A stretch of 64,000 nt of DNA from Flavobacteriales bacterium (GTDB lineage Bacteria > Bacteroidota > Bacteroidia > Flavobacteriales_F > PHOS-HE28). Below are positions 1 to 64,000 of the stretch, piece after piece. The stretch spans positions 200,948 through 264,947 of the forward strand of contig JADJVC010000001.1 of assembly GCA_016710685.1 (NCBI GenBank), read 5' to 3'. A program made the position numbers and the translations under genes. Below the pieces are notes generated by a model. The model saw only the letters and a list, made by a program, of their open reading frames with translations, was not told where the DNA came from and ran no database searches. How positions within the stretch are numbered: position 1 is the first letter of the stretch; each line of letters starts with the position of its first letter.

Positions 1-699
1 TTGCTCTTCAGGTCGTCCGGCACGTCGCCGCTTACGATGCGCTGCGCGATGCCTTCCGCAATAGCGGTTTTGCCCACGCCGGGTTCGCCGATCAGGATCG
101 GGTTGTTCTTGGTGCGGCGACTGAGAATCTGCAGCACGCGCCGGATCTCTTCATCGCGCCCGATCACGGGGTCGAGCTTGTTCTCTTTGGCGAGCTGGTT
201 CAAGTTCTTCGCGTACTTGTTCAGCGCGTTGTAGGTCTCTTCCTGGCTTTGGCTGGTGACCTTGCTACCCTTGCGCAGCTCCTTGATCGCGAGCACCAGG
301 TCCTTGTGGTTCACGCCGCCATCTTTCAGCAGTTGCGCCACGTTGTCGCTGCCTTCAACAAGGCCGATCAGCAGGTGCTCCACGCTCGCGAACTCGTCAC
401 CAAATTCTTTCAAGGACGACAGCGCCTTGTTCAACACCGTCGCACTTTGGCGGCTCAGAACCACGTCGCCGCCCTGTACTTTCGGGTAGCCGTTCACGAT
501 GCGGTCCAGCGCTGCGAGCAGCGTTGCCGTGTTTACATTCAGCTTCTTCAGCAGAAAAGGGGTGACGTCCTTGTCCACTTCCAAGAGACCCTTCAACAAG
601 TGGCCGGTCTCTATCTGTTGCTGGCCCAAGCCGGTGGTGATGGTCTGCGCCTGCTGGATGGCCTGCTGCGAGCGAATGGTGAATTTGTTCAAGTCCATG
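1..699 (-). CDS. clpB: ClpB chaperone (ATP-dependent Clp protease ATP-binding subunit), N-terminal part; continues beyond window start
   Basis: Minus-strand translation from ATG at 699 gives [18 protein letters not shown]... with two Clp_N repeats, followed by a Walker A motif [21 protein letters not shown]. The ORF is truncated at the window edge and so is not in the ORF track. Confidence 0.85.
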
Positions 700-897
700 T
701 TGTGTATTCAGTATTTCGTTGCTGAAGGAAACGTCCTTTCAGCATGCCACGGTTCCCCCAAGATCCGCACCAATTGGCTTTTGGTCACTTTACCGGAACA
801 AATGGCGGGAGAAATAGATCGCGGGGTGACGGGATGGCGGGGAATTGTTGAAAGCGTAGTTGCATTAATACGCAGATTGCCGAATTACATTGCCGAC

Positions 898-3800
898 ATG
901 AATGGCCAGTTGGTGCCGTGCTTTCATGCGCTACAATGCACGCGCCTGTTTCCGCTGAAGGGGCTGTTAACCTGTTTGTTTTTGAGTGCATCGGCAACGG
1001 CACTGAACGCCCAACATTGGCTCACGAAAGCTTCCAGCCCGCAAGCCGAACACATTGCGGACCTTGTGCTGGACCGGGCGGGCAACAGCTACGTGATCGG
1101 CGATTTCAGCCTAAGCGCGTCTTTTCTGCAAGGCCCCGACAACTTGGGAAGTGTGACCTCATCGGGCGGAAGGGATGTGCTGGTGGCGAAGCTCGCCCCG
1201 GACGGAACGTTGCTTTGGGCGAAGCGCGCGGGCGGTCCCGCTTTGGATGTCGGGCTGAAACTGGTGTTGGGCAATGCGGGCCTTGGCATCTCGGGGCTGT
1301 TCACAGGAACGGCGGACCTTTTCGGTGGTACGCATTCCGCGCAAGGCGGCAGCACGGATTTTTTTGTTGCGCTGCTGGACACCGCGAATGGCAACGCGCA
1401 GTGGGTGCGAACGGCGGGCGCACCGGGCTATACGGACACGCCCAGCGGCATCACCATGCGGCCCAATGGCGACTTGGTGGTGGCTGGAAAGTTCAAGGGT
1501 GATGCCGTCTTCGGAACGGACACGCTCCACAGCGCTTTTGACCCATGGACCAACACCTTGGGCTTCGACGTCTTCATCGCTTCATGGGCTGCCGACGGCA
1601 CCTACCAATGGGTGCGGCAGGGGAGCGGCCCGCACGACGATCAGGCCGTGGACCTTACCAGCGGCCCCGATGGCATGCTTTACATCACAGGGCAGTTCAG
1701 CGACACCATCACCTTCGACGTGCAACACCCCAACATTTCGCTGAACAGCATGTTCGTGGTGAAGTATGATGGGGACGGGCAAGAGCAATGGTTCCGCAAA
1801 TGCGGCGGCAGTACGTTCAACCAAGTAAGCGACATGCTGTTCTCCTCGGAAGGTGACCTGTTGATCACCGGCGATGTGGCCTACACGATGTACTGGGTGG
1901 ACAACATCGCCACGCCCATCCCGAACTTGGAACCGCACGCCTACTTCATCCTCCGTGTGGACACGGCGGGCATGCTGCTCAACGCCACCACCATGGGTTC
2001 GGCGAGCAACCTGCATGCGGCTTCCCTTGCCGAGCAGGCTGATTCCGTGGTAGTGTATGGTGAATTTGAATGCTCCTTTACCGGACTGCAGAACGCATAC
2101 AATGCCAACGGTCTCTTTATGGCAACTGGGCTGAAGGACCTCTTTATCGCGAAGCATGCAGCAATGGACTTCTCATTTGTGGAGGGACAGCAATTCGGTG
2201 GCAGCGGCGCAAAGCGGGCAGGGGCAATAGCGTGGGATATGAACGGGCTGCTCTTCACGGGATCGTTCGAGGATCAATTGTTTTTGCCGGGAAGCTTTCC
2301 CATGTGGGGCGATCCCGTTACCAGCTTTCCCTATTGCTCCTACATCGGCGTTAACGCGGGGCTGACCTATTGCGGTGACCCCAACTACGGCTACTTCGCA
2401 TGGGCAATAAGCTACGGGCTTTCGGACGGTTTTCTTTCGCGGGGGTATGAGGAATCGCGGCAGCCATACGACTGGTGGAACCGCCAGAACACGCCGCCTT
2501 GCGATCGGACGGACCGCGGAAGCGAAGTCTGCATATCCGAGCAGTATCAGGCCTGCACAGACACCGTTGAAGCTTGTGGTTTTGCCGTGCTCACGGTGCA
2601 TGCACCATTCCCGACGCAGAATGATTTTTGTGGTTTTCGCGGGCAAACGCCTACCGTGGGACCCTACGCTTACCAAGGTTGGGGCGGCCTTCCGCCCGGA
2701 TCCACGTTCAATGTGTATACAACGGGCTGGGTCGGGGTTACGATCAATACCACCAACTATTGCACTTCCTACAACGATTCCGTTTACGTGCTGATCCAAC
2801 CGGAACCCACGGCCATGGTGAGCGACAGCAGCGGCATTTTTACCGATGACCCGTTGCCAATTCAATATCAGGCCTGCGTGCCGATGGTGTTTTGGGCCAC
2901 TCAGTTCGCGCCCACCGATCAAGTCTTTTGGACGTTGGGCAGCGACACCACATGGAGCGACACCATGCACATGGCCAACTCCGGCTATTACCGGCTGCAC
3001 CTGCTTTCTGCCGCAGGCTGTGAAAATGTGTACGGCATGAATTTCACCTTGGTGCCGAATTCCGTTGTGCCGGACATTACCGGTGTAACGGTGCAATTCG
3101 CCCTTGGCGACACCATGGTGTATTGCGGCACTGGTTGTATTGGCGGCGCGCTGACACTCACTTGGTACGTGAATGGACTACAAACCTATTTGCCGTCCGG
3201 CATGAACTTGCAATACCAGTTCCAGCAGAGCTGTACGTCTTCGAACCCTTCGCCGCAGAGCACGCAGTACGTCAACGCTCCGCTCAATTGGACCGCGCCC
3301 AACACCGGGCCGGGCTGGTACACGGTGGGCGTGCAGTGTACACTCGACGCATTGCCGTGTGATACCAATACATTCAGTTTCAACTTTTTGGACAGCGTTT
3401 ATGTGCTGGCCGGCACGCCGCCGCAATTCACCACAAGCCCAGTGGTGAGGTGTGCCGGGGACACGGTGGTAGTAGCACTGCCATGCAGCAATTGCGACAG
3501 CGTTGCCTGGACCGGCCCCGGGATCGTGTGGACCTCCGCAACAGGGGATTCCTTGCTGGTGGATCAAGACGGTTACTATCAGTTCCAAGCGTTCAGCAGT
3601 GCATTCGGCAACGTATGCCAGTCCAGTTCCTACGTCACCGTGCTCGCCCCGCCGCCGCCGCCCATTTACATGCAACCGTACTATGGCGTGATCTGTCCGA
3701 ATGATTCCGTGCTGCTATACACGCCAACCCACGCCACGAATTACGAATGGACAGGGCCGGGGTTTACCGTACTGCCAGCCAACGATTCCATCTGGACCGA

Positions 3801-5319
3801 CGACCCCGGCGATTACTACCTCACCGTAACGCACTATCCCAATTGCACCAGCACTAACGGGCCTAACACGGTGCTCAATTTCAGTTCGCCGTTCATTGAA
3901 GCATTGCCCACGGGTACTATTTGCCTCAACGGCACGGTGGACCTGCAAGTGGCGACCGGGCCGGGAAGTTCGGTGCAATGGCAAGCGCCACTTATGGGCA
4001 CTGCGTTCGTACAAACGGTGAGTGCGGCAGGAACTTACCAATGCACGGTTACCAGCTGTGGCATCGATTGGCCACTGAATTACACCGTGCAGGCCAGCGC
4101 TGTTTCCGCTGAATTGGACACGACGGCCTACCTGCTCTGCAATGGCGGACCGGTTACACTCACTGGGCCTGCCGGTGCGAACATTTACCAGTGGTTGCCA
4201 TCGGGAGGCTTCGGTCAATCCATCACGTTGGATACACCCGGTGACGTGCAGCTCGTGGTGTTGGACGCATTCGGTTGCGCGGACACTTCCGCGGTGATAT
4301 CCGTGAACCCGTTCGCATTTCCCCAACCAGCAATGGCCATTGGCGACACGGTTTGCGCCGGTGCGTTGGCAACGGTGACGGCCACCGGTTCGGGCAATCT
4401 TTCTTGGTTTGCCGCTGCGGATACTTCCTCGTTGTTAGGCAATGGGAACAGTTGGGCCTTCACCGCAACGGCGAGCGATACGGTTTACCTGTTGCAGGTG
4501 GAAGCCGGTTGTACGGGCCAATTCATTCCGATAAATGTGGAGGTAGCTCCGGTCTCCCCGGCACCGAACATCACCGGTCCCGTTGCGTATTGCGTAGGTG
4601 ATACGGTGTTGTTGATCGCCGAAGCGGATGGCTTGCCCCTGGCATGGAATACACCAGCAGGAGCCGTGCAAGGCGCTGTGGTGGGTCCGATGCCTGCTCA
4701 ACTTTCAAATGCAGGGTCTTATACCTGTTGGGCTGTAATAACAGGATGTGGAAGTGACACGGCCAACGTAGTTGTGGGCGTTTCCGATGTCCCCGAAATG
4801 CCGGTGATCATCGGCGATACATTGCTTTGTGAAGGCGATTCGTTGCTCCTGGTCGCGGATGTATCAGGAGGAAATGTGCAATGGCAAACTCCTGCCGGAC
4901 AAGTGGACGGCACGAGCGTAATGCTCGGCAGCGTGCTGATAACGGACCAAGGCGAATACCAATGCACGGCCTTTGCGGGTGTATGCTCCAGTGCCACCGC
5001 CATGGTTCTGGTAGTGGTTGATCCCTGCACCACGGACACCACCGACCTCATCATTCCCAACATCTTCAGCCCGAACGGCGATGGTGTGAACGACGACTTT
5101 TACATCGGCGGGGACGGTATCCGGCATGTCGATCTTCAAGTGTACAACCGCTGGGGCCAGCTCATGGCGGAGGTGAGCGGAAGGGCTGCGCGTTGGGATG
5201 GCAGGGCCGCCGGTTCCGGCGTTTTGTGCAGCGAAGGCGTGTACTTCTGGGTTGCGCAAGCCGTGCGGAACACGGGAGAGGGGATCCCGCTTTCGGGTTA
5301 TGTGCAGTTGGTGCGGTGA
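898..5319 (+). CDS. Giant T9SS cargo / adhesin-like protein with N-terminal signal peptide, SBBP beta-propeller repeats, multiple Ig-like domains and a gliding-motility-associated C-terminal domain (CHU_C, T9SS type B CTD)
   Basis: Long ORF 499..5319. The in-frame ATG at 898 precedes the hydrophobic signal LLTCLFLSASATALNAQ; an earlier start would overlap clpB. C-terminus IPNIFSPNGDGVNDDFYI...YNRWGQLM matches the CHU_C/type B CTD consensus. Confidence 0.75.
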   Translation: MNGQLVPCFHALQCTRLFPLKGLLTCLFLSASATALNAQHWLTKASSPQAEHIADLVLDRAGNSYVIGDFSLSASFLQGPDNLGSVTSSGGRDVLVAKLAPDGTLLWAKRAGGPALDVGLKLVLGNAGLGISGLFTGTADLFGGTHSAQGGSTDFFVALLDTANGNAQWVRTAGAPGYTDTPSGITMRPNGDLVVAGKFKGDAVFGTDTLHSAFDPWTNTLGFDVFIASWAADGTYQWVRQGSGPHDDQAVDLTSGPDGMLYITGQFSDTITFDVQHPNISLNSMFVVKYDGDGQEQWFRKCGGSTFNQVSDMLFSSEGDLLITGDVAYTMYWVDNIATPIPNLEPHAYFILRVDTAGMLLNATTMGSASNLHAASLAEQADSVVVYGEFECSFTGLQNAYNANGLFMATGLKDLFIAKHAAMDFSFVEGQQFGGSGAKRAGAIAWDMNGLLFTGSFEDQLFLPGSFPMWGDPVTSFPYCSYIGVNAGLTYCGDPNYGYFAWAISYGLSDGFLSRGYEESRQPYDWWNRQNTPPCDRTDRGSEVCISEQYQACTDTVEACGFAVLTVHAPFPTQNDFCGFRGQTPTVGPYAYQGWGGLPPGSTFNVYTTGWVGVTINTTNYCTSYNDSVYVLIQPEPTAMVSDSSGIFTDDPLPIQYQACVPMVFWATQFAPTDQVFWTLGSDTTWSDTMHMANSGYYRLHLLSAAGCENVYGMNFTLVPNSVVPDITGVTVQFALGDTMVYCGTGCIGGALTLTWYVNGLQTYLPSGMNLQYQFQQSCTSSNPSPQSTQYVNAPLNWTAPNTGPGWYTVGVQCTLDALPCDTNTFSFNFLDSVYVLAGTPPQFTTSPVVRCAGDTVVVALPCSNCDSVAWTGPGIVWTSATGDSLLVDQDGYYQFQAFSSAFGNVCQSSSYVTVLAPPPPPIYMQPYYGVICPNDSVLLYTPTHATNYEWTGPGFTVLPANDSIWTDDPGDYYLTVTHYPNCTSTNGPNTVLNFSSPFIEALPTGTICLNGTVDLQVATGPGSSVQWQAPLMGTAFVQTVSAAGTYQCTVTSCGIDWPLNYTVQASAVSAELDTTAYLLCNGGPVTLTGPAGANIYQWLPSGGFGQSITLDTPGDVQLVVLDAFGCADTSAVISVNPFAFPQPAMAIGDTVCAGALATVTATGSGNLSWFAAADTSSLLGNGNSWAFTATASDTVYLLQVEAGCTGQFIPINVEVAPVSPAPNITGPVAYCVGDTVLLIAEADGLPLAWNTPAGAVQGAVVGPMPAQLSNAGSYTCWAVITGCGSDTANVVVGVSDVPEMPVIIGDTLLCEGDSLLLVADVSGGNVQWQTPAGQVDGTSVMLGSVLITDQGEYQCTAFAGVCSSATAMVLVVVDPCTTDTTDLIIPNIFSPNGDGVNDDFYIGGDGIRHVDLQVYNRWGQLMAEVSGRAARWDGRAAGSGVLCSEGVYFWVAQAVRNTGEGIPLSGYVQLVR

Positions 5320-5443
5320 AGACGGCGTGGGTGAAGGGATGTGGAAGTGGTCTGACTTTATCTCAACCTGCGAGGCCTTTCCAACGGACCGCACCCCAAC
5401 CCTTAGTTTTGAAACCGCCCGTAGCAGCGGGCAAGAGGAGCAC

Positions 5444-7174
5444 ATGACCATACGCGCAGCACCCGCAATTGAACGAGCAGCACTGGCCTTTATGGCCGTT
5501 GGCTTGCTCGCGGGAGCTTTGCTTTTGCCGCTTCGAGCTTTTCCGGCGGAAAAGGAAAACGCGAACACCACTGGCGAAGCCCGCCTCGCGCAGGCCAAAG
5601 CCCTTTTGCCCAGCGATCCGGATTCCGCATTGGTGCTCGCGTTACAGGCCGGGAAGCAGCTGGGGGAGTTTCCCTCCAAATGGCAAAAGGCCAGTGCGTT
5701 AATGGTTTTGGGCGATGCATACGCGGCAACGGGGGAAATGCCGGATGCCTTGGCCGCCTACCAGCGGGCGCAATTGGTGATGGAGGAGGTGCCGGAGGAT
5801 CAAGTTGCCGACACCTCGGTGATCCTTGCCCGCGCGGACCTTCAACTGAAAATTGGCACCTTGTATTTTACCCTGCGCGATTTTGAGAAGAGCGTTGCGC
5901 GGTTGACCGATGGCTTGAGCATGCTCGATGCGGCGCGCGACGTGTTGACCCTGGAGCAATTGAACAGTAGAAAGGTCCGGGCATTCAACAACATTGCCGG
6001 CGGCTATATCCAGCAGAAGGAATACGCGTTAGCGCTGCCTTATTTCCAACAGGCCGTGGCGATGAACCGGGCGTTGAACAATCCGCGTTATGAGAGCGCA
6101 CTGAACAACAACATCGGTATTTGCTACATGGAGACGGGCCAGCACGACCTGGCCGATCAGTATTTCCTGCGGGCACTTGCGGTGCGCAAGCAAACCGATG
6201 ACGTGCGCGGACAAGCACAAGTGCTGAACAGCATGGGCAAGAACCAGGCGCTCATGGGCCGGTTCAGCGCAGCACGCGTGCATTTCGAACAAGCGCTCGC
6301 GCTCGGCCGGTCGGCGGGCAGCTCCGCATCCATGGCCATCTCCTTGGAGTCGCTGGCCACCGCTTATGACACGCTGGGAGAGTACAAGGCCGCATTTGAT
6401 GCCTTCCGTGAGTACAAGGCGATCAACGATAGCCTTTACAGCTCCGAGGCGCGGACGAACATTGCCCGGCTGGAGGACCGGTTCCGCCGCGACAAGGAAA
6501 AGAAGGTTTTCGAGCTGGAAGCCCAGCGCAAGGATGCCGTGAACGCGCGCCAACGCATGTTGAACATCGCGCTCGCCGTGGCGATGTTCCTGCTGTTGCT
6601 TACCGCCTATCTGCTGTTCAAGGCCATGCGGTCCCGTGTGCGGACCAGCGCGCTTCAACAGGAAAAGCTCCGGCTGGAAAGTGAAAAACTCCGGTTGGAA
6701 AGCGAAAAACTGGAAACGGAAAAATCCGCGCTAACGGAAAGCTTGGCGTTCAAAGAGCGCGAGCTCACCGCCAATGCCTTGTTCCTGCTGAAGAAGAATG
6801 AACTTATCGAACACATCGTGGAACGGCTCCTCAAGGCCAAGTCCACCTTCCGGCAGGAGAACCAAAAGATCGTGCAGGACATCATCCACGAGTTGCAAGC
6901 GAGCCGGGATGAACACAATTGGGATGAGTTCGAAGCGCATTTCACGCGGGTCCACACCACCTTTTACCAAACCTTGCAGGAGCAGTTCCCTTCGCTTACG
7001 CCCAACGAGCGGAAGCTGTGCGCTTTCCTCCGGCTGAACATGAGCACCAAGGACATTTCGGCCATCACGCACCAGAGCCTGAACAGCATTACCGTGGCCC
7101 GGTCGCGCTTGCGGAAAAAGCTGCAGATCGATGGCGAGGATGTGCATTTGATCGACTTTTTGCAGTCCATTTGA
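5444..7174 (+). CDS. TPR-repeat / coiled-coil / single-TM / LuxR-type HTH transcriptional regulator (Bacteroidota family)
   Basis: TPR-like repeats; TM segment IALAVAMFLLLLTAYLLF; coiled coil LRLESEKLRLESEKLETEK; C-terminal GerE/LuxR HTH (ERKLCAFLRLNMSTKDISAITHQSLNSITVARSRLRKKL). Start chosen at MTIRAAP, downstream of the adhesin stop. Confidence 0.8.
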   Translation: MTIRAAPAIERAALAFMAVGLLAGALLLPLRAFPAEKENANTTGEARLAQAKALLPSDPDSALVLALQAGKQLGEFPSKWQKASALMVLGDAYAATGEMPDALAAYQRAQLVMEEVPEDQVADTSVILARADLQLKIGTLYFTLRDFEKSVARLTDGLSMLDAARDVLTLEQLNSRKVRAFNNIAGGYIQQKEYALALPYFQQAVAMNRALNNPRYESALNNNIGICYMETGQHDLADQYFLRALAVRKQTDDVRGQAQVLNSMGKNQALMGRFSAARVHFEQALALGRSAGSSASMAISLESLATAYDTLGEYKAAFDAFREYKAINDSLYSSEARTNIARLEDRFRRDKEKKVFELEAQRKDAVNARQRMLNIALAVAMFLLLLTAYLLFKAMRSRVRTSALQQEKLRLESEKLRLESEKLETEKSALTESLAFKERELTANALFLLKKNELIEHIVERLLKAKSTFRQENQKIVQDIIHELQASRDEHNWDEFEAHFTRVHTTFYQTLQEQFPSLTPNERKLCAFLRLNMSTKDISAITHQSLNSITVARSRLRKKLQIDGEDVHLIDFLQSI

Positions 7175-7313
7175 CCTTTTCGGGACGTGTTCAGTAAGTT
7201 ACTGTATGTCAGTAGGATACGGCGGCCTGTATGCTTGTTGTAAGGCCATTTTTCACGATTGTACCGGTGGTGTAAGCCGTTCCCGTGGGACTGTGCCGAT
7301 GATGTAAGGGTGT

Positions 7314-7544
7314 ATGTGGTATCAATGGGGATTTTCGGTTGCACATTGCGGCCATCCAACAAATCCCGTTTTGGAAACCACGAAAAAAGATGCCCTTCCG
7401 CCAGACGAACTTGAACGCCTGGAACAGTTCCATCAGGAGATGAAGGACGAGACGGAAGCTTGGCAGAAGCTGCTGGAGAACTTGGACAAATTGAAAAGCA
7501 AACGGACCGAAAACCATCAACCCCCAAAACCGACGAAACAATGA
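7314..7544 (+). CDS. Small hypothetical coiled-coil ORF, possibly translationally coupled to the downstream T9SS gene (stop TGA overlaps its ATG as ATGA)
   Basis: 76-aa ORF with a charged helical segment (ELERLEQFHQEMKDETEAWQKLLENLDKLK). The ATGA overlap with the gene starting at 7541 is the only support. Confidence 0.25.
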   Translation: MWYQWGFSVAHCGHPTNPVLETTKKDALPPDELERLEQFHQEMKDETEAWQKLLENLDKLKSKRTENHQPPKPTKQ

Positions 7545-9139
7545 AAACACGATACTCCCTTTTCGCAGGCCTTTGCCTGATGCTGGGCGCCGCCCCGGTG
7601 GTTCAGGCCCAACCCGGCTCGCTTGATCCAACATTCAACACCACGGGTTACCAGATACAGCCCGTCAATACCGGGGACGGGGCCCAGAAAATCCTGGTGC
7701 AAGACGACCAGAAAGTGCTGCTCATCGGCTTCAGTTTCGATGCTAACTATGTTGCACACACCATTGTGAAGCGGTTCTTGCCAGATGGCTCGGTCGATGC
7801 TGCTTTCGGCGATAACGGCACGGCGTCCTATGTAGTTTCTTTCGAGGCAGACACGTATTCGGCCATTCTGACCCCGGCAGGAAAAATTCTTTTGGCCGGG
7901 ACAACGGATGACTATCAGAGCCAGCAAATCCTTTTGATCCAGCTCAACGAAGATGGTTCCAAGGACCTCGCATTTGGTGATCAGGGCGTAGTGGTGCAAA
8001 GCATTGGCCTGGTTACCGAAAATGGCCATGACAATGCCTACGACGTAGCGCTGGACGCTGCCGGAAACATTGTTATCTGCGGAAGCAGCTATGATGAAAA
8101 TTTTGTGCCCCGCCCGATCGTATCGCGGTTCTCGCCAGCGGGCGTGCTCGATACCACGTTTGGTGTGGATGGCGTAGCTACCATCCCGGTGAATGCCGTG
8201 GGAAGCAACGCATTTAAAGGCGTGGTGATCCAGCCAGATGGCAAAATTGTCGCGTCGGGCTATTTTGGGAACACGGAGTTGTGGTACGTTATGCTCGTGG
8301 TGCGTTTCAATACGGATGGCACGCTGGATCCCTCTTTCGGCGATGCTGGCATCGTGAAGTACAACTACAGCAATGTAGACGATGAAGGGGAAGACTTGAA
8401 GTTGACCCCGGACGGCTCCATTTTGGTGTGTGGCATCTCCGCTACGGCAAGCTACAACTACAGCGCGTTGTTGGTTAAATTCAATCCTGCAGGTGCGCTT
8501 GACCTCAGCTTCGGTAGTGAAGGCGTTGTTTTTGAGGACTTGGGCACGTTCGATTTTGCATCGAACCTGGCAGTGATGCCCGACGGAGGTATTGTAATGA
8601 CCGGAACTTCTGGGTCAGCTCCGCCAAGCATTAACTTCGGCATAGCTGCGTGGAAGTACACGGCAAGCGGCACGCCGGATATGACCTTCGGGACAGGCGG
8701 GGTTTCATTGCCCGTTATACCAACGTACGGCGCCATGATCTATGCCATGGGAGTGCAGGCCGATGGGAAAATTCTCGTTGGTGGCCAAGCCCGCACAAGC
8801 AGCAATCAAAATTACTTCCTGCTGGCGCGGTTGGAAAACGATTTCTCCATCGGGGTTCCTGAGTTGAGCGGTACCACCGCAGCGGTGGTGTTCCCAAACC
8901 CGGCAACGGCTAACTCCACATTAAGCCTGCAGATCTCGGAAACGGTTCAACCGGATGCCCAGATCAGCCTGTACGCGGCAGACGGCCGGTTGGTTTTCAC
9001 CTCCCAAGCCGGCGGAATGCAGCGTGATGCACAACGCATCATTTTCCAGCTTCCCGTCGATCTTGCACCCGGCATCTACCAGCTCGCCATACAACAGCAG
9101 GGTACACGCCGATCCGCAAGTCTGCTGGTCACTCACTAA
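7541..9139 (+). CDS. T9SS cargo protein with delta-60-type beta-propeller repeats and Por_Secre_tail (type A) CTD
   Basis: Signal peptide MKTRYSLFAGLCLMLGAAPVVQAQ; repeated LDPTFN/DAAFGDNG/DLAFGDQG/DTTFGVDG/DPSFGDAG/DLSFGSEG/DMTFGTGG motifs; C-terminal AAVVFPNPATANSTLSLQ...LLVTH CTD. Confidence 0.8.
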   Translation: MKTRYSLFAGLCLMLGAAPVVQAQPGSLDPTFNTTGYQIQPVNTGDGAQKILVQDDQKVLLIGFSFDANYVAHTIVKRFLPDGSVDAAFGDNGTASYVVSFEADTYSAILTPAGKILLAGTTDDYQSQQILLIQLNEDGSKDLAFGDQGVVVQSIGLVTENGHDNAYDVALDAAGNIVICGSSYDENFVPRPIVSRFSPAGVLDTTFGVDGVATIPVNAVGSNAFKGVVIQPDGKIVASGYFGNTELWYVMLVVRFNTDGTLDPSFGDAGIVKYNYSNVDDEGEDLKLTPDGSILVCGISATASYNYSALLVKFNPAGALDLSFGSEGVVFEDLGTFDFASNLAVMPDGGIVMTGTSGSAPPSINFGIAAWKYTASGTPDMTFGTGGVSLPVIPTYGAMIYAMGVQADGKILVGGQARTSSNQNYFLLARLENDFSIGVPELSGTTAAVVFPNPATANSTLSLQISETVQPDAQISLYAADGRLVFTSQAGGMQRDAQRIIFQLPVDLAPGIYQLAIQQQGTRRSASLLVTH

Positions 9140-9166
9140 TTCTTGGACATTGAAAAACAGAAAACC

Positions 9167-11221
9167 ATGAAAGCATTTTACCTCCCCTTCGCCTTTGCCG
9201 CGCTTGCCGCAGTAACGGCCTCCGCGCAGTACAGCGCGACCATCACCATTACGGACTTCAGTACCGGTTTGCCGGTGGAGAATGCGACTGTTGCGCGCGG
9301 TGGCACTTCCATGACCACGAATGCAGCCGGTCAAGCCATTTTCCCCGGATTGCCGAACAACACGTACAGCTTTTCCGTGACCGCCACATGCTACTATCCC
9401 GGTGCCGGAATGATCACGATCGCTGGTGCCAATGCCGCGACATCCCTGGGACTGGATCCCATGGCCACCAACAACCTGTTCTTCTTCATCGGCGACCCGA
9501 TGGCGATCACGAGTGCATTCGTTGAAGTGACCAACGGAGGCAACTACTACGCGAGCTTCACGACGTTCGACACCTTCGGCGGCGAAATGCTGGCGGATGT
9601 GCCCTTCGGCGAAATGAGCTATACGATCACTACGCCCTGCTACGAAACGGTGACCGGCACAGTAACGGTTGATTGCAACAACGGCGACGGCATCGCGGTT
9701 TTTGAGAATCCGGGACCGGCCACCACTAACAACCTGTTCTTCTTCATCGGCGACCCGATGGCGATCACAGGCGCATTTGTTGAAGTGACCAACGGAGGCA
9801 ACTACTACGCGAGCTTCACGACATTCGACACCTTCGGCGGCGAAATGCTGGCGGACGTTCCCTTCGGCGAAATGAGCTATACGATCACGACGCCGTGCTA
9901 CGAAACGGTGACCGGCACAGTAACGGTTGATTGCAATAACGGCGACGGCATCGCGGTTTTTGAGAACCCGGCCCCAGCCACCACCAACAACCTGTTCTTC
10001 TTCATCGGCGACCCGATGGCGATCACGGGTGCATTCGTTGAAGTGACCAACGGTGGCAACTACTACGCGAGCTTCACGACATTCGACACCTTCGGCGGCG
10101 AAATGCTGGCGGACGTTCCCTTCGGCGAAATGAGCTATACGATCACCACACCGTGCTACGAAACAGTGACCGGCACAGTAACGGTTGATTGCAACAACGG
10201 CGACGGCATCGCGGTTTTTGAGAACCCGGCCCCGGCCACCACCAACAATCTCTTCTTCTATATCGGCGATCCGCTGGCGATCATCGGTGCATTCGTTGAA
10301 GTGACCAACGGTGGCAACTACTACGCGAGTTTCACGACGTTCGACACCTTCGGCGGCGAAATGCTGGCGGACGTGCCCTTCGGTGAAATGTCCTACACCA
10401 TCACCACGCCGTGCTTTGAAACGGTCACCGGCACGGTGATGGTTGATTGCAACAACGGCGACGGTATCTTGGTGGCAGCCGATCCAGGACCCGCAACCAT
10501 GAACAATTTGTTCTTCTACATCGGCGACCCGCTGGCGATTCTTGGTGCTACAGTGAATGTGACCGATGGCGGTAGCTACAATGAGAGCTTCGTGACGTTC
10601 GACACCTTCGGCGGCGAAATGCTGGCGGATGTGCCCTTCGGCGAGATGAGCTACATGATCAGCGCACCTTGCTACGAGACCGTGACCGGAACAGTGACGG
10701 TGGACTGCAACAATGGTGACGGCATTGCGATCTTCACCAATCCTGAACCGGTCGTCTTGGACGTTACAGTCGACGTGTCCGGGAATACCCTCATGGCCGC
10801 AGCCACCGGCATGGAGTACCAATGGGTGGATTGCGATAATGGCAATGCCCCGATCGATGGTGCCACGGCACAGAGTTTCCAGCCTACGGAAAATGGCAAC
10901 TATGCCGTGGTGATTTCCGACGGGGACTGCTCGCAAACCTCAACCTGCACAGCGGTGATCGTTACCGGGGTTGACCAGGTCGAAGGCCGGGATGCTTTCG
11001 CAGTTTACCCCAATCCGTTCGCTGACAGGCTCACTGTTCGAACCAATGGAAAGTTGGGTCCCGTCCGTGTGGAACTCCTCAGCTTGACCGGCCAAGTAAT
11101 CCTGGACGAGAGCGGCTCCGGCATGGAGATCAGCTTGCTGACTTCGGAGCTTCCTTCCGGTAGCTACTTGCTGCGTCTTTCGTCGGAAAGCGCCCGCACA
11201 ACGATCAGCGTGGTGAAGTAA
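9167..11221 (+). CDS. T9SS cargo protein containing five tandem 86-aa repeats and Por_Secre_tail CTD
   Basis: Signal peptide MKAFYLPFAFAALAAVTASAQ; repeat TNNLFFFIGDPMAIT...CNNGDGIAVFENPAPAT x5; C-terminal FAVYPNPFADRLTV...TISVVK CTD. Confidence 0.8.
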   Translation: MKAFYLPFAFAALAAVTASAQYSATITITDFSTGLPVENATVARGGTSMTTNAAGQAIFPGLPNNTYSFSVTATCYYPGAGMITIAGANAATSLGLDPMATNNLFFFIGDPMAITSAFVEVTNGGNYYASFTTFDTFGGEMLADVPFGEMSYTITTPCYETVTGTVTVDCNNGDGIAVFENPGPATTNNLFFFIGDPMAITGAFVEVTNGGNYYASFTTFDTFGGEMLADVPFGEMSYTITTPCYETVTGTVTVDCNNGDGIAVFENPAPATTNNLFFFIGDPMAITGAFVEVTNGGNYYASFTTFDTFGGEMLADVPFGEMSYTITTPCYETVTGTVTVDCNNGDGIAVFENPAPATTNNLFFYIGDPLAIIGAFVEVTNGGNYYASFTTFDTFGGEMLADVPFGEMSYTITTPCFETVTGTVMVDCNNGDGILVAADPGPATMNNLFFYIGDPLAILGATVNVTDGGSYNESFVTFDTFGGEMLADVPFGEMSYMISAPCYETVTGTVTVDCNNGDGIAIFTNPEPVVLDVTVDVSGNTLMAAATGMEYQWVDCDNGNAPIDGATAQSFQPTENGNYAVVISDGDCSQTSTCTAVIVTGVDQVEGRDAFAVYPNPFADRLTVRTNGKLGPVRVELLSLTGQVILDESGSGMEISLLTSELPSGSYLLRLSSESARTTISVVK
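9467..10757 (+). repeat. Five tandem 258-bp direct repeats inside the CDS; copies 1-3 nearly identical at DNA level, copies 4-5 diverged
   Basis: AACAACCTGTTCTTCTTCATCGGC recurs at 9470, 9728, 9986, 10244 and 10502, an exact 258-bp period. Confidence 0.9.
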
Positions 11222-11242
11222 ACGGAACCTTAAAATAGGGAA

Positions 11243-11279
11243 GGGGCCGCCTCAGTTCGAGGCGGCCCCTTTTTCGTTT
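11243..11279. terminator. Rho-independent terminator hairpin (GGGGCCGCCTC-AGTTC-GAGGCGGCCCC + T-run) between convergent genes
   Basis: Perfect 11-bp GC-rich stem followed by TTTTTCGTTT, immediately after the stop at 11221. Confidence 0.7.
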
Positions 11280-11359
11280 GTCGAAGAAAGTTGTCATGCC
11301 GGGCTTGCCCGGGATCGCATTCGCCTGTGTCGAAAAATAAGCGTATGGGCATAACGTTG

Positions 11360-11566
11360 CTACAACCCCAACTTCTTCACCAGCGCACCAACCTCAGCCT
11401 CCGTGCTGCGTAACATTTCGTTGCAAAAGGTGATCAACACCACGGCCCTTTTCACCTTGCCGGTGAGCGCGTCCACGGAGATCTTGTCCTCTTGCAGGTC
11501 CTGCATGATGCCCTCCAGCTCCGTGAAGGCTTTTTCGTAGGTGAGCTTGTCTTCAACCTTTTCCAT
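11360..11566 (-). CDS. xseB: Exodeoxyribonuclease VII small subunit
   Basis: MEKVEDKLTYEKAFTELEGIMQDLQEDKISVDAL..., a ~69-aa XseB-like helical protein that overlaps the xseA stop. The track ORF 11360..11611 has a longer alternative start. Confidence 0.8.
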   Translation of the reverse strand: MEKVEDKLTYEKAFTELEGIMQDLQEDKISVDALTGKVKRAVVLITFCNEMLRSTEAEVGALVKKLGL

Positions 11567-12935
11567 GGCGTTCAATGTTTTTGATGGTGGACCAGGCTTT
11601 CCCGCTGGCAAAGGTCGTTTCCACTTCGTCGCCGGGCTTTAGCGTGCCGGGGTCTTTTATGGCGTGCCCGTCTTTGCGGGTAATGCTGAAGCCGCGGTGG
11701 AGGAGCTTTTCGGGCGAGAGGAATTGGATCGCATCGTCCATGCCTTGCAGGCGGCCGAGCAGAAGCTGAAAGCCGCGTTGCGCAATCCCCGATAACGAGC
11801 CGCTCATTTCGCGGATCCGTGCGGCTTCAACCTGTGCCAGTTTGTGGCGCGGCAACAGTGCGAGGTCGTGGGCAAACGTTTCCAGCACGCGGCTTGAAAC
11901 GGCGATCTTGTCCGTTACGCTTCGCGCGAATTGGCCCGTAGTGGTGTGCAACAGTCCGCGCTCATTCCTGCAACGTGCCGTGGGCCGCATAATTACCATT
12001 TCCGTGAAGGTGCTCAATCCTTCCTTCCGTGCCGTAAAATCGGTGAGCATGGCGTTGTGGATCTGCACCAGCATGCCCGTCATCGAGGTCTCGAAGTACA
12101 TGGCCCGGTCAACAAAAAAATCCGCGACAGCAGTGGGCGTTTTGTGGTGCCCCTTTGCAATAAGGTCCAACACAGAAACGTCCACGTCGTGCCCGATACC
12201 TGTGAGCACAGGGATGCGCATTTGCGCCGCCACGCGCGCCAGCTCCAGGTCGTTGAACGGTTCCAAGTCCAGTTTACTGCCGCCGCCACGGATCAACACC
12301 ACGGCATCAAATTTTGTGGGGTCAATGGCGGCAAGCGCGGCACGGAGTTCCCCCGCCGCAGCCTCGCCTTGTACCACGGCGTTGAACAAACGCACATGGA
12401 AACGATAGCCGTGTTCGTTGTGCTCCAAGTGCTTCATGAAATCCGTGTAAGCCGCAGTGCCCTGCGAGGCTATCAACGCGATGCGCTGCACCACCAGCGG
12501 CATGCGAATGAACCGGTTCCTATCGTATAGGCCTTCTTCCTTCAGCGTTGCGATGGTTTCCCGCTTGCGCCGCTCCAGTTCGCTGATGTTGAAGCTCAGG
12601 TCGATCTGTTCAATCACCAAGCTCAGCCCAAAAACCAAGTGGTAGTTGGTCTTGGCCAAGAAAAGGATCTCCACGCCGTCCTTCAGGATGTTGCGGCTTT
12701 CACCGCCTAATTCCTGCCGGATGCGGTTCAACGCGGACATCCAGATCGCGCCACGCATCACGGCCACTTTCTCGCCGTCCTGATGTTGCACAAGTTCCAA
12801 GTACGCATGTTTGCCCACGTTGATGGCAGCGATCTCCGCCTTCACCCAGAACGATGCTCCATGCGTAGCCTCCTCGATCCGTTGCTTGATCGCGGTGCCG
12901 ACCTGGCGTAGGGTGTAGATCTTGCGCTCCTCCAT
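11553..12935 (-). CDS. xseA: Exodeoxyribonuclease VII large subunit
   Basis: 460 aa; OB-fold N-terminus and catalytic core (IRGGGSKLDLEPFNDLELARVAAQMRIPVLTGIGHDVDVSVLD) typical of XseA. Confidence 0.9.
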   Translation of the reverse strand: MEERKIYTLRQVGTAIKQRIEEATHGASFWVKAEIAAINVGKHAYLELVQHQDGEKVAVMRGAIWMSALNRIRQELGGESRNILKDGVEILFLAKTNYHLVFGLSLVIEQIDLSFNISELERRKRETIATLKEEGLYDRNRFIRMPLVVQRIALIASQGTAAYTDFMKHLEHNEHGYRFHVRLFNAVVQGEAAAGELRAALAAIDPTKFDAVVLIRGGGSKLDLEPFNDLELARVAAQMRIPVLTGIGHDVDVSVLDLIAKGHHKTPTAVADFFVDRAMYFETSMTGMLVQIHNAMLTDFTARKEGLSTFTEMVIMRPTARCRNERGLLHTTTGQFARSVTDKIAVSSRVLETFAHDLALLPRHKLAQVEAARIREMSGSLSGIAQRGFQLLLGRLQGMDDAIQFLSPEKLLHRGFSITRKDGHAIKDPGTLKPGDEVETTFASGKAWSTIKNIERHGKG

Positions 12936-13057
12936 TCTTCGGCCATGCCGACTAATCCGTCAAACCGGAATTAGCAAGTGTAGTGACTTTGCCGGTTGAT
13001 CCGAACTCCGGGTCCGCCGCGCGAGACCCGGAGAGAGTCCGACCCAAGACTCACGAC

Positions 13058-14104
13058 TCAATTGAAAACAAACCCGCCCGGAATTGTTCCCGCCAAAAAC
13101 GTGTTCACAACGGAGCCATCCGGCCGGTAGCGGTAAACCGTGCCCCGTTGCACGTAATCGCTTGCATCGGCCACGTACAAGATGCCTGTTTGCGGCTCCA
13201 CACCGATCGCATTGAAGTTCCGTCCTGCCGCGGCCACGAATGCGCTGGACGGCAATGCAGCGCTGGCGATCGCCATGCGGAACACGTCGCCGTTCAGGTA
13301 GTACAACGTGTCCTTACTGCTGTTCATCGTCAAACGCCAAGGGCTGTCGCTGGTGCTGGGGAATGGGAACACGGCCTCAACGGAATCCGCTTGCGGGTCG
13401 ATGCGATAAAGGGCAGGGGGTGTTCCGCTTCCGCCGGTGCACGCCACCCAGAGCTTGCCGTTCGTGTCTGCAACAATCGAATTGGAACCGTGACTTACTG
13501 CAATGCTGTCCTCTAGCAGGTCCGTTGCCGTGTTGATCACATAGACGTAGCTGCGGCTTTTGTTGGTCACGTACACATTGCCTTCCGCCAGCGCCAATTC
13601 TTCCGTCCAGCCGGGGCAGGGGATATGGCCTGTGATGCTGTTGCTGCCCAGGTCCACCACCGCGATGCTGTTGCCGTACAAGTCGGTGATGTAAGCCTTG
13701 TTGTCGCTTACCGGTAACAAATAGCGCGGTGAAGTGAAGCCCGTGATCGTGGCCGTGGAGACGAATGTGGTCGGGTCCACAACCACCACTTTTCCGCTGT
13801 TGTTAAGTACCACGTAGCCCTTGCCGTTGAACAGGCGCATGCTCTGGCATACGTCCCCAAGCGCCGTGCCATTGGCCGGGGCGTACAGGTCTTCCGAGGA
13901 AGTGCCGCTAGCGATGTCGTAGTAGCTCACCGTGGCATTACCGGCTTGGAAGTTGCCTTCGTTGGTAATGAATACGCCGCTGCTGCTGATTGTAGGCGGC
14001 GTGCCGGTTGGTTCTTCCGGATGATCTTTCACGCAGGATGCAAAGACCAATAGGGCGATCAACCCTAGAAGGATTTTTCGTTGGATTATGTTGTTCGCTT
14101 TCAT
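13058..14104 (-). CDS. YVTN/YncE-family beta-propeller lipoprotein, co-transcribed downstream of a TonB-dependent receptor (BtuG-like surface partner arrangement)
   Basis: Lipoprotein signal LLGLIALLVFASC; repeated ...YVVLNNSGKVVVVD / AYITDLYGNSIAVVD / NVYVTNKSRSYVYVIN blades; 4-nt overlap with the upstream receptor gene. Confidence 0.8.
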   Translation of the reverse strand: MKANNIIQRKILLGLIALLVFASCVKDHPEEPTGTPPTISSSGVFITNEGNFQAGNATVSYYDIASGTSSEDLYAPANGTALGDVCQSMRLFNGKGYVVLNNSGKVVVVDPTTFVSTATITGFTSPRYLLPVSDNKAYITDLYGNSIAVVDLGSNSITGHIPCPGWTEELALAEGNVYVTNKSRSYVYVINTATDLLEDSIAVSHGSNSIVADTNGKLWVACTGGSGTPPALYRIDPQADSVEAVFPFPSTSDSPWRLTMNSSKDTLYYLNGDVFRMAIASAALPSSAFVAAAGRNFNAIGVEPQTGILYVADASDYVQRGTVYRYRPDGSVVNTFLAGTIPGGFVFN

Positions 14105-16046
14105 TTTACTTGGACGGCCCGCACCGGTTTGTTGAACAACACCCGCACACCGAACTGATAATTCCGCATCGGCATGGGCCTGTTTTGCACGGCCTGATAA
14201 TTCTCGTCGAACAGGTTAAAGGCTTGCGCTAACCATTCCATCCGCCAGCTTTTTCCGCCGCGCATCGCGTAGGAGAGCGAGGCGTCCGCCAAGGTGAACG
14301 GTTCCAGAAATTCGCGGTTGTCCGTGCTGGTGTAGCGGTAGCCGGTGTAGTGCATGGCATAGGTGGCGCTGATGCGCTTGTAAACGATGGCCACGTCCGC
14401 ATGCCCGGAGTAGATCGGTACGTAGATCAACTGCTTGCCCACGGAAACGTCGTTCGCCACTTTGGCTTCTTCGCTAGTGGAAAGCACATAGCTCGTCATC
14501 ACGCCAAGTTTCAGGTCAACGTTGCCGACGCGCGTACGCACTTCTCCGCGCGCTTCAAGGCCGCGGCTCCAAACATTGGCGATGTTTTGGGGGCTCCAAT
14601 ACGCCGGACCCGGCAGCCAAATGATCCAATTGTCCACGTTGCGTCCAAAGGCCGTGAACTCGCCGGAAAGCACCATCTTCGAACGCACTGGTTTCCATTT
14701 TGCGGCAAGGCCAATGTCGCCGCTGTAGCCGCTTTCCGGCAACAGTGCGGGGTTGCCGCCGGGGTTCCAATACAAGTCGTTGAAGGTGGGCACGCGGTAC
14801 ACTTTGGAGACATTCGCCTTCGCGGTCAGCGTTTTTGAAAGGTCGTAGTCGCTTCCCAGTGAGACGGTGAACGGCACCGCTTGGCCCGCCATCCATTCCT
14901 GCCGCGCGGAAAAAGTGTTGCGCGAATTTCCGTCCTTGGAGTTGAGCTGGTACGACGCAAACAATGCTATGCGGTTTTGTTGCGGCCGATCCGGATAGCC
15001 TGCTGAAACAGCCTGTGCAAACGTGTTGTTGATGCCCGCATTGATCGCATGGCCGGGCTTCAATTTCAATTTCATTTCCGCCTCCATGATCAGGTTCTGC
15101 GAATGGCTGAACTCTCCCGGTGCGTTGCTGAATGCGAACCAGTCCAGTTGCTCATCGAAGTAGCCCGCACGTACGTTCCATTGCACCGTTTCACCGGTGC
15201 GCTGCCATTCGGTGGTCATGCGCCAAGTTTCGTCTTGCTGTCGCGCTGTGCTGTTTTCCTGTACCAGGGTAGGGGGAATGCCACGTTCGCTGTTCTGATA
15301 CCAAATGCGCAGGTTGATCCGTTGCCGCGAATTGATGCGGAAATGGTTTTCCGCCAGCAGGCCGAATTGCTGCAAGTCCGCATTGCGCTGGTTTTGCCGC
15401 GGTGCGCCGCGCACTTCGGTGTTGGCATAACTGAAGTCGTTGCGTGCTGAAGTGTTGAAGAACTTGATGGACGATGCCCAGCGCGCCGTGCTGTATGCGA
15501 TGCCCGCATCCTGCCGCTGGTCGCCAAAACTGCCGAGAGACGCGCCCGCTTCCACATCAAGCCCTCTGCTGAAGGCTGCAACATTGTCCAGCAACACCGT
15601 GCCTCCCATGGCGCCGCTACCCCACAATGCACTCGTGCCGCCGTACTGCACGCTCACGCGATCGGCCACTTGCATGGGCACCAAGGACGATCCAGCTGGC
15701 CGTTCATGGCGCTGCCAATGTTGAAGCCGTTCCACAAGATGGCCGTTTGCCCAGCACTGCCGCCACGGAACGAGGTAGTGGCCAGCGAACCTTGGCCGTA
15801 GCTCTTGATGAAGATCGGTGTCTCGTTCCGCAACAATTCACCGAGTGTGGCCGAACTGTACCGCGCCAGCGTTGCGCTGTCCACCATTTGCACTTTGATA
15901 CCCGAAGCGAATTCCTTGGCGCGCGTGCCGGTCACTGTGGCCTTGGCGAGATGCACCGTGTCCGGAAGCTCCTGCGCAACCACCACCGGGCCAAAACCCA
16001 ATACGAGCAGGCCCAGCAGAAGGTAGTTGCGAACAGCGAACGACAT
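14101..16046 (-). pseudogene. TonB-dependent receptor (plug + beta-barrel) interrupted by a single frameshift near 15690-15700 (authentic pseudogene or sequencing indel)
   Basis: The plug N-terminus (ORF 15654..16046, MSFAVRNYLLLG...NGQLD) and the rest of the plug plus barrel (ORF 14101..15735, ...LVPMQVADRVSVQYGGTSALWGSGAMGGTV...) are in different frames. The junction is in GATCG|TCC; the protein ends ...RVLFNKPVRAVQVK. Confidence 0.7.
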
Positions 16047-16086
16047 GGCGTTAATGGCGGATTCCCGACGGAACGGGGAACCGCGA

Positions 16087-16789
16087 TCACTGAATAATGA
16101 CGGTACGCTTGGTATTGCCGGCTTGCAGTATGTAAAGCCCGCTCGACAACGAGCCGATGTTGATCGCAGTGGTTCCGCCCATGATCCGGTCTTCCTGCAC
16201 CAGTTCGCCCAACGTATTGAAGATCCGCACCGGCGACCACATTGGAAGGTCGGCCTTTACATGCAACACGTCCGTGGCTGGTTGCGGGTAAATCAGCAGT
16301 GCAATGGCAGTTGAATTTTCCGCAATGGCCGTGGGCATCGCCGCAGGCACAGGCTCACTTGGCGGCAGCGCCGGATTGAAATCCGTGTACGAACAGCCGA
16401 TCCAATCGCCGTTGCCAAGTGGCTCTGCCAGGCCGTTGTTCGTTGCGAAAGTCGCAATGCTGGTGCCGCTCAAGTACTCAATAATTCGGTGCTCCGCCGA
16501 TACCAGCGTGTGATCCGTAGAAAACAGAATTCAGAAATCCGCTGACAAATTCAACTGAAAATGCGGGGTCCGCCGCAGCGATCGCATCCACCATGTCCGC
16601 GCCAGTGCCGCCGTTGTGCAGGTAGCCCCATGCGTACGCCGGGGTTGCGCTGCCGTCCTGAAAATCCACAACAAGCAAAGATGTATCAGCACCGCTGCCG
16701 ATCCAATAATGCACTTGCGAAATGTCGAATTGTGCGCACAACGGCGCGCTGGCTAAAAAGCCGAGAAATGCGGGTACGTATTTGTTCAT
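16087..16789 (-). pseudogene. Small secreted T9SS cargo protein (signal peptide + Por_Secre_tail CTD) split by a frameshift at ~16475
   Basis: ORF 16478..16789 has a signal peptide (MNKYVPAFLGFLASAPLCAQ) but no CTD; ORF 16087..16473 has a CTD (LIYPQPATDVLHVKADLPMWSPVRIFNTLGELV...) but no signal. Removing one T in AATTATTGAG joins them in frame (...GGAPNYEYLSGTSIATF...). Confidence 0.6.
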
Positions 16790-17322
16790 CCCTGTGGGTG
16801 TTTAGGTTTCCTGCCAAACCTCCAGAAAGAAAAAGTGCTTGCGCGCACGCAGAAAAAGCGGGCACTTGGGCACGCCCCTTTCCTGGAAGCGATCATCCAA
16901 TGTGCCGGTGACAGGTCTTCTGGCTCGCCATTCTCCCCGGCGCCTTCCCATCCTCCTTGCGGTGGACAGTGGCTTCGTGCCGGTTCGTTTCAGGCTTACA
17001 GCTTCAGGAAAAGCCCGGGATTTGCACCCGGTTCCCTTTTAACCCCGCTTGTTACCACGGAGATCATCAGCGCGGCGAAGGTAGGTCGTTATGGAGATCT
17101 GGTGTGGTGAGAGAAATTTCTGGTACAGCGTATCGGGTACTGGGTACCGAGTACTGCCGACCGCCTGGCGACTGCATCTGCCAGCTGCAACTGCCGACTC
17201 TTCTCAGCGCCCCTGGCTGCCGAAGGCATGCTCTGCGTCAAAAAGCTCCGTGAACCTCTGTGCCTCCGTGCCTCTGTGGTGTAAAAAACACTCCATCGCT
17301 CCCCATTACCTTTGATCTCCCT

Positions 17323-18456
17323 ATGCAAGTTCGTCTTTCCCGTCTTTCCCTCAATCAATTCCGCAACCACCGCGAGGCGAAATTGGAACTCGGTCCGCAG
17401 CTTAACTGCATCACCGGGCCCAATGGCACCGGAAAGACCAACATGCTGGATGCCGTGCATTACCTCTGCATGTGCAAAAGCTACTTCGAGGCGCAGGACA
17501 TGCACAATGTGCTCCACGGCGAGGAGTGGTTCATGCTGAAGGGAAGTATGGATTCCGCTGACGGCGTGGACGAAATTTCCTGCGCGGTGCGCAAAGGCAA
17601 ACGCAAGGCATTCACGCTGAACCGCAAGGAATACGAGCGCTTGGCCGACCATGTGGGCCGCTACCCCGTGGTGGTGATCACGCCCTACGACGGTCAACTT
17701 GTGCTGGACGGAAGTGAAGTGCGCAGGCGTTTTCTGGACGGCCTCATCGCGCAGTTCGACCGCGCTTACTTGGAATCCCTGTTGCGCTACAACCGCGCAT
17801 TGGCCCAACGCAACCTGCTGCTGAAGCAGGGCGAAGGCCGCACCCCGCGCGATACCGTTACACCCTGGGACGAACAACTTGTCATTCACGGCGAAGCGGT
17901 GTTCAATGTGCGCACGGCTTTTATGGAGCAACTCGTGCCGTTGCTCCGCACGCATTACGCGGGCATCAGCAGCGGACCCGAAGAAGTGGACCTGGTGTAC
18001 AGCAGCGGCGTTGCCGGCCATGGCATGCGCGACGTGCTGGACCACCATTGGCAACGCGACCTCGCGGCCCAATACACAACCGGCGGCATCCATAAGGACG
18101 ACCTGCTTTTTCAGATCGAGGGCCGCCCCATGAAACGTTTCGGCAGCCAAGGCCAGCAGAAAACATTCCTTATCGCGTTGAAGCTCGCCCAGTTCGACCT
18201 CACTGCGGAACGTGCCGGCAAAAAGCCCGTGCTATTGTTGGATGACATCTTCGACAAGATCGACCCCGCACGCATGCGACACCTGCTGAAGCTCTTGGGC
18301 GACGGGCGTTTCGGCCAAGTGGTGATAACAGACACCGATGCGCCACGCATGCACAAGGCACTCGATGGCCTCGGCCTCGATACCCGGTTCTTCCACTTGG
18401 AACATGAAGGAACGACCGCCGATCACGCCGGAACTTCCGCAGTGCACACCGCATGA
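17323..18456 (+). CDS. recF: DNA replication and repair protein RecF
   Basis: MQVRLSRLSLNQFRNH...ITGPNGTGKTNMLDAV (Walker A), ...LLLDDIFDKIDPAR (Walker B/D-loop region). Confidence 0.9.
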   Translation: MQVRLSRLSLNQFRNHREAKLELGPQLNCITGPNGTGKTNMLDAVHYLCMCKSYFEAQDMHNVLHGEEWFMLKGSMDSADGVDEISCAVRKGKRKAFTLNRKEYERLADHVGRYPVVVITPYDGQLVLDGSEVRRRFLDGLIAQFDRAYLESLLRYNRALAQRNLLLKQGEGRTPRDTVTPWDEQLVIHGEAVFNVRTAFMEQLVPLLRTHYAGISSGPEEVDLVYSSGVAGHGMRDVLDHHWQRDLAAQYTTGGIHKDDLLFQIEGRPMKRFGSQGQQKTFLIALKLAQFDLTAERAGKKPVLLLDDIFDKIDPARMRHLLKLLGDGRFGQVVITDTDAPRMHKALDGLGLDTRFFHLEHEGTTADHAGTSAVHTA

Positions 18457-18743
18457 AACGCCGCAATGACAGCACCATGGCACAGGCCATCGACCGCTTG
18501 GTGGACGCCTATGGGCTGCGCGAAAAATTGGACGAGCGCGAAGTGGCTTCCCTTTGGGATGAACTCGCCGGCGGCATGGTGGCCAAGCACACCGTGGCGG
18601 TGAAATTGCGAAGAGGCAAGCTCTACATCAAGGTGGACAGCGCCCCCTTGCGGCATGAGCTCACCTTCATGCGCGAAGCCCTGAAGAGCTCCGTCAACGC
18701 CCGCATGGGCCGCAACGTGGTGCAGGAAGTACTGCTTGATTGA
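18453..18743 (+). CDS. DUF721 / DciA-like small protein, typically downstream of recF
   Basis: 96 aa; ATGA overlap with the recF stop; DUF721-like ...LYIKVDSAPLRHELTFMREAL... Confidence 0.75.
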   Translation: MKRRNDSTMAQAIDRLVDAYGLREKLDEREVASLWDELAGGMVAKHTVAVKLRRGKLYIKVDSAPLRHELTFMREALKSSVNARMGRNVVQEVLLD

Positions 18744-18813
18744 GTTCCCCTCAATGTCTTTTGCCGAATGGCGAAAACACTGAGCAAAAAATCAAAGCGT
18801 ATAAACTTGCACC

Positions 18814-19599
18814 ATGGATCCCCGCCTCGAAGCCTTTCAACGCCTGCTCAACATCATGGACGACCTGCGCGCCAAGTGCCCGTGGGACATGAAGCAGACC
18901 ATGGAAACGCTGCGGCCGCTCACCATTGAAGAGACCTACGAGCTTGGCGATGCGATCTTGAACAAGGACCTGCCGGAAGTAAAAAACGAGTTGGGAGACC
19001 TGATGCTGCACAACGTGTTCTATGCCAAGATCGGCGAAGAACAGGGCGCGTTTACCATGGCCGATGTGCTCAACGGCATCTGCGAAAAGTTGATCCGCCG
19101 GCATCCGCACATCTACGGCGATGTGAAGGTCCAAGGTGAGGAGGAAGTGAAAGCGAACTGGGAAAAGATCAAGCTGGCGGAGAAGTCGAAAAGCGGCGCG
19201 GTGGAAGGGGAGAAGAGCGTCCTCGAAGGCGTGCCACGCGGACTACCCAGCATGGTGAAAGCCATCCGCATTCAGGACAAAGCCCGCGGCGTAGGCTTCG
19301 ACTGGGAGCATGCCCACCAAGTGTGGGAAAAGGTGAACGAGGAACTGGCCGAGTTGAAACACGAGGTGGAGACAAAAAGCGACAAGCAGGCTGATGAGCT
19401 GGGCGACCTGCTGTTCAGTATCGTCAACTATGCACGCTTCCTCGGTGTTGATCCTGATGAGGCGCTTGAACGCACCAATCGCAAATTCATCCAGCGCTTC
19501 CAATTTCTGGAACGCGAAGCACGTAATGACGGCAAGAAGCTGGGCGAAATGAGCCTCGCGGAAATGGACGTTTACTGGGAACGCGCGAAGACCGCGTGA
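18814..19599 (+). CDS. mazG: Nucleoside triphosphate pyrophosphohydrolase MazG
   Basis: Two tandem MazG domains (ETYELGDAILNKD...; ELAELKHEV...ELGDLLFSIVNYARFLGVDPDEALE). Confidence 0.9.
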   Translation: MDPRLEAFQRLLNIMDDLRAKCPWDMKQTMETLRPLTIEETYELGDAILNKDLPEVKNELGDLMLHNVFYAKIGEEQGAFTMADVLNGICEKLIRRHPHIYGDVKVQGEEEVKANWEKIKLAEKSKSGAVEGEKSVLEGVPRGLPSMVKAIRIQDKARGVGFDWEHAHQVWEKVNEELAELKHEVETKSDKQADELGDLLFSIVNYARFLGVDPDEALERTNRKFIQRFQFLEREARNDGKKLGEMSLAEMDVYWERAKTA

Positions 19600-19623
19600 T
19601 CCATCTTGGTTGTCACCCCGGCC

Positions 19624-19641
19624 TTAGCCCCGATACGTATC
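19624..19641. terminator. Perfect 18-bp palindrome CCCCGATACGTATCGGGG between convergent mazG and the CRTAC1-like gene; candidate bidirectional terminator
   Basis: The sequence is its own reverse complement and lies in a 64-bp convergent intergenic gap. Confidence 0.5.
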
Positions 19642-19663
19642 GGGGCGGGGTCGCACCCGTTCG

Positions 19664-22462
19664 CTATTGCACCACGATCCGGCGAACGGCAACCCCGCTT
19701 TCACCTTTGATCCGAAGTTGATATTCACCCGGTGCCAAGCGGGAAAGGTCCAATGTGCGCGCGCTTCCTCCGTTGAATGCCGTATGTCCCAAGCTCCTAC
19801 CGGCAATGTCGAGCATTTCAATTTCCACCGATCCGTTCAATGAACTCAGGTCGATATTGATGGCACCGTGCGCCGGCACGGGGAATACGCGCACCTGTTC
19901 CGCACCGGATATCTCGCCAATAGCGGATGGACCCACCAACACTTGCACCGGCGTGCGTAAGCTTTCACAACCATAGCTCGTCTTCAGCACTTCCCAATCG
20001 TAGAAGATCTCGAAATACGCCGTGGCGCCGGACCCTCCGTTCGTAGTGGAGGTGATCGCCCCAACATCGCCCAACGGATAAGGGTAGGTTCCAGATACGT
20101 CCTCATACGTCATACCGATATCACTGCCGAACATCCGCAGGCCATATTGGCCAGGCGTGATCGCCAGGTCCAGTTCGATCCGTGAATCACCGGCGGGCAG
20201 GTCGTAGTTCGCGGAACTGATGGTGGTGTTGCCGGGCCAACTCACCAAGCCCACCGTGCGAATACCGGCGAACTGGGCGTGCACCAGCACACTTTTCAGA
20301 ATGAAGGGTGAATAGCATTCGAAGATCGGGAAGTACTGCGGATCGCTTTCTACAGGTGCACCGGCAGTGGGTGCCACCATGCCGCCGTACAACGTATCGA
20401 TCAATTCTGGAGCGGCCTCGGCACACCAAAACGTGGTATTCGTGCCCACGACCGGCGTGGTCCAACTGTTGCCCGTTCCGATCACTGTGCCGTCTTGTTC
20501 ATCAGCGTACCAAAGGACGTTGTCGCCGGTGGCGATCAAATTCGCAGTGCCAGGCGCGGGTATGGAAACGTTGTTCGCCGTGGGACCTGCTGGCGCCGGA
20601 ATGACTTCCACGGCAAAGGGAGCGGAGATAATGTCCGGGCATACGGCATCCACCGTTACCGTGTAGTCGCCGCCCGTATGCACGGTGATCGATTGGGTAC
20701 TGGCACCGGTGCTCCACAAATAGCTGTCCGCTGCGCTGGACGTGAGCGTCAACGAATCGTAGGCGCAGAATGCAGAGTAGCCATCAGAAGTAATTATTGG
20801 CTCAATACCGGTCGTCAGTACCGTGAAAGCACTGGCCACCGCGCTGCATCCGTTCCCCTCATCAACAGTTACGGCGTGGTAGCCGGGGCCGTTCGCACTT
20901 ATGCTGGCCGTGGTTTCGCTGGTGTTCCATACGTAGCTGCTTCCACCTGCACCAGTCAACGTTACCGGGTCGCTTACCGGGCACAGGGAGAGGCTGGCGT
21001 TGCTGGAAATACTGGCAACGGGTGCCATGCATCCACCTTCAACCAAGGTGACCTGTTGGTCAATTCCGATGTTGTCGTAAGTGTCCACTTGTCCGCTGGG
21101 CCAATGCACCGTTACGCTCACAGCGCCTGCGTTGGTCCCCATACCGAAGTGGCACATCCCGGTATTCGTTAGACCGTAGCTCTCGCCCGCGCGCACTTCG
21201 CGGATCTGCGTGCCCAATGGAGAACCCGTAACCGTGACACGGGCGCCAACGCCGTCACTATTGCTCTGCACGCCATGCAAACGCACGTTGAGCCAATGGT
21301 TGGCATTTCCGTCGTTCAACCATAGGCGGTCCGGGGTGGTGGTCGGCGTGGTGTAGCCGCTGCCGTAGTTGGCCCAAACGTCCATAAAACCATCGCTGTT
21401 GAGGTCACCGATGGCGAACCCGTGCATGGTGCCCGCATTGGGAAACATGTTCGGGATGGGCGTGAAAGTGCCGTCGCCATTGCCTTTCAAGTAGAACTGT
21501 GATCCGCCTGTGATCAGCAGGTCCAAGAAGCCATCATTGTCGAAGTCCTCGAAATGGCTCTGCAACAAAAAGCCCACGATGTTCAAGCCACCATCCGGAA
21601 GTTCAGTGAAATGGCCCGTGCCGTCGTTTTCGAACAACTGCATGATGTGGTCGTGGTTCACAACCACCAGGTCCAAGTCTCCGTCATTGTCCCAGTCACC
21701 GAAATCCACGCACCAGCTCTGGTAATGGCCGGTAAGCCCGTGTTCATCCGTTTGATCGTTGTAGTTATTGTTTCCGTCGTTGATGAACAGCCGGTTCCAG
21801 CGACGTGGATCGTTCATGTCGGTAACACCCTGGCGGCAATGCGCGATAAACAGGTCCAAGTCCCCATCACCGTCAACATCCGTGAAAACGCTGCCATAGT
21901 TGCCGCTCATGTCCGATACCGGTGTGGTGGTAAAATCGATATATGATGTAAGCACCAGTCCTCCTTGCCCGTCGTTGATCCAGATGTTCGGGGCACCATC
22001 GTCATGGCAGCCCATTACGTCCAACCAGCCGTCATTATTGATGTCGCCGACGCTGATGTTCTGCATGAACATGCTTGCACTCCCGAACGTTCCTGCGGTG
22101 GTAGATCCGGGAGTGACGATATTCAGGTAGTGCTGGCCGTCGTAAGAGCCTCCACTGAAGGCGTCCTTTTGGCCATCGTTGTCCATGTCGGCGACAGCCA
22201 TGCCCCATTGATCATAGCCCATAGGCCCGGCATCGTATCCGGCGAACGTGCCGTCGATGTTCTGGTAAAGCACCTTGAGAAATGAACTTTGGTCCAGCAC
22301 GGCGAGGTCGTCCTTGCCGTCGCCGTTCATGTCCGTTACGGCCATGCAGTTCCCGCTGTGGGTGGGGTAGGGCAGCAACTCCGGGTGGCTGGTGAAGCTG
22401 GTTTGGGCGAACAGGTTTCCGGTGAGGAGCAACGCGGAAAGGAAGGGTAGGTGTGTACGCAT
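19664..22462 (-). CDS. CRTAC1-family protein: FG-GAP/VCBS repeats + ASPIC/UnbV domain + Ig-like domains + Por_Secre_tail CTD (T9SS cargo)
   Basis: Signal peptide MRTHLPFLSALLLTGNLFAQ at 22462; DxDxDG FG-GAP repeats (DMNGDGKDDLAVL, DVDGDGDLDLFIA, DWDNDGDLDLVVV...); RVTVTG...REVRAGESYGLTN ASPIC motif; C-terminal VRVFPVPAHGAINIDL... CTD. The track ORF's longer N-extension was rejected. Confidence 0.8.
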   Translation of the reverse strand: MRTHLPFLSALLLTGNLFAQTSFTSHPELLPYPTHSGNCMAVTDMNGDGKDDLAVLDQSSFLKVLYQNIDGTFAGYDAGPMGYDQWGMAVADMDNDGQKDAFSGGSYDGQHYLNIVTPGSTTAGTFGSASMFMQNISVGDINNDGWLDVMGCHDDGAPNIWINDGQGGLVLTSYIDFTTTPVSDMSGNYGSVFTDVDGDGDLDLFIAHCRQGVTDMNDPRRWNRLFINDGNNNYNDQTDEHGLTGHYQSWCVDFGDWDNDGDLDLVVVNHDHIMQLFENDGTGHFTELPDGGLNIVGFLLQSHFEDFDNDGFLDLLITGGSQFYLKGNGDGTFTPIPNMFPNAGTMHGFAIGDLNSDGFMDVWANYGSGYTTPTTTPDRLWLNDGNANHWLNVRLHGVQSNSDGVGARVTVTGSPLGTQIREVRAGESYGLTNTGMCHFGMGTNAGAVSVTVHWPSGQVDTYDNIGIDQQVTLVEGGCMAPVASISSNASLSLCPVSDPVTLTGAGGSSYVWNTSETTASISANGPGYHAVTVDEGNGCSAVASAFTVLTTGIEPIITSDGYSAFCAYDSLTLTSSAADSYLWSTGASTQSITVHTGGDYTVTVDAVCPDIISAPFAVEVIPAPAGPTANNVSIPAPGTANLIATGDNVLWYADEQDGTVIGTGNSWTTPVVGTNTTFWCAEAAPELIDTLYGGMVAPTAGAPVESDPQYFPIFECYSPFILKSVLVHAQFAGIRTVGLVSWPGNTTISSANYDLPAGDSRIELDLAITPGQYGLRMFGSDIGMTYEDVSGTYPYPLGDVGAITSTTNGGSGATAYFEIFYDWEVLKTSYGCESLRTPVQVLVGPSAIGEISGAEQVRVFPVPAHGAINIDLSSLNGSVEIEMLDIAGRSLGHTAFNGGSARTLDLSRLAPGEYQLRIKGESGVAVRRIVVQ

Positions 22463-22652
22463 TTGGCGGAAAGCTACGGAACCACTTCTGAGTTCCCCAA
22501 ATGGCGGCTTCGTATGGTGAAACATACCCATACACGGCGATCCAAGGAATTTCATTGAACCCGAAAAGTGGATAAGTCCTGAAGCTGGTTCGTTCAACGA
22601 GGCGAATAAGGCTGGATCTTTCGCCGCATGGCTGCGCGAACCCATTTCGGCC

Positions 22653-25085
22653 ATGGCATTCACCGGAATGGAAAATCACATTCGTAAACAAAATCCTACG
22701 GGCCGCGCCTTTTCTGGCATTTTCACTTTGGCCACCGTCCTGATTGCCGTAAACGGGTTACGAGCGCAAGTGCCCACTAAATGCCTGGAGATCGAGAGCA
22801 TTTTGGTGGATGCCTGCATTTCCGACGCGGATTGCCCCGGCAGCACGGAAGGCATGAACGAGATGGTGCGCTTCATCACCGGGCCGGACCCTGTGGCCAT
22901 TGCCGGCCTGCAGTTCGAGTTCTACAGCAGCAATTTTCTCGGCATCGCACAGAACGCCACCACGGCGCAGCTCACCGCGCAACTCGATGCCACAATTCAA
23001 GGGTGTGGCCAATTGCTGGAGCCGCCCACTGGCATTATTCCCCCGGGAAGTCAAGTGATTTTCGTGACATCTACCGCCATGTGCGTTCAGGCAAATGCCT
23101 TCACCGCGTTGAGCGATACACTCTACATCATCTTCCAGAATCCGGGGAACAGCCAAGGTCATTTCAAGAACAACAACCTGGTGGGTTTGCCTGTCACCAC
23201 CGTGCCCGATGCGCCGTTGATGCGTTGGTTGCGCATCAACGTGGCCGGAACCGGTTGCGGCGATACAGCCACTTATGATGCGAACCTGCTGGTGAACATC
23301 TTCGGCTCTTACGGCGGGCTAACGACCGAAAATGATGGTGCCGTTGCCGAATTCTCCTGGCCCGGAGTGCCGACCGTTTCCTATGTGAACCACGGCTGCC
23401 AAGCTCCTTTCATCGCCACGGAACCTGTGATCCTTTCCGCGCCGGACCCCATTCCCTGCGGGCAGAGTGCCAACCTCAGCGGCATGGTCAACGGGCCGTT
23501 CGCCTCCGTGCATTGGCAGGGTGGGGGCGGCGTTTTCAGCCAACCGGATGAAATGACAACCACCTACACGCCCGGTGGTGGCGACAATGGTAACGTGGTG
23601 ATCTCTTTCTGCGCCATCGGTGGCTGTGGCGATACCATCTGCGACCAGATCACGCTGGTAACCGCGCCCACGCCGCAAGTCCTCATTACCGGCGATAGCA
23701 CCTTATGCTTAGGGACGGATATGAACTCACTGACGGCCTCCGGAGCGGACACCTATCTCTGGAGCACGGGTGAAACCACCGAAAGCATAAATGTGAGCCT
23801 CCCCGAAGTGGGTCAAATTTGGGTGTTGGGCACTTCGGCCTGTGGCAACGATTCCGCCTTCACCACCGTTTCCGTCATGTCGCACACGCTCACCTATCAG
23901 CACGTTTCGTGCAATGGAGCGGCGGACGGCGAATTGAACATGATCCCCGAAGGGGGGGCATTGCCTTACACGTACCTGTGGAGCTCCGGTGAGACTTCAG
24001 CGTCGATAACAGGACTGGGACCCGGGTCCTTCGATGTCTCCGTTTCGGATGCTGAAGGTTGCACGCAGACCAGTTCTTTCACCATCACTGAGCCGCCACT
24101 GCTCACCGCTGTGGTTGGCGGCGATACGACCATCTGCCCCGGGGGCTCTGCAATCCTGACTGCAGAGGGTTTCGGTGGAACGCCCGCCTATGTGTTCACT
24201 TGGTCGCCAGAAGGACCGCTTGTTTCTCCCCTGGAAACAACAACGTACACGGTGGTGGTTTCCGATGCGCATGGTTGTGCCGCAACGCCATTGCAGGTAA
24301 CGGTGGAAGTGCCGAACAACGGAAGTGTATCCATCGTAGCCAGCGCGCAGCAAGGCTGCGCACCGTTCTGTGTCGACTTCACGGCATTGCCCGCCGGGGC
24401 CGTTTCCTACTCTTGGGCTTTTGGGGATGGTGGCGAAGGGTCCGGTGACCAGCTCACGCACTGCTACGATAACCCCGGCGTATACCCGGTTTCCGTGCTT
24501 GTGGATCAAGGCATCGGCTGCCCGGCCATCGCGCTGTTGGACCCACCGATCATGGTGGGCAGCACACCCGTGGCAGCGTTCAACTTCACGCCCGAAGCAC
24601 CTGACACTGACAACCCGACCGTGCAATTCACGGACGGCAGCATTGGTGCCAATACATGGGCATGGGAGTTTGGCGATCCAGCAAATAGCACCAGCACGGA
24701 TGCTTCACCGGAGTTCACCTTCCCCGGCGCGGGGTGCTACCCAGTGCTGCTCACTGTTTCAGACGGTGCAGGTTGCTTTGCCATGGACAGCGCGCAGATC
24801 TGCATTATCGGCAATGACAGCATTGTAATACCCAACGTGTTTACCCCGAACGGCGATGGTAACAACGACCATTTCCGCGTGCTCGGCATGATGCAATTGG
24901 ACCTTTCCATCTACAACCGATGGGGCCAACTGGTGACCGTGATGCAACGTCCGGACCAAGGCTGGAGCGGGCGCACGGACGCTGGCGAGCAAGTTCCCGA
25001 AGGCACTTACTTCTATACGTTACGCGGCGTAGCCATTGCCGGGGAGGCGGTGGATATGAGCGGGACGATCACGCTGTTGCGATAA
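22653..25085 (+). CDS. SprB-repeat / PKD-domain surface protein with CHU_C (type B) T9SS CTD
   Basis: SprB-type repeats (YTYLWSSGETSASITGLGPGSFDVSVSDAEGCTQTSS); PKD-like NPGVYPVSVLVDQGIGC; C-terminal IPNVFTPNGDGNNDHFRV...YNRWGQLV. Confidence 0.8.
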   Translation: MAFTGMENHIRKQNPTGRAFSGIFTLATVLIAVNGLRAQVPTKCLEIESILVDACISDADCPGSTEGMNEMVRFITGPDPVAIAGLQFEFYSSNFLGIAQNATTAQLTAQLDATIQGCGQLLEPPTGIIPPGSQVIFVTSTAMCVQANAFTALSDTLYIIFQNPGNSQGHFKNNNLVGLPVTTVPDAPLMRWLRINVAGTGCGDTATYDANLLVNIFGSYGGLTTENDGAVAEFSWPGVPTVSYVNHGCQAPFIATEPVILSAPDPIPCGQSANLSGMVNGPFASVHWQGGGGVFSQPDEMTTTYTPGGGDNGNVVISFCAIGGCGDTICDQITLVTAPTPQVLITGDSTLCLGTDMNSLTASGADTYLWSTGETTESINVSLPEVGQIWVLGTSACGNDSAFTTVSVMSHTLTYQHVSCNGAADGELNMIPEGGALPYTYLWSSGETSASITGLGPGSFDVSVSDAEGCTQTSSFTITEPPLLTAVVGGDTTICPGGSAILTAEGFGGTPAYVFTWSPEGPLVSPLETTTYTVVVSDAHGCAATPLQVTVEVPNNGSVSIVASAQQGCAPFCVDFTALPAGAVSYSWAFGDGGEGSGDQLTHCYDNPGVYPVSVLVDQGIGCPAIALLDPPIMVGSTPVAAFNFTPEAPDTDNPTVQFTDGSIGANTWAWEFGDPANSTSTDASPEFTFPGAGCYPVLLTVSDGAGCFAMDSAQICIIGNDSIVIPNVFTPNGDGNNDHFRVLGMMQLDLSIYNRWGQLVTVMQRPDQGWSGRTDAGEQVPEGTYFYTLRGVAIAGEAVDMSGTITLLR

Positions 25086-25144
25086 GTCTTCGCAACTCGC
25101 TTGCCGCAGTACATTCATCCCTTCTCTGCGGTTCGGATCACACG

Positions 25145-25756
25145 CTATTTCCCTCCACCGAACACCACGCCCAACGTAAGGTAGTACGTGAAGTATTTCG
25201 CGTCACCCAGCAATTTGCCTTGGTCCTTGTACGCGTTGCTGAGGCCGTAGCTCATGCCGCCTTCCAACGTCAGGATCGTGAGGTCCAGGCCAAGGCCCGC
25301 GTCCATGTTGAAAGAGCCGCCGTTATAATCGTCTTTGTTGAAGGCGATCTTGTCGTCCTTGCTGTCCACGCTCAGCAGCGCCTCATACGTGGGGCCGGCG
25401 TTCAGCCGCAACTTGAAATGGTCCCCGTGAATAATGTCATACCCGACCAAGGCTTTCAATTTTGCTGTGGTTCGGATCAGGTTGTCCTCGATCGCGGTGG
25501 TGTCCGAAGCGCTTAATTTCACCACGGTGGCGCTGCGGCCAAAAAAGGCGCCGGGCTGGAAGTAAAGCCGATCGCCCAGCCGCAGGTCCACGCCAAGCTG
25601 ATAGCCTATGGCCGCTTTGGTGGTAACACCCCCTGGGTCGTTGGAAAGGTCCGTGAACGCTGCCCCGAGTTGTGGGTTCACTTTCAATTGCGCCGTGGCG
25701 GCGGTGGCCATGCCGATAAAAGTCGCGCAAAGCAGGATGGTGCGGGTGGTTTTCAT
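25145..25756 (-). CDS. Outer-membrane beta-barrel protein (OmpW/porin-family-like)
   Basis: Signal peptide MKTTRTILLCATFIGMATAATAQ; alternating amphipathic beta-strands; C-terminal ...YLTLGVVFGGGK. Confidence 0.8.
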   Translation of the reverse strand: MKTTRTILLCATFIGMATAATAQLKVNPQLGAAFTDLSNDPGGVTTKAAIGYQLGVDLRLGDRLYFQPGAFFGRSATVVKLSASDTTAIEDNLIRTTAKLKALVGYDIIHGDHFKLRLNAGPTYEALLSVDSKDDKIAFNKDDYNGGSFNMDAGLGLDLTILTLEGGMSYGLSNAYKDQGKLLGDAKYFTYYLTLGVVFGGGK

Positions 25757-26127
25757 GCGTTGGTGATTTTGGTCTTGCAGGTGTTTGGCAAAGATGGGGC
25801 CAACCTGAAAATCAGCATGATCGAACTGGTACTACCGGCGGATTGCGCATCATTGGAACGCTGAAAGGCACGTGCGGCTATTCCTCAGTTGAAGAAGAAT
25901 GGGAGCTTCAAATCCTGTCGATCCTGTTAATCCTGCTCAAAACCCCGAAACTCCCGCAAGTGTTCCAGCCTTCCAGGAATGTGCGTTCCAACTGGGCTGG
26001 GTCACTTGTGGGCATCTTGATTTTATTCATAACACCTCCTAATCCTTTCCCCAAGCGCCGCCAAGACCGATCTTTGCGTCCAAATGATGGGCAAACCTCT
26101 CTTTCAGCCCAAAAGCTCCTGATCAAT

Positions 26128-28502
26128 TTGGATTTTCCACGTCGCCTTCATCTTTTCATCGCCACGGTCGCGGTGGCAACATCGCACACCGTGGCGCTGG
26201 GCCAATGTGGTACGTTCATCACCGCTTTCCCATCCAGCGAAGGTTTTGAGAATGCGGCTGTTTGGGTCAGTGGTGGCACTGCCAACGATTGGGCATGGGG
26301 CGTTCCAGCGCATCCCAACATCAACACGGCCGGTGGTGGATTGAAGGCATGGTGTGTGGGCGGGCTTTCCGGGACGTTCTACAACAACAACGAACGGTCT
26401 TGGTTGGAAAGCCCCTGTTTCGATTTTTCGAGCTTGAACACGCCGCGCATTTCCTTCAAGATCTACTGGGAAGTGGAGCGCCAGTACGATGGTATGATCC
26501 TGCAGTATTCCACCGACGGTGGTACCACGTACAACAACGTGGGTGCATTCGGGGAAGCCCGGATTGCAACACACAGAACTGGTTCAATTCGTCCAACATC
26601 ACCAACTTGGCCACTGGTATCAGCCCCAAGCACGGTTGGAGCGGCCGTGCTGGTAGTACCGTCGGCAGTTGCCAAGGCGGAAGCGGTAGCAATGGTTGGG
26701 TGACCGCCAGCCACTGCCTGGGCATGTTGGCGAATGCCCCCAGTGTGCGGTTCCGTTTTTCTTTCGGCGCGGGAAGTGTGTGCAACAACTACGACGGCAT
26801 CGCCATCGACGACATCTTGATCGATGAGGCACCGCCCGTCATTGCCGCATTCAGTGGCGACTGCACCGGCACTACCGTTGATTTCATCAACTCTTCCACA
26901 ACGTGCCCGAATCTCTTTTCGTGGAACTTCGGCGACCCCGGCTCCGCGCAGAACACTTCATCCCAGGAGAATCCCTCACATACGTACGCGGACCCCGGCA
27001 CCTATACCATCACGCTAACGGCCACCGACGGTTGCGGCGCTTCCGGCACGCACACCATGGACATCAGCGTGCTGGGTGTTACGCTCGCCACCACGCCGCC
27101 CACCTGCGGTGCGGACAATGGATCGGTGGAAGCCACCGTTTCCGGTGCGAACGGCGCGGTGAACTACCTCTGGTCGCCGGGTGGTGCGACAACACAAACG
27201 CTCGCAAACGTGGGTGCTGGCACCTACACGGTCACCGTTTCCGGGGTGAACAGTTGTCCGGTAACCGCCACCGCCACGCTTACTTCCAGCGGCACCACTT
27301 TAGCCGTTGATGTGGCCCACACGGACGTTTCGTACGCTGGCTTAAGCGATAGAACGACAACAGCGACAACGGTGGGCGGCGTGGCTCCGTTCAACTTTTC
27401 GTGGGCCCCCGGCAGTGAAAATTCAGCAGCTATCAGCAACCTGGCCGCCGGCGATTACACCTGCACCGTAACGGACGGCCAAGGATGCAGCGCGCAAGCC
27501 ACCGCCACGGTGGGCGCACCCGAACCGTTCGGCATAACGGCCGGGCCGGACACTGCCGTGTGTGCCGGAAATGCCGTGCTGTTGCAAGCCGAAGCCAACG
27601 GCGGCACGCCGGGCTACACCTTCAACTGGCTGCCTGATGGACCGGCGGTTACGCCCGCAGCCACCACCACCTACACCGTTGTAGCCACCGATGCCAACGG
27701 CTGCCAATCCGCCCCGGAAACCACCGTCGTAACCGTCTCTTCCAGCTTCACGCCCAGCTTCACGTCTACGGAAACTACGGGCTGTTCTCCGCATTGCATC
27801 ACCTTTTATCCCACGCCAGCAGGGGCTTCGGACTACTTTTGGGATTTCGGCGACGACGGTTCCGGCATTCTGGAATCGCCGACGTATTGCTACCAAACCG
27901 GCGGATTGTTTCCTGTGAGCCTCACCGTTACCGATGCCACCGGCTGCACCGGAACGGTAACCACACCGGACTATGCGGACATCCATGGCACGCCCACGGC
28001 CAGCTTCACACCATCACGCTACGTCACCACCATTGACGCACCCACCGTTCAGCTCAGCAACACCAGCCAGAACAGTACTTCGTGGTTCTGGACTTTCGAC
28101 CAAGGCGACACTGCCATGCAGCGCTCACCCAGCGTAACGTTCCCCGCCGTGGGTTGCTACACCGTGGCACTGGAAGCCAGCAACGACCTGGGTTGCCGCG
28201 ACACCGCCAGTGTGGAGATCTGTGTGGAAGACGCCTTCCTGCTGTTCATGCCCAACGCATTCACCCCGAATGACGACGGCATCAACGATGTGCTTCTGCC
28301 CAAAACTTCGGTGCGCAACCCCGCCGATTTCGAACTGAAGATCTTTGACCGCTGGGGCAAACAGGTCTTCAGCACGGAAGATATTTACGCGGGGTGGGAC
28401 GGAGGCACCACAACGAGCGGCATCTACATCTGGAAGATCTGGATTACCGATACGGATCAAAACGGCCACGAGCTGGTGGGCCATGTGGCGCTGTTGCGGT
28501 AG
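26128..28502 (+). pseudogene. MAM-like domain + SprB repeats + PKD domains + CHU_C CTD surface protein, interrupted by a frameshift at ~26556 (GGGGAAG context); start uncertain (TTG at 26128 or upstream)
   Basis: ORFs 25843..26703 and 26262..28502 overlap in different frames. Restoring one A in GGGGAA-GCC gives a continuous ...GAFGESPDCNTQNWF... The N-terminal hydrophobic signal is RRLHLFIATVAVATSHTVALGQC; the C-terminus is MPNAFTPNDDGINDVLL...FDRWGKQVF. Confidence 0.6.
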
Positions 28503-28544
28503 TGCTGCGCAATTGTGATTTTTTCCTTAGGTTTTCAAATCGGA

Positions 28545-28990
28545 GACCAACTGTTTTTAGCCACAGATCCCGCCGATTACGCAGATGTTTCCCGCGTTGC
28601 GGGAAGGAACCCGCGGGTTCAGACTCCAATCGGCATTTATCTGTGTAATTCCGCTATTGCGGAACAGGTGCTGCGTAATCTGCGGCTCTACCTTTTGAGG
28701 CCGGCATTCACGTTGCGTCCGATACTTATCGGACCGTTGCGTACTTGGCTGCCGTAGGCATACCGTCGCGGTTCTCAACTTTGAGGCCGGTTTTCCGACC
28801 GCAGGTCGCGCTTAGCGGAATTCTTTGCGTGCTTTGCGTCCCCGGCTCCCGTAGGGCTGCATTAGGGGTATACCGATCAGAGGCCGGTATTCCCTTCCAC
28901 CGAAAAGCACCGCATCCAAAGGTTTCCCACTTCACCCTGTTGGTGAAACGTAGCGGTCTCCGGGTCGAAAAGCACACACGTTCCCGAATT
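28545..28990. repeat. Intergenic hairpin-rich repeat cluster (locus 1 of a dispersed family): CGCCGATTACGCAGAT + TTCCCGCGTTGCGGGAA core, TTCCGCTATTGCGGAA, three TGAGGCCGGnATTC units, CGACCGCAGGTCG and TCCGATACTTATCGGA hairpins
   Basis: Non-coding 497-bp gap. Its modules recur at 47995-48440 and 58280-58513 (e.g. TTTTTAGCCACAG..CGCCGATTACGC right after a stop codon in loci 1 and 2; identical TTTCCCGCGTTGCGGGAA hairpin in loci 1 and 3). Confidence 0.75.
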
Positions 28991-28998
28991 TCGCCGAC

Positions 28999-29406
28999 AT
29001 GGGGGAGCGTATTGCGCAATGGTGGCACCTGATGCCCGATGGTGGCAGCGGGATAATCCTATTGCTGGTGGAGTTGGTGGTCGCACTTACGGCAATGGGC
29101 TGGGCCTACAACCGGGGTTATCGCAACACGGAGCGCGGTTCCGTGCTGCGGTTGCCGTTGCTTACCGTGGCCTTCGGCTTGGGCTTGTTGGTAAAGCACC
29201 TCAGCGAACCTTGGTGGGCCGCGGCGGTCATTGCTTTAAGCGTATTGGTAGCAGGCTTTTTGGGCCGGAATGATAACGGTCGCGGGCTGGGCCTGCCGGT
29301 GATGCTCGTTGCTGCATTGCTCGGCTTCGGCATGCTGATCAGCGCAACTGCGTTAACGCTCGTGGCCATGATCGCCTACCTGCTCAGCCCTGTGAAAAAG
29401 CGATGA
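28999..29406 (+). CDS. Small hypothetical integral membrane protein (about 4 TM helices)
   Basis: Hydrophobic segments GIILLLVELVVALTAMGWAY, LLTVAFGLGLLV, AAAVIALSVLVAGFLG, VMLVAALLGFGMLISATALTLVAMIAYLL. Confidence 0.55.
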   Translation: MGERIAQWWHLMPDGGSGIILLLVELVVALTAMGWAYNRGYRNTERGSVLRLPLLTVAFGLGLLVKHLSEPWWAAAVIALSVLVAGFLGRNDNGRGLGLPVMLVAALLGFGMLISATALTLVAMIAYLLSPVKKR

Positions 29407-29428
29407 TCCGCACGATCCACCGCAAGGC

Positions 29429-31441
29429 ATGAGGAAAGGAAAACGCGCCAACATCCAGCCCACCGCTTGGCTTTTCGCCTTGGCGATCCCGGCGGCTTTG
29501 CTCTTTGTTGTTTTCTCACTGATGCCCTACGGCACCATGGTGAAACAGTGGCCGCTCAGCATCGGGCAGCCCGAAGTAATGGCCTTTCAGAAAGTGTTCG
29601 ACCGCCGCCCCGGCCAACATGCTACAGGCGAAGCGGGAACACTCAACCTCACCAGCTCCAACGGGAATTGCAAAACAGGGCAAGCCGTTGCAGCAACAGA
29701 AACCGACACCGCCACCGTGGAAGTGCGCGAATTGCAGGGATCCGATGAAGGAATTGAACTTGTAGGGAGCGATGCCCAGGGTTTGAACGGAGCTGAACGC
29801 ACGGCGCTGATGCCTGCGGATCTTTCTTCTTTGGAAGTGCTCTACGCACAAGCCGTTGCCGACTCCTTGCCCATCCACAGCGCGCCGCTTGACCTGGTGC
29901 GCCTTTCGCGTTGCGGCAGCGATGCCGGGCCATTCTTGATGCAAGAGGCAACATCGCCGAGCATGGTGGCGCGTTCGGCATCCGCGAGCGGAACATTTCT
30001 CGGACCGGACGGAAAACCGACAAACACCTCAACTACCGAAGCCACGGATGCGGCCCGCATGCCCAAGCTCACCGGCGCAGCCTTCGACACAAGTGCCAGC
30101 GCCGCCTTGGGCTTGCTCGCCTGCATAGAGCAGCGCAAGGATCTGCTGAATGCGGAGACCGGCGCACTTTACGATGGCATCACCGGGCGCATCGTGCCAT
30201 TGTACCGCATGGCCTACGGCGCGGATACTGCTGCAAATACGCAGCCCTTGGGCGTCGCGTTGCGTGAGGCTTTGGGCACGGCATCCGCACAAAAGCGCAT
30301 TCAGCGTATGGCGAAAAAGATCCATGCCGACAGCGCCGCTTGGGCACAACGCTTCGCCGCCATCGATTCGGCCCGTGTGCCCGTGTTGGCCAATGGCCGA
30401 AACATTGGCCTGGTGCAAGCTGCTGTTGACCGTACCCGCGAGCAGTTCATGCAGCGTCTGTTCCACCCAGATCCGGAAGCATTTATCGGACAGCCCGCGC
30501 AAACGACGCCTACCGAAAAGGCAACGTTGGATCCGTGGTTGGCACAATTCAAAAGTGGCTCCGACACCCTGCGTTTTGTGCGCGGCAAGTATGACATCGA
30601 CCATGATCTTGACATTCCCGCCGGCTACGGCGTAGTGCTGGAGAAAGGGACGCGCTGGAACATCGCTGCAGGTGTGAACATCACCATCCATGGGGCATTC
30701 CACGCAAGAGGCACCGAACTCAACCCGGTCTTCATTCGGCCGCTCGATGGGGTAGGGCCGTTCGGCAGCATTACGGTAGAAGGTACCGGCGACACGCGGG
30801 TGCGCCTGCGTGGTGTGCGCATCAGCGATGGGAGCGAACAATGGTCCAATGGCCTGCACCGGCCAGGCATGCTCAGCTTCGTGCTCTGCGACGTGCAAGT
30901 GGACAAGTGCAGCATCGGTAGTTCTTCGGGCACAGCATCCATAAGTGTTCAACGGGGAAATGGACATGTAACGGACAGTTACTTCATCGGCTCGCGCAAG
31001 TCTGCGCTGCTCTTCTTGGAAGCCCATGCAAACGTGGAACGATGTGGCTTCAGCGGTGAGGGGGTAACGGCCCCGGACGGCATCTCCAGCGTGGGGGCCA
31101 CCGTGTTGGTGCGCGGCTGCACGTTCAACCGCATTGGCGGCAGTGCCTTGGAGTTCACCGGTGGAAGCAGAGCGTTGGTTTCCGCCACCACGCTTACAGC
31201 TAACAACATCGCCTTACTTACCACGGAAGGTGCCGCAGTACACGTGGATGCCTGCACATTCAACGGCAACGCAACAGCGGTGTTAGTACGAAGCGCAGCA
31301 TCCGCATGGGGTGAGACCAACCTCGTAATGCACACCAACACCATGACCGGCAACGGCAAGGAAAGGGACGTGCAAGGCGGAACGGTGAAGGACGACCCCG
31401 CACCGGTAGATCCCGGGAAGTGGCTTGCCGGAGCGGAATAG
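29429..31441 (+). CDS. Membrane-anchored hypothetical protein with C-terminal right-handed parallel beta-helix (pectate-lyase/NosD-like) repeats
   Basis: N-terminal TM WLFALAIPAALLFVVFSLM; C-terminal repeated ~22-aa units (VLVRGCTFNRIGGSALEFTGGS / ALVSATTLTANNIALLTTEGAAVHVDACTFNGNATAVLV). Confidence 0.7.
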   Translation: MRKGKRANIQPTAWLFALAIPAALLFVVFSLMPYGTMVKQWPLSIGQPEVMAFQKVFDRRPGQHATGEAGTLNLTSSNGNCKTGQAVAATETDTATVEVRELQGSDEGIELVGSDAQGLNGAERTALMPADLSSLEVLYAQAVADSLPIHSAPLDLVRLSRCGSDAGPFLMQEATSPSMVARSASASGTFLGPDGKPTNTSTTEATDAARMPKLTGAAFDTSASAALGLLACIEQRKDLLNAETGALYDGITGRIVPLYRMAYGADTAANTQPLGVALREALGTASAQKRIQRMAKKIHADSAAWAQRFAAIDSARVPVLANGRNIGLVQAAVDRTREQFMQRLFHPDPEAFIGQPAQTTPTEKATLDPWLAQFKSGSDTLRFVRGKYDIDHDLDIPAGYGVVLEKGTRWNIAAGVNITIHGAFHARGTELNPVFIRPLDGVGPFGSITVEGTGDTRVRLRGVRISDGSEQWSNGLHRPGMLSFVLCDVQVDKCSIGSSSGTASISVQRGNGHVTDSYFIGSRKSALLFLEAHANVERCGFSGEGVTAPDGISSVGATVLVRGCTFNRIGGSALEFTGGSRALVSATTLTANNIALLTTEGAAVHVDACTFNGNATAVLVRSAASAWGETNLVMHTNTMTGNGKERDVQGGTVKDDPAPVDPGKWLAGAE

Positions 31442-31606
31442 CTCCTTACGACGGGCTGATCTTCTGTTGATCACTGGCGCGAGCTTTAGGCGCTATAGGA
31501 AACTGCGCTCAACAAGCGCCGTCCTTTCGTGTCAACGTGCCTTTCCTGAATTTCATCCGCATCGGTACCGCACTATTACCCGACCTTTGCCGTTCAGCAA
31601 ACAACC

Positions 31607-32392
31607 GTGAGGAAAAAGCGATCAACAAGTCAACACGATCTCAGCAGACGCTGGGGCCGTGCGGCCTTGCGCACGCTTGCCCCAGCGCTCTTGCTCTTTG
31701 CAACGCTGCAAACTGCACAGGCACAACTCGGTGTCACCACCTTCGGCATACAGTTGAAACCGGTGATCCCCTTCGGCTTCTTCGATCCGGTCACCACGCT
31801 GGAGCAGGGCACTTTAGCTTCCACGGTGGAACTGAAGGGTGGCATGGCATTCGGCATGGTGGTGCGCACGGGATTAACGAAGGCCATTTCCTTGGAGGTC
31901 GGTATAGACCAGATCACCCGCCGTTACGATGTGACACTTTCCAACGATACCAACGCGTACAACGGCTCCACGCAGATCCGCTTCGTGGGCTACGAAGTTC
32001 CGGTGACCTGCTTGGTGTACATCCGCCTCGGCGAAAAAACGTGGATGAACAACGCCTTGGGACTCAGCATGGATTTTTACCCCAGCGACGCGGTGCGGAA
32101 TTTCGATGCGGGGCAGGTCTACTACTACCGCCGCAACTGGGCGCAGCTTGGCGTGGTGGGCAACATCGGCGTGGAATACCGCACCGAAAAATCGGGCTAC
32201 TTCTATTTGGGCGGCACCTTCCACCGGCCCTTCCAAGACCTTGCGCTCGCCGAAGTGATCTGGACGGATCAATACCAGAACTACAGGCCGTACAGCATGT
32301 CGAAGTTCATCAACGGCAGCTACCTCACCGTGGACCTGCGCTACTACTTCCACGAAGACCCGGACAAAGCGCGGTTACGGAAGAAGCGATAG
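31607..32392 (+). CDS. Hypothetical outer-membrane beta-barrel-like protein
   Basis: Signal peptide ...LLLFATLQTAQAQ; alternating-hydrophobic strands rich in aromatic residues. The overlapping frame 31537..32400 has no signal and odd composition, so it was rejected. Confidence 0.6.
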   Translation: MRKKRSTSQHDLSRRWGRAALRTLAPALLLFATLQTAQAQLGVTTFGIQLKPVIPFGFFDPVTTLEQGTLASTVELKGGMAFGMVVRTGLTKAISLEVGIDQITRRYDVTLSNDTNAYNGSTQIRFVGYEVPVTCLVYIRLGEKTWMNNALGLSMDFYPSDAVRNFDAGQVYYYRRNWAQLGVVGNIGVEYRTEKSGYFYLGGTFHRPFQDLALAEVIWTDQYQNYRPYSMSKFINGSYLTVDLRYYFHEDPDKARLRKKR

Positions 32393-32455
32393 CCTTTTAA
32401 GGTTTCCGAGCCTTGACTATAGCTTCTGGGATTTTCAGCAACACAGAAATTACTG

Positions 32456-32521
32456 ATTGCTAATTCCTAATTCCGGCTGCCGACACGGCTTGCGGAATTA
32501 GGAATTAGGAATTAGCAATTA
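32456..32521. terminator. Unusual AT-rich long hairpin (19-bp stem ATTGCTAATTCCTAATTCC ... GGAATTAGGAATTAGGAATTAGCAAT) between convergent genes, overlapping the peptidase stop codon; putative bidirectional terminator
   Basis: Inverted repeat with GGAATTA direct sub-repeats, followed by a T-run on the minus strand and located between the stops of 31607..32392(+) and 32519..34687(-). Confidence 0.6.
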
Positions 32522-34687
32522 TTTCCCCCCGGCAGGATACTTCGGCACAACCCCGGTATTCTTGAAAAAGAACGCCCACTTGTCCGCTTGCTCGGCCACG
32601 ATCATGCTCGTAGGCTTTCCGGCACCGTGTCCGGCATTCGTTTCAACGCGGATGAACACCGGTGCATCGCCTTCCTGTGCAGCTTGCAGCGTGCTGATGA
32701 ACTTGAAACTGTGTGCAGGCACCACGCGGTCGTCGTGGTCTGCCGTCATCACCATGGTAGCGGGGTAGTTCGCGGGCTTGATGTTGTGCAGCGGTGAATA
32801 GGCGTGCAGGTATTCAAACTCCTCCTTGCTGTTGTCCGCGCTTCCGTATTCAGGCGTCCAGCCGAAGCCGGCGGTGAATTTCTGGAAACGCAGCATGTCC
32901 ATTACGCCAACGGCGGGGAAGGCCACCGCGCACAGGTCCGGGCGTTGGGTCATCACCGCGCCCACCAACAGGCCGCCGTTACTGCCGCCCTCAATGGCCA
33001 ATCGGTCCTTGGAGGTCCACTTCTGCGCCACGAGGTATTCCGCTGCTGCGATGAAATCGTCGAACACGTTCTGCTTTTTCTCCTTCATGCCGGCTTTGTG
33101 CCAGTCCTCGCCGTACTCACCGCCGCCGCGCAGGTTCGCCATGGCGAACACGCCGCCCTGTTCCAGCAAGATCATCCGGCTGGTGCTGAAACTCGGCGAT
33201 AGGCTGACGTTGAATCCGCCGTAAGCGTAGAGCAACGCCGGGTTCTTTCCATCCTTGGCCAAGCCTTTTTTATGGACGATGAACATGGGCACTTTGGTGC
33301 CGTCCTTGCTCGTGTAAAATTCCTGCTCGGTGGTGAATTGTTCCGGATCGAACTTCAACTCCGGACGGAAGTACAGGTCGCTCTTGCCCGTGGCGTAGTC
33401 GTATTTGTAGATGCTCCCCGGATCGGTGAACGAGGTGAAGCTGTAGAAGGAATACGTGTCTTCGCGCAGCCCGCCGAAACCGCCCGCGGTGCCGATGCCT
33501 GGCAAGGTGATTTCCTGCCCACCGGTGCCGTCTGTAGCGTAGCGGTAGATGCGTGTGGTGGCATCTTTCAAGTAGCTGGCGAAGAGGTTTCCGCCACCTG
33601 TCACAACACCTTCCAACAAGTCTTTTTTCTGGGGGATCACATCCTTCCAGTTCGCGCTGTCCGGTTGTGCCGGATCCACGCCCACCAAGCGGTAGTTGGG
33701 TGCGTTCACATCCGTCATCACAAGGAATTGCCCGCTCTTGGGCTCGAATGCCATGATGGATGTTTTGTGGTTGAAGCCGCGCTGTAGCGGGGTCCATTGC
33801 GTGGCCGGTGTGGGCAGCACGCCTTTGCGTAAGTCGTAGAAGTATTGCTCAAAGCCGTCGGTGCCGGTGCTGATGTACAACGTGGCGAATTCCTCGCCTT
33901 CAGTGGTGCCCGCGCCAACATAGAGGTTGGGTTCGGTATCGCTGGCCCACACCAGTGCGTCCTTCGCCTGCGGGTCGCCCAGCTTGTGGTAGTACACACG
34001 CTGCCACTGGTTAGCGCCGCTGAGTTCCATGCCCTTTTTCGGCTCCGGATAGCGACTGTAGAAAAAGCCGTCCTTGAACCACGCCACGCCGCTGAACTTG
34101 GCCCACAGCAGGGTGTCCGCCATCGGCTTCATGGACTTCAGGTCCCACAAAGTGATGTCTTGCCAGTCGCTGCCGGCCTTTTGGATGCTCACCGCCATGT
34201 AGCGGTCGTTTTTGCTGCTGCCCATCAAGCCGATGCTCGTGGTGCCTTTCGGGTCCACCACGTTGGGGTCGATGAACACCGTGTCTTTGCCCTCCAGCCC
34301 GTGGCGCACATAGATCACGCTCTGGTTCTGCAAGCCACTGTTGCGGTAGGTGAAAAACAGGTCGCCCACCTTGCTCGGCGCGCCGGTCTTGGGAAAGTTG
34401 AAAAGCTCCTCATACCGCTTCGCGATGGCGTCACGAAAGGGAATGTCCGCCAAATAAGCGTTGGTCACGGCGTTCTCGCGCTTCACCCAATCCGCCGTTT
34501 CGGCGCTGGTGTCGTTCTCCAACCAGCGGTACGGATCGGCCACTTTCGTGCCGAAGTAATCGTCCACCACGGTGGTGTCCTTGCGGGTTTCCGGGTAGGC
34601 GATCTTCTGCATGGGCTTATCGGTAGGTGCGGTGGAAGTGCCGCAAGCTGCGAGCAGCAGAACGGCGGCGGGAAGGGCTTTTTGCAT
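32519..34687 (-). CDS. Prolyl oligopeptidase (S9A prolyl endopeptidase), lipoprotein
   Basis: Signal/lipobox LLLAACG; beta-propeller N-domain; catalytic domain with GGSNGGLLVG (Ser) and ...ADHDDRV... (Asp), H in GHGAG. Confidence 0.9.
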   Translation of the reverse strand: MQKALPAAVLLLAACGTSTAPTDKPMQKIAYPETRKDTTVVDDYFGTKVADPYRWLENDTSAETADWVKRENAVTNAYLADIPFRDAIAKRYEELFNFPKTGAPSKVGDLFFTYRNSGLQNQSVIYVRHGLEGKDTVFIDPNVVDPKGTTSIGLMGSSKNDRYMAVSIQKAGSDWQDITLWDLKSMKPMADTLLWAKFSGVAWFKDGFFYSRYPEPKKGMELSGANQWQRVYYHKLGDPQAKDALVWASDTEPNLYVGAGTTEGEEFATLYISTGTDGFEQYFYDLRKGVLPTPATQWTPLQRGFNHKTSIMAFEPKSGQFLVMTDVNAPNYRLVGVDPAQPDSANWKDVIPQKKDLLEGVVTGGGNLFASYLKDATTRIYRYATDGTGGQEITLPGIGTAGGFGGLREDTYSFYSFTSFTDPGSIYKYDYATGKSDLYFRPELKFDPEQFTTEQEFYTSKDGTKVPMFIVHKKGLAKDGKNPALLYAYGGFNVSLSPSFSTSRMILLEQGGVFAMANLRGGGEYGEDWHKAGMKEKKQNVFDDFIAAAEYLVAQKWTSKDRLAIEGGSNGGLLVGAVMTQRPDLCAVAFPAVGVMDMLRFQKFTAGFGWTPEYGSADNSKEEFEYLHAYSPLHNIKPANYPATMVMTADHDDRVVPAHSFKFISTLQAAQEGDAPVFIRVETNAGHGAGKPTSMIVAEQADKWAFFFKNTGVVPKYPAGGK

Positions 34688-34809
34688 GGGGTGGGGGATG
34701 AAGGGGTAAAAGTAGCTTGAACCGTTTGGGCCGAGCGATTCGGCTGGATTGGATCTGGCAGAAGGCCATTAGTCTCAATGGGCGTGTGGCAGGCAACGCG
34801 GTTGGTATT

Positions 34810-35104
34810 GGTGCGGTAGATTCGCTGCCCCGAGACAAAAAGCGGAACCCACAAGCCGATCAGTTGATGGACGCCCGAAAATACTACTTCTCTCTTCTCA
34901 CTTTTATCGGCTCCCTAACGCTGGGTTTTACGGCATCGGCGCAGTCACTGCAGGTCTTGGACGGCACAAGCCGCCAACCCGTGGTGGGCGCGGTGCTGAC
35001 TTCGACGGACCCGGCGCGGCAAGCCACTTCGGATAGCACCGGCAGGGTAGACCTCGCTGTTTTTCCGGACAGTGCTTGGGTGCGCGTTGAACACATCGCC
35101 TTCC
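34810..35104 (+). repeat. Copy A of a ~300-bp direct repeat: degenerate 3' end of a T9SS CTD gene + promoter/RBS/first ~80 codons of the TonB-dependent receptor at 37692 (5' gene fragment 34867..35154)
   Basis: ~85% identity over the first ~110 bp and ~98% over the last ~190 bp with 37638..37936. The fragment encodes MDARKYYFSLLTFIGSLTLGFTASAQSLQVLDGTSRQPVVGAVLTSTDPARQATSDSTGRVDLAVFPDSAWVRVEHIAF and then diverges exactly where REP1 begins. Confidence 0.8.
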
Positions 35105-35744
35105 CACTAGCGCGAGCGTCCGCGCTCGTGCTTTCTCTACGCCGAAGCATCTAACTTTCCACCATGAGTGAGAGCTACAAATTTGTTGAGGGTCATGCTC
35201 ACTTCATCACGTTTGCGGTTGTGGGCTGGGTGGATGTATTCACACGACGCGCATATCCCGAGTTCCTATTGGAGAACTTGGCTTTTTGTCGAAAAAACAA
35301 AGGGCTTCGCCTTTATGACCTTGTGATCATGCCGAACCATTTGCATTTGATCGCAGCGGCTGCAAATGGCAGTTTGGGAGAGATTATGCGTGACTTCAAG
35401 ACCTTCACGAGCAAGGAACTGGTGAAGCGTATCGCCGCGAACCCCCAAGAAAGCCGGAAGGAGTGGATGCTCCGTGTGTTCCGCGAGCATGGTGCGGCAA
35501 ATCCACACAACAAGGACCACCAATTTTGGCAACAGAGCAACCGTCCGATCATTCTGGACAAGCCGGAATTGTTTGACCAGCGTAGGCGCTACCTTCGCGA
35601 GAATCCGTTACGTGCAGGCTTGGTAAATGATGAGTCAGCGTACATGTGGAGCAGTGCCAACCCGCATTTGGAGTTTGAGTTTGATGAAGCATAGAAACCG
35701 AGGAGATGGAAAAAGAGGCACGAGCGTGGACGCTCGCGCCAGTG
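35105..35744 (+). mobile_element. REP–RAYT–REP unit: REP-associated tyrosine transposase gene flanked by inverted REP hairpins
   Basis: REP1 35105-35132 CACTAGCGCGAGCGTCCGCGCTCGTGCT. REP2 35717-35744 GGCACGAGCGTGGACGCTCGCGCCAGTG is the reverse complement with 27/30 identity. Each folds into a ~10-bp imperfect stem. Confidence 0.75.
35164..35694 (+). CDS. REP-associated tyrosine transposase (RAYT; IS200/IS605 Y1-transposase family)
   Basis: 176 aa; HuH motif MPNHLHLI; C-terminal catalytic-Tyr helix RRRYLRENPLRAGLV; typical RAYT length; flanked by inverted REPs. Confidence 0.8.
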   Translation: MSESYKFVEGHAHFITFAVVGWVDVFTRRAYPEFLLENLAFCRKNKGLRLYDLVIMPNHLHLIAAAANGSLGEIMRDFKTFTSKELVKRIAANPQESRKEWMLRVFREHGAANPHNKDHQFWQQSNRPIILDKPELFDQRRRYLRENPLRAGLVNDESAYMWSSANPHLEFEFDEA

Positions 35745-36747
35745 TGGGACCTAACATCAGTCGCTTTCGACCCTGCGGACGAAAACACGATTTACATCGG
35801 TTATGCCTCGTCCCAATTCCTTTCCGGTTACAATGAACCTTATGGAAACAGGATGGTGTTTAAAATGGACGTTTCCGATTTGTCTCAATACCCAGCAGGA
35901 GATCTCCCATTTGATTGTCCGGGAACTCCTTGCGCCGACATTACCATGAACCTGCCGAATACGTTTATTTCCATTGGGGCCATGATGGCGGAGCAGGGTA
36001 GCGACGGTGGTCTCTACGTGGCTACTGAAGCCGGCGTGTTCTTTACCGATAACAAACGCATCGCAGCATTCAATCCTGTGCAGCCGGAAGATGCCGATGA
36101 CATGTCAAACACCAGTGGATGGGTAAAATTGGGCGGCAGTTTGCCACATGTCGGTTCGCGAGGGATTGAGGCGAACTACCAAGTGAATCGTGTGCGCGTA
36201 GGTCTGTATGGTCGGGGTGTATGGGAACATCATCTGCATTGCCCAGATACTTTGCAATTCAATGAAGCAGGGACATATGGAGCCGACAGGTACTTGGAGG
36301 CTATGCAAAATATCACTTCGGAAGCGATAGTTCCTACGGGACTCGATCTGAAGTATCGTGCTGGAGAGGAAGTCCGCCTTACACCCGGTTTTCATGCAGA
36401 ACCGGGTACACGCTTCCATGCCTTCATTCATCCTTGTGACGCACCCGGCAATAGCTTCCATCCGAAAGCGATGCAAGCTGGCGCACCGGAAGCTGAAATT
36501 GAAAACGAGTCTGTTTATGTGGGAATGGAACTTTACCCCAACCCCGCCAATGGGTCTTTCACAGTACGGGCCAATTTCATCTCGGAGAATGGAATAGCGA
36601 CCATTCGAGTATTTGGCCCTACAGGCAATTTGGCATTGTCATCGGTAATGCGTGGGCCGCAGCAGTTTATAGATTCCAGTGGCTTGCATGGCCTTTACAT
36701 GGTTGTGGTTGAATGTGCCGGTGTCCAACAGACCAGAAAAAATTATT
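35706..36747 (+). pseudogene. 5'-truncated T9SS cargo gene fragment (BNR/sortilin-like beta-propeller C-terminus + Por_Secre_tail CTD); no signal peptide, begins inside REP2
   Basis: ...GGLYVATEAGVFFTDNK..., then the CTD VYVGMELYPNPANGSFTVRANFISENGIATIRVF...LYMVVVE. The same frame continues without a stop into the next gene. Confidence 0.45.
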
Positions 36748-37647
36748 TTGCAATGAGAAAGTGGCTGTCACTCATCACCTTCTTTAGTATCAGTAGCGGT
36801 ATTTCTGCACAGTTCTACCCAGATTCCACAGGAACATGGTGCATCCGTGATTTGAATAATTCTACAGCATTAGATATAACCATGGAGATGAGAGTAGGTT
36901 ATGACACAATTATCAACGGGAATACCTATCAACTAATAGATGAATTTCACGGAGATGATAATTGGAGTGTACCTGAATATATTAAAACTTACTACGTTAG
37001 ATCAGATACTGCGGGAAATGGTTTTATCTACATTCCTGCTTTATCGGAAGAATACCTAACTGGAAATATTAATGTTAATGTTGGGGATACGATTGAAAAT
37101 TTATATATGGGGTTTTTAAGCAGCATTGCAATTGTTGATAGCGCAGTCATATTAACTAATGCGTCTGATACCGTGAGGCGCGTCTATGTTCGGCAACCAT
37201 GGATAGGCAATTCGTTTTCTTCAATTAAGTCATTTTGGCAATCTGGAATGGGTTGTTCATTTTGGACCATATATCAATTATGATGATTTTCAAGACTTGA
37301 CGTGTGTAATAGCCGACGGTCGATATACATTTTCATTAAGTATTCCAGGAAACCATGCCGATCAATTGCCAATTGTACCCTGCGAGTGTGTTGCAATTGC
37401 GACCAATGTGGAGGAAGGTATTAGCCGTGTACTCCCAAGTATCTTCCCCAACCCCTCAACCAGTACATTCACCATAAGGAATGCCTCGTGTTCAAACGAA
37501 ATAGCCGTATACACCACCACCGGCCACCGAGTATGGCAAGGCACCGGCAATACCATAGACCTAATCGCGCAGCCACCCGGCGTGTACACGGCGGTGGTGG
37601 CCACGGAGCGGGGTAGGCAGGCGGTGCGGTTAGTAGTGGTGCAGTAG
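36748..37647 (+). pseudogene. Mosaic T9SS cargo gene: low-GC (~35%) N-terminal module with signal peptide fused (across a frameshift near 37210-37285) to a GC-rich Por_Secre_tail CTD
   Basis: MRKWLSLITFFSISSGISAQ signal at 36748; AT-rich 36740-37420. Frame 0 stops at 37283, while frame +1 is open from 37207 and encodes ...SIFPNPSTSTFTIRNASCSNEIAVYTTTGHRVWQG...VRLVVVQ*. Confidence 0.45.
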
Positions 37648-37936
37648 ATTCGCTCCCCCGACACAAAACGCGGAACCCACAAGCCGATCAGTTGATGGAC
37701 GCCCGAAAATACTACCACGCATTTCTCACTTTCATCAGCTCCCTTGCGCTGGGTTTTACGGCTTCGGCGCAGTCACTGCAGGTCTTGGACGGCACAAGCC
37801 GCCAACCCGTGGTGGGCGCGGTGCTGACTTCGACGGACCCGGCGCGGCAAGCCACTTCGGATAGCTCCGGCAGGGTAGACCTCGCTGTTTTTCCGGACAG
37901 TGCTTGGGTGCGCGTTGAACACATCGCCTTTGAACC
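37638..37936 (+). repeat. Copy B of the ~300-bp direct repeat (authentic promoter and 5' end of the TonB-dependent receptor)
   Basis: See copy A. Confidence 0.8.
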
Positions 37937-40130
37937 TTTGCGGATCCGTACGTCGGCCTTGCGAAAGCTCGGCGGTCCGCTTATGCTCATGCCGCGCACT
38001 ACGGAACTGGATGCCTTCGTGTTTTCCGCCAGCCGCTTCAAGGAAGCCCGCCGGGATGTACCCGAGCAGATCGACGTGCTTGCCCGCAAGGAGATCGCCT
38101 TCGATGCGCCGCAAAGCACCGGCGACCTGCTGCAGAACAGTGGTGCGCTCTTCGTGCAGAAAAGCCAGATGGGCGGCGGAAGTCCCGTGATCCGTGGCTT
38201 CGAGGCCAGCCGTGTGCTGTTGGTGGTGGACGGCGTGCGCATGAACAACGCCATCTACCGCGCCGGCCATTTGCAGGACATCATGACGGTGGACCCGAAT
38301 GCCTTGGAACGCATCGAGGTGATCAGCGGCCCGGCCTCCGTGGTCTACGGCAGCGATGCCTTGGGCGGCGTGGTACACCTGATGACACGCAGCGCGCCCT
38401 TCGCCGACAGCGCGGGGACGCACCTGTTCCACGGCGGCGCATTTACGCGCTACAGCTCGGCCAACAACGAACGCACGGCCCATGCCGATGTGAGCTTGAG
38501 CAGCCACAAACTTTCGAGCTTCACCAGCATCACAGCCAGCGATTTCGGGGACCTGCGCCAAGGGAGCCAACGCCTTGCAGCCTATCCGGATTTCGGGAAG
38601 AAGCCGTTCACGGTGGACCGCATCAACGGCACGGACGTTGCCGTTGTGAACCCGGACCCGGATGTGCAGACCGGCACCGGCTATCAACAGTTGGACGTGT
38701 TGGAAAAACTGCGTTTCCGTAGTGGCGCGCACACCGTGCACCAGCTCAATCTGCAACTGAGCACCAGCAGCGATGTGCCGCGCTACGACCGGAGTTCTAT
38801 TTACTCCACGGACAGTGCGGGGGCGATCGTTCCCGCCAGTGCTGAATGGTATTACGGTCCGCAGCAGCGCTTGCTGGCGGCCTATACGTTGGAATTGGAA
38901 GGGCGCGGCTTCTATGATCAAAGCCACATCACCGCCAATGCGCAACGCGTGGTGCAAAGCCGCCACAACCGGAATTTTGGAAGCAGCACACGGAAAAACC
39001 GCAACGAGGAAGTCACCGTTTTCGGCCTCAATGCGGATTTTGAAAAGCGCTTCGCGAAACACGAATTGCGCTACGGCTTGGAGTTGACGCGCGATGCGGT
39101 GACCTCTACTGCGTTTGCAGAGGACATCGGAACGGGCGCCACTTCTTACCTCGGTTCGCGCTATCCGGGCACCAGCACCATGACGCATGCCGCGGTGTAC
39201 CTCACGCACACCGTGGAACTGAGCCGCAAATGGCTGCTGAGCGAAGGCGTTCGGCTTACCAATGTGGGCCTGCGCAGCACCTTCAGCGATGCGGCGGATT
39301 TCCAGTTCCTCAACGGCACGGTGGCGCAGGACAACACAGCGTTCAATTGGCGGGCAGGTGCGGTTTTTTCTCCGGAAAAATCGTGGCGCTTCACCGCGTT
39401 GGCGAGCACCGGCTTCCGCGCGCCCAACGTGGACGATCTCGGCAAGGTGTTCGACAGCACGCCCGGCCAAGTGATCGTGCCCAACCCTGATCTGCGTCCG
39501 GAACACACGCTGAACGTGGAAGCGGGCATCAACAAGATCTTCGCGGAACGCTACACCCTCGATCTGCAAGCCTTCCACACGTGGTACACCGATGCGCTGG
39601 TGGTGGCGCCGTTCACCGCGAACGGTCGCGACAGCCTCCTTTACGATGGCTCGCTGAGCCAAGTAACGGCATTGGTGAATGCGGGCAAGGCGACCATAAC
39701 CGGCGGCAGCGCGCAGTTGGCCGCCAAATTCACCACGAACTGGTCGCTCAGCAGCGGCATTATGTACACCTACGGGCGCGTTGAAACGGACAGCACACCC
39801 ACGCCGTTGGACCACGTGCCACCGGTTTACGGGCGAACAGCATTGGTATACTCCACAAAGAAGTTGCACGCCGAATTGTATGCCTTGTACAACGGCTGGA
39901 AACGGTTGGCCGACTACAGCGGAAGCGGCGAGGACAACTTGGCCAGCGCCACGCCGGACGGAATGCCAGCTTGGTGGACACTAAGCGTACGTAGCGAGTA
40001 TTCTTTTTCGCAGACCTTTTCGGTGCAGGCCGGCGTGGAGAATATCCTTGACCGCAACTACCGGGTTTTTGCCAGTGGCGTTAGCGCTCCTGGTCGGAAT
40101 GTGATGGTGGCGTTGCGGGTGGATTGGTAA
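37692..40130 (+). CDS. TonB-dependent receptor (N-terminal carboxypeptidase-like regulatory domain, plug, 22-strand barrel)
   Basis: Signal peptide FLTFISSLALGFTASAQ; plug motifs IEVISGPASVVYGSDALGGVVHL; C-terminal ...NVMVALRVDW. Confidence 0.85.
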   Translation: MMDARKYYHAFLTFISSLALGFTASAQSLQVLDGTSRQPVVGAVLTSTDPARQATSDSSGRVDLAVFPDSAWVRVEHIAFEPLRIRTSALRKLGGPLMLMPRTTELDAFVFSASRFKEARRDVPEQIDVLARKEIAFDAPQSTGDLLQNSGALFVQKSQMGGGSPVIRGFEASRVLLVVDGVRMNNAIYRAGHLQDIMTVDPNALERIEVISGPASVVYGSDALGGVVHLMTRSAPFADSAGTHLFHGGAFTRYSSANNERTAHADVSLSSHKLSSFTSITASDFGDLRQGSQRLAAYPDFGKKPFTVDRINGTDVAVVNPDPDVQTGTGYQQLDVLEKLRFRSGAHTVHQLNLQLSTSSDVPRYDRSSIYSTDSAGAIVPASAEWYYGPQQRLLAAYTLELEGRGFYDQSHITANAQRVVQSRHNRNFGSSTRKNRNEEVTVFGLNADFEKRFAKHELRYGLELTRDAVTSTAFAEDIGTGATSYLGSRYPGTSTMTHAAVYLTHTVELSRKWLLSEGVRLTNVGLRSTFSDAADFQFLNGTVAQDNTAFNWRAGAVFSPEKSWRFTALASTGFRAPNVDDLGKVFDSTPGQVIVPNPDLRPEHTLNVEAGINKIFAERYTLDLQAFHTWYTDALVVAPFTANGRDSLLYDGSLSQVTALVNAGKATITGGSAQLAAKFTTNWSLSSGIMYTYGRVETDSTPTPLDHVPPVYGRTALVYSTKKLHAELYALYNGWKRLADYSGSGEDNLASATPDGMPAWWTLSVRSEYSFSQTFSVQAGVENILDRNYRVFASGVSAPGRNVMVALRVDW

Positions 40131-40212
40131 TTGTCCCATCGCAGTTCTCGAGGCGGTGACCGCGGGGTCGCAAGCCTCAGCAGGTCAAAATGCGAACCGC
40201 TTTGAACCGGAG

Positions 40213-41520
40213 TTAAGCCCGCTTCCGCACCTCCTGCACGATCGTCCGCAGTTCGAACACCGTTCCGGGGCCGGGTTCCAGCTCCAACGTGGCATCCAAT
40301 TGGCCAGCCAACGTCTTGATGAGCTCCATGCCCAGGCTCTTGGGCTTTTCCCATTGCTTGCGGTCGGGTAGGCCGATGCCGTCGTCGCCCAAGCGTAGGA
40401 AAATACCGCCTTGTTCCGTGCCGCTGAGGTGTACGATGATCGTGCCTTCATCGCGCCCTGTGAACGCGTGCTTGAAACTGTTGCTGATCACTTCATTGAT
40501 CAACAGGCCAAGCGGGGTCAAGGTGTCCACGCCCAAGGTTTTAACTTGGATGTCCACGTCCATGTGCAGTTTCACGCGGATGTTGTAAGCGCTGACCAAG
40601 TCGCGCACCAGGCAATTGAGGTAGCTGGCCACGTCGATGTTCGCGAGATCTTTGCTGAGGTAGGTCTGCTCATGCACGAGTGCCATGGCGCCCACGCGGT
40701 TCACGCATTCGTTGAAGAGTTCCAAGGTGCGCGGGTCTTCCACCTTGTCCGTTTGGAAGCGGATCAGGCTGCGGACGATCTGCAGGTTGTTCTTCACCCG
40801 GTGGTGGATCTCCTTCAGCATCACTTCTTTTTCCTCCTTGCTCAGCATGGTTTCGCGCAGTTCGCGGTAGGCGTGTTCCAGCTCCACGCCGGTGCGCGCC
40901 AGCAATTTGCTGCGTTCGTGCGAGCGGAAGAGCACTTTCGCGACCCATGCGGCGAGCAGCGCACTGGCCATGGCGAACAGGCCGGCCAGCACGAGCATCC
41001 ATTGCACTTCGCTCCATTGGTTGTTCATAAGGGCGGTTTCGCGCCCAAGACCGGCTTTGTGAACGTTGCGAACGGTGGATTCCACTTGCGCGCTGGCCTG
41101 TTGGGCCATTACGCCGATCACCGCTTCGGTCATGCGGGCCTGTTCATCCTTGGTGCGCACGCTCAACGCTTGGGTGTGCAAGGAATCGAGGTTGTAAAGC
41201 AGTTTGTCGAGGTTTTCTTCGAGCGAAGCCAGTCCGAGTCCTTCATCTTTAGTACGAATGACCGAGCCGATAACGGCATGTGTTTGGGCCATTTTTACGG
41301 ACCAATCGCGTGTCCCGGCATCCCGGTCGTGCCGGTGCGCCGTGGGAAGCTGGTCGATGGTGGCCCCCACTTGGCTCAACGCGTCCAATAGCTTCACATG
41401 GCTGGCCATGCGCTGCTGCATCTGTTGGGCCCGGTTCATTAACGAAATGTCCCATGCGGTGAACACAATGGCGACAAACGCGGCGGCAAAAGGCCAGATT
41501 TTCCAAGGCAAGTGCTTCAA
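40213..41520 (-). CDS. Sensor histidine kinase, HisKA_2/HATPase_c_2 type, with two TM segments and a periplasmic sensor domain
   Basis: TM1 IWPFAAAFVAIVFTAW, TM2 VQWMLVLAGLFAMASALLAAWVA; H-box EIHHRVKNNLQIV; ATPase ...SNSFKHAF..GDDGIGLP... Confidence 0.85.
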   Translation of the reverse strand: MKHLPWKIWPFAAAFVAIVFTAWDISLMNRAQQMQQRMASHVKLLDALSQVGATIDQLPTAHRHDRDAGTRDWSVKMAQTHAVIGSVIRTKDEGLGLASLEENLDKLLYNLDSLHTQALSVRTKDEQARMTEAVIGVMAQQASAQVESTVRNVHKAGLGRETALMNNQWSEVQWMLVLAGLFAMASALLAAWVAKVLFRSHERSKLLARTGVELEHAYRELRETMLSKEEKEVMLKEIHHRVKNNLQIVRSLIRFQTDKVEDPRTLELFNECVNRVGAMALVHEQTYLSKDLANIDVASYLNCLVRDLVSAYNIRVKLHMDVDIQVKTLGVDTLTPLGLLINEVISNSFKHAFTGRDEGTIIVHLSGTEQGGIFLRLGDDGIGLPDRKQWEKPKSLGMELIKTLAGQLDATLELEPGPGTVFELRTIVQEVRKRA

Positions 41521-41564
41521 AGCGAAAGGGGTTTGCCCGTTGTACGTGGCCCATGCGCCCTGCG

Positions 41565-42122
41565 TTACGGGGCGGCGGCCAGCAGCCGCAGGCGTGCCGC
41601 GAACGCGTGCATGGCCTCTTGTACCTTCCGCGTGGCCTGGTCGCGCATGTCGGCATGGAGCCGTTGTGCGCTGCCTTGGCTAATGCCCCGTGTTTTCTGC
41701 ACCGGGCGATCGCCCACGTAGATCGGCCCAAGGTCAACGCCGCCGCCCGGGGCGGCTTGGTTCCCAGTGTGCTCCAACTGCGCGATGCGCACCAGGCACT
41801 GGCCATTGCGTGCCTCAATGGTAATGCGGTACGCAATAGCGCCCATGGTGGCTTCCCGACTTCCTAAGCCCGTACTGCGGTAGTTGACCCGCGCTGATCC
41901 CTCGATCCGTCCGTTGGCCGTGTCCACCTGCAAAAGCACTGCGCCAGGCTGTTGGCCGAAACTGTATTCCCAAGCCCGCAGGGATAACTCGAAGGCCTGC
42001 GCTTTGGATAGCTGCAGTGCGATGGCGTCGGAGAAAGTGAGCAATGTGCCCGTGCCGGAATTAACCTGCGCGGAAGCGGCCAGCGAACAAACGAAAAATA
42101 AGGGGAAAAGTGCCCTTGGCAT
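41565..42122 (-). CDS. Hypothetical secreted/lipoprotein (DUF4468-like)
   Basis: Signal MPRALFPLFFVCSLAASAQ. The start was moved from the track's 42176 to the Met preceding the signal peptide. Confidence 0.55.
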   Translation of the reverse strand: MPRALFPLFFVCSLAASAQVNSGTGTLLTFSDAIALQLSKAQAFELSLRAWEYSFGQQPGAVLLQVDTANGRIEGSARVNYRSTGLGSREATMGAIAYRITIEARNGQCLVRIAQLEHTGNQAAPGGGVDLGPIYVGDRPVQKTRGISQGSAQRLHADMRDQATRKVQEAMHAFAARLRLLAAAP

Positions 42123-42237
42123 GGGTCGAAAGTTAACTGGACAGGATTTTCTGCTGTGAATGATCGCAAAATCCATTTGGAAACAAGCTCCGTGCCGGTA
42201 ATTTCGCGTTCCCTAATCTCACTTATTCCTAACGCTA

Positions 42238-43176
42238 ATGGAATCCACACGCAAGCCGTCCCTGAAAGTCGGCGTTTTCTACGATGGCAGTTATTTCACC
42301 CATGTGAGCAACTACTACAACTACGTGCATCCGCACCGCCGCCGACTGCATATCGGTGGCCTGCACGAGTTCATCAAGCAGATGGTGGCGGAGCGGGAAG
42401 GCACCCTGCCCAACCTCTGCCACATCATCGATGCACATTTTTTCCGTGGCCGCTTCAGTGCCAAGGACGCCAATGAGAAGACGAACCAGCTCTACTACGA
42501 TCGTGTTTTCGATGATGTGCTTATGTACAACGGCGTGCAAACGCACTACCTCCCGGTGAAGGACCTTATGGGCCGCAAACGGGAAAAAGGCATCGATGTG
42601 CTGATGGCCCTGGAGACCTACGAGCTGTGCATGCTGAAAAGGTTCGACGTAGTGGCACTTATCGCCAGTGATGGTGACCATGTGCCCTTGGTGAAAAAAT
42701 TGCACGCACTGGGCTGCAATACGATGCTTCTGGGCTGGGATTTCGAATACACGGACGAGACAACCGGCGAACAGCAGACCACCAAGACCAGTACGGACCT
42801 ATGGAATGAGGTAAGCTGGCCGCTGGAGATGGCGGACTTGGTGGAAGAAGGTCTGCGGTCGGACGACGAGACGGTCCGCGAAATGTTCGTGCTGAAAGAA
42901 TCCACCCCCCGCGAACCCGAAGGCGAACGCCCATTGGTAAGCATAAGCGACTACAACGACGAGGAACGCTACACCGGCGAGATCATGAGCCTGCACGCGG
43001 GTTACGGCTTCATCCGTTTTCCGGACAACAACGTGTTCTTCATCCGCGACGATCTGGACGGCATCGAGTTCAGCGATCTTACCGTTGGCACGATGGTGCA
43101 GTTCAACGTGGCCTTCAACAGCAAAGGCCAGCGCGTTGCGAAGAAAATTGCGAAGGTCGCGGAGGAAGCCTTGTAG
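42238..43176 (+). CDS. NYN/LabA-like nuclease-domain protein with C-terminal cold-shock (CSD) domain
   Basis: N-terminal VGVFYDGSYF...GIDVLMALETYEL...ALIASDGDHVPLVKKL (NYN/LabA); C-terminal GEIMSLHAGYGFIRFPDNNVFFIRDDLDG...VQFNV (CSD-like). Confidence 0.75.
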   Translation: MESTRKPSLKVGVFYDGSYFTHVSNYYNYVHPHRRRLHIGGLHEFIKQMVAEREGTLPNLCHIIDAHFFRGRFSAKDANEKTNQLYYDRVFDDVLMYNGVQTHYLPVKDLMGRKREKGIDVLMALETYELCMLKRFDVVALIASDGDHVPLVKKLHALGCNTMLLGWDFEYTDETTGEQQTTKTSTDLWNEVSWPLEMADLVEEGLRSDDETVREMFVLKESTPREPEGERPLVSISDYNDEERYTGEIMSLHAGYGFIRFPDNNVFFIRDDLDGIEFSDLTVGTMVQFNVAFNSKGQRVAKKIAKVAEEAL

Positions 43177-43180
43177 TGCT

Positions 43181-43882
43181 TTACGCCACAAGTAATGCCA
43201 CTGTGAACGAGCTGCCTTTGCCGATGCCTTGGCTGCTGGCAGAAAGTGTTCCGCCTTGCGCTTCCGCCCATTGCTTCGCTCTGGAAAGTGTGCTTCTGGC
43301 TTGGCTTTCGCCGCCGGTGCTCTGCGATGAGAGCATGGCATAACGCGTGAAGATCTCCTCGAGGTCTTTCCCGGACAGTCCCACTCCAGGGTCTGCAACA
43401 GTCAATTGTAAAAGGCCATCGGCTTCCTCGGCGAAAATGTTGATCTGTGCGCCCTCCGGCGAAAACTTACTTGCGTTGGACAGCAGTGCTTCGGCAATGT
43501 TTGCGAATAGACGCGGGTCCGCCAGTACGCGAACGTCCGCCCCGACGGAGAGGACATAATGCTGCTTTTTGGGCGTGGAACGGAAGGCCATGCTTTTTAC
43601 GGACCGCTCCAGCACTTGCCGTACGGCCACGATTTCGCGGTGCGCGGTCTCAACACCGCGCGGCACGCCAAATCCGTCCAGGAGTTGCTCTACTTGCCGC
43701 GCGCCGGCGAAGTAGTTTTTCTCCGCCATTTCCACCAATTCCTTGTGTTCCGGACCCGGCGGCAGCTCGTGCAGCAAGTTGGCAGCCTGCCAAAGCGCAC
43801 CGAGGCGGTTCTTCAGGTCATGCGAGAACCGGTGCAACCGTTCGTTGCGCCCGGCCTCGTCCATTTTCAACAGTTCAGGCAT
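43181..43882 (-). CDS. Cytoplasmic histidine kinase (HisKA + HATPase_c), no TM segments
   Basis: H-box RFSHDLKNRLGAL; N/G boxes ...NASKFSPEG...VADPGVGLSGKDLEEIF. Confidence 0.8.
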   Translation of the reverse strand: MPELLKMDEAGRNERLHRFSHDLKNRLGALWQAANLLHELPPGPEHKELVEMAEKNYFAGARQVEQLLDGFGVPRGVETAHREIVAVRQVLERSVKSMAFRSTPKKQHYVLSVGADVRVLADPRLFANIAEALLSNASKFSPEGAQINIFAEEADGLLQLTVADPGVGLSGKDLEEIFTRYAMLSSQSTGGESQARSTLSRAKQWAEAQGGTLSASSQGIGKGSSFTVALLVA

Positions 43883-44243
43883 GGCCGTCCATGATGCCGT
43901 AAAGCACTTGGTTGAGCCCGTCGGGGTCGATCGGCTTCAGCAAGTAGTGGCAATGGTCCAATTTGCTGATGCCGTCCACGATCTCCGGCCGGCTGCTCGC
44001 CGTAAGGAAAATGATCGGCATCTGGTCCGTGCGCCGGATCTCCCGCGCTAATTCCAACCCGTTCTTTTCACCTTTGAGATAGACGTCCATCATGATGGCG
44101 TCGGGGTTGGTCTCTTTCAGGAGTATTTCTGCTTCGGCGCTGCTGGATGCACGGCCGGAAACTTCGAAGCCCATCCGTTCCAGTTGCAACTGGTAGCCGA
44201 ATGAAATGATGGACTCATCTTCGATGATCAAGATCTTTTTCAT
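43875..44243 (-). CDS. Response regulator receiver (CheY-like, stand-alone)
   Basis: KILIIEDESII...DAIMMDVYL...IIFLTAS...LLKP. Confidence 0.85.
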   Translation of the reverse strand: MKKILIIEDESIISFGYQLQLERMGFEVSGRASSSAEAEILLKETNPDAIMMDVYLKGEKNGLELAREIRRTDQMPIIFLTASSRPEIVDGISKLDHCHYLLKPIDPDGLNQVLYGIMDGHA

Positions 44244-44245
44244 GT

Positions 44246-44662
44246 TCAGTTTGCGCTGGAGCGGCGCTGGATGTGTTCGTTTGCGATGAGCAGGAAGCGC
44301 TCTTTAGTCAGTGGTTTCTCTACGTAGGCACTCACGTTCGGGAGCTGGTCGGCCATGGCCATGTCCACCGGACGATTGCTGCTGGAACAGAGTACCACCG
44401 TGGTTGAGGCGGCAGAAATGAGGTTTTCAGTGTTGCAGTGCCGGATGAATTCGAAACCATTAGTGGAAGGCATGTTGATATCCACCAGCAACAGGTCCGG
44501 CTGATCGGCAGTGGTGCGTAAATGCTGGAGCGCGATGTCCGGGTCTTGGAATGCGCTGACCTTGCCTCCGTATCCGGACTTTTTCAGCATCATGCGCGTG
44601 ATCAAGTGGTAATCATCCTCATCGTCCACTACCATGATGTGCTTGATACGGTTTGCTAGCAT
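44246..44662 (-). CDS. Response regulator receiver (stand-alone); start trimmed to MLANRIKHIMVVDDE
   Basis: Receiver motifs IMVVDDEDDYHL...LLLVDINMP...VVLCSSS...VEKP. The track ORF's N-terminal 81 aa are arginine-rich and non-protein-like. Confidence 0.8.
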   Translation of the reverse strand: MLANRIKHIMVVDDEDDYHLITRMMLKKSGYGGKVSAFQDPDIALQHLRTTADQPDLLLVDINMPSTNGFEFIRHCNTENLISAASTTVVLCSSSNRPVDMAMADQLPNVSAYVEKPLTKERFLLIANEHIQRRSSAN

Positions 44663-44922
44663 GCGCTTGTTATTTGGACCTCTTACGCCGAACGGAGGAT
44701 TAGGTTCGATGAACCGGTGTTTTCGTTTAACCTTCGTTAGGCAACATTGCACCAAACTTGACAATCGGCGTTGTTGCCTGATTGCGCTTCGTGCACGTGG
44801 GGTGCAACTCTGGTTACTCGAACGAACGCTTGATACCGTGCGTCGTTGGCCCGATGGTGCTTTATTGGTTCGCACCCTGCATTGCACCTCACAGCGGCGC
44901 GGCACTGCTCACCATCGTGGCC

Positions 44923-44958
44923 CACTGCCACTGCCACTGCCGACTGCCGCTGCCACTG
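44923..44958. repeat. Hexamer microsatellite (CCACTG/CCGACTG/CCGCTG)x6 in the 320-bp leader upstream of the receiver–receiver–kinase operon
   Basis: CACTGCCACTGCCACTGCCGACTGCCGCTGCCACTG. Confidence 0.8.
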
Positions 44959-44982
44959 AAAACTAAAAGCAGACCAAGCAAT

Positions 44983-45576
44983 TCACCCCTTCGACTCGTT
45001 CCACGTCTTGTACAGTGCTGTGATCGGCTGCCGGTCAGCGGGCACTTCGCGCAGCGGTTCACAGGCTTCCAACGTAGCCCACAGCTCCGCAGGCAGGGCT
45101 TGGTAAAGCTTCGTGCCCGCTGTTTTCCAAGCGAGCATGTCATCGCTTACGTCCTTTACCGCCTTCGCGGGATTGCCCACGATCACCTTCCGCGGGGCCC
45201 ACACCGAATCCGCTGGCAGGAAGGCCAATGCGCCCACGATGCAACCATCACCCAGTTCCACGCGGTCCATCAGCACCGCGTTCATGCCCACCAAACAGTT
45301 GCGACCTACATGTGCACCGTGGATGATGGCGCCGTGACCGATGTGCGCTCCTTCCTCCAACCGCACCGTGACGCCGGGGAACATGTGGACGGTGCAGTTC
45401 TCCTGCACATTACAACCGTCAGCCACGATGATCTCGCCCCAATCGCCGCGCAGCGCCGCCCCGGGCCCGATGTACACGTTTTTACCGATGATCACGTTGC
45501 CCGTTACCACTGCTTGTGGATGCACGAAAGCCGACTGATGGGCCACGGGTTTGTAGCCGTTGAATGCATAGAACAT
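44983..45576 (-). CDS. Gamma-carbonic anhydrase / left-handed beta-helix (hexapeptide) family protein (PaaY/YrdA-like)
   Basis: Hexapeptide repeats VTGNVIIGKNVYIGPGAALRGD...; metal-binding His HMFPGV..GHGAIIHGA. Confidence 0.85.
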   Translation of the reverse strand: MFYAFNGYKPVAHQSAFVHPQAVVTGNVIIGKNVYIGPGAALRGDWGEIIVADGCNVQENCTVHMFPGVTVRLEEGAHIGHGAIIHGAHVGRNCLVGMNAVLMDRVELGDGCIVGALAFLPADSVWAPRKVIVGNPAKAVKDVSDDMLAWKTAGTKLYQALPAELWATLEACEPLREVPADRQPITALYKTWNESKG

Positions 45577-45769
45577 GGTGCGCTTTCGAAGGGGATGGTG
45601 CGGAATGGCGATACGCGAACGTACAGCGCAGCAATGAAAGACGTGATCGCCGCTCCGGTTTGTGCGAAATAACGCTATTGGGAATGTTACCGTATGGTTA
45701 TGGATGGGTACGGATAAATCCCGTTGAGTTGACGGCAGTTACATTTGGCCACGCAACAGCGCACCCACC

Positions 45770-46417
45770 ATGCCCATTGGAGCCTTCTTCCGCTTGTTCA
45801 AGCCCAAGGACCGGGTTTTCTTCTATCACTTCGAAGCATCTGCGGCCAACGTGCTGAAGATGAGCGAGGACCTGATACACATCATGGCCACCGAACCCGG
45901 TGCACAACGCACCGCATTGCTGGAACGGTTGGTTTTGCAGGAGCGCGCCAACGACGACCTTACGCACACCATCTTCAAGGAACTGGCGCGGAATTTCATT
46001 ACGCCCATTGACCGTGAAGACATTCACGCATTAGCCGGGAGTTTGGACGATGTTGCTGACTACATTCTGGCCAGCGCGAAGAACCTCGAGCTCTTCCACA
46101 TCGAAAAGCCCGATGAGACCTGCCGCGAACTGGCCCGTTTGGTGAACGAAGGCGCCAAGATCGTCCAGATGGCCGTGCATCACCTGCGCGACCTGAACAA
46201 GCCCAATGCGCACCAGCAATTCGTGATCGATGTGAACAGCATGGAGAACGAGGCGGACGAGGTGTTCGATGCGGCCATTGAACAGCTCTTCGCGAATGAG
46301 AAGGACGCCATCCATTTGATCAAAATGAAAGAGACCTACGTGGTACTGGAACTGGCCACGGACAAGTGTGAGGACGTGGCGAACGTGATCGAATCGATCA
46401 TGCTCAAGTACGCGTAA
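45770..46417 (+). CDS. DUF47 (PhoU-like phosphate transport regulator, YkaA family) preceding PiT
   Basis: 215 aa helical protein; adjacency to the phosphate transporter is the conserved arrangement. Confidence 0.85.
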   Translation: MPIGAFFRLFKPKDRVFFYHFEASAANVLKMSEDLIHIMATEPGAQRTALLERLVLQERANDDLTHTIFKELARNFITPIDREDIHALAGSLDDVADYILASAKNLELFHIEKPDETCRELARLVNEGAKIVQMAVHHLRDLNKPNAHQQFVIDVNSMENEADEVFDAAIEQLFANEKDAIHLIKMKETYVVLELATDKCEDVANVIESIMLKYA

Positions 46418-46541
46418 TGTGTTACTGCCGCAGAGGCGCAGAGGCGCTGAGCATGCTAAGGCAACTCATGGACAGTTTAGGTCTGTTACTTTCTCGTATG
46501 CACCTCAGCGTTTCAGCGGTCAACGCTCCAACTCAAATAGG

Positions 46542-47942
46542 ATGAGCTTGATCGTGGTCATCATCATCCTGGCGCTGGTTTTCGACTACATCAACGGCTT
46601 TCACGACGCCGCCAACTCCATCGCCACGGTAGTGAGCACGAAAGTGCTTTCACCCTTCCAGGCCGTGGCGTGGGCGGCGATGTTCAATTTCGTTGCCTTC
46701 TTCATCTTCAAGGACCATGCGGTGGCGAACACCATCAGCAAAACGGTGCATGCCCAGTTCATCACCTTGCCGGTGATCTTGAGCGGGCTGGTCGCCGCTA
46801 TCATTTGGAATCTGTTGACTTGGTGGTACGGGATCCCCAGCAGCAGTTCGCATACCCTGATCGGCGGATTCGCAGGGGCTGCGCTCACGCATGCGTTCTC
46901 CACACAAACAGGGCTTTCGTTCGCTGACGTTGTGGAAAGCGGCATGATCCTCAAGATCGTCGCCTTCATCTTCCTGGCCCCCTTGCTGGGCATGGCCCTC
47001 AGCATGTTCGTGTCCTTGGTCACATTGGTGGAGAATACCTGGTTCCGCGTCTCACTCATCATCCTTACCTCGATCTTTACATGGTTCCTATTCCTGCATT
47101 TGCAAGAAGGGAAGATGGAAGACAACATCGCCAGCGTAATGCAGGTGGATGTTTTGCACACCCAAGCACAGCTCGACCCCAGCACCACTGCACTGTACGA
47201 ACAGGCGCAATTGAAATTGGATGAAGCCACGCCATTGCTGGCGCTCTATCCTAAGATCGGTGCTTCAGGCGTCGCCAAGCGGATCATCCATGACGTGGAT
47301 CCTACTTTGGACGAAGCCAAGCTTACCAAGGCGATCTCGAAAGGCGACAATTCCTGGATCCGCTACGGGATGATGGTGTTCGCATTGATCTTCATCATCG
47401 CGTACGTCTACGTGGAAAAGGTGAAAACGCCCAGCGCGTTCAGCATGGCCAAGATGTTCAAGCGGCTGCAATTGGTCTCCTCAGCGGCCGTTAGCGTGGG
47501 CCATGGCGGCAATGATGCGCAGAAGGTGATGGGCATTATCGCGGCAGCGCTGATCGCCAACGGGGACATCTCCGATTTCAAGGATATGCCGACTTGGGTC
47601 CCGCTGGCGTGCTACACAGCGATCAGTTTGGGCACCTTGAGCGGTGGTTGGAAGATCATCAAGACCATGGGCACACGCATTACCAAGGTGTCTCCATTGG
47701 AAGGCGTTTGCGCGGAAAGCGGCGGCGCCATCACCCTGTATCTCACCGAACAGATGGGCATACCAGTAAGCACCACGCACACCATCACGGGCAGCATCAT
47801 CGGCGTAGGTGCCACCAAACGGCTTAGCGCAGTTCGTTGGGGTGTTACCATCCGCCTGCTTTGGGCGTGGATCATCACCATTCCGATCAGTGCTTTGCTG
47901 GCGGCGTTGGCGTATTGGGGTTGTCACCTCTTGGGACTGTAA
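46542..47942 (+). CDS. pitA: Inorganic phosphate transporter, PiT family
   Basis: MSLIVVIIILALVFDYINGFHDAANSIATVVST (N-terminal PHO4 signature), repeated in the C-terminal half (GHGGNDAQKVMGIIAAAL); long cytoplasmic loop. The start was moved from the track's 46419. Confidence 0.85.
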   Translation: MSLIVVIIILALVFDYINGFHDAANSIATVVSTKVLSPFQAVAWAAMFNFVAFFIFKDHAVANTISKTVHAQFITLPVILSGLVAAIIWNLLTWWYGIPSSSSHTLIGGFAGAALTHAFSTQTGLSFADVVESGMILKIVAFIFLAPLLGMALSMFVSLVTLVENTWFRVSLIILTSIFTWFLFLHLQEGKMEDNIASVMQVDVLHTQAQLDPSTTALYEQAQLKLDEATPLLALYPKIGASGVAKRIIHDVDPTLDEAKLTKAISKGDNSWIRYGMMVFALIFIIAYVYVEKVKTPSAFSMAKMFKRLQLVSSAAVSVGHGGNDAQKVMGIIAAALIANGDISDFKDMPTWVPLACYTAISLGTLSGGWKIIKTMGTRITKVSPLEGVCAESGGAITLYLTEQMGIPVSTTHTITGSIIGVGATKRLSAVRWGVTIRLLWAWIITIPISALLAALAYWGCHLLGL

Positions 47943-47994
47943 TCGTATCCTCGCCCACAAATCGGACCGCCGCAAGGCGTCGTCCTGATCGGTG

Positions 47995-48440
47995 ATCCAT
48001 TTTTTAGCCACAGTTTTCGCCGATTACGCCGATGTTGCATTGCGGGGCGCGGGCGCGTTGGAAGCACATTGCCTACGGCAAAAAAAACCTGTGCAATCCT
48101 GATATGGTGGGACAGGTTCTGTGGACCTTTTTTCACGGCCACGATTCTTGTTTTGAGCCGCCGATTTCGCCGATTACGCCGATGTTGCATTGCGGGGCGC
48201 GGTCGAGTTGCAAACGCATTGCCTACGGCGAAAAATATGTGCAATCCCGCTCTGGCGGGACAGGTTCTGTGGCTCCCTCATTGAGGTCGGCATTCCGACC
48301 GAAGGTCGCATCTGTGTATATCCGAGGGTTTTTCATTGAGGCCGGTATTCATCTGTGTAATCCGTGTAATCTGTGGCTCTTCAATTAGTGCTCGCATTCC
48401 GTCCGACACGTATAGGACCGAAGCATCTATGGCATCTGTG
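47995..48440. repeat. Intergenic hairpin-repeat cluster (locus 2 of the dispersed family) including two tandem ~145-bp copies
   Basis: CGCCGATTACGCCGATGTTGCATTGCGGGGCGCGG...CATTGCCTACGGC.AAAAA...TGTGCAATCC...GGACAGGTTCTGTGG occurs twice (approx. 48020-48137 and 48162-48285). TGAGGTCGGCATTCCGACCGAAGGTCGC and TGAGGCCGGTATTC units match locus 1. Confidence 0.75.
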
Positions 48441-48475
48441 GAGCATTGATGGAACTAATACCCGATCTTCGCGCC

Positions 48476-50134
48476 ATGCTCCGGAAGCTCCACGTGCAGA
48501 ACTATTTACTGATCGATCAGTTGGAGCTGGATCTCGGTGCGGGCCTTACGGTGATCACCGGCGAGACCGGCAGCGGCAAGAGCATTTTGATCGGCGCATT
48601 GGGATTGCTTTTGGGCGACCGGGCCGAAGGCAACCTGTTGCGGGACGCCGCGAAGCGCTGCGTAATTGAGCTTGAAGTGGGAGCGGGGCGGGGTTCATCG
48701 CCTGCGGCGGAATGGTGCGAACGCAACGGGTTGCCTCTTGAAGAACCGTTGCTGTTGCGCCGCCAATTGGAACCCGGCGGCCGCTCGCGCGCATTCGTGA
48801 ACGACACGCCCGTACGCCTGGAGCAGCTCCGCGAATTAGGTGGCTTGCTCGTTCATGTCCACAGCCAGCACCACACGTTGCTATTGAATTCGCCCGCGTT
48901 CCAACTCGGACTCGTGGACCATTTCGCCGGTGAAGGCGGGGAGGTGAAACACATTGCGAGCGGCTTTTCCGCATGGCGGAAGGTGAAAGATGAATTGGCC
49001 CGGTTGCGCGAAGAAGAACGCAACGCACAAAGTGAACGCGACTACTTGCAGTTTCAATTCGAAGAGTTGGAAGCCGCACGCTTGGTGGCCGGGGAACAGC
49101 CGGAACTGGAGCGTGCTTTGTCGCGAGCGGAAAACGCGGGTGAACTGGCCGGTGCTTTTCTAGGGATCGAGGAAGGCATCAACGCGGACCGCGGCATCGC
49201 GGCGTTGCTGGCCACACTTCGGCAGCACACCTCAAAGGCCGCCCGGCTGGATGCTGGCGTGCAAGCCTTGGCCGAACGCCTTCAAAGTGCAAGCATTGAG
49301 TTGAAGGATATTGCCGAAGAAGCAGCCCGTTTGGCCGGCGAGATCAACCTGGACCCCAAAGCAGCCGACCGGCTGCGCGAACGTGCGGACCTGTTGAATC
49401 GCCTGGAACAAAAGCACCGCGTGGAAAATGCGGATGCCCTAATCGCTTTGCGCGACGAGCTGAAGGAGAAGATCGCCCGCATAGGATCCATGGAAACGGC
49501 GCTGAAGGAATTGGAACAACGCGAACAAGCCATGGGAGCCGAATGGCTGAAACATGCAGAAGCGCTCAGCACAAAGCGCGCGAAAGCCCTGAAGCCGCTT
49601 AGCGCCGAGGTCAGCAAGCAATTGAAGGAGCTGGGCATGCCGCATGCCGTATTCAACTTCAGCCAAACGCGCACCGAGCCCGCAGCAACCGGCATCGATG
49701 CCGTTCGAGCCCTATTCTCCGCCAATAAAGACCGCGCCCCTGAGCCGTTGGACAAAGTGGCCAGTGGAGGCGAGCTGGGGCGCGTTATGCTCGCATTGAT
49801 CGGCTTAGCCGCGGAAAGCAAGGAACTGCCCACGGTGATCTTCGACGAAATTGACACCGGTGTAAGCGGTGAAGCAGCCCATCGCGTAGGGACATTGTTG
49901 AAGACGATGGCCCGTCAACGCCAAGTGATCGCCATAAGCCACCTGCCGCAGATCGCCAGCAAGGCCGACACGCACTTGCTCGTGACCAAAGACCACGAAG
50001 CCGAGCACGTGCAAAGCGACATCCGTCCACTGAATGCTGAAGAGCGCGTAAAAGCCTTGGCCCAAATGCTCAGCGGCAAAAAGCCCGGCAAGGCCGCCTT
50101 GGAAAATGCGAAGGAGTTGTTGAAGGCAAAGTGA
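48476..50134 (+). CDS. recN: DNA repair protein RecN
   Basis: MLRKLHVQNYLLIDQLELDLGAGLTVITGETGSGKSIL (Walker A); long coiled coil; C-terminal ...LPTVIFDEIDTGVSG... (Walker B). An alternative start at 48446 is possible. Confidence 0.9.
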   Translation: MLRKLHVQNYLLIDQLELDLGAGLTVITGETGSGKSILIGALGLLLGDRAEGNLLRDAAKRCVIELEVGAGRGSSPAAEWCERNGLPLEEPLLLRRQLEPGGRSRAFVNDTPVRLEQLRELGGLLVHVHSQHHTLLLNSPAFQLGLVDHFAGEGGEVKHIASGFSAWRKVKDELARLREEERNAQSERDYLQFQFEELEAARLVAGEQPELERALSRAENAGELAGAFLGIEEGINADRGIAALLATLRQHTSKAARLDAGVQALAERLQSASIELKDIAEEAARLAGEINLDPKAADRLRERADLLNRLEQKHRVENADALIALRDELKEKIARIGSMETALKELEQREQAMGAEWLKHAEALSTKRAKALKPLSAEVSKQLKELGMPHAVFNFSQTRTEPAATGIDAVRALFSANKDRAPEPLDKVASGGELGRVMLALIGLAAESKELPTVIFDEIDTGVSGEAAHRVGTLLKTMARQRQVIAISHLPQIASKADTHLLVTKDHEAEHVQSDIRPLNAEERVKALAQMLSGKKPGKAALENAKELLKAK

Positions 50135-50194
50135 ACAGCTAACCGATCCCCACATTCCCCACATCCCCCTATCTTCGGGCCGAAACAATACACC

Positions 50195-51010
50195 ATGGCA
50201 CACGGACTATTGAAGGGAAAGCGCGGCATTATCAGCGGTGCGTTGAACGAACAGAGCATCGCTTGGAAAGTGGCCGAACTGGCGCACGCCGAAGGTGCCA
50301 CCATCGTGTTGACCAACGCACCCATCGCCATGCGCATGGGCGAGATCAACAAGCTGGCCGAGGCCACCAACGCCCTCGTCATTGGCGCGGATGCCACCAA
50401 GGACGAGGACTTGGTAGCGCTTTTCAACGGTAGCAAGGAGCACCTCGGCGGCGAATTGGACTTCGTGCTGCACAGCATCGGCATGAGCCCCAATGTGCGC
50501 AAAGGCAAAGCCTACGACGACCTCAATTACGACTGGTACCATCAGACCCTGGACATCAGCGCCATGAGCTTCCACCGGATGATGCAAGCTGCCAGCAAAA
50601 CCAATGCACTGGCGGAACATGCCAGCGTGGTGGCGCTCAGCTACATCGCCGCACAACGCGTGTTCCCCGGCTACGGAGACATGGCCGATGCCAAAGCATT
50701 GCTTGAAAGCATCGGGCGCAGCTGGGGTTATTACCTCGGCATGTCGAAAAAAGTACGCGTGAACACCGTGAGCCAAAGCCCCACCAAAACCACGGCGGGC
50801 GCAGGCATCAAAGGTTTCGGTGGCTTCTTCGGCTTCGCGCAGGAAATGAGCCCGCTGGGCAACGCCCCTGCTGAAGATTGCGCCGCATACTGCATCAGCC
50901 TCTTCAGCGACCTGACCCGCTACGTCACCATGCAGAACCTATTCCACGACGGGGGCTTCAGCAGCAGCGGTGTCACACCGAAGGTGATGGACCACTTTAT
51001 GGGGGAGTAG
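50195..51010 (+). CDS. fabI: Enoyl-[acyl-carrier-protein] reductase (NADH) FabI
   Basis: MAHGLLKGKRGIISGA... (glycine-rich NAD site); catalytic Y/K region ...SYIAAQRVFPGYGDMADAKAL... Confidence 0.9.
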   Translation: MAHGLLKGKRGIISGALNEQSIAWKVAELAHAEGATIVLTNAPIAMRMGEINKLAEATNALVIGADATKDEDLVALFNGSKEHLGGELDFVLHSIGMSPNVRKGKAYDDLNYDWYHQTLDISAMSFHRMMQAASKTNALAEHASVVALSYIAAQRVFPGYGDMADAKALLESIGRSWGYYLGMSKKVRVNTVSQSPTKTTAGAGIKGFGGFFGFAQEMSPLGNAPAEDCAAYCISLFSDLTRYVTMQNLFHDGGFSSSGVTPKVMDHFMGE

Positions 51011-51087
51011 TTGTCAGGTCCCCCGCCAAAGCGCTCTGGCGCCGGCGGGTTGTCAGGCGCGTTCCCGCGACGTACTGTGCTTGAATT

Positions 51088-51429
51088 CTACTTCAAGAAC
51101 GCACCATCCACCACCAGCAGCTTTACTGCATTCACGGTGCGCGAGCGGTGTTGGCTCAACCCATCGGAAACCGCGTAGGAGGATCCTGCCTTCATCACAG
51201 TGGTGGATCCATCTTTCAATTCATTGATGAGTTCGCCTTCAAGCACAAAGACCAAGTGGCCAAGTTCGCACCAGTGGTCCGCGAGGTAGTTCGCACTGTA
51301 CTCGACCATCCGGATACGCAAGTCGCCAAGTCGCTGGATCTGCATGGTGGCCGTGCCCGAAGTGCCGTTTACAACAGTGACGGGCACTTGCGCCCATTCG
51401 GTGATCTGGAAGGGGATGTGGAGAGGCAT
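51088..51429 (-). CDS. DHCW-motif cupin fold protein
   Basis: 113 aa; contains the literal DHWCEL motif; MPLHIPFQITEWAQVPVTVV... matches the family. Confidence 0.75.
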   Translation of the reverse strand: MPLHIPFQITEWAQVPVTVVNGTSGTATMQIQRLGDLRIRMVEYSANYLADHWCELGHLVFVLEGELINELKDGSTTVMKAGSSYAVSDGLSQHRSRTVNAVKLLVVDGAFLK

Positions 51430-51871
51430 GGTACGTCGAAGGTAGCTTTACGTGGCAGTCCGAAGACTGCTTGAAGCGATCTTGCCTTGATCGACTGAGC
51501 AGCCCACCACTCGCCCCGGCCTGTTTCAGCAGGAACTCACTTTATTGTTGGGCCAGACTGGCGGGAGGGCGGGGTCCGCGAGGTAGTTCGCACTGTACTC
51601 GACCATACGGATGCGTAGGTCGCCGAGCTGCTGGATCCTCATAGTGGCGGTGCCCGAAGTGTCGTTTACAATGGTGATGGGCACATGATCCCATTCGGTA
51701 ATATGGAAGGGGATGTGTAGAGGCATGGTACGTCGAAGGTAGCTTTACGTGGCAGTCTGAAGACTGCTTAAGCGATCTTGCCATGATCGACTGAGCAGCC
51801 CACCAGTCGCCCCGGCCTGTTTTCAGCAGGAACTCACTTTATTGTTGGGCCGGGAAGACTGGCGGGAGGGA
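51278..51871. repeat. Tandem ~297-bp duplication (51278-51574 and 51575-~51871) covering the cupin 5' coding region + leader, creating a truncated second copy
   Basis: GTCCGCGAGGTAGTTCGCACTGTACTCGACCAT... aligns at ~90% identity with a 297-bp offset; each copy ends in AGACTGGCGGGAGGG. Confidence 0.85.
51526..51726 (-). pseudogene. Truncated duplicate of the DHCW cupin gene (N-terminal ~52 aa, then unrelated tail)
   Basis: MPLHIPFHITEWDHVPITIVNDTSGTATMRIQQLGDLRIRMVEYSANYLAD then diverges (PALPPVWPNNKVSSC*). Confidence 0.55.
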
Positions 51872-51917
51872 GGGAAGACTGGAGGGAGGGGTGGGAAGAC
51901 TGGAGGGAGGGGTGGGG
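51852..51917. repeat. G-rich minisatellite (GGGAAGACTGGAGGGAGGGGT)x3, potential G-quadruplex former, at the edge of the tandem duplication
   Basis: gggaagactggcgggagggagggaagactggagggaggggtgggaagactggagggaggggtgggg. Confidence 0.8.
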
Positions 51918-52147
51918 ATTACCCAATCTCCCGCAAGTCTTCCCGGCTAACCAAGAATTGCGCTCCAACACAGACAGCCGGGGCGACTTGTGGGTTATGA
52001 AATTACTTGCATCCATGCTTTGCTCGTGAAGTCTTCGGACTTCACACAGAAACCGTTCAATACTTTACCAATTTCAGCAACCTAAGTTTCCGTCTAACGG
52101 CTGGCAATTAACGGAGAAAAAGCAAGTCCCTTGCTCATCCGCACCTC

Positions 52148-52933
52148 TCACCGCCGCACCACGCTGTACGTGTTCACCGTGTTGCCGGTGTGTACGCGCA
52201 GTAGGTAAACGCCTTTGTCGAGGTCGGTAAGGTCGAGCGGGATGCGCACTAGGCCGGTGGCGTTGCGGTGCTCTTCGTTGCGGACTACTTGGCCGGCGGC
52301 GTTCAGCAGTTCCAGGCGGAGGTCTTGCGCTTGGGCCAGTTCCACGGTAAACAGGGTGGTGCCTTCGGTGGGGTTGGGCGTGATGTTGGCCACGCCGTCT
52401 ACGAGTTCGCCTGCAAAAATGCCGGTGGTGAAGTCGCCGTAGATAGCACCCGTTTCATCCACACCGCCCAAGGCGAGGTAGTAGTCGGCGTTGTTCAAGG
52501 TGGTCCAAGTGTCGTTCACCATGCTGAATTCGGCGGTGCCGGTAACGGGGATGGTAGCGATGGTGTACTCCTGTCCCGCGACCCAGTCCGTAGGGATCCA
52601 CTGCAAGGGGGTAAGGCCGAAACCCACGAAGATCTGGTAGCGCAGGCCGGCATCGTCCAGCTCGCTGCCGCTACGGGTAACGGGGATGTAGGTGCTGGCC
52701 GGGGCCACCTGCTGAATGGTTCCAAGGTGCGCATCGGTGGCGGCATCCCATCGGATGGTGAAGACGAGGCTGCTTACCATGCCGTCAAATCCCGCGCTGG
52801 GCCGCAGGCGCACATCCAATTGCCCGCTTGTGTTGGGTACCAGGGTGATGTCTACCGGAGCGGCGCTGGCTACTGTGGCCATGGCCAGAAAACCGGTTGC
52901 GAGGATACTGCGGAAGGTGTGGGAAAGGCGCAT
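52148..52933 (-). CDS. Secreted T9SS cargo protein with Por_Secre_tail CTD
   Basis: Signal MRLSHTFRSILATGFLAMATVASAAP; C-terminal NITPNPTEGTTLFTVELAQAQDLRLELLNAAGQVV...YLLRVHTGNTVNTYSVVRR. The start was trimmed from the track's 53005. Confidence 0.75.
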   Translation of the reverse strand: MRLSHTFRSILATGFLAMATVASAAPVDITLVPNTSGQLDVRLRPSAGFDGMVSSLVFTIRWDAATDAHLGTIQQVAPASTYIPVTRSGSELDDAGLRYQIFVGFGLTPLQWIPTDWVAGQEYTIATIPVTGTAEFSMVNDTWTTLNNADYYLALGGVDETGAIYGDFTTGIFAGELVDGVANITPNPTEGTTLFTVELAQAQDLRLELLNAAGQVVRNEEHRNATGLVRIPLDLTDLDKGVYLLRVHTGNTVNTYSVVRR

Positions 52934-53025
52934 TTCAGGGAATTTGAATGGTAAAAGTAGGCTTTTTAGCAAGCGTTGCGCAAATCGGGCCTTGGAGTTC
53001 TGCACGATCCTTCGAGGTTAAGCAA

Positions 53026-53643
53026 CTACGGCCTTTCCAACGTTGCGCCCAGCACGGCCCGCAGTTCAGCGATCATCAATGCGGTGGCGCCCCATACGGT
53101 TTCGCCGTTGAGGTGCCAGTAAGCGGCCATGGCTTGGTGGCCGGTGGCCATTTGGATGAGCTTGTGTTGGAGTGAAGCGGGGTCCAAAACTTCCCGCAAG
53201 GGCACGTGTAACAGTGCGGCCACTTCGCGCGGGTCCGGGCGCAGCCGCCCCAAATTTTCAGCCCAACCTACGAAGGGACTTACCACTGTGCGACTGGGGG
53301 GAATGAAGACCGACGACAGTGTTCCCACCACTTCAACGCGAGATAGATCGGCTCCGGTCTCTTCGGCGAATTCCCGCAGGGCAGTGGCTTGCAGGTCGGC
53401 ATCCTGTGGTTCACGTTTCCCGCCGGGGAAGGCGATCTGGCCACTGTGTACACCGGGATAAACCGTGCGCCGCATCAGCAGCAGGTGGTCTTCGCCATTG
53501 TATTTATGGAACACGGCCAGCACGGCGCTTTCCTTGGGCGGGGGCGACAATTTGCGGGCATCCTCCGGCGAATTCCGCGGATAGCCGTTCAGCGCTGCGA
53601 AGGCTTCATGGCCCGGCAAGGGGGCAGCCAGTGCCGCTTTCAA
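53026..53643 (-). CDS. NUDIX hydrolase, CoA pyrophosphatase-like
   Basis: Nudix box GQIAFPGGKREPQDADLQATALREFAEETG; NuDL-like UPF0035 context motif LLMRR. Confidence 0.8.
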   Translation of the reverse strand: MKAALAAPLPGHEAFAALNGYPRNSPEDARKLSPPPKESAVLAVFHKYNGEDHLLLMRRTVYPGVHSGQIAFPGGKREPQDADLQATALREFAEETGADLSRVEVVGTLSSVFIPPSRTVVSPFVGWAENLGRLRPDPREVAALLHVPLREVLDPASLQHKLIQMATGHQAMAAYWHLNGETVWGATALMIAELRAVLGATLERP

Positions 53644-53662
53644 TGCGGTTGATGAGCAGGAC

Positions 53663-54145
53663 TCACTTTTTCAGCGCATCAACAAGCTCTTGCGCCTGCT
53701 TTTTGTAGGTGTGTGGCCGCGAAAGGATGTAGTGCGCTTGCTTGTCCGCTCTGGCGGTATCGCCTTCGCAAAGCCAGCACAGGGCGTTGAACCAATCCAC
53801 TTGGTCCCGGTAGGATTTGTCGGACTGATTTTCCAAAAAGTCGATGTGCATTTCGGCTTTGTAAGCATCGCCCGCTCCTAAGTTGGCGCTAACGAGGTAC
53901 ATGCGGATGGCGCTGTTGCCGGGGTCGCGGGCTATGGCGCGGTCCAAACCGGTGATGGCGCCTGCGTAGTCACCGTCGTTGTAAAGTGCCATGGCATCGA
54001 GGAAGGGGCCGTTGTCCGGCGTGCGCGCACGGTCCGTGACCATGTCGGGATAAGGCGTGTAGAATTTTTCGCAGAGCGATGCGGGATCTTTGCTTCCGCA
54101 GGCTGAGAGCACCAGCAGTATCAAAATAAAGGGTGACTTACGCAT
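53663..54145 (-). CDS. Hypothetical TPR-like lipoprotein
   Basis: Lipoprotein signal MRKSPFILILLVLSACG; helical TPR-like repeats (AMALYNDGDYAGAITGLDRAIARDPGN...). Confidence 0.6.
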   Translation of the reverse strand: MRKSPFILILLVLSACGSKDPASLCEKFYTPYPDMVTDRARTPDNGPFLDAMALYNDGDYAGAITGLDRAIARDPGNSAIRMYLVSANLGAGDAYKAEMHIDFLENQSDKSYRDQVDWFNALCWLCEGDTARADKQAHYILSRPHTYKKQAQELVDALKK

Positions 54146-54156
54146 GGGTTGCTTTT

Positions 54157-55092
54157 TCAGTTTGAAAGGGAATGAAAGGTGCGGCTTCCGGGAAGAATGT
54201 CACCATTTACGTGGGCATTGAAGAGCACCAGCGTGGCCCGGCCCACAAGGTGGTCGGCGGGCACGAAACCCCAGTAGCGGCTGTCCGAACTGGCATCGCG
54301 GGAATCGCCCAGAACGAAGTAGTAGTTGGCGCGTACGCGGTATTTGCCACTGGCATCGCCGTTCACGTGCAGCTTGCCGTCCATTACTTCCACGGTGTTG
54401 CTTTCGTAGCGGCTGATGATGCGGTCGTACATGGGCAGGTTGAAGGGCGAAAGGTCCAAGGTGTCGCCGGCAGCGGGAATGCGCAAAGGTCCGTAGTTAT
54501 CGTTATTCCAAGGCCGGTCCGGGCTGAAGGGGAAGATGTGGTCCGGCGAGCCTTTCGCATTGGCGCGCGGCGCAAGGCCCGCCACCACGGACATTTTCTC
54601 CACGACTGTTGCGAGTCGCATGTTCAGCGGCATATCGATCAGGTCATTGCCCGGCAAGGAATATCCGTTCGGCAATCCGAGCTTTTCTATTAGCGTATCG
54701 GGGTTGTGGCCGGGGCGGAGCCGTACGCTCCAACTGCGGGTTTCACCGGGCCTTGTGGGCACGGGCATGCCATTGATGAACAGCTCGCCTTTCCGCAATT
54801 CCACTACGTCGCCGGGCAGGCCCACGATGCGTTTCACCAGCAAGCGGCGGTTGAACATGGCGCGGTCGTCCTGCACGGGATCACGCAGCACGGCAATATC
54901 ACCGCGGTCGAAACCGGTAAATGCAGTCCAGCGTTCCACAAGCAAAAGATCACCCGGCAGCAGCGTGGAATACATGCTGGTATTGGCCACGGTGACCCAG
55001 CGCACCACGAAGAGATGCAGCGCGCCCAACAAAGCCAGCGCCAACGCCAAGGCCTTTGCCCATTCGCGCAGCGGGCCCGCAGGCCATTTCAT
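54157..55092 (-). CDS. lepB: Signal peptidase I
   Basis: TM anchor; catalytic Ser box ANTSMYSTL; Lys box VKRIVGLPGD; C-terminal YYFVLGDSRDASSDSRYWGFV. Confidence 0.9.
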   Translation of the reverse strand: MKWPAGPLREWAKALALALALLGALHLFVVRWVTVANTSMYSTLLPGDLLLVERWTAFTGFDRGDIAVLRDPVQDDRAMFNRRLLVKRIVGLPGDVVELRKGELFINGMPVPTRPGETRSWSVRLRPGHNPDTLIEKLGLPNGYSLPGNDLIDMPLNMRLATVVEKMSVVAGLAPRANAKGSPDHIFPFSPDRPWNNDNYGPLRIPAAGDTLDLSPFNLPMYDRIISRYESNTVEVMDGKLHVNGDASGKYRVRANYYFVLGDSRDASSDSRYWGFVPADHLVGRATLVLFNAHVNGDILPGSRTFHSLSN

Positions 55093-56648
55093 CGCACGCG
55101 GCTGAAGAGGCGCTTCCAGCGGATTCCGCCGGGGAAACCTCCTTTTTCAGGATCGGCGGTGAGCCAGACCAGAACGGCTTTGCCCACCACATGGTCGTAG
55201 GGCACGAAGCCCCAGAAACGCGCGTCCTGCGAACGGTGCCGGTTGTCGCCCATCATCCAGTAGTAGTCCTGCTTAAAGGTGTAGCTGTCGGTCTGTTGGC
55301 CGTTGATCCAGATCGTGCCGCTTTTCACTTCAAGCTGGTTGCCTTCGTACACCGTGATGGCGCGGCGGTACAGCGGCAGGTTCGCATCCGTAAGCTTGAT
55401 GGTGGCACCGGCCTTGGGTATCCACAGCGGACCGAAATTATCCTCGCTCCAGTCAAAACGTGGATCGTTGGGGAAGATGGGCCAGCTGTCCTTAGCACCG
55501 TAGTAGCCTTTGGGCTTGTTCTCGCGCTCCATACTGACCACGTTCCCGAATTTTTTCAGCGCTTCAGCATTTTCCACAGTGAGGGGAATGTTGGCCGTTC
55601 CACCTTCCTCCGTTACGTCCGTGGTGGTGATGTCGTACTGATCTTTCAGGACTTTCTTATTGAAGCCGTCCTTGATCACGAAGTTGTACTGGTACTGCCC
55701 GGTGTTGATGAGCGGCTCCGGCGTTCCGTTGATCTGCACCACGCCGTCGATCACTTGCACGGTATCCCCGGAAACGCCCACGCAGCGCTTGATGTAGTTC
55801 TCTTGCTTATCCACCGGGCGGATCAAAATGCCGCCGGTAGGGGCACTGCCTTGGCGACCGTCAGGCATGGTGAACACGACACGGTCGCGGCGCAACAGGT
55901 TGTCGCGTCCGCACATGCGCGCCAGTTGGTAGTAGCTCATGTTCTGGTAGTTCGCCACCACGGTATCGCCTTCGGGGAAGTTGAACACGACGGCATCGCC
56001 GCGCTGGGGTTTGCCGAAGCCCGGCAGGCGCATGTAAGGCAGCTCGAACCAGTTGGTGAAGCTGGGCGTGTGCTGCGTCATCGGCAGGGTGTGGTGGGTG
56101 AAGGGGAAGGTGATCGGCGTCATGGGCAGGCGCGGGCCGTAGCTCAGCTTGCTCACAAAGAGGTAATCGCCCACCAGCAAGGATTTCTCCATGGATTCCG
56201 TGGGGATCGTGAACGCCTCGAAGGTGAACGTGCGAAAAGCCGTTGCCACAATGACGGCGAAGAGGATGGCATCGCCCCACTGGCCCAGCATGTTGCGCTT
56301 GTGCGAGCCCACGGGGATGGGACCGACCCACTTGTATTTCGCGTTGAACGCCAAGTTGGAAAGCTCCACCCAAGGCACAAAGATCATGATCAGGTGGTCT
56401 TTCAAGGTGCGCTTTCCGAAGGCGATGCTGGTGTTCACGTTGTAGATGATGAGCATCAGCAAATTCACGCCGGGCGCAAGCAGCAGGATCACCCAATACC
56501 ACGGTTTGCCCAAAATGCGGTTCCATTCCCACAGGTTCAGGAAGGGCACGAAGCCTTTCCACGCGGGCACACCAGCCTTTGCGAAGATTTTCGGCAGGGT
56601 AGCGAACAGGACAATGATGTAAAGGGCAAGCAGGAACCAAGCGATCAT
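55089..56648 (-). CDS. lepB: Signal peptidase I (long paralog with N-terminal multi-TM extension)
   Basis: ESMEKSLLVGDYLFVSKLSYG (Ser box); KRCVGVSGDTV (Lys box); YYWMMGDNRHRSQDARFWGFV; 4-nt overlap with the downstream lepB. The start was trimmed to MIAWFLLALYII. Confidence 0.85.
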   Translation of the reverse strand: MIAWFLLALYIIVLFATLPKIFAKAGVPAWKGFVPFLNLWEWNRILGKPWYWVILLLAPGVNLLMLIIYNVNTSIAFGKRTLKDHLIMIFVPWVELSNLAFNAKYKWVGPIPVGSHKRNMLGQWGDAILFAVIVATAFRTFTFEAFTIPTESMEKSLLVGDYLFVSKLSYGPRLPMTPITFPFTHHTLPMTQHTPSFTNWFELPYMRLPGFGKPQRGDAVVFNFPEGDTVVANYQNMSYYQLARMCGRDNLLRRDRVVFTMPDGRQGSAPTGGILIRPVDKQENYIKRCVGVSGDTVQVIDGVVQINGTPEPLINTGQYQYNFVIKDGFNKKVLKDQYDITTTDVTEEGGTANIPLTVENAEALKKFGNVVSMERENKPKGYYGAKDSWPIFPNDPRFDWSEDNFGPLWIPKAGATIKLTDANLPLYRRAITVYEGNQLEVKSGTIWINGQQTDSYTFKQDYYWMMGDNRHRSQDARFWGFVPYDHVVGKAVLVWLTADPEKGGFPGGIRWKRLFSRVR

Positions 56649-56742
56649 GCGGGGTGATTGGGGATGGGGTGCAAGTTGGGCACAGGGCGGGGTTAGTGGG
56701 CTTAAAGTTTGCAAAGATCGGATTCTTCACCGCAACGGGAAA

Positions 56743-56901
56743 GGTTTTAATCGCGGAGGGCGCGGAGAGCGCAAAGGATACTTACGAATGCGGGATGCTT
56801 TCGGCGAATGTGGTTCACCGCGACGTGCGCAACGCCTGAGGCTTTCGCTTGTTTTCGGATTCCTCTTCTCCGCGTTCTCCGCGCCCTCTGCGGTTAAAAC
56901 C
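56743..56901. repeat. Long imperfect inverted repeat (~30-bp arms, ~85-bp spacer) in the dapB–lepB intergenic region
   Basis: Left arm GGTTTTAATCGCGGAGGGCGCGGAGAGCGC (56743-56772); right arm GCGTTCTCCGCGCCCTCTGCGGTTAAAACC (56871-56900), the reverse complement with ~27/30 matches. Confidence 0.7.
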
Positions 56902-56914
56902 TCTTTTCTGCGGT

Positions 56915-57652
56915 TCACACGTTCCCGCTCAGCACATCATCCATCGTGAACATCCCGGTCCGGCCTTTCAACCATTCGGCTGCAACTACGGCACCGGTCG
57001 CAAAGCCTTGCCGGCCGTGGGCTTGGTGGGTTATGGTGATCTTGTCTTCCGGGCTTTCCCAAGTGATGGCGTGCGTACCCGGCACTTCGCCGATGCGGTG
57101 GCTGGTGATGGGCACTTGGTCGGCGGCAGGGGAGTGGCCGTCTTTTTTCAGTTCCCAGCCAGCGTATCGGTTGCTGCGGATGTGCAGGTCGCGTGCCAAG
57201 GTGATGGCGGTGCCGCTGGGCGCATCGAGCTTTTGCAGGTGGTGCGTTTCCTCGATCTGCACGGCGTAGTTGGCTTGGCCGTCCATCAGGCTGGCGAGGT
57301 ACTTGTTCAGCTTGAAAAAGAGGTTTACGCCAATGCTGAAATTGCTGGCCCAGAGCAGCGTGCCCTTGGTATCCGCCACGAGGGTTTTTACAGCACCAAG
57401 CTCATCGTACCAACCGGTGGTGCCCACAACGATCGGCACGCCAGCTTCCAGGCAAAGACGCATATTCGGCAATGCGTTTTCGGGACGACTGAATTCGATG
57501 GCCACGTCGGCACCCGTTGGGGGCGTGCCCGCGTTGTCGTGGTCCACTTTTAGTACGATGGAATGGCCGCGTAGCGTTGCGGCTTTTTCAATGGCTTGGC
57601 CCATTTTTCCGTAGCCGTAGAGTGCGATCTTCATAGTTGTGTTCTGCATCAA
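56915..57652 (-). CDS. dapB: 4-hydroxy-tetrahydrodipicolinate reductase
   Basis: MKIALYGYGKMGQAIE (NAD site); ...EETHHLQKLDAPSGTA... catalytic motif. The start may be the internal Met at 57634. Confidence 0.9.
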   Translation of the reverse strand: MMQNTTMKIALYGYGKMGQAIEKAATLRGHSIVLKVDHDNAGTPPTGADVAIEFSRPENALPNMRLCLEAGVPIVVGTTGWYDELGAVKTLVADTKGTLLWASNFSIGVNLFFKLNKYLASLMDGQANYAVQIEETHHLQKLDAPSGTAITLARDLHIRSNRYAGWELKKDGHSPAADQVPITSHRIGEVPGTHAITWESPEDKITITHQAHGRQGFATGAVVAAEWLKGRTGMFTMDDVLSGNV

Positions 57653-58215
57653 AGGTCCACCCGCAACGATAGCCCGAACGCGCCTTGTGCGGCGAGGCCC
57701 AACGAAGGTCCGGCCTGTACGGTGAGGTCGTTGCTCACATCGAAGCGCACGAAGTAACCATCCACAGAAGCATCCATAATGTTGAGGGCATAGACCAGTC
57801 CCGTCGCCACGTAGCTCAGGTCGCGCCAGCGGTGGTATGTGTCAGCTACGTTGCGGAGCTGGTCGCCGGAGTAGATGCCGTTGAATTCATCCGGGCGGTT
57901 GTTAACGACGTCCAAATAAGCCGATTTGTAGCGCTGGTATTCCTTGTTGTTGTCCTGGATGAACCAATATGAAACACCGAGACCGCCCAGCACGATGGGC
58001 ACTTTCCAATACTTGCGGTTGTACACCTGGCCAGCGCCGGGCAGCACGGCGGAATAGATCGCGGCGCGAACAGGCTGGTGGCGGGCGCGCCAGTCCAAGG
58101 TCGGGGCGCTGGCTGTATCGGTGGATAGCGTGTCCGGCACTTGGGCGCTACAGGCCGTGCCCGCAGCCATTGCGAGGGACAGTAGGAGTGGTAGCGCCAA
58201 TTTCATTCGGTGCAA
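57649..58215 (-). CDS. DUF5683-domain protein (Bacteroidota, conserved upstream of dapB)
   Basis: Signal peptide; ...AAIYSAVLPGAGQVYNRKYWKVPIVLGGLGVSYWFIQDNN... matches the DUF5683 core. Confidence 0.7.
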   Translation of the reverse strand: MHRMKLALPLLLSLAMAAGTACSAQVPDTLSTDTASAPTLDWRARHQPVRAAIYSAVLPGAGQVYNRKYWKVPIVLGGLGVSYWFIQDNNKEYQRYKSAYLDVVNNRPDEFNGIYSGDQLRNVADTYHRWRDLSYVATGLVYALNIMDASVDGYFVRFDVSNDLTVQAGPSLGLAAQGAFGLSLRVDL

Positions 58216-58279
58216 AGGTCATGCATTTCAAGGAAGAGGTCCCAACGCAGGGGTCCGCTATCCATCGAAGATTTTTGTT

Positions 58280-58513
58280 GGCGTGACTCGGCGGAGACAG
58301 AATACGGAGATTCCCCAGAAGAGGCCGCAGATTTCGCCGATTTCGCCGATTTCGCCGATGGCTGCCATCGGCGGTAGTTGCCGGGCGGGCAGCTTTCCCG
58401 CAACGCGGGAAAAAATCTGCGTAATCGGCGCAATCTGAGGCTATCCCAAATGAGGACGGTCGCGTCAACGGCATTCCATTTTCTGATCGTCTGATCATCT
58501 GATCGTCTGATCC
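58280..58513. repeat. Intergenic hairpin-repeat cluster (locus 3 of the dispersed family) with (GATTTCGCCG)x3 and (TCTGATCR)x4 micro-tandem repeats
   Basis: The reverse complement contains CGCCGATTACGCAGATTTTTTCCCGCGTTGCGGGAAAG, the same core as locus 1. GCAGATTTCGCCGATTTCGCCGATTTCGCCGAT lies at 58328-58360 and TCTGATCGTCTGATCATCTGATCGTCTGATCC at 58481-58512. Confidence 0.75.
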
Positions 58514-61500
58514 TCACTTCATCCCCTCCAAAACCGTCCGCACCGCTGCGCCGAGTTGCTGGTCCGTGCCATGGCTAAGCTGCGCGGGGTCGTTGGCCTG
58601 TTTTACATCGGGTTCCAACTGCTGGTTCTCCAAGTATTTGCCGCTGTTGTCCACCATTCCCACTTGGGGGATGCCGAACACCACGTCATTTTGCAGATCT
58701 TCCCACCACACGGCCGTACCGGTGCCGGGCACGGGCATGCCCACCAGTTTGCCAATGCCGAGCGCTTTGTAGGTGAAAGGGAACATGTGCGCATCGGAAT
58801 AATTGCACTCGTTCATCAACACCACGGAAGGGCGGCTCCACTTGAACTCCGGCTCGGTGCCAAGGTCTTGGCCGCGCGGCAGCAGGTGCATGTACACGGT
58901 GCCGCTGAGGAAGGTGGCCAAGTCGTCGTGCAGCCAGCCGCCGCCATTGAAGCGGGTGTCCACGACCAGCGCGTCTTTGTCGTTGAATTTACCGAGCACT
59001 TCCTCATACACGGTCTTAAAACTCTCAACGTTCATGCCGCGCACGTGCACATAACCCACGCGGCCACCGCTGATGCTGTCCACGGCATGGCGGTTCTGCT
59101 CCACCCAGCGTCGGTAACGGAGTTCGTTTTCCTCACCACGCCCAATGGGCTTCACGGTCTCTTCCCAGCGCTTGCCCGTTTTAGGATCGAACATGGAAAG
59201 TAGGGTGTTGCGGTCGGCTTTGCGGTTGAGCAACACGGCTGGGTCTTCCTTGGACGTGATCGGCTTGCCGTCGATTTTTTCGATCACTGTGCCGGCCTTG
59301 ATCTTGGAGCCTGCTTTCACCACTGGTGAACGTTCCATCACTTCGGCGATGGTAAGGCCAGGCGTGGTGTCATTGGTGTAGAACAAGCCCAGCCCGGCGG
59401 TGCGGTCGCCTTCGGGATCGTTGTTGCGATAACCTGCTCCTGTGTGGCTGGCATTGAGCTCGCCCAACATTTCGCTAAGCAGTTCGGCGAAGTCGTAATC
59501 GTTATTGATGTAGGGCAGGAAGGCCTTGTACTCGGTTTTGTAGCGCGCCCAATCCACGCCTTGCAGGTCCACGCGGTAGAATTTCTTCACCACTTGGCGC
59601 CACGCATGCTCGAAAAGATGGTCGCGCTCGGCGGATTCGTTCAGCGTCATTTCGCCGTTGATGCCCACACTTTTCACCTCTCCTTTGTCGAGGTCCACGG
59701 TGGAAATGCCGCCGTTGTTGAGCAGGAAGAGCGTTTTGCCGTCCTTGGAAAGTTCAATACCGCCGGGCTCTTCAGCGCCCATTTTGGCCAGCAGTTTGGT
59801 CTCCTTCGAGCGTACGTCGGTTTCCCACAGGTCGAAGCCTTTCTCGAACGCGGCGAGGTAGTAGAGCTTTTCGCCATCCTTGCTCAGGATGGCATCTGCC
59901 ATGTCGCTTGAGTTGCCGGTGAGCCGCACCTTCCGATATTCAATGCCGTCCAGCTCGAATTTCAACGGAGCGATAAGGGTGTCTTTCTTTTCCTCTTTTC
60001 CCTTCTTTTTATCCTTCCCGTCTTTGCCGTCCTTGCCATCATCACCGTCCTTGTCCTTTCCGTCTTCATCTTTCTTTTTCAGCAGTTCAAATTCTTCTTT
60101 GTTCAGTTCGAAGGTGTCCAATGCGGCCTGCGTAAAGAACATGGCGTACACGTCTTCCTGGCCGCCCCAGCTGGCTTGGCTTTTGTAGCCGTCGCGGTCG
60201 CTGAACCAGATCATGGCCTGGCCGTTAAGCGCCCATTGCGGACGGTTGTTGTTGTAGCCGCTGCGGGTAAGGTTCACCACGGGTTTATCGCCTGCTGCCG
60301 AAACCAGTCCGCATTGCGTGATCCACTGTTTGTCTTGCAGGAATTGCACTAACAGCCACTTGCTGTCCGGGCTCCAGCTGAAGTACTGGTCGCCGTCGCT
60401 GTAGCTGTAGTTCTTGTCGGCGGGCAGCACGGTGCGGGTCTTCTTCGTGGCGAGGTTGTAGACCTTCACGGCCGTGCGTTCTTCCAAGTATGCGATCTCT
60501 TTTCCGTCCGGCGACCACACCGGCTGGAACTCTTCCGCAGGCGTAGCGATCAACGGTTCTTCCTTCAGCACCGTGGCATTGAAGAAGCGCTTTTCGTCCT
60601 TGCGCGTCAACGAAGTGCGGTAAATGTTCCAGCTGCTGTCGCGTTCGCTGGCGTAAATGATGCTGCGGCCATCGGGGCTGAAACTGGCATTGCGTTCTTG
60701 TTCCGGCGTGTCGGTGATGCGGCGCGTGGTGCCTTCCTTCACCGAGGTGACGAACACTTCGCCGCGATGCACGAACACCACTTCTTCGCCATTGGGCGAA
60801 GGCGACATTTCGCTGGCGTCGCCGTGTACTGACACGGTGCGGTCGGCCATGTAGCGCTGGTCCACGGCGGTGCTCACCATCAGCGGTTGCGGCTGTTGGC
60901 CGTCGCGCATGGTGTAGAGCAGGCCACGGAAGGCGAAGCAGATCAACCCGTCGTTGCTGATGGTGAGGTATCGCACGGGGTCTTTGTCGAAGGTGGTGAC
61001 GGCTGTATTTGCGCCGCCGGCCATGGGCAATTTGTAGATGTTGAATGAGCCGCTTTGCTCGCTTAGGAAGAAGATGGTGTTGCCATCCGCGCTGTAAACG
61101 GGGTTGCGGTCTTCACCGTTGAAGGTGCTGAGCTGCGTGTATTTCTTGGTGCCGAGGTCGTACGTCCAAATGTCGCGCGTAACGGATGAGGTGTGGTGCT
61201 TGCGGAAGCCGTTTTCGTAACCCTTGTTGTCGGTGTACGCCAGCGTGCGGCCATCGGGGGAATAGCGCGCGTTCAACGCGGTGGTGGTGAGCACGCGGAG
61301 CGCTTCGCCGCCGGTAACGGGCACCGCGTAGAGTTGCGGAAAAATGCCAGATGGGAACTGGCGGTCCTTCACATCGCCCAAGCGCGCGCTGCTGAAGATC
61401 ACGGACTTGTCATCGGGCGTAAAATCACTGGGTATGTCGCTGGCGCTGTTCTCCGTGAGCCGCGTTGCGGGTCCGCCGGCAGCGGGCATGATGAACACGT

Positions 61501-61768
61501 CGTCGTTGCCATGGCGGCTGCTGGCGAAAGCGATCCACTTGCCATCGTGCGACCACACCGGAGCGAACTCATAGGCCTCGTTCGTAGTGAGCAACGAAGC
61601 TGTTCCGCCATTGGCATCCACGCGCCACAAGTCACCTTGGTAGCTGAATGCGATGGTCTTTCCGTCCGGTGAGATGGCCGGATAGCGGAGCCATTTGGCC
61701 TCGTTCTGCGCTTGCGCGGAAAAGGAGAGCAAAGCAATGGCGGATAGGGCAAGGAGAATGCGGTTCAT
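58514..61768 (-). CDS. Tricorn-protease-like peptidase (TolB-type beta-propellers + PDZ + S41 C-terminal processing peptidase domain)
   Basis: Signal MNRILLALSAIALLSFSAQAQ; WD40-like blades (ISPDGKTIAFSYQGDLWRV...); K/D/G-rich low-complexity linker; PDZ; S41 catalytic region ...VVDTRFNGGGWLHD... Confidence 0.85.
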   Translation of the reverse strand: MNRILLALSAIALLSFSAQAQNEAKWLRYPAISPDGKTIAFSYQGDLWRVDANGGTASLLTTNEAYEFAPVWSHDGKWIAFASSRHGNDDVFIMPAAGGPATRLTENSASDIPSDFTPDDKSVIFSSARLGDVKDRQFPSGIFPQLYAVPVTGGEALRVLTTTALNARYSPDGRTLAYTDNKGYENGFRKHHTSSVTRDIWTYDLGTKKYTQLSTFNGEDRNPVYSADGNTIFFLSEQSGSFNIYKLPMAGGANTAVTTFDKDPVRYLTISNDGLICFAFRGLLYTMRDGQQPQPLMVSTAVDQRYMADRTVSVHGDASEMSPSPNGEEVVFVHRGEVFVTSVKEGTTRRITDTPEQERNASFSPDGRSIIYASERDSSWNIYRTSLTRKDEKRFFNATVLKEEPLIATPAEEFQPVWSPDGKEIAYLEERTAVKVYNLATKKTRTVLPADKNYSYSDGDQYFSWSPDSKWLLVQFLQDKQWITQCGLVSAAGDKPVVNLTRSGYNNNRPQWALNGQAMIWFSDRDGYKSQASWGGQEDVYAMFFTQAALDTFELNKEEFELLKKKDEDGKDKDGDDGKDGKDGKDKKKGKEEKKDTLIAPLKFELDGIEYRKVRLTGNSSDMADAILSKDGEKLYYLAAFEKGFDLWETDVRSKETKLLAKMGAEEPGGIELSKDGKTLFLLNNGGISTVDLDKGEVKSVGINGEMTLNESAERDHLFEHAWRQVVKKFYRVDLQGVDWARYKTEYKAFLPYINNDYDFAELLSEMLGELNASHTGAGYRNNDPEGDRTAGLGLFYTNDTTPGLTIAEVMERSPVVKAGSKIKAGTVIEKIDGKPITSKEDPAVLLNRKADRNTLLSMFDPKTGKRWEETVKPIGRGEENELRYRRWVEQNRHAVDSISGGRVGYVHVRGMNVESFKTVYEEVLGKFNDKDALVVDTRFNGGGWLHDDLATFLSGTVYMHLLPRGQDLGTEPEFKWSRPSVVLMNECNYSDAHMFPFTYKALGIGKLVGMPVPGTGTAVWWEDLQNDVVFGIPQVGMVDNSGKYLENQQLEPDVKQANDPAQLSHGTDQQLGAAVRTVLEGMK

Positions 61769-61973
61769 GAAACGGGTGCTGGTGGAAGTTGGTCAAATCT
61801 ATTAAAAGGCGACATTAAAGTGAACGCTATTCCTGAGCAGCCATGTTTAAATTTCTTTGTGTTGGGGCGTTTGCAGAGCCGGAAGCGATGCCAGTGCAGC
61901 TTTCGACAAACCAACGTGAAAACTTCCTTAGAATCACTTTCAACGGCACAATTCAACAGCCCACCTTTACACC

Positions 61974-63341
61974 ATGAAACGCGTCCACTTCATCGCTATC
62001 GGCGGCAGCGCCATGCACAACTTGGCCATCGCGCTGCACCAGAAAGGCTTCGAGGTGAGCGGGAGCGATGATGAGATCTTCGAGCCCAGCCGCACCCGTC
62101 TGAACAACCTCGGCCTGCTACCTGCGCGCATGGGCTGGGAACCGCAGAACATCACCAAGGAACTCGACGCGGTGATCCTCGGCATGCACGCGCGCGCCGA
62201 CAATCCTGAGCTGCAACGTGCGCAAGAGCTGGGCATCCCGGTGTTCAGCTACCCGGCGTATTTCTATGAGCAGACCAAGGAAAAAACGCGGGTGGTGATC
62301 GGCGGAAGCCACGGAAAAACCACCATCACGTCCATGATCGTACACGTGCTTCGCGCCGCCGGCGTGGACTTCGACTACCTCGTGGGCGCGCAGCTCGAGG
62401 GGTTCGATTGCATGGTGCGCTTGGGCGCAAAAAGCAAGATCGCCGTGATCGAAGGCGATGAATACTTGGCTTCCACATTGGAGCCGGTGCCGAAATTCCA
62501 CCTCTACAAACCGGACATTGCCTTGGTGAGCGGCATCGCATGGGACCACATCAACGTGTTCAAGACCTTCCAGAGTTACGTAGACCAGTTCGGCATTTTC
62601 ATGGACCTGGTGGAGCCGGGCGGAAAGCTGGTGTACTGCGCGGAAGACCCCGTGGTGAAGGAATTGGCGGAAGCGCGAAAGGGCAGGAGCGACGTGGCCC
62701 AAGTGCCCTACGGCGTACCAAAGCATGCGATCCGCGAAGGCGAGACCGTGCTATTGACAGCACATGGCGAAATACCGCTGAAGATCTTCGGCAAGCACAA
62801 CTTGATGAACCTGGAAGGCGCGCGCCACGTGTGCCACCAGCTCGGCATCGGCGATGAGGAATTCTACACGTCCATTGCCACGTTCACCGGCGCTGCGAAG
62901 CGCTTGGAAAAGCTCGCGGAGCATGGCGATAAAGTGGTTTTCAAAGATTTCGCCCATTCGCCCAGCAAGCTGAAAGCCACGGTGGACGCGGTGCGCGAGC
63001 AATTTCCAAACCGGAAGCTCATTGCGTGTATGGAGTTGCACACCTTCAGCAGCCTAAGCGAAAACTTCCTGGACCAATACGCCGGTTGCATGGACGCCGC
63101 CGATCGGGCACTGGTGTTCTACGATCCGCACGCGGTGCAATTGAAGCGGCTGCCGCCCGTGCCGACTGAGCGGATCCAAAGCGCCTTCAAACGCGATGAC
63201 CTGCACGTGCTCACCGAGCCCGTCGCCTTGATGGGCGCGGTGCGCAAAGACATGGGCGATGCTGGCGTGCTGCTGATGATGAGCAGCGGGAACTTTGGAG
63301 GGATGGACTTGAGCGCTTTGGCAGAAGCGTTTATTGCTTGA
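61974..63341 (+). CDS. mpl: Mur ligase family protein, most like UDP-N-acetylmuramate:L-alanyl-gamma-D-glutamyl-meso-diaminopimelate ligase (Mpl) / MurC-like
   Basis: VHFIAIGGSAMHNLAIALHQKGFEVSGSD (Rossmann N-domain); GGSHGKTTITSMIVHVL (P-loop); ...IEGDEYLAS... central domain; 455 aa. Confidence 0.75.
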   Translation: MKRVHFIAIGGSAMHNLAIALHQKGFEVSGSDDEIFEPSRTRLNNLGLLPARMGWEPQNITKELDAVILGMHARADNPELQRAQELGIPVFSYPAYFYEQTKEKTRVVIGGSHGKTTITSMIVHVLRAAGVDFDYLVGAQLEGFDCMVRLGAKSKIAVIEGDEYLASTLEPVPKFHLYKPDIALVSGIAWDHINVFKTFQSYVDQFGIFMDLVEPGGKLVYCAEDPVVKELAEARKGRSDVAQVPYGVPKHAIREGETVLLTAHGEIPLKIFGKHNLMNLEGARHVCHQLGIGDEEFYTSIATFTGAAKRLEKLAEHGDKVVFKDFAHSPSKLKATVDAVREQFPNRKLIACMELHTFSSLSENFLDQYAGCMDAADRALVFYDPHAVQLKRLPPVPTERIQSAFKRDDLHVLTEPVALMGAVRKDMGDAGVLLMMSSGNFGGMDLSALAEAFIA

Positions 63342-63555
63342 TTAGTTGTCCGTTGTCCGTTGTACGGACGATTGGCTTATGCAGCTCGGCATCGCACCGC
63401 GGAGTGGTTGCACGCTTCGGTGTCTCAAGCGCAAAACGCTAACGCCCGTGCGATTGACTGAGGCCGTCGGCTGCATGCCGTCGTCAATGCATTTTGGCGT
63501 TTCAACGCAAGCCTGCGCCAGAGCACTTCGGCGCTGCGTGCCTGACAACTGACAA

Positions 63556-63999
63556 CTACCCCCTGAACTTCCGCAGCAACTTATCGTGGATCAGCGCGAA
63601 GAGCAGCGCATTGAGCGACCCCGCCATGAACAAGCCAAAAAAGGTGAGCAGGGAATAAGTGCCTGCATTGTACATCGCGCCCACTTTTTCGCGGGCCAAA
63701 GCTTCGGGATGCCCTTGGGCCATGAAGCCTTCCACGAGTTTGTCGTTGTAAACGGTGAAGGCCGTGGTGTCCATCGTTTTGTAGAAGATCCACGTGAAAG
63801 CCGCGAGTAACAGGGCGTACAGCACGGCGCTTTGGAAGCCGGCGCGCATCAATTCACCTGCGCCGCGCGATGGATCACGGCCCAGCAAAAAATGTCCGCT
63901 GAAATACACGGCCAGCACAATGAAAAGCATGTGGACCAGGATGAAATCGAACGGTGCAACGGTGACGCCTGTATAAAGGAGCACCGTGCGCAACACCAT
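63556..63999 (-). CDS. DUF4199-like integral membrane protein (may extend past the window end)
   Basis: 147 aa with 4 hydrophobic helices; Bacteroidota-specific family. The start Met is at the last codon position inside the window. Confidence 0.55.
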   Translation of the reverse strand: MVLRTVLLYTGVTVAPFDFILVHMLFIVLAVYFSGHFLLGRDPSRGAGELMRAGFQSAVLYALLLAAFTWIFYKTMDTTAFTVYNDKLVEGFMAQGHPEALAREKVGAMYNAGTYSLLTFFGLFMAGSLNALLFALIHDKLLRKFRG

Positions 64000-64000
64000 G

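Follow-up and report, generated by a model that had tools for sequence, protein, structure and literature searches.

The window, that is, the whole 64-kb stretch of DNA that was analysed, contains one RAYT (TnpAREP) gene, located at 35164–35694 on the forward strand and encoding a protein of 176 aa of the HUH-Y1 single-strand DNA endonuclease/transferase family, and the gene is enclosed by two short hairpins in inverted orientation. As had been predicted from the letters alone, the ORF carries both the HuH motif, in MPNHLHLI (H59, H61), and the catalytic tyrosine, Y143, in RRRYLRENP; W122-Q123 is a further motif of the protein, and the ORF contains RRRYLRENPLRAGLV. In HMM searches, the protein was matched by the Pfam model Y1_Tnp (26.3 bits, cut-off 23) and passed the NCBIfam model NF047646 (REP_Tyr_transpos) narrowly, with 82.6 bits against a cut-off of 80, that is, 2.6 bits clear; with the IS200 model NF033573 it scored 20.4 bits, far under the cut-off of 55. 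The catalytic residues are kept on alignment: among 26 homologues of 43–89% identity, H59, W122, Y143, N147 and P148 never vary, and H61 is shared by 25 of the 26. The Y motif reads YLRENP in the window protein, and the family consensus in the alignment is YIHxNP, the form that more distant homologues show.

When the single sequence was searched against the PDB, nothing was found beyond a match of E~0.8 to ISDra2 TnpA, and the profile built from the 26-homologue alignment was needed to reach the best solved relative, E. coli TnpAREP (4ER8, E=2.4e-6), with which the HuH and Y motifs align; ISDra2 TnpA came behind it by profile (E=0.026). The AlphaFold2 model of the protein (pLDDT 92.9) gave the same order in Foldseek, with 4ER8_A, a RAYT bound to a REP, as the top match (TM 0.61/0.65) and IS200/IS605 transposases next. 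Compared with orthologues at 82–89% identity, the gene has a dN/dS of 0.03–0.07 at a dS of 1.4–2.0; that is to say, the RAYT protein is under strong purifying selection. In an upstream alignment of six independent loci, a conserved TA(A/C)CTTT box, TAACTTTC in the window (35152–35159, forward strand), lies 5–12 nt upstream of the ATG. It resembles the Bacteroidetes −7 promoter consensus, TAnnTTTG, and could possibly be a −7 element of this type.

The left REP (35103–35132, forward strand) begins with a 5′ extension, CCCACT (35103–35108), which is followed by the hairpin AGCGCGAGCG/TCCG/CGCTCGTGCT, with the stem halves at 35109–35118 and 35123–35132 and the loop at 35119–35122. The right REP (35717–35748) is read on the reverse strand and consists of a 5′ extension, CCCACACT (35748–35741), and the hairpin GGCGCGAGCG/TCCA/CGCTCGTGCC (35740–35717), after which comes TCTTTTTCC. 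Both hairpins in the window have the make-up CT[AG]G + CGCGAGCG-TCCN-CGCTCGTG. The inverted-repeat arms (35105–35131 and 35718–35744) are 27 nt each, 93% complementary and 586 nt apart, so that the 27 matches in 30 counted originally were about right. On folding as ssDNA, the left arm forms a 10-bp stem with the 4-nt loop TCCG (−11.6 kcal/mol, z −2.1) and the right arm a 10-bp stem with the 4-nt loop TCCA (−11.8 kcal/mol, z −3.7), in agreement with the stems and loops predicted at first. At stem position 3, a G.T wobble is conserved, and it becomes an A/C mismatch when read from the complementary strand. About 31 nt separate the left hairpin from the ATG, and 22 nt separate the stop codon from the right hairpin. 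With up to 3 mismatches allowed, the 22-nt core occurs in the 64 kb at the two flanking sites only, against 0.00 expected from 100 shuffles.

The borders of the unit could be placed by comparison. On the left, the homology to the second copy of the TonB-dependent receptor sequence in the window and to the contig of another strain type (L001) stops at 35102; on the right, conservation across six independent loci ends exactly after CCAGTGTGGG. When these six loci are aligned, similarity begins just before the left hairpin, and the flanks beyond the unit are not conserved. Since conservation across independent loci stops at the outer edges of the hairpins, the unit is taken as 35103–35748, slightly bigger than the 35105–35744 reported earlier and inclusive of the 5′ extensions.

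Hairpins and gene in related genomes

The REP(+)–RAYT–REP(−) layout is found again around homologues of 89% (L131, L146–148), 82% (L150) and 72% identity (L149, L134/L144), and also around those of 57% (L156), 51% (Adhaeribacter, L153) and 47% identity (Pontibacter mucosus, L029). Inverted REP flanks are thus reproduced at no fewer than 8 independent homologous loci, each in a different genomic context; beside a 41% homologue in Fluviicola (L097), one flanking REP was observed, at the contig end. Among 22 distinct hairpins the apex GCG-TCCN-CGC never changes, and the outer stem shows compensatory changes, such as CTTCAAGCG/CGCTTGAAG in L154 and GAGCGAGCG/CGCTCGCTC in L156. The same holds between the two REPs of the window, where A in one and G in the other are matched by T and C on the opposite arm. 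In the covariation test, 97.7% of cells were paired, a percentage inflated because the hairpins had been pre-filtered to those with 5 or all 6 of the outer pairs; 6 of the 10 pairs had changed on both sides, none of 500 shuffles scored as high, and slid controls were 22–60% paired. Because synonymous sites are saturated between these lineages, a hairpin that has been kept indicates selection on the hairpin itself. Taken together, the comparison of sequences argues firmly that the hairpins are the cognate REPs of the RAYT and not a coincidence.

In addition, one genome per species was scanned for GCGCGAGCGTCCNCGCTCG, and at least 120 loci were found against a rough chance estimate of about 17. 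Among the matches listed, three host groups can be distinguished, each with its own 5′ tag: GT[AG]G in Terriglobia/Acidobacteriota, ATG together with a longer shared 3′ part in Pontibacter and other Hymenobacteraceae, and CTN in Flavobacteriales MAGs. For most of the matches listed, no RAYT was seen within 8 kb; a good number are arranged as close inverted doublets. Inverted doublets with a spacing of 40–90 nt are present both in relatives and in other phyla (L011, L018, L026, L062, L083, L113, L114, L121, L136, L153); gene-free copies or doublets in relatives include L062, L136, L137 and the Pontibacter loci, and the Adhaeribacter RAYT is flanked by REPIN-like doublets. The MAG ACE_NR_BACT18, whose RAYT is 89% identical, has the doublet L062 about 250 kb from the RAYT; another of its contigs carries what is left of a decayed RAYT, accompanied by three REPs. 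Relatives thus do have dispersed REPs of this type, as the doublet and the remnant REPs of ACE_NR_BACT18 indicate. As a Terriglobia RAYT cognate to the shared hairpin, the one RAYT-like ORF located close to such a REP among the matches listed, in L122, was considered and rejected: it is of a different type, has an in-frame REP insertion and has a hairpin of its own.

Surroundings of the unit and rearrangements at its edge

The identical protein occurs on at least 22 contigs from many metagenomes and in two NCBI MAGs, always at the same locus, with a peptidase S9 gene and a TonB-dependent receptor gene as neighbours on all of them. Within the source species, the unit keeps to a single locus, between these two genes. 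In relatives with a RAYT of 72–89% identity, the unit lies at other loci. An empty site was sought through the flanking proteins and was not found; the peptidase S9 search gave one contig of 3.3 kb, and for the 1606-aa protein at the left end there was no entry. L136 was also considered as an orthologous empty counterpart to the filled site and was set aside, as only about 190 nt of it are homologous to the window and no comparison is possible.

A duplication of the 5′ end of the receptor gene encloses the unit and the cargo segment to its right. A direct repeat of 315 bp, with a spacing of 2828 and 93–94% identity, has its left copy at 34788–35102 (forward strand), truncated and abutting the left REP, and its right copy at 37616–37930 (forward strand), continuous with the intact TonB-dependent receptor ORF (37692–40130, forward strand; Plug and TonB_dep_Rec_b-barrel domains). 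The repeat comprises the last codons of a gene with a T9SS tail, an intergenic region and the start of the receptor (~80 codons). The duplication was examined as a possible assembly artefact, and this was rejected, for it is present in independent NCBI, ENA and JGI assemblies with strain-specific differences.

Between the right REP and the right repeat copy lies a strain-variable cargo segment (35749–37446, forward strand) of lower GC with genes of T9SS-sorted proteins, and its ORFs (35706–37283 and 37297–37647) match Por_Secre_tail and GCX_COOH. GC is 0.37–0.52 over 35600–37400 against 0.58–0.64 on both sides, and the original description of the unit as the left edge of a lower-GC segment is thereby upheld and extended, the segment being also strain-variable. 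In a second strain type (L001–L006, L009, L010), the cargo position is occupied by unrelated T9SS genes: 35749–37446 of the window and 10747–12213 of L001 have no homology, whereas both flanks are 98–99% identical. The replacement begins directly past the REP edge, at 35748|35749. In strains of the L001 type, moreover, the receptor fragment is 63 nt longer and is followed by an extra tandem REP upstream, and in most of their contigs (L002 and L006 being without it) the RAYT 3′ end and REP are duplicated in tandem over 161 bp. To the right of the unit thus begins a block of genes for T9SS-secreted proteins that varies among strains, and the position of the unit at its edge hints at REPtrons as possible markers of recombination hot spots in environmental Flavobacteriales.

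Local tandem duplications have also arisen at independent RAYT loci of the clade, namely 425 bp in L146, 149–150 bp in L132 and the whole unit in L149; in L154, which is more distantly related, 172-bp units of the RAYT 3′ end and the REPs have been amplified to about 7 copies. In L131, a 47-nt RAYT fragment is inserted, and a direct duplication of 420–433 bp of host DNA (the 3′ end of Omp85) brackets the unit, so that direct duplications of host DNA of 315–433 bp bracket it in two unrelated contexts, the window and L131. Four of these independent duplications or inserted fragments (161 bp in L001, the 47-nt RAYT fragment in L131, 425 bp in L146, 149 bp in L132) have one end at the 5′ outer REP edge, just outside CCC(A/T)AC(A/T)CT[AG]G, and the same edge position is that of the host|REP junction 35102|35103 and of the REP|cargo junction 35748|35749 in the window. 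At the RAYT-internal ends of the tandem duplications, no convincing shared motif was found, each junction merely ending in C. A metagenome contig of 2780 nt (L142), whose ends overlap by 78 nt, can be read as a circle made up of RAYT, cargo and one repeat copy; it was not accepted as an excised circle, since an assembly-graph cycle through two repeats explains it equally well.

The RAYT subclass to which these clade genes would belong is, to our knowledge, biochemically uncharacterised. From the recurrent breakpoints at the REP edge and the long host duplications, a cleavage position open to testing and a route of relocation can be proposed. It has been reported that HUH-Y1 enzymes cut a few nt 5′ or 3′ of hairpins, with the 5′ foot helping the choice of site (PMC8266576), and on that ground the rearrangement scars may mark the in vivo cleavage site of the subclass. 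That they record in vivo cleavage and strand transfer by the RAYT, at a constant position on the 5′ outer border of the REP unit, is suggested by the shared breakpoints, and is in our judgement a rather doubtful proposition; alternatively, the hairpins may stall replication and promote template switching. If true, the role of the RAYT would go beyond the upkeep of REPINs: it would cause local duplications, exchange cassettes and relocate itself.

Explanations of the unit and its place among known systems

The profile, fold, comparative and covariation evidence agree with what the original prediction proposed, a RAYT flanked by inverted cognate REPs in a genome of the Bacteroidota. In our reading, 35103–35748 is very probably a REPtron, that is, a single-copy, vertically kept RAYT of subclass 2.6 (group 5) together with its two inverted cognate REPs. 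The prediction had further spoken of REPIN substrates, and this part was not supported: in the 64-kb window and about 4 kb of extra source-strain sequence, looser searches included, no further hairpin copy was found besides the two flanking ones, and the window holds no inverted doublet of the REPIN type. The extra ~4 kb, new sequence reached through the MurC-like protein at the right end, likewise contains no REP. A metagenome scan for the source-specific form, made in a collection without large recent JGI contigs, gave 14 stretches, of which those of the source species (L135, L138, L142) are all the RAYT locus, the others being REPs of other Flavobacteriales.

It is accordingly possible, if less likely than not, that the REPtron is an orphan, consisting of the RAYT and its two flanking hairpins only, with a dispersed REP/REPIN population that was never seeded or has decayed; the gene would then be kept for a host function unrelated to the spread of REPs, or would be a recent arrival. 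The absence of further copies in the 64 kb plus ~4 kb and the restriction of the source-species metagenome matches to the RAYT locus speak for it, as do the at least three loci that ACE_NR_BACT18 has among the matches listed and the modest counts of flanking 16-mers of group 5 RAYTs, for which about 31 occurrences genome-wide (per replicon) have been given (Bertels et al. 2017, PMC5581495). On the other hand, zero extra copies in ~64 kb bounds the density only to roughly 48 per Mb or less (95%), so that tens per genome are possible, and the metagenome collection is one without large source contigs. Strong purifying selection on both protein and hairpins also suggests that the pair is in use. 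In addition, an intergenic 13-mer at 31471–31483 (forward strand), CACTGGCGCGAGC, is identical to the 5′ tag and first stem half of the right REP; with a rough chance expectation of ~0.06 for any 13-mer of either REP, it gives a weak hint that a decayed half-REP may remain there.

Another explanation, which we consider very improbable, is that of an autonomous insertion sequence of the IS200/IS605 type, the hairpins being the subterminal ends of a 645-bp mobile unit and not REPs. It would account for the sharp ends of the conserved unit and for the whole-unit tandem copy in L149, and the presence of genes of 72–89% identity in quite different contexts does imply that the whole unit has moved over evolutionary time. 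However, the protein fails the IS200 model and passes the RAYT model, its closest relative in structure and sequence is TnpAREP and not an IS transposase, and the hairpins of the window are mutually inverted, whereas the ends of IS200/IS605 elements carry hairpins on the same strand (PMC8266576). Moreover, the gene stays at one locus with no second copy on any source-species contig, and gene-free hairpins occur in relatives. The least credible explanation, in which a small gene is simply bordered by common transcription terminators or insulators, the hairpins being similar through local duplication only, draws on the T-rich tract that follows each of them 3′ on its own strand and on a terminator scan that picks up both, but as the sole explanation it is already contradicted by the recurrence of a 19–22-nt core beside RAYT homologues in many lineages and by the dispersed copies (at least 120 loci against ~17 by chance), while the covarying stem with its invariant apex fits recognition by a protein rather than simple termination; a side role as terminators is possible.

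For the REPtron with cognate REPs, a working scheme can be drawn by analogy with the TnpAREP of E. coli, S. maltophilia and Marinomonas and with the TnpA of IS200/IS605. On single-stranded DNA, as exposed for instance at replication forks, the RAYT would recognise the folded hairpin and bind it, reading the 5′ foot together with the conserved apex. Strand specificity would come from the G.T wobble at stem position 3, since its counterpart on the opposite strand, A/C, cannot pair. Y143 would then cut close by while a metal ion is held by the HuH histidines; a 5′-phosphotyrosine link would form, and the strands would be rejoined. The enzymology is known for other RAYT groups (PMC8266576); activity of the window enzyme, its position of cutting and its mobilisation of REPs in the source genome are inferences.

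Compared with IS200/IS605 elements such as IS608 and ISDra2, the window unit shares the enzyme superfamily and the logic of ssDNA hairpin recognition, and these transposases are its second-tier fold matches; it differs in that the protein fails the IS200 model, the hairpins are inverted and not co-oriented, the locus is single and fixed, and there is no tnpB. The E. coli TnpAREP system (group 2, REP/BIME, 4ER8) is closer, with a shared HUH-Y1 fold that gives the best profile and fold match, inverted REPs flanking the gene, an imperfect palindrome and a conserved 5′ tetranucleotide ending in [AG]G, although its sequence identity to the window protein is only ~15%. The foot is GTAG in E. coli and CT[AG]G in the window, where it is partly drawn into the stem, its A/G pairing with the covarying T/C, and the imperfection of the palindrome is a G.T wobble in the window REP rather than the bulge of E. 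coli. The E. coli genome contains hundreds of REPs, whereas none was found past the flanks in the ~68 kb of source sequence.

The closest likeness is to subclass 2.6 (Bertels group 5), which has been described as "mostly present in Bacteroidetes", with a mean length of 179 aa and the motifs NH[LIV]H, WQ and YIH[QN]NP (Quentin et al. 2018, PMC6006769). Its members Aequorivita sublithincola AFL81591.1 and Fluviicola taffensis AEA44309 belong to the same host phylum as the window RAYT, which at 176 aa is of similar length and has the NH[LIV]H and WQ motifs. The REP catalogued in Table S1 for AesuA01 (AFL81591.1) of A. sublithincola, GCTAG + CGCGAGCG + TCC + CGCTCGTG, is written GCTAGCGCGAGCGTCCCGCTCGTG (PMC6006769), and the window REP, CTAGCGCGAGCGTCCGCGCTCGTG, matches it apart from the length of the loop. 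The foot is GCTAG/GCTGG in Table S1 and CTAG/CTGG in the window, the stem halves are shared, and an apparently low gene copy number and hairpin copies elsewhere in related genomes are further points of agreement; the differences are the Y motif (YLRENP in the window against YIH[QN]NP) and the loop (4 nt against 3). The assignment to subclass 2.6 rests mainly on the type of REP, the HuH and WQ motifs, the length and the host, the Y motif departing from it. Because the subclass is found mostly in Bacteroidetes and an essentially identical REP has been catalogued there, the rarity in Bacteroidota that the original prediction stressed was overstated: the gene–hairpin pair adds one more, unexceptional example to a Bacteroidetes subclass already described, and leaves the present picture as it was. 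The core GCGCGAGCG-TCCN-CGCTCGTGC has been kept across Flavobacteriales, Hymenobacteraceae and Terriglobia with the lineage-specific tags CT[AG]G, ATG and GT[AG]G, respectively, and, since the GTAG-contacting residues are reported not to be conserved in subclass 2.6 (Quentin et al., PMC6006769), this lineage-tagged core is useful material on how the enzymes of the subclass read their substrate.

Direct duplications of host DNA around the RAYT units

In the window, the RAYT unit and its T9SS cargo are enclosed by two copies of a 315-bp direct repeat (34788–35102 and 37616–37930), which duplicates the 5′ end of a TonB-dependent receptor gene. The two copies are 93–94% identical, and their mismatches lie mostly within the first ~130 nt. 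In the strains of the L001 type, the second strain type of the source species, the copies of the receptor repeat are 378 nt long and 97.6% identical to one another. A direct duplication of 420–433 bp (9456–9874 and 10705–11137) also encloses the RAYT unit of L131 (GCA_023957375.1, JAMLHB010000001.1), whose RAYT protein is 89% identical to that of the window. The host DNA duplicated there is the 3′ end of an Omp85 gene with the adjoining intergenic region, so this is a separate case with no relation to that of the window.

REP copies and cargo genes at the RAYT loci

Two tandem REPs are located upstream of the RAYT gene in the second strain type (L001, L003–L005, L009 and L010), and downstream of it there is a 161-bp tandem duplication composed of the RAYT 3′ end and a REP; in L001, these features occupy 9902–9970 and 10425–10747. 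Both upstream REPs are also present in L002 and L006, without the 161-bp duplication. In L154, a locus from a 4.6-Mb genome whose RAYT is 45% identical to that of the window, a 172-bp unit made up of the RAYT 3′ end and two REPs is repeated downstream of the RAYT in about seven tandem copies (4437–5638), and its REPs have a compensatory stem, CTTCAAGCG-TCCA-CGCTTGAAG. In the window itself, the intergenic 13-mer CACTGGCGCGAGC (31471–31483) is identical to the tag and first half-stem of the right REP, and may be a decayed REP.

The 2780-nt contig L142 (Ga0075163_10148328) has a 78-nt direct overlap between its ends, and its order is RAYT 3′ end, REP, cargo, receptor 5′ repeat, REP, REP and RAYT 5′ part. 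It would stem from a cycle in the assembly graph or from a circle that was excised.

As for the cargo, window positions 35706–37647 read as a 525-aa ORF, with a Por_Secre_tail match in its middle (aa 276–345), and a 116-aa ORF. The counterpart in L007 (9858–11797) contains two genes of 349 and 297 aa, both bearing a T9SS tail, as does that in L008; both are MAG contigs 99.7% identical to the window. Since the ORF layouts differ, there are frameshifting indels in the cargo ORFs of the window or in those of the two MAGs. Genes of the DUF5122/Por_Secre_tail type (T9SS-secreted) repeatedly adjoin RAYT homologues of the clade (L150 2393–5502, L001 10981–12414 and L149 323–1760).

Other repeats and RNA elements in the window

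A dispersed family of ~130 nt has four copies (28540–28700, 47990–48140, 48140–48290 and 58300–58460, the last on the minus strand) with the core TAGCCACAGATTTCGCCGATTACGCAGATGTT...GCGTTGCGGG; Rfam has no match for this family, and its sequence shows no relation to the REP of the RAYT. Five copies of a 258-bp tandem unit (9465–10796, 72–95% identical) are probably a repeated domain within a large surface-protein gene. A tandem duplication of ~297 bp (51276–51870, 84–96% identical) has an internal 30-nt inverted repeat at 51839–51957. Directly downstream of a peptidase S9 gene lies a near-perfect palindrome with 35-nt arms (32448–32520), which is built from AATTAGGAATTAGG repeats and kept in L001, L002, L007 and L008. 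A cobalamin riboswitch (RF00174, 110.8 bits) is located at 16893–17083 on the minus strand.

The REP core in other taxa

Among the matches listed from a genome-contig scan (L011–L130), a 19-nt REP core is common to Terriglobia/Acidobacteriota, Pontibacter and Adhaeribacter, and Flavobacteriales, with the 5′ tags GTAG/GTGG, ATG and CTN, respectively; in Pontibacter and Adhaeribacter, the REP sits in a longer composite element with a GGCCTCTGGCC hairpin. No cognate RAYT for the Terriglobia REPs was identified among these listed matches. In the Terriglobia MAG locus L122 (2–907), there is a RAYT-like ORF with the HuH motif MPEHIHLL and YIHRNPV, and this ORF has an insertion in frame that reads ...SRKTGETWGTP...; the hairpin CCCAGGTCTCGCCGGTTTTGCGAGACCTGGG upstream of this ORF matches the insertion. 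According to Quentin et al. (PMC6006769), REP insertions in frame are the hallmark of the TnpAREP subclass 2.4.

Follow-up and report, generated by a model that had tools for sequence, protein, structure and literature searches.

A T9SS cargo gene with a family-wide GC step in a strain-variable cassette beside a RAYT element

The window analyzed here, a stretch of 64,000 nucleotides (64 kb) from a Flavobacteriales MAG, contains a low-GC cassette (35749–37763) between a RAYT element on the left and the 5′ end of a TonB-dependent receptor gene on the right, with all features on the forward strand. The RAYT element (35103–35748) comprises a left REP-like hairpin and inverted repeat (35103–35131), a Y1 transposase ORF of 176 aa (35164–35694), and a right inverted repeat (35718–35748) that ends in ...CAGTGTGGG. 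Over their 27 nt, the two arms of the inverted repeats (35105–35131 and 35718–35744) show 93% complementarity, and the palindrome GCGAGCG-n3-CGCTCGC is found in both. The ORF scored above the cut-offs of NF047646, the REP-associated tyrosine transposase equivalog (82.6 bits, cut-off 80), and of PF01797 (26.3 bits, cut-off 23), and inspection by eye identified in it an HLH motif (NHLHLIA) along with a conserved Tyr (RRRYLRENP).

The left part of the cassette is the remnant of a large T9SS cargo gene, cargo1 (35749–36752, 50% GC), which retains the C-terminal ~335 codons and is truncated at its 5′ end at the RAYT element. It encodes a 3-coathanger-stack domain (36297–36437; GCX_COOH, E = 2.6e-14) and a type-1 CTD (36531–36740; Por_Secre_tail, E = 1e-4), and it is homologous to the tail of a 690-aa gene of contig L006. 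Two other NCBI MAGs, L025 and L026, have cargo1 as an ORF of 349 aa, which begins at 35706 within the inverted repeat of the RAYT, ends in TRKIILQ, and overlaps the following gene by ATGA. This following gene, cargo2 (36753–37647), is the gene under study. The TonB-dependent receptor gene (37692–40130, 812 aa) lies to the right of the cassette as its conserved flank; it is listed from the TTG at 37692, with the ATG at 37695 as its likely start, matches TIGR01785, TIGR01786, and the Plug and barrel families, and is 83% DNA-identical to the syntenic gene of contig L005. Exact look-ups of the receptor, of a 116-aa C-terminal ORF, and of P0122 gave no match.

The RAYT element and the cassette are flanked by a 315-bp direct repeat. 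The left copy (34788–35102) contains the last 10 codons of a CTD as a remnant (stop at 34817–34819), an intergenic stretch, and the 5′ fragment of a TonB-dependent receptor (a pseudogene, start ~34867), and the right copy (37616–37930) runs from the end of the CTD tail through an intergenic stretch into the 5′ end of the functional receptor gene. The copies are 93% identical, with nearly all mismatches in the first 150 nt, and contig L003, which has no island, contains a single copy that matches the left one at 99.7% identity.

Cargo2 encodes 297 aa after one T of the run at 37260–37263 is removed. It begins with a putative signal peptide (36753–36812; MRKWLSLITFFSISSGISAQ), which, judged by eye, has an n-h-c layout and an A-x-A-like cleavage site and is conserved in the homologues; an earlier note on this DNA had reported this new signal peptide but set its start at 36748, whereas the ATG lies at 36753. 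An AT-rich all-beta module of ~205 aa (36813–37440) is followed by a CTD (37441–37647), which scored above the curated cut-offs of TIGR04183 (32.1 bits, cut-off 23) and PF18962 (29.8 bits, cut-off 27), so that the second, GC-rich Por_Secre_tail CTD described in the note is present. The match spans residues 77–142 of the 144-aa C-terminal reading, which is the extreme C-terminus. The Pro-Asn-Pro (PNP) motif CCCAACCCC is located at the CTD start (37447–37455), where alignability with the alternative haplotype begins, and the same motif is the breakpoint of a CTD swap elsewhere in the family. In related genomes, the GC-rich tail of the CTD (37501–37650, 62% GC) recurs at 85–95% DNA identity in cargo genes that are otherwise unrelated or strongly diverged.

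An AlphaFold2 model of cargo2 built from 30 sequences reached a pLDDT of 86, with mostly 86–97 per 10-residue block in the CTD, while an earlier structure model from 14 sequences (pLDDT 68.6) was too weak and was set aside. The best PDB match of the modelled CTD was 8glk_D, the NucA CTD in the T9SS translocon complex (TM 0.81, rmsd 2.0), and the Mirolase CTD (8qb1_A) was matched as well. The module had no relative in Pfam, NCBIfam, or the PDB; Pfam yielded Por_Secre_tail only, and the PDB yielded CTDs only. The best module match, 3fzx with a YmcC-like fold (TM 0.26–0.34, rmsd 9.5), was unconvincing and was rejected. By its CTD match and the beta-sandwich fold modelled for the CTD, cargo2 is classified as a T9SS type-A cargo with predicted secretion. 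Like other type-A cargo, it combines a passenger with a C-terminal beta-sandwich CTD of ~70 aa, preceded by a putative Sec signal peptide; unlike them, it has a passenger that lacks relatives in these three databases and is AT-shifted against the host. Many further CTD-bearing genes, of type A and of the CHU_C type, are present in the window and its flanks.

The base composition of cargo2 was compared with its surroundings. The segment 36740–37420, which had been hand-counted at 30–35% GC, is indeed AT-rich, although the count was slightly low, as the computed value is 37.9% (38% for 36753–37420). The stretch 36753–37283 has 37.1% GC and a GC3 of 33%, the module has GC1/2/3 values of 36/42/33%, and 200-nt windows within the AT-rich part fall to 33% GC at the lowest. 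Same-length windows elsewhere in the 64 kb had a mean of 57.7% GC (sd 2.2%, minimum 51.5%), and the other long ORFs had whole-gene GC fractions of 0.53 to 0.62. Against the 64-kb window, the segment had z = −8.8 for GC and z = +8.2 for tetranucleotide distance. The GC break is located at the CTD start, where 57.5% GC and a GC3 of 67% are reached (37441–37647), and the final 150 nt have 62% GC. As a control, the other T9SS cargo genes of the window showed no such step from module to CTD. Cargo2 is therefore confirmed to be a compositional mosaic, with an AT-rich module running into a Por_Secre_tail CTD of 58–62% GC, as the note had claimed.

The database searches placed cargo2 as an ordinary member in an uncharacterised family of T9SS type-A cargo proteins of ~300 aa. 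This family is restricted to a clade of uncultured Flavobacteriales with high GC, and many of these come from activated-sludge or wastewater metagenomes. The family layout comprises a putative Sec signal peptide, a ~205-aa all-beta module without known homologue, and one CTD subtype (...PPGVYTAVV.T..G...RLVV.R). Cargo2 is 29–44% identical to the members P0002–P0016 over 83–100% of its length, with the conserved motifs FYPDS..W, YYVRSD..G.GY, GDT, VDS, and FWQ.G.G...GP as well as a conserved Cys. An HMM of the module matched 43 of the 120 collected proteins, and the CTD subtype was present in all 35 module-carrying proteins of at least 250 aa. A CTD-only search of a word-indexed database gave two matches, and a full HMMER scan of representatives was used in its place; pattern scans of metagenomes and genomes gave 4 and 6 loci, respectively, few because the back-translated patterns were narrow. 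Among 5.8 billion proteins, the best non-self matches were 40–43% identical and came from the same GC-rich clade, which argues against the low-GC Bacteroidota donor that had been proposed.

The GC step was present at all 15 family loci examined. At these loci, the module had 39–52% GC, the locus outside the gene 49–60% (52–60% in the eight longer loci), and the tail 56–64%, and the module lay 10–20 GC points under the host genome in every member examined. The GC3 of the family modules was 33–59%, while the last ~150 nt of the CTD had a GC3 of 65–86%, at or slightly above host composition. Since the step occurs in all 15 loci and the module is always accompanied by this CTD subtype, it is a family trait rather than the one-off event of a fresh graft. 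The allele in the window is the most AT-rich of the family (38% vs. 41–52%), and for this one allele an unsampled low-GC source is still conceivable on that account.

In the family, CTD-tail identity follows host lineage and not module phylogeny: P0002 shares 56% module identity and 51% tail identity with P0007, and 25% module identity and 89% tail identity with P0012. The modules of two paralogs on contig L001 have 36–43% protein identity and no detectable DNA similarity, while the tails of the same two genes agree at 93% of third codon positions. A within-genome gene-conversion signal (42 vs. 37 matching third positions among 45 codons) is statistically not strong. Recombination between module and CTD at the PNP motif does occur elsewhere in the family, as a 296-aa gene of L005 has a module that is 93.8% DNA-identical to that of P0005 on L004 and a CTD of the other type, with the break at CCCAACCCC. 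Domain shuffling, as the note had proposed, does take place within the family, but a graft at the locus in the window is not supported. We infer that the CTD tail may be kept by purifying selection for T9SS recognition together with homologous recombination or gene conversion among tails, and that the modules may drift toward AT as genes of the flexible pool.

The locus was compared among assemblies, and three haplotypes of one species were found: one without the island (L003), HapA (L019–24, L027, and L028), which carries a 477-aa DUF5122 (delta-60-repeat) cargo at the locus, and HapB, which is that of the window. From 37447 to 37746, HapA and HapB differ at 24, 13, and 12 positions per 100 nt, and the last difference of this cluster is at 37763, beyond which about 1–2 per 100 nt were counted (98–99% identity). 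As the CTD of cargo2 is 13–24% divergent from that of the alternative haplotype, it came with the cassette and is not a resident one, and as the imported stretch 37501–37763 has 59% GC, the immediate donor was GC-rich. Intact 297-aa genes with 99% identity to cargo2 occur in five other assemblies (L001, L002, L025, and L026, and as the protein P0126) in three genomic contexts, and the CTD accompanies its module into all three. The proteins P0001 and P0121 are likewise 99% identical and intact at 297 aa. The suggested graft onto a resident CTD is contradicted by this divergence and by the persistence of module and CTD as one unit. Horizontal acquisition held in part: the DNA is strain-variable and exchanged, but no low-GC donor was found.

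The whole cargo2 gene, including its own CTD, is part of a replaceable cassette (35749–37763). Its movement could have proceeded by RecA-type excision and integration, or by tandem duplication, through homology in the CTD tail, the intergenic stretch, and the start of the TonB gene. Such a history is compatible with the direct repeats of 315 bp, with the allele that lacks the island, and with the terminal redundancy of contig L002, and a Campbell-type or tandem-duplication history is one among several that fit. A reading of L002 as a true circle was not adopted, since its terminal redundancy could equally come from a repeated linker in a tandem array.

Two defects separate cargo2 of the window from the intact copies. 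An A6 run (36737–36742) has one extra A compared with four other assemblies, which removes the stop codon of cargo1, so that the upstream ORF (from 35706) passes through its own CTD into the ATG of cargo2; the upstream CTD fragment is thus joined without a stop, as the note had observed. The frame change that it had placed near 37210–37285 is a single frameshift, now pinned to a T4 run (37260–37263) with one extra T, which is T3 in L001, L002, L025, and L026, and the original frame terminates behind it at the TGA at 37281–37283. Over 8.6 kb, L025 and L026 are colinear with the window and 99.65% identical to it, with indels only at 36737 and 37260. Both indels are +1 insertions in A/T homopolymers, private to this MAG, and lie within a 1.4-kb block that occurs twice in it; the second cargo2 copy, on a 1.15-Mb contig, is broken at other sites and split into P0122 (170 aa) and P0124 (57 aa). 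The MAG appears to be a long-read assembly, judging from contigs of 0.4–1.15 Mb.

As the second copy is fragmented at different positions, the missing stop and the frameshift are most likely unpolished sequencing errors in a two-copy repeat, and they are unrelated to domain shuffling. It is possible, with clearly less probability, that both indels are real, in which case the cassette would be decaying, cargo2 would be a recent pseudogene, and cargo1 would be fused to it. Decayed pieces are already present in the island (the TonB 5′ fragment and truncated cargo1), the long intact ORFs across the rest of the window argue for good overall assembly quality, and private substitutions (TTAA for GCCG at 37116–37119, and another at 37155) mark real divergence of this strain's copy as a distinct allele. 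However, both changes are homopolymer insertions, the sole indels in 8.6 kb against L025, and confined to the duplicated block, and two independent inactivations with intact genes in other assemblies are less parsimonious than a failure of polishing in a repeat. The view of the gene as a non-functional shuffling intermediate is not borne out by these observations.

That view belonged to the reading in which a module from a low-GC Bacteroidota donor was recently grafted on the resident GC-rich CTD, with the frameshift and the missing stop as signs of an unfinished, non-functional intermediate. The codon-position values of the module are those expected from a genome of ~38% GC, the GC break coincides with the CTD start, the alternative cassettes become alignable at the PNP motif (37447), and CTD swapping at this motif is known within the family. 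This reading is nevertheless largely refuted, as the same gene with module and CTD is intact in five other assemblies, the CTD differs from the alternative haplotype's too strongly to be the resident one, the GC step is family-wide, the closest relative among the 5.8 billion proteins is 43% identical with all relatives bearing the same GC-rich CTD subtype, and both defects are single-base insertions private to this assembly. An assembly chimera, in which reads of a low-GC organism were joined to a GC-rich genome, might be suspected from the sharp compositional change, the 93%-identical direct repeat flanking the island, and the strain mixtures in the samples. It was rejected, since L025 and L026 contain the same arrangement in independent assemblies, cargo2 was also assembled in JGI, Logan, and ENA contigs, and the AT-rich part is continuous with the CTD in a single ORF, which has homologues over its full length (34–43% identical). 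We therefore favor, with a probability of roughly 0.7, the account of a family-typical cargo2 in a swappable, strain-specific cassette, with a built-in GC step and probable indel errors.

The RAYT element itself may be considered as an agent of the exchange. If this Y1 HUH nuclease were active, nicks at its terminal hairpins would fix the left boundary of cassette exchange and of adjacent deletions and duplications, amounting to a transposase-anchored diversification of secreted proteins. Precisely the same end of the element (...CAGTGTGGG) adjoins three different sequences, namely the inside of cargo1, a remnant that consists of a CTD alone and is cut directly ahead of its PNP motif, and 172 bp of the element's 3′ end repeated in tandem. 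The left end varies as well; in HapA it has a REP doublet and an additional 103 bp. Across the HapA contigs, identity of the element is 99.7%, and more than 20 contigs contain its ORF intact and with 100% conservation. We consider this activity unlikely all the same, because homologous recombination between the conserved flanks (RAYT and TonB) explains allele replacement without a nuclease, only the two flanking REP copies were found in the 64-kb window (at up to three mismatches), and the element was seen at this one locus only. More speculative still is that the locus and the family arrays in relatives form a dedicated system for diversifying T9SS cargo, in which cassettes of an AT-rich module and a homogenised CTD tail would be excised as small circles and re-inserted, hairpin elements (RAYT/REP here, a conserved ~70 nt hairpin at other loci) would mark or perhaps create breakpoints, and the PNP motif and the homology of CTD tail, intergenic stretch, and TonB start would serve as anchors.

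The locus can be compared with several known systems. In Porphyromonas gingivalis, T9SS surface proteins (gingipains and HagA) vary between strains by modular recombination and homologous exchange of divergent alleles, and the shuffled units are adhesin modules inside large proteins of a naturally competent pathogen (Dashper et al., 2017, PMC5266723). That paper reports no swapping of CTD types at the PNP motif. The likeness is that T9SS cargo genes with a conserved CTD differ between strains by recombination, whereas at the cargo2 locus whole small genes with their CTDs are exchanged as a cassette beside a RAYT, with a marked compositional step.

Polymorphic toxin loci (Rhs/CdiA) combine a conserved segment of host composition with a variable, AT-richer tip; tips are swapped via the conserved part, and truncated orphan remnants accumulate. 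The remnants at the cargo2 locus (a CTD-only ORF, truncated cargo1, and the TonB 5′ fragment) resemble these by analogy only, not by membership. In contrast to such toxins, the variable part of cargo2 is N-terminal and the conserved part C-terminal, no immunity gene or toxin domain is present, and the route is T9SS. Like typical RAYTs, the element here exceeds the equivalog cut-off and is a single-copy gene flanked by inverted, hairpin-forming REP-like sequences; unlike them, it lacks a dispersed REP population within 64 kb and bounds a variable cargo cassette. We know of no cassette-boundary role for RAYTs.

Integron arrays share with the family small, AT-richer genes in tandem and in the same orientation, with an imperfect hairpin of ~70 nt between them in relatives, and contig L002 suggests a circular unit. 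In contrast to integron cassettes, however, the units carry remnants of neighboring genes, and this favors homologous over site-specific recombination. No integrase was listed in the ORF map of the window or the gene tables of the flanks (read from the tables rather than by an integrase-model search), and the hairpin consensus showed no attC core sites (RYYYAAC/GTTRRRY) by eye and matched no Rfam family. The integron reading was rejected on the missing integrase and attC core sites.

The idea of a snapshot of shuffling in progress does not stand, as cargo2 is a stable unit elsewhere, and for annotation the lesson is not to take frameshifts as biology when they lie in repeated, AT-rich parts of long-read MAGs. 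The family adds a set of unannotated small T9SS cargo proteins, whose confidently modelled all-beta fold is without a PDB match, and offers a clean case of a compositional step within a gene, in which an accessory-like AT-rich module adjoins a CTD tail whose identity follows host lineage. The L005 gene is direct evidence that CTD types are exchangeable at the PNP motif, and the locus represents a well-sampled cargo cassette with three haplotypes and a RAYT at its boundary, from an abundant Flavobacteriales population of wastewater. If the improbable dedicated system were true, it would represent a cassette economy similar to that of integrons, driven by an HUH nuclease together with RecA.

The cargo2 reading frame opened with an ATG at 36753 (N-terminal sequence MRKWLSLITFFSISSGISAQ) and was interrupted at 37281-83, where a frame one base off carried on into a Por_Secre_tail C-terminal secretion domain (CTD) at 37441-37647 (TIGR04183, 32.1 bits; PF18962, 29.8 bits). 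The upstream ORF (35706 onward) had no stop and continued past its own CTD into the cargo2 ATG. The GC content was about 58% across the window, 37.1% in 36753-37283 (36, 42, and 33% at codon positions 1, 2, and 3), 57.5% in the CTD, and 62% in the final 150 nt. Same-length windows elsewhere in the 64 kb had a mean GC of 57.7% (sd 2.2%), which placed the AT-rich part far outside the background in both GC (z = -8.8) and tetranucleotide distance (z = +8.2). Since the AT-rich segment, ORF with a putative signal peptide, frame change, GC-rich CTD, and missing upstream stop were all found, with slightly corrected coordinates and GC values, the observation in the earlier note is real. Its interpretation, a horizontally acquired low-GC module grafted onto a resident CTD and caught in a non-functional intermediate state, is partly supported.

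With a single T of the 37260-63 run deleted, cargo2 encoded 297 aa. Among 5.8 billion proteins searched, P0001 (297 aa) was 99% identical to this frame-restored protein over 100% of its length, and the contigs carrying it (L001 and L002) were about 99% identical to window 36270-37654. Relative to these contigs, the window had an extra A within the A-run 36737-42, which abolished the ATGA stop/start overlap closing cargo1 (the truncated T9SS cargo upstream), and an extra T at 37260-63. It also differed by a substitution of 4 nt, by one other substitution, and by a handful of changes at the extreme CTD end. A look-up with the protein of the REP-associated tyrosine transposase (RAYT) yielded ten long loci from the same species. 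The NCBI MAG contigs L025 and L026 were colinear with window 30000-38620 at 99.65% identity, with an intact 349-aa cargo1 ending in TRKIILQ and a stop, and an intact 297-aa cargo2; over these 8.6 kb, the two homopolymer insertions were the sole indels. The source MAG of the window (the one with MBK8580469, MBK8580471, and MBK8580473) contained a second cargo2 copy on a 1.15-Mb contig (1,154,578 bp; proteins MBK8580806 and MBK8580807), split into P0122 (170 aa) and P0124 (57 aa) at sites other than those of the window copy. Because the two copies were broken at differing sites while five assemblies were intact, both defects are probably (roughly two chances in three) residual indels in a repeat beyond the reach of short-read polishing. 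Whether error or real, they do not stem from domain shuffling, and with cargo2 intact in five assemblies and its defects reduced to two homopolymer insertions, the notion of a non-functional intermediate is not supported.

The full-length homologues of cargo2 (294-313 aa, 34-43% identity) all came from uncultured Flavobacteriales. In 15 family loci, the module had a GC of 39-52% (GC3 33-59%) and the last 150-210 nt a GC of 56-64% (GC3 65-86%), with 49-60% outside the gene (52-60% in the eight longer loci). This module-to-CTD step was absent from the other T9SS cargo genes in the window; it is a trait of the cargo2 family, of which cargo2 is the most AT-rich allele. The CTD alone, used as a HMMER query in a full scan of 1.84 billion representative proteins, gave 107 hits; a total of 120 proteins was collected, 43 of which had the module. 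All 35 module proteins of at least 250 aa had cargo2's CTD subtype, and none looked as rich in Lys, Asn, and Ile as a protein encoded by a low-GC host would. The module-CTD pairing is therefore old, and no low-GC Bacteroidota donor of the kind proposed earlier was visible among the homologues.

Direct repeats of 315 bp (34788-35102 and 37616-37930) bordered the low-GC island; the two copies were 93% identical, and nearly all their mismatches fell in the first 150 nt. The island contained the RAYT element (35103-35748; NF047646, 82.6 bits), with hairpin-bearing 27-nt inverted repeats and the termini CCCAC...GTGGG, the 5'-truncated cargo1 (50% GC; 3-coathanger-stack domain and type-1 CTD), and cargo2. 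In the left repeat copy, the last 10 codons of a CTD remained, together with the intergenic stretch and a defunct 5' piece of the TonB-dependent receptor gene. Three haplotypes of this locus were found. In Hap0 (L003, a strain 99.7% identical), prolyl oligopeptidase adjoined the TonB-dependent receptor, with a single repeat copy and no island. HapB was the arrangement of the window, L025, and L026, while HapA (L019-L024, L027, and L028) had the order TonB fragment, REP doublet, RAYT, a CTD-only remnant truncated just ahead of its Pro-Asn-Pro (PNP) motif, and a DUF5122 cargo of 477 aa that shared cargo2's CTD subtype. In HapA strains, the left REP of the RAYT element (L019 9894-10746) was doubled, and some strains carried a 172-bp tandem duplication of the RAYT 3' end. 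In the window, ORF 31537-32400 and the prolyl oligopeptidase gene converged on a 35-nt inverted repeat rich in AATTAGG units (32448-32520; 83% complementary, 3-nt loop), a probable bidirectional terminator.

The HapA and HapB sequences were the same as far as the right end of RAYT (35748) and alignable again from the PNP motif at 37447, with 24, 13, and 12 differences per 100 nt from there to 37746; the final difference of the divergent cluster was at 37763, beyond which about 1-2 per 100 nt were found. The exchanged segment thus runs from 35749 to 37763 and takes in the receptor signal-peptide codons and the intergenic region as well as cargo2's own CTD. Since 37501-37763 had 59% GC, the immediate donor of the cassette is a GC-rich relative.

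Modules and CTDs nevertheless recombine in the family. A 296-aa gene of contig L005 (5114-6004) and P0005 of contig L004 (6001-6936) had module DNA 93.8% identical and different CTD types, with the breakpoint at the invariant CCCAACCCC (Pro-Asn-Pro), beyond which the L005 CTD was of the type in the window's cargo1. This pair is a clear natural CTD swap. The graft idea thus holds for the family as a long-term property, but not as an event caught at the window locus, where cargo2's own CTD was exchanged along with the module. The final 45 codons were near-identical among proteins with widely differing modules, and also in unrelated delta-60-repeat cargo (P0013, P0015). Tail identity did not track module identity (P0002 vs P0007: module 56%, tail 51%; P0002 vs P0012: module 25%, tail 89%). 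In the L001 paralogue pair, the modules shared 36-43% protein identity without detectable DNA similarity, and the tails matched at 93% of third codon positions, compared with 62-84% for orthologous tails in other genomes, a suggestive contrast over just 45 sites. P0017 (L006 6001-6549, 182 aa) was an internal-deletion derivative relative to a 296-aa member (L012 9977-10867), with mid-module fused straight to the CTD tail, another rearrangement ending in the conserved tail.

At other loci, the intergenic motif and the opening codons of the TonB-dependent receptor gene (GATYAGYTGATGGACGCNCGAA) persisted past the CTD stop, with a conserved hairpin spanning about 70 nt after them; this TonB-start remnant suggests repeated copying of units from a locus next to TonB. 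The linker of the L002 unit described below (L001 1178-1277) was built from two diverged copies, each 50 bp long, of this CTD-downstream intergenic/TonB-start motif. The imperfect hairpin (CTCACAAGTGACCCAGCC...GGCTGGAACACTTGCGAGAG) was found at window 25951-26013 (minus strand), L005 4975-5058 and 6981-7064, L001 73-143 and 1301-1370, L002 1094-1163, L008 324-400 and 1628-1691, L004 6985-7039, L012 10931-10998, L006 6680-6746, and L013 6956-7032. Direct copies flanked cargo2-family genes at many loci, and one stem pair covaried, with G-C in place of A-U in 4 of 13 copies. The hairpin had no Rfam match and is a candidate REP-like element, recombination site, or RNA. Window 51932-52047, within a 718-bp gap lacking ORFs of at least 90 aa, shared a 117-bp stretch (81% identical, no Rfam match) with L004 5848-5963, between mazG and P0005. 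A cobalamin riboswitch (RF00174, 110.8 bits) was located at 16893-17083 (minus strand).

Whole cassettes would be replaced between strains by homologous recombination in conserved flanks, with RAYT on the left and the CTD tail, intergenic stretch, and TonB 5' end on the right. A small circle may be excised and integrated by a single crossover within the 315-bp homology, or a tandem duplication may be followed by deletion; both routes agree with the direct repeats on either side and with the existence of an empty-site allele. Contig L002 (1,693 bp) was terminally redundant (1-128 = 1566-1693). Its 1,565-bp unit, made up of cargo2, a linker, and the cargo1 remnant, is either circular or tandemly repeated, and the contig is compatible with both routes. 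The cassette sequence diverged right after the RAYT end (...CAGTGTGGG), and as three different sequences abutted exactly that end, an active role of RAYT beyond a passive landmark was considered, although it is unlikely.

The AlphaFold2 model of cargo2 (30-sequence alignment) had a pLDDT of 86 and an all-beta module. A Foldseek search of the PDB matched only the CTD (8glk_D, NucA CTD, TM 0.81), with no convincing match for the module, and sequence searches of Pfam, NCBIfam, and the PDB gave none either. The locus does not appear to be an integron, as no integrase appeared in the window's ORF map or the flank gene tables and, by eye, the hairpin lacked attC core sites. Rhs/CDI loci undergo tip replacement, a mechanistic analogy in which the geometry is inverted relative to the cargo2 locus. 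The closest documented parallel is found in the T9SS surface proteins of P. gingivalis, which undergo domain rearrangement and allelic exchange (PMC5266723). The cargo2-type gene was usually ATGA-overlapped with a large upstream cargo of the BNR/sortilin-like 3-coathanger type, and cargo2 is most likely an accessory protein, secreted by the T9SS or attached to the cell surface, that is under diversifying pressure.

Follow-up and report, generated by a model that had tools for sequence, protein, structure and literature searches.

Between the genes pitA and recN, the 64-kb window analysed here, the whole 64,000-nt stretch of Flavobacteriales DNA under study, carries five or more interspersed repeat modules of the hairpin type. 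They form a non-coding mosaic, which we call locus 2. The start codons of the two genes are most likely at 46542 (pitA) and 48476 (recN). Their assignment in the first-pass annotation is supported by the pitA orthologue of a relative (L121; 83% nucleotide identity), which is a PF01384 gene, and by the NCBI-named RecN. The cluster begins 58 nt past the pitA stop codon, and the region is arranged as follows.

46542..47942, + strand: pitA, PHO4-family phosphate transporter (open reading frame; L121 orthologue of 466 aa, PF01384); upstream flank, outside the element
47943..48000, + strand: native spacer separating the pitA stop from the repeat cluster; it contains a T-run, a small GC hairpin and a terminator-like site (47978-47994), and L121 has an analogous short spacer
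48001..48124, + strand: element 2a, with left arm, GC-rich inner segment and decayed right arm
48125..48150, + strand: 26-nt linker between the tandem copies, ACCTTTTTTCACGGCCACGATTCTTG
48151..48272, + strand: element 2b, with left arm (48157-48183), inner hairpin and reduced right arm
48278..48332, + strand: module c, with GAGG box (48283-48295), alternative hairpins and decayed right arm ATCTGTGTATATCC
48333..48380, + strand: module d, with GAGG box (48338-48350) followed by an intact right arm
48381..48444, + strand: module e, with degenerate box TTAGTGCTCGCATTC, imperfect hairpin GTCCGACACGTATAGGAC and right-arm remnant GCATCTATGGCATCTGTGGAGC
48476..50134, + strand: recN, best matches being DNA repair protein RecN of Flavobacteriales metagenome-assembled genomes (MAGs); downstream flank, outside the element

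Architecture of the repeat modules

The left arm consists of three 9-bp units, AGCCRCAGAT-TWCGCCGAT-TACGCMGAT, as found by TRF (period 9) and by an inverted-repeat search, and the complementary sequence, ATCTGYGTA-ATC…-ATCTGYGGCT, forms the right arm. When complete, a module amounts to a long palindrome with imperfections. Element 2a has all three units in its left arm (48006-48034) and a right arm decayed to TTCTGTGG, while in element 2b the inner hairpin is TCCCGC-TCTG-GCGGGA and the right arm has been cut down to TTCTGTGGCTCC. On the left, both copies keep an intact arm. The other modules carry the GAGGYCGGYWTTC box in place of the left arm; modules c and d open with this box, and that of module e is degenerate. 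The GAGG-box modules have the same right arm at their 3' end and are therefore variants in which the box substitutes for the left arm. The best-preserved right arm of the cluster is that of module d, ATCTGTGTA-ATCCGTGTA-ATCTGTGGCT at 48351-48378, joined straight to the box. Module c can form two alternative hairpins, GGTCGG/CCGACC and CGACC-GAA-GGTCG, and the first of them, reported earlier as perfect, is indeed present at 48285-48300.

The GAGGYCGGYWTTC box occurs five times in the window at no more than one mismatch, always on the + strand and only at loci 1 and 2, against 0.5 occurrences expected by chance; five were reached in none of 100 shuffles. The shared TGAGGYCGG units of the first-pass annotation are thus confirmed, and they are in fact the 5' boundaries of modules ending in the common right arm. 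The annotation had also described two tandem copies of about 145 bp at about 90% identity. Elements 2a and 2b are arranged head-to-tail, with 86.3% identity over 124 nt (blastn, E 5e-34), and a repeat search aligned them in two segments (88% over 85 nt and 86% over 42 nt, at spacings of 150 and 148). The tandem copies therefore stand, with length and identity slightly overstated, and the repeated unit is not a plain tandem repeat but a hairpin element that has inverted arms, each of three 9-bp units, at its two ends. Locus 2 does not form a CRISPR array, since there are only two 150-bp copies and their interiors are homologous instead of being unique spacers.

Copies 2a and 2b fold no better than their shuffles (z = -0.7 and -0.3), and the same holds for the whole of locus 2 on both strands (z = -0.6), so we dropped the idea of a single large structured RNA at this locus. 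Both copies have decayed and are probably inert.

Related loci in the window

At least four loci of hairpin elements are present within the window, together with a solo arm.

25911..25940, + strand: solo arm of a further sister type, three units of ATCCTGTNN
28554..28990, + strand: locus 1, a complete hairpin element (28554-28700) followed by three GAGG-box modules
56745..56900, + strand: locus 4, a hairpin whose arms are of a sister type and built from the unit CGCGGAGNN
58320..58446, + strand: locus 3, a well-preserved element with 4+3 arm units enclosing three inner hairpins

The arm pattern GCCNCNGATNNCRCNGATTWCRCNGAT has seven matches in the window at up to two mismatches, against none expected, and a broader unit pattern has 13 sites against 0.9 expected, which adds locus 4. 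Locus 3, which is not listed in the first-pass annotation, was uncovered by the degenerate arm pattern. Locus 3 and the element that opens locus 1 each form an outer stem around small GC hairpins and fold far better than shuffles, with z-scores of -6.8 and -3.7, respectively. The arms in the window fit the family core (C-R-C-N-G-R, with GCC or ACC at the start of the first unit) with at most one mismatch, and they are preceded on the 5' side by TTTTTA, TTTTGA or AGAG. The arm type of the solo arm also flanks a cluster of modules in a metagenome contig (L131).

Pairwise alignment, together with the box statistics, bears out a dispersed repeat family common to loci 1 and 2. The opening of locus 1 recurs after pitA, as had been claimed, over 36 nt (89% identity, blastn E 5e-7). 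The first-pass annotation had considered all three of the parts that it compared homologous to modules of locus 1. This is significant for the opening and for the CCGACCGNAGGTCGC module (module c; 29 nt, 86% identity to 28781-28809, E 1e-3), and weak for the third, module e (42 nt, 71% identity to 28708-28749, E 0.03).

We also considered several known classes of short motifs for the units and rejected them. A sponge for CsrA would require GGA motifs, but most units here read CAGAT or CCGAT, and we know of no CsrA in Bacteroidota. DnaA boxes and parS half-sites resemble the units only partially, and the elements are not restricted to the origin. A LexA box upstream of recN is not supported by loci 1, 3 and 4, which do not lie near SOS genes, and sharing across phyla would not be expected of DNA uptake sequences.

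Turnover of the cluster among relatives and strains

An exact look-up of the RecN encoded in the window, with either of two start codons, gave no record, and relatives were reached through homologues of RecN, which point to an uncultured Flavobacteriales bacterium as the source. One collinear relative (L121; GCA_016719225.1) has a RecN 89% identical to that of the window, and between 38.7 and 61.2 kb of the window the nucleotide identity to it is about 83%. In L121, 47 bp separate pitA from recN, with an unaligned gap of 33 bp versus 519 bp in the window. The whole of locus 2 is absent there, so the presence/absence polymorphism that the first-pass annotation had suggested looking for does exist at this spacer. 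The spacer at locus 3 is 89 bp long in L121, compared with 287 bp in the window, and does not contain the element; the spacer at locus 4 is different and has no arms, and no arm was found anywhere within the 21.6 kb of L121. The filled and empty sites are too diverged from each other to resolve a short target-site duplication. The cluster is thus lineage-specific, having been either gained after the split from the GCA_016719225.1 lineage or deleted there. In a more distant relative (L123), part of module 1b lies in a different spacer, on the downstream side of recN, and modules of the window type are found in an unrelated context in contig L131.

A metagenome scan with module c retrieved near-identical strains, whose contigs are 97.5-98.7% identical to the window and differ from it in the structure of the clusters. 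The population of about 98% identity is represented in JGI samples Ga0209480, Ga0075152 and Ga0075163 and in SRR14932654. At locus 2, two of the strains (L132 and L135) have an extra block of 104 bp that repeats modules c and d in diverged form and has TCTGTGGCTCCC at either end, which makes the indel one between 12-bp direct repeats. The toleration of this indel indicates that the cluster is unstable and non-coding. At locus 1, the left arm is shorter by precisely one 9-bp unit in strains of about 98% identity. These strains also have a different inner module of about 50 nt, which is found in the unrelated contig L131 as well, and are missing 15 bp that make a small palindrome perfect in the window. 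The tandem copies are 92% (2a, 91.9%) and 95% identical to their orthologues in the strains, compared with 98.5% for the flanks. Within a strain, both copies have variants in common, CCTACGGC in the window and CCTGCGGC in the other strain, which points to concerted evolution of 2a and 2b through gene conversion between them. The contig of one assembly in the Logan collection (L122) begins inside copy 2b, indicating an assembly break within the repeat.

Turnover of the cluster is therefore fast, proceeding by 9-bp slippage, deletion and duplication between direct repeats, exchange of modules between loci and conversion of the tandem copies. We saw no new insertion, target-site duplication or excision footprint among the comparisons with strains and relatives, and every change seen can be explained by recombination and slippage alone. 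The first-pass view of an actively expanding element was hence overstated: the two copies are 14% diverged, their right arms are reduced to a single unit, they fold like shuffles, and the changes between strains do not include a new insertion.

The arm motif across bacterial phyla

We scanned 185,579 species genomes with an arm pattern of 18 fixed and three two-fold positions and obtained at least 120 matches, where we estimate that chance would give about two in 596 Gb. The matches listed include Acidobacteriota, Chloroflexota, Planctomycetota, Verrucomicrobiota, Bacteroidota and Spirochaetota, as well as Cyanobacteria-related lineages, Pseudomonadota, Gemmatimonadota and MAGs labelled Bacillota. 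Isolates are also among them (Luteimonas arsenica, Salinisphaera sp., two Bacteroides spp. and Gemmata sp.). A few of the listed matches, for example in Saccharimonadales, look like coincidences within coding sequences.

The canonical form of the element is a hairpin of 70-200 bp with a median loop of 44 nt (range 8-245). The generalised arm is (A)GCCRCRGAT-TWCRCRGAT-TWCRCRGAT, with its complement on the other side of a variable core of small GC hairpins. A logo of 134 arms has exactly three units per arm, with purines or T at the free positions and an unconserved loop. The two arms of an element covary: 72.5% of the variable positions are Watson-Crick paired, compared with 47.3 ± 2.2% for shuffled partners. 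Mismatches of the G·T and A·C types are about equally frequent (27 versus 31), counted on an arbitrary strand without transcript orientation. Although about 87% of the DNA lies in open reading frames, 95 of 124 elements are intergenic, and there is no preference for the 3' ends of genes, with 18 elements between divergent and 20 between convergent genes; the open reading frame calls behind these figures are crude. Up to three hairpins occur per 8 kb. An A-run upstream and a T-run downstream, as in bidirectional intrinsic terminators, flank 12 of 51 canonical elements, and the others have a T-run on the 5' side and an A-run on the 3' side, or no such runs. The palindrome often runs on into the variable and otherwise unrelated flanks as inverted sequence, which argues against target-site duplications.

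Other sources returned little. A BLAST search of plasmids with canonical hairpins gave no match, and the motif is rare on viral contigs, where seven matches fell on gut phage contigs without annotation. Rfam had no match at 18 canonical loci (130 kb). A literature search, with paywalled papers and ISfinder outside its reach, did not find a published description of the arm motif, and searches with 12-16-mers of the arms returned unrelated primers only.

Arms flank genes of GxxExxY nucleases

We clustered the open reading frames near hairpins across 120 listed loci. Besides housekeeping families, this gave a group of proteins of about 125 aa from four phyla, which corresponds to PF13366 (PDDEXK_3), or TIGR04256, the GxxExxY family. 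All four PF13366 genes from these loci are bracketed by periodic arms, and in one of them (L032) the gene lies between two perfectly complementary arms. Because these loci had been selected for their arms, we repeated the test from the protein side with seven GxxExxY homologues picked by the protein alone, on contig span or taxonomic label. Arms were present on both sides of all seven. Altogether, 11 of 11 GxxExxY genes examined, seven of them picked by protein, are directly flanked by arms; this is a small number against the roughly 34,000 cluster representatives of the family. Across five of the protein-picked loci (28.9 kb), all eight strict arm matches lie within 260 nt of the gene, and in some cases (L138, L143 and L148) the arms abut the start and stop codons. 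The arms are therefore part of a cross-phylum hairpin family that flanks GxxExxY genes or encloses them in the loop. Neither the occurrence of the arms in many phyla nor their tie to nuclease genes had been noticed in the first-pass annotation. Several arm subtypes are found at these loci (…GAT, …GAG/GGG and …GAA), with the 9-bp period and the C-R-C-N-G-R core in common.

The cassettes sit within operons, including a restriction-modification-like gene cluster, and one of them (L149) is located between cas1 and cas2. In another case (L148), the GxxExxY gene is set in an array of five tandem hairpins, an arrangement parallel to that of the tandem copies at locus 2. GxxExxY genes are the only recognisable cargo found between closely spaced arms. 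A single arm pair 2.2 kb apart (L115), which we had considered as a transposon with distant arms, encloses the housekeeping gene nadB, and we rejected that candidate.

The GxxExxY motif and the D…ExK catalytic residues are invariant among the aligned proteins. A confident structure model (pLDDT 93.6) predicts a fold closest to nuclease cores of the Cas4/RecB and lambda-exonuclease types, with the Hjc resolvase lower in the list, while a sequence search of the PDB with GxxExxY gave no homologue. The family has 34,406 clusters at 50% identity (E ≤ 1e-3), including many two-domain fusions. One survey (PMC3424549) gives its function as unknown and remarks on "multiple transfers", and none of the papers that we found under any name of the family deals with repeats. 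There is no GxxExxY gene or remnant within the 64-kb window, and the arm sequence alone is what ties the hairpins of the window to the GxxExxY system.

Alternative explanations

The hairpins could be transcription terminators or stabilisers of the mRNA 3' end for pitA, selected at the RNA level. Such a role would be in line with the position of the cluster, which begins within 58 nt of the pitA stop, with a pair of weak terminator-like sites, and with the A-run/T-run flanks of 12 of the 51 canonical elements. However, two sites are within the chance expectation of 0.9 ± 1.0, locus 2 and its tandem copies fold like shuffles, and many elements of the family have their T-run and A-run the wrong way round. 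The elements are placed between divergent genes about as often as between convergent ones (18 versus 20), L121 manages with a spacer of 33-47 bp, and terminator function needs no common stem sequence in ten phyla. We consider this explanation unlikely, whereas a secondary role as terminators is plausible for some members of the family.

Conventional miniature inverted-repeat transposable elements (MITEs), that is, non-autonomous deletion derivatives of insertion sequences moved by a classical transposase binding the terminal inverted repeats, would account for imperfect terminal inverted repeats, the length of 70-200 bp, the intergenic location in many copies, and presence or absence between relatives. 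Against them stands the lack of target-site duplications, with the palindrome extending into the flanks in inverted and not in direct orientation. The sole recurrent cargo is a PD-(D/E)XK protein of 125 aa, the one arm pair that is 2.2 kb apart holds a housekeeping gene, and the motif is rare on viral contigs (seven matches) and absent from plasmids. A classical MITE origin thus seems quite improbable to us.

The spacer might also be a passive recombination product of hairpin-prone DNA, arising without a dedicated enzyme, with its likeness to other loci incidental. All of the strain-level changes are indeed slippage, indels at direct repeats or conversion. Yet the same arms and modules recur at four or more unlinked loci of the window and in unrelated contigs, the arm pattern is far above chance across phyla, and it is tightly linked to one gene family. 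We regard this possibility as very unlikely, since it is largely refuted by the arm statistics and the clustering of arms at GxxExxY genes.

Finally, a small RNA, a riboswitch-like recN leader or a small protein, for which one could cite the position upstream of recN and the overlapping open reading frames of 106-118 aa (48032-48388 on the + strand and 47924-48244 on the - strand), is highly improbable, as Rfam gave no family at the gathering score or at E ≤ 10 in the window save one chance-level match, neither a sigma-70-like nor a Bacteroidota TAnnTTTG promoter motif is present in locus 2, the region is missing from L121, and the length of the indel between strains, 104 bp, is not divisible by three.

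Discussion

The reading that we favour, and hold to be the probable one, is that the clusters of the window are orphan and partly decayed members of a repeat–nuclease system resembling REP/RAYT, which at locus 2 have built up an unstable mosaic. Our confidence is higher for the descriptive parts of this reading and lower for a spread driven by the nuclease. Hairpins without a gene, including those of the window, might be orphan or miniature derivatives of the gene-carrying cassettes. A GxxExxY nuclease encoded elsewhere in the genome would recognise the periodic stem, possibly as an extruded cruciform or as a single-strand hairpin, and might drive, or might once have driven, the spread of the hairpins, by analogy with REP/RAYT and with MITEs and their insertion sequences. 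Any effect on the co-transcription of pitA and recN would be a side effect. To our knowledge, a 125-aa PD-(D/E)XK nuclease cannot join DNA strands by itself, and for this reason the mechanism of mobilisation is not obvious.

In a wider sense, the 9-bp hairpins and GxxExxY proteins might constitute an unrecognised cross-phylum repeat–nuclease system, a PD-(D/E)XK counterpart of REP–RAYT, of which the clusters in the window are orphan arrays. We put this forward tentatively, as a proposal that could well be right and that falls somewhat short of our own conviction. In such a system, the nuclease would recognise the three-unit stem and would propagate the hairpins or be propagated with them.

Taken by itself, locus 2 is an unremarkable cluster of interspersed repeats in decay, and its interest comes from its family membership. 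Immediately 5' of a DNA-repair gene, an operon spacer of 33-47 bp has expanded into over 500 bp of hairpin DNA that is unstable, and the repeat breaks short-read assemblies, as in L122. Interspersed repeats are normally lineage-specific, and it is therefore unexpected that one precisely definable hairpin, with arms of three 9-bp units, should occur in phyla ranging from Acidobacteriota to Bacteroidota. The tight linkage to GxxExxY provides a substrate that can be tested for this very large family of nucleases, whose function is on record as unknown; if the proposal is true, about 34,000 sequence clusters labelled "function unknown" would gain a substrate and a biological role. The presence of cassettes inside operons, including between cas1 and cas2, is also relevant to genome annotation.

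Comparison with known systems

Intrinsic terminators share with the present family a GC-containing hairpin and, in a quarter of the canonical members, the flanking A-run and T-run. They differ in that the stem here is conserved across phyla and is not biased to gene 3' ends, and the copies at locus 2 have neither a U-tract nor stable folding. The intervening sequences of 23S rRNA that bear an open reading frame (PF05635) similarly hold a small gene in the loop of a long hairpin, and they are defined by insertion into an rRNA helix and excision by RNase III. Their protein fold and arm sequence differ from those of the GxxExxY cassettes. At the locus with the five-hairpin array (L148), a PF05635 gene is also flanked by periodic inverted arms (GGATGAAGG.../...CCTTCATCC).

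Neisserial NIMEs are likewise intergenic mosaics of interchangeable modules with short, conserved inverted-repeat boundaries, and they vary among strains by recombination. Their sequences are unrelated to the arms, however, and their dRS3 boundary repeats are not 9-bp periodic arrays; we know of no cognate nuclease gene for NIMEs. MITEs such as Correia, Nezha and RUP resemble the family in having terminal inverted repeats around a non-coding element in the range of 50-500 bp (here 70-200 bp), an intergenic location, presence/absence polymorphism and long hairpins. They differ from it in that target-site duplications are missing here and the arms are internally periodic, and no transposase that could mark an autonomous parent insertion sequence was found between arms.

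The closest functional parallel is with REP/BIME sequences and their RAYTs (REPtrons) and with REPINs. The mosaic of hairpin modules in the pitA–recN spacer resembles the BIME clusters of E. coli, and REP sequences are also short extragenic palindromes in many copies, clustered in mosaics with other motifs. As in REPINs, the doublets form hairpins, judging from the intergenic location of 95 of the 124 elements, the covariation of the arms and the folding. The differences lie in sequence and in the partner enzyme. The GT[AG]G foot of REPs is not seen, the 134-arm logo having A/T-rich flanks and no GTAG beside GCC; each arm contains three periodic 9-bp units in place of a single palindrome of 20-40 nt; and the same arm sequence is found in many phyla, in contrast to the lineage-specific REP sequences. 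The repeats given for RAYT subclass 2.6 and class 3 (PMC6006769), among them the "atypical" ones of Bacteroidetes and of class 3 enzymes, also differ in sequence from the arms. At the loci covered, we did not find an HUH-Y1 RAYT flanked by arms, and the only recurrent flanked gene encodes a PD-(D/E)XK protein (PF13366) instead of an HUH-Y1 protein (PF01797-like). In both systems, a single-domain nuclease gene is flanked by the repeats, most copies of the repeat are orphans, and turnover within species is rapid. The arrangement of a repeat with a dedicated nuclease, exemplified by the HUH-Y1 RAYTs, might thus extend to the PD-(D/E)XK fold.

Further hairpin arms and neighbouring repeats

The periodic inverted arms of the hairpin family, each composed of about three 9-bp units, were found at two additional sites in the window, one as a paired locus and the other as a single arm. 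The only Rfam family represented in the window was a riboswitch.

56745-56900: fourth hairpin locus, of a sister arm type, with arms AATCGCGGAG-GGCGCGGAG-AGCGCAAAG … TTCTCCGCG-TTCTCCGCG-CCCTCTGCGGTT
25911-25940: solo intergenic arm of three ATCCTGTNN units
16893-17083, minus strand: full-length cobalamin riboswitch (RF00174, 110.8 bits)

At the position of the fourth locus, the syntenic relative GCA_016719225.1 (about 83% nucleotide identity) has a shorter spacer of unrelated sequence. An arm of the solo ATCCTGTNN type also borders a group of modules known from the window, on an otherwise unrelated metagenome contig.

Other repeats occupy several intergenic spacers. The spacer at 51014-52148 contains a 297-bp tandem repeat in two copies followed by a 21-bp repeat in three copies (51276-51916), and its length is 1134 bp in the window compared with 264 bp in GCA_016719225.1. 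The contig of a strain about 98% identical gave two alignments to this spacer, which suggests, from sequence comparison, that repeat copy number varies between strains. An 8-bp repeat, TCTGATCG (3.9 copies, 58482-58512), adjoins the third hairpin locus (58320-58446) just past the stop codon of a minus-strand gene for a Tricorn-like protease. The short spacer between recN and a dehydrogenase gene contains the 9-bp periodic sequence TCCCCACAT (2.6 copies, 50147-50169), and in a more distant relative the same spacer carries a 190-bp insertion with a match to module 1b of the first hairpin locus. Within the long open reading frame 9143-11221, a 258-bp tandem repeat (9465-10729; 4.9 copies, 88% match) probably encodes repeated protein domains.

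Arms and cassettes in other genomes

In some elements of four loci from the genome scan (L022, L097, L101 and L104, from various Bacteroidota and Chloroflexota MAGs), a GAT-type left arm is paired with a neighbouring arm built of CTCTGCG, CACGAAT or CACGGAG units, indicating that several arm subtypes coexist side by side in one genome.

Protein searches with GxxExxY, the PD-(D/E)XK nuclease of about 125 residues whose gene had such arms on its flanks in all 11 cases examined, returned many genes whose contigs measure just 0.5-3 kb, which fits with assembly breaks at the repeats on either side. Among the top matches in the representative library were many proteins of about 265 residues with two GxxExxY domains.

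One Logan contig (SRR22387923, 1-2900) carries a CRISPR adaptation module whose cas1 and cas2 genes are separated by a GxxExxY cassette, arms included, and, after it, a nucleotidyltransferase/HepT-like gene pair. A restriction-modification-like gene cluster in a Kiritimatiellae MAG contains a gene for a PF05635 "23S rRNA intervening sequence protein" (100-700) and, at a distance of 0.9 kb, a GxxExxY cassette. Because the PF05635 gene is enclosed by periodic inverted arms of its own (GGATGAAGG… upstream and …CCTTCATCC-like downstream), the hairpin-cassette architecture may be used by a second small-ORF family, PF05635, besides GxxExxY.

Follow-up and report, generated by a model that had tools for sequence, protein, structure and literature searches.

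A probable RAYT-associated hairpin repeat cluster that captured the 5' end of a DHCW-motif cupin gene in a Flavobacteriales bacterium

The region at positions 51430-52079 of the window, the whole 64,000-nucleotide stretch of Flavobacteriales DNA analysed here, is probably a cluster of REP/REPIN-type repeats associated with a RAYT transposase, one unit of which captured the 5' end of a cupin gene. The region is therewith relabelled, as a RAYT-associated hairpin repeat cluster instead of a gene duplication at a quadruplex-prone minisatellite. This assignment is based on the combination of several observations: the identity of the region to the two flanks of a RAYT gene on another contig (L182), an alignment with the left flank that reaches the start codon, a mini-element without a transposase gene on the same contig, and a decayed hairpin copy at a second locus of the window. 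The features are listed below; A and B denote the full-length and the truncated cupin copy, and LE and RE the copies of the left and right RAYT flank.

51088-51429, minus strand: full-length DHCW-motif cupin gene, copy A, 113 aa (NF038084, E 2.6e-41, 140 bits against a cutoff of 70)
51430-51574, minus strand: LE-A, a RAYT left flank copy and the cupin 5' region (89.2% over 130 nt to the L182 left flank)
51455-51470, minus strand: small 6-bp hairpin of LE-A, GCAGTC-UUCG-GACTGC, the UUCG loop being the derived state
51497-51572, minus strand: REPIN-like hairpin of LE-A, arms b'/a' (nhmmer with a hairpin-doublet profile, E 2.2e-18)
51526-51726, minus strand: truncated ORF B, 66 aa, made of cupin codons 1-51 (51574-51726) and 15 codons from LE-A
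51727-51882, minus strand: LE-B, an intact RAYT left flank copy (94.9% over 137 nt to the L182 left flank)
51752-51767, minus strand: small hairpin of LE-B with a UUCA loop (fold z -2.7)
51793-51873, minus strand: REPIN-like hairpin of LE-B, 18-nt arms and a loop of about 30 nt (nhmmer E 4.2e-23; DNA fold -17.9 kcal/mol, z -2.6)
51852-51872, plus strand: third, imperfect 21-mer unit, which is the REPIN outer arm itself (3 mismatches)
51872-51913, plus strand: two perfect 21-mers, partial duplicates of the outer REPIN arm (repeat finding; G4Hunter 2.16)
51924-52079, minus strand: RE, a RAYT right flank copy (93.6% over 156 nt to the L182 right flank; nhmmer E 5e-21), comprising a remnant of the RAYT CDS (its last ~24 nt), an 8-bp hairpin (52026-52045) and a REPIN-like hairpin (51923-52000)
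51799-51994, no strand assigned: 196-bp imperfect palindrome, RE and LE-B face to face (fold z -5.1), the centre of which is the variable-insert site in other strains
52148-53005, minus strand: upstream neighbour gene, given for context, a protein with a T9SS C-terminal sorting domain (Pfam PF18962, TIGR04183)
25948-26013, plus strand: decayed dispersed REPIN-like hairpin copy (nhmmer E 1.1e-5; DNA fold -17.8 kcal/mol, z -3.7)

A head-to-tail duplication of the leader and about 150 bp of the cupin CDS, giving a 66-aa truncated paralogue, had been read from the letters of the sequence in an earlier note. Both claims were confirmed. Tandem Repeats Finder returned a period of 297 bp with 2.0 copies and 89% matches at 51276-51874, pairwise alignment concurred, and ORF B was found to hold cupin residues 1-51 followed by 15 further residues. 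The placement of the junction at a G/C-rich motif was also exact: on the plus strand both 297-bp units end with AGACTGGCGGGAGGG, and only 1-3 nt of microhomology are visible at the A/B junction. A second period, of 21 bp with 3.1 copies, was reported at 51852-51916; the 21-mer GGGAAGACTGGAGGGAGGGGT occurs there twice in perfect form and once with 3 mismatches, and neither shuffles nor chance expectation gave any occurrence. The free-standing G-rich minisatellite proposed earlier was not borne out, as the motif makes up one arm, the outer one, of a REPIN-like hairpin of about 70 nt which comes from RAYT flanks. More exactly, the G-rich motif at the repeat boundary is one of a set of 18-mers, GCCGGGRMGACTKGYGGG, and the 21-mers are its partial copies. 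The 18-mer had 9 matches in the window against 1.2 expected, all of them at the repeat locus except for two weak ones, and four copies in alternating orientation make up the imperfect palindrome, for which an RNA fold of -95.6 kcal/mol (z -5.1) was calculated.

Against NF038084 ORF B reached 49 bits, under the cutoff of 70, and its match is confined to profile positions 2-49; it therefore counts as a fragment and lies outside the family. It is without the DHCW motif and most of the barrel, it has G22D in place of a glycine that all the aligned relatives share, and its C-terminal tail varies among strains by a frame change (PALPPVWPNNKVSSC versus PAPPPVFPAQQ). Most likely, copy B is a non-functional relic. 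This 66-aa stub is of the sort that gets annotated "hypothetical protein". An exact look-up of the cupin and FabI products matched no record. A scan for promoters and terminators, the promoter part of which is not made for Bacteroidota, recognised one weak terminator-like site and no sigma-70-type promoter.

The link to a transposase was provided by L182, a 55-kb contig found by searching the 147-aa ORF of another contig, L170, described below. The sample from which L182 comes also holds the two-copy haplotype of the window (L165). On L182 the pair of an HNH-like tip and the 147-aa ORF is the tip of an Rhs-core protein and is followed by a 182-aa gene (2028-2576), which scored 101.4 bits against the REP_Tyr_transpos model NF047646, above its cutoff of 80, and 31.6 bits against the IS200 model NF033573, under the cutoff of 55. 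Four tandem copies of the cupin "leader" precede this RAYT gene and three copies of the upstream intergenic DNA of the window follow it. The 18-mer occurs 18 times on L182 against 0.12 expected, in arrays to the left and the right of the RAYT gene. Aligned to the left flank, LE-B (51882-51749) was 94.9% identical over 137 nt and LE-A (51574-51452) 89.2% identical over 130 nt, and RE (52079-51924) was 93.6% identical over 156 nt to the right flank including the last ~24 nt of the transposase CDS. The left-flank alignment extends as far as the start codon, and the ATG of the cupin lies at the position of the transposase ATG. In the left-flank units of L182 the start of the RAYT CDS (ATGAGCAGAAGCTACAAATTCCTTGA..., 30-40 nt) abuts the C-rich outer arm of the following unit. 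The stacking of such units, each made of LE and 30-40 nt of RAYT CDS, beside the RAYT gene indicates that this unit design is recurrent in the repeat family. An LE-RE mini-element without a transposase gene is also present on L182 (4805-5060). From the common sample we infer that the L182 RAYT gene belongs to the same genome as the window haplotype. The window has a RAYT gene of its own (35164-35694), which is 51% identical to that of L182 and has different flanking repeats.

According to the mechanism proposed here, the minus strand would read, in order, RE (small hairpin and REPIN hairpin), two partial outer arms (the 21-mers), LE (REPIN hairpin and small hairpin) and the ATG. In this species the cupin CDS would begin at the ATG which in the master copy opens the transposase CDS, so that LE would be the entire 5' region of the cupin and may also provide its promoter. 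The 297-bp repeat would be an extra unit, consisting of LE and the first 153 nt downstream, joined at the outer edge of the REPIN arm of the next LE. The same arm edge, ...CC(T/C)CCCGC(C/A)AGTC, hosts the A/B junction, the 21-mer junctions, the right-hand junctions of the AT-rich inserts and the boundary of the mini-element. The joining step could be explained by hairpin-promoted template switching, by an unequal exchange between REPIN arms, or by aberrant RAYT cleavage and strand transfer via a pseudo-site in the cupin CDS. The breakpoint in the cupin (GGACC/ACTGGTG, broken at the slash) adjoins a 7-mer, GACTGGTGGG, common to the inner arm, which is suggestive only. In the window RE comes before LE, the reverse of the order around the L182 gene, and no single simple event accounts for this order. 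A more general process, by which the RAYT protein or its hairpins would repeatedly copy the left flank together with a variable length of downstream DNA and rejoin it at the outer edge, would yield a portable 5' region, a captured host gene start and tandem 5' fragments, with the cupin stub perhaps under selection, as its synonymous excess might hint; in this general form we regard the proposal as unlikely.

The copy number appears low, as judged from the 64 kb and L182: four hairpin copies at two loci were counted in the former, and one dispersed mini-element was found on the latter. Such a family may be less like the abundant REPINs of proteobacteria and possibly IS-like with MITE derivatives. 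Neither GTAG/CTAC nor CGTC/GACG was found beside the arms in the aligned copies, a tag that is known from the proteobacterial groups 2 and 3 and not necessarily from all RAYT-linked repeats. Indirect signs of mobility are the decayed copy at the second locus, the mini-element, and the presence or absence of units between haplotypes.

Intact REPIN-like copies gave DNA folds of -15 to -18 kcal/mol with z scores of -1.9 to -3.7. In the dispersed hairpin at 25948-26013 both arms are altered in a compensating manner and the sequence still folds well. In LE-A of the window strain, polarised against the contigs L161 and L082 and copy B, the outer REPIN arm has lost 4 nt, one other nucleotide is deleted and 2 are substituted, and the REPIN hairpin folds no better than shuffles (z -0.58). 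The damage to LE-A fits a redundant copy in decay. As to the small tetraloop hairpin described earlier, the hairpin exists, but in copy A it is at 51455-51470 instead of 51452-51467, and the loop of copy B is UUCA and not UUCG. The perfect UUCG loop of the earlier reading was not supported: it is a single-base derived change in copy A of one sub-lineage, and UUCA is found in copy B, L161, the sister haplotype and the transposase flanks. The small hairpin belongs to the transposase flank; its stem is invariant among the copies, and no covariation signal is possible.

The distribution of the repeat was assessed in 80 GTDB genomes and 80 metagenome contigs encoding the cupin. Cupin orthologues are single-copy in these 160 related loci, and the leader, the duplication and the 18-mer are absent from about 160 cupin loci outside the closest lineage; BLAST of the leader against the 80 GTDB cupin loci showed no homology. 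In the distant loci the cupin start is usually separated by no more than a few bases from an unrelated gene upstream of it. The leader is therefore not a conserved regulatory element of the cupin. A 28-nt pattern taken from the leader had 0 exact matches in the metagenome collection, the window strain having private changes in that stretch. Within the closest lineage the picture is different. The exact 66-aa ORF was found on 21 contigs from about ten samples (NCBI MAGs, JGI and ENA), one of the contigs being 1.07 Mb long, and a 62-aa variant of ORF B on one further contig, L161, which is 98.3% identical to the window. All two-copy contigs have the same B unit, A unit and 21-mers, and the only difference at the junction of L161 is a 4-nt indel. 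A single-copy sister haplotype is represented by 23 contigs, with flanks 96.5-97.5% identical and one cupin copy. It carries an insert of about 530 bp of AT-rich DNA between the palindrome arms which encodes a 136-aa membrane protein, and both haplotypes were found in sample 3300053040. The insert was also considered as a bacteriocin precursor and this reading was rejected, the frame differing between haplotypes. On L170 another AT-rich segment lies directly upstream of unit B, with the C-terminal end of an HNH/colicin-DNase-like protein and the 147-aa ORF; the contig with this toxin cassette may be a genuine recombinant, or else the assembly may have crossed over in the shared repeat. The copy-number comparison proposed by the earlier note had thus two sides: the two-copy structure is present in 22 assemblies, part of what the note had named as evidence for an old and stable feature, but the 23 sister contigs are single-copy. 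The duplication is shared and stable in one haplotype, and it is not universal.

The divergence between copies A and B is a mosaic, with 2% in the LE flank, 17.5% in CDS nt 1-120 and 0% in CDS nt 121-153, corresponding to about 3 substitutions in the 144-nt non-coding part, 21 in the first coding stretch and none in the second. For polarising the changes, the third taxon was the sister haplotype, and about 24 cupins of greater distance served as outgroups. Private changes numbered 14 in copy B (all in CDS nt 1-120), 7 in copy A and 4 in the sister haplotype. Across the whole unit, 14 of the 16 B-specific changes fall within 120 of the 297 nt (binomial estimate ~1e-4). Ten of the 14 coding changes of B are synonymous against 4.5 expected (P≈0.001; under random placement of the same mutation types, 10 was reached in 0.1-0.2% of trials), and 11 are from GC to AT. 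A stop codon arose in 40% of the simulated mutation sets, and copy B has none. The synonymous excess of B is not accounted for by repeat biology. Copy A and the sister haplotype have 10 differences in 51300-51399 compared with about 2.5 per 100 bp elsewhere. Three derived states are common to A and B against the sister haplotype and the outgroups; the outgroup polarisation signals conflict (3 sites group A with B, 2-3 group A with the sister haplotype and 1 groups B with it). These shared derived states point to a common origin of A and B within this lineage. A B-type N-terminus was not seen in any full-length cupin among 5.8 billion proteins, the best full-length match being 82%. Copy B does not vary between strains 1.7% apart overall, but the carriers are nearly clonal at the locus, so that this identity has no weight as conservation, and tracts of low divergence of comparable length are present elsewhere too.

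Given the synonymous excess of B and the 2% by which the neighbouring flank has diverged, a history of one duplication and subsequent neutral decay of the fragment is ruled out. As judged from these substitution patterns, either the coding divergence of B arose mostly in a working gene or the stub itself is selected. The coding patch and the flank have different histories, so at least one further event of recombination or gene conversion with a functional cupin allele would be needed. Copy B could have been imported from another strain, altered by short-patch conversion, or derived from an older full-length paralogue that was truncated later.

These data bear differently on the other explanations of the locus. 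The reading from which the analysis started, a recent and private slippage or unequal crossover between G-rich minisatellite motifs after which copy B decayed as a pseudogene, agrees with the position of the junction in a G/C-rich motif with its short microhomology, with G22D at the invariant glycine and with the bias of the B-specific changes from GC to AT. A recent event is, however, contradicted by the occurrence of an identical B copy in the same structure across the 22 assemblies, obtained from many samples and with different assemblers; slippage followed by decay is contradicted by the crowding of the changes of B in its coding patch, where 17.5% stands against 2% in the flank, and by their synonymous character; and the supposed minisatellite has no autonomy, being a REPIN arm. 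We therefore give this reading very little credence. A G-quadruplex of the G-rich strand at 51850-51918 is another candidate for the cause of the instability and for the functional feature. The quadruplex potential claimed earlier stood in part, since G4Hunter gave 2.16 at 51887-51918 and overlapping GGG runs satisfy a relaxed rule that allows loops of up to 12 nt, but a canonical motif with loops of up to 7 nt is not present. The same bases form an arm of the strong hairpin and of the palindrome, structures that would compete with a quadruplex, such junctions also occur in the L182 arrays where the arms have no extra GGG runs, and the score is equalled at three further sites of the window (four spots in 64 kb). 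A quadruplex as the cause is very improbable. Least credible of all, and to our minds hardly conceivable, is an assembly artefact in which two strain haplotypes were put in tandem. The copies do differ as alleles would and the samples are mixed communities, but the junction was recovered in independent NCBI, JGI and ENA assemblies, including the 1.07-Mb contig and k141 short-read contigs, and that of L161 departs from it by just the 4-nt indel.

Two further explanations address the coding part of copy B. In one of them copy B, or at least its coding patch, would descend from another functional cupin allele, of which recombination between strains brought in or left behind a remnant, either through homology-facilitated illegitimate recombination anchored in RE/LE or through short-patch gene conversion after the duplication. 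This possibility is compatible with the REPIN explanation, and we hold it tentatively, as rather doubtful. The mainly synonymous nature of the B-specific changes, the mosaic divergence, the unusually high divergence of copy A from the sister haplotype in the same patch and the coexistence in one sample of strains with different inserts at the site are all in its favour, whereas the failure to find a full-length B-type cupin in the protein collection, the three derived states common to A and B and the undiverged LE beside B are not. Alternatively, the two-copy arrangement could be functional, with a selected 66-aa small protein or with the tandem LE serving as a doubled promoter/5'UTR by which expression of the cupin is heightened or controlled. 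The synonymous excess on the B branch without a stop, the identity of B in strains 1.7% apart and the fixation of the arrangement in a widespread haplotype could be explained in this way. Against it, ORF B is a fragment under the family cutoff and without the DHCW motif and most of the barrel, its tail differs between strains by a frame change, conservation among nearly clonal carriers has no statistical power, low-divergence tracts of similar length exist elsewhere, and no promoter was recognised in the scan, which does not cover those of Bacteroidota. A functional pair is, in our judgement, distinctly improbable.

Some other classes of element were considered and rejected. An Rfam scan for structured RNA (50900-52300, E up to 10) returned only eukaryotic miRNA and lncRNA families, far under their gathering scores and driven by the palindrome. 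A diversity-generating retroelement does not fit, the differences not being adenine-specific and the repeat covering the 5' end. The arm lengths and spacing are unfit for integron attC sites, and the core-site consensus was half matched. Xer/dif-type modules and multi-site transposon ends of the Tn7/Mu type were discarded as the motif lacks dyad symmetry and alternates in orientation within one end.

Read as a RAYT-associated cluster, which we consider the probable interpretation, the locus would be a natural example of a repeat unit engulfing the 5' end of a host gene, and of a transposase flank serving as the whole upstream region of a host gene. Clusters of this kind are known as such and are little described outside the Proteobacteria. 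It is also a site at which coexisting strains differ in their insert, which may be nothing, a membrane-protein cassette, or an Rhs-type nuclease with a partner. Short hypothetical ORFs beside such repeats may be captured gene fragments. If it is true that the transposase makes the units, the locus would offer a testable substrate for DNA movement by RAYT proteins.

Several known systems resemble the locus. BIMEs frequently occur as consecutive tandem copies, according to a passage in PMC8266576. Like the BIME-2 arrays of Escherichia coli, the cluster has alternating palindromic units in intergenic DNA with head-to-tail expansion; unlike them, it has a 297-bp unit, BIMEs being made of 30-40-nt REPs with short linkers and no coding sequence. 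With the IS200/IS605 elements and the MITE-like PATEs it has in common a Y1 transposase, subterminal hairpins at both ends, a gene-less LE-RE derivative and the lack of long TIRs ending at a target-site duplication. It differs from IS200/IS605 in that the protein is above the RAYT cutoff and below that of IS200, and multiple full copies were not seen. In homology-facilitated illegitimate recombination during natural transformation, one homologous anchor and a GC-rich microhomology joint leave a foreign partial gene copy beside the resident one. In contrast to that process, no donor allele was found here, and the adjacent flank is not diverged. The closest parallel is given by the REPIN-RAYT systems (REPtrons) of Pseudomonas fluorescens SBW25, in which a Y1/HUH RAYT gene has inverted hairpin-forming doublets on each side, doublet copies lie elsewhere in intergenic DNA, and tandem clusters of doublet and flank occur, also adjoining the RAYT gene. 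Ordered REPIN clusters were described in SBW25 as tandem REPIN repeats "including the flanking sequences", also beside RAYT genes (Bertels & Rainey 2011, PMC3116915), and the 297-bp repeat is read here as a member of this class. The Flavobacteriales locus departs from the SBW25 systems in its host, which is not a proteobacterium, in its 18-nt arms and loop of about 30 nt without the GTAG tag, and in its apparently low copy number. Its repeated flank, long at about 145-155 nt, extends to the start or stop codon and has a small hairpin in addition. Finally, unlike in SBW25, an ORF has arisen here because one unit holds 153 nt of host CDS, and a host gene now has the flank as its 5' region.

The window contains a RAYT (REP-associated tyrosine transposase) gene of its own, which differs from the one on L182, another contig, where the flanks of the RAYT gene match the repeats next to the cupin gene of the window. 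The gene and the repeat that brackets it are as follows.

35164-35694, plus strand: RAYT gene, matching the RAYT model NF047646 with 82.6 bits (cutoff 80)
35110-35131 and 35718-35739: 22-nt inverted repeat, GCGCGAGCGTCC(G/A)CGCTCGTGC, on either side of the RAYT gene

The identity of this RAYT to the L182 RAYT is 51%, and no further copies of the 22-nt inverted repeat were found elsewhere within the 64 kb. An ORF at 34717-35154 lies on one side of the gene and an ORF at 35706-37283, whose product carries T9SS tail and GCX_COOH domains, lies on the other; the RAYT gene between them may interrupt a gene. The region (35110-35739) adjoins a low-GC stretch at about 36-37 kb (GC 0.47).

In intergenic DNA, the REPIN-like hairpin also occurs in decayed form.

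25948-26013: REPIN-like hairpin, decayed copy

Its arms have changed from CCCGGC/GCCGGG to CCAGCC/GGCTGG, and since both arms changed in a compensating manner, the hairpin has been kept.

Two further short elements were recorded.

50144-50173: C-rich 9-mer repeat TCCCCACAT, 2.6 copies, between the recN-like gene and fabI
52115-52136, minus strand: hairpin AGCAAG-GGA-CTTGCT followed by TTTTCT, just past the stop codon of the gene at 52148-53005, which encodes a protein with a T9SS sorting domain

The C-rich repeat has a G4Hunter (G-quadruplex) score of -2.16. The hairpin with its TTTTCT looks like an intrinsic terminator, and the promoter/terminator scan did not report a terminator-like hairpin at this position.

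Within the full-length cupin gene (copy A), a small tandem repeat was also observed.

51319-51334, minus strand: 8-bp tandem repeat GCGACTTG GCGACTTG in copy A

Three clustered substitutions, relative to the truncated copy B and to the sister haplotype (related strains with a single cupin copy), created this repeat; among 12 aligned sequences, only that of the window strain has one of these changes, Q33R. The repeat has the appearance of a small templated mutation. A more distant Flavobacteriales MAG (L003, 4229-5068) carries the final 104 nt of its cupin gene twice, with 95% identity, and a DUF5615/DUF433 gene pair on the other strand is inserted between the two copies. Here the cupin gene was partially duplicated a second time, independently.

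On L182 (1-1413), an Rhs-core protein with a C-terminal HNH/colicin-DNase-like domain and its 147-aa partner ORF directly adjoin the left-flank array of the RAYT gene. On L170 (1-640), the HNH/colicin-DNase-like Rhs end and the 147-aa ORF abut cupin unit B; this contig is a recombinant haplotype, or else its assembly crossed over at the shared repeat. In the sister haplotype, about 530 bp of AT-rich DNA lie between the two REPIN hairpins (L082 1715-2250; also L081 and L172-L181). They contain an ORF of 36 aa as well as the gene for a membrane protein of 136 aa, which matches DUF3784 weakly; one possible identity of this insert is an orphan toxin-tip and immunity-like cassette.
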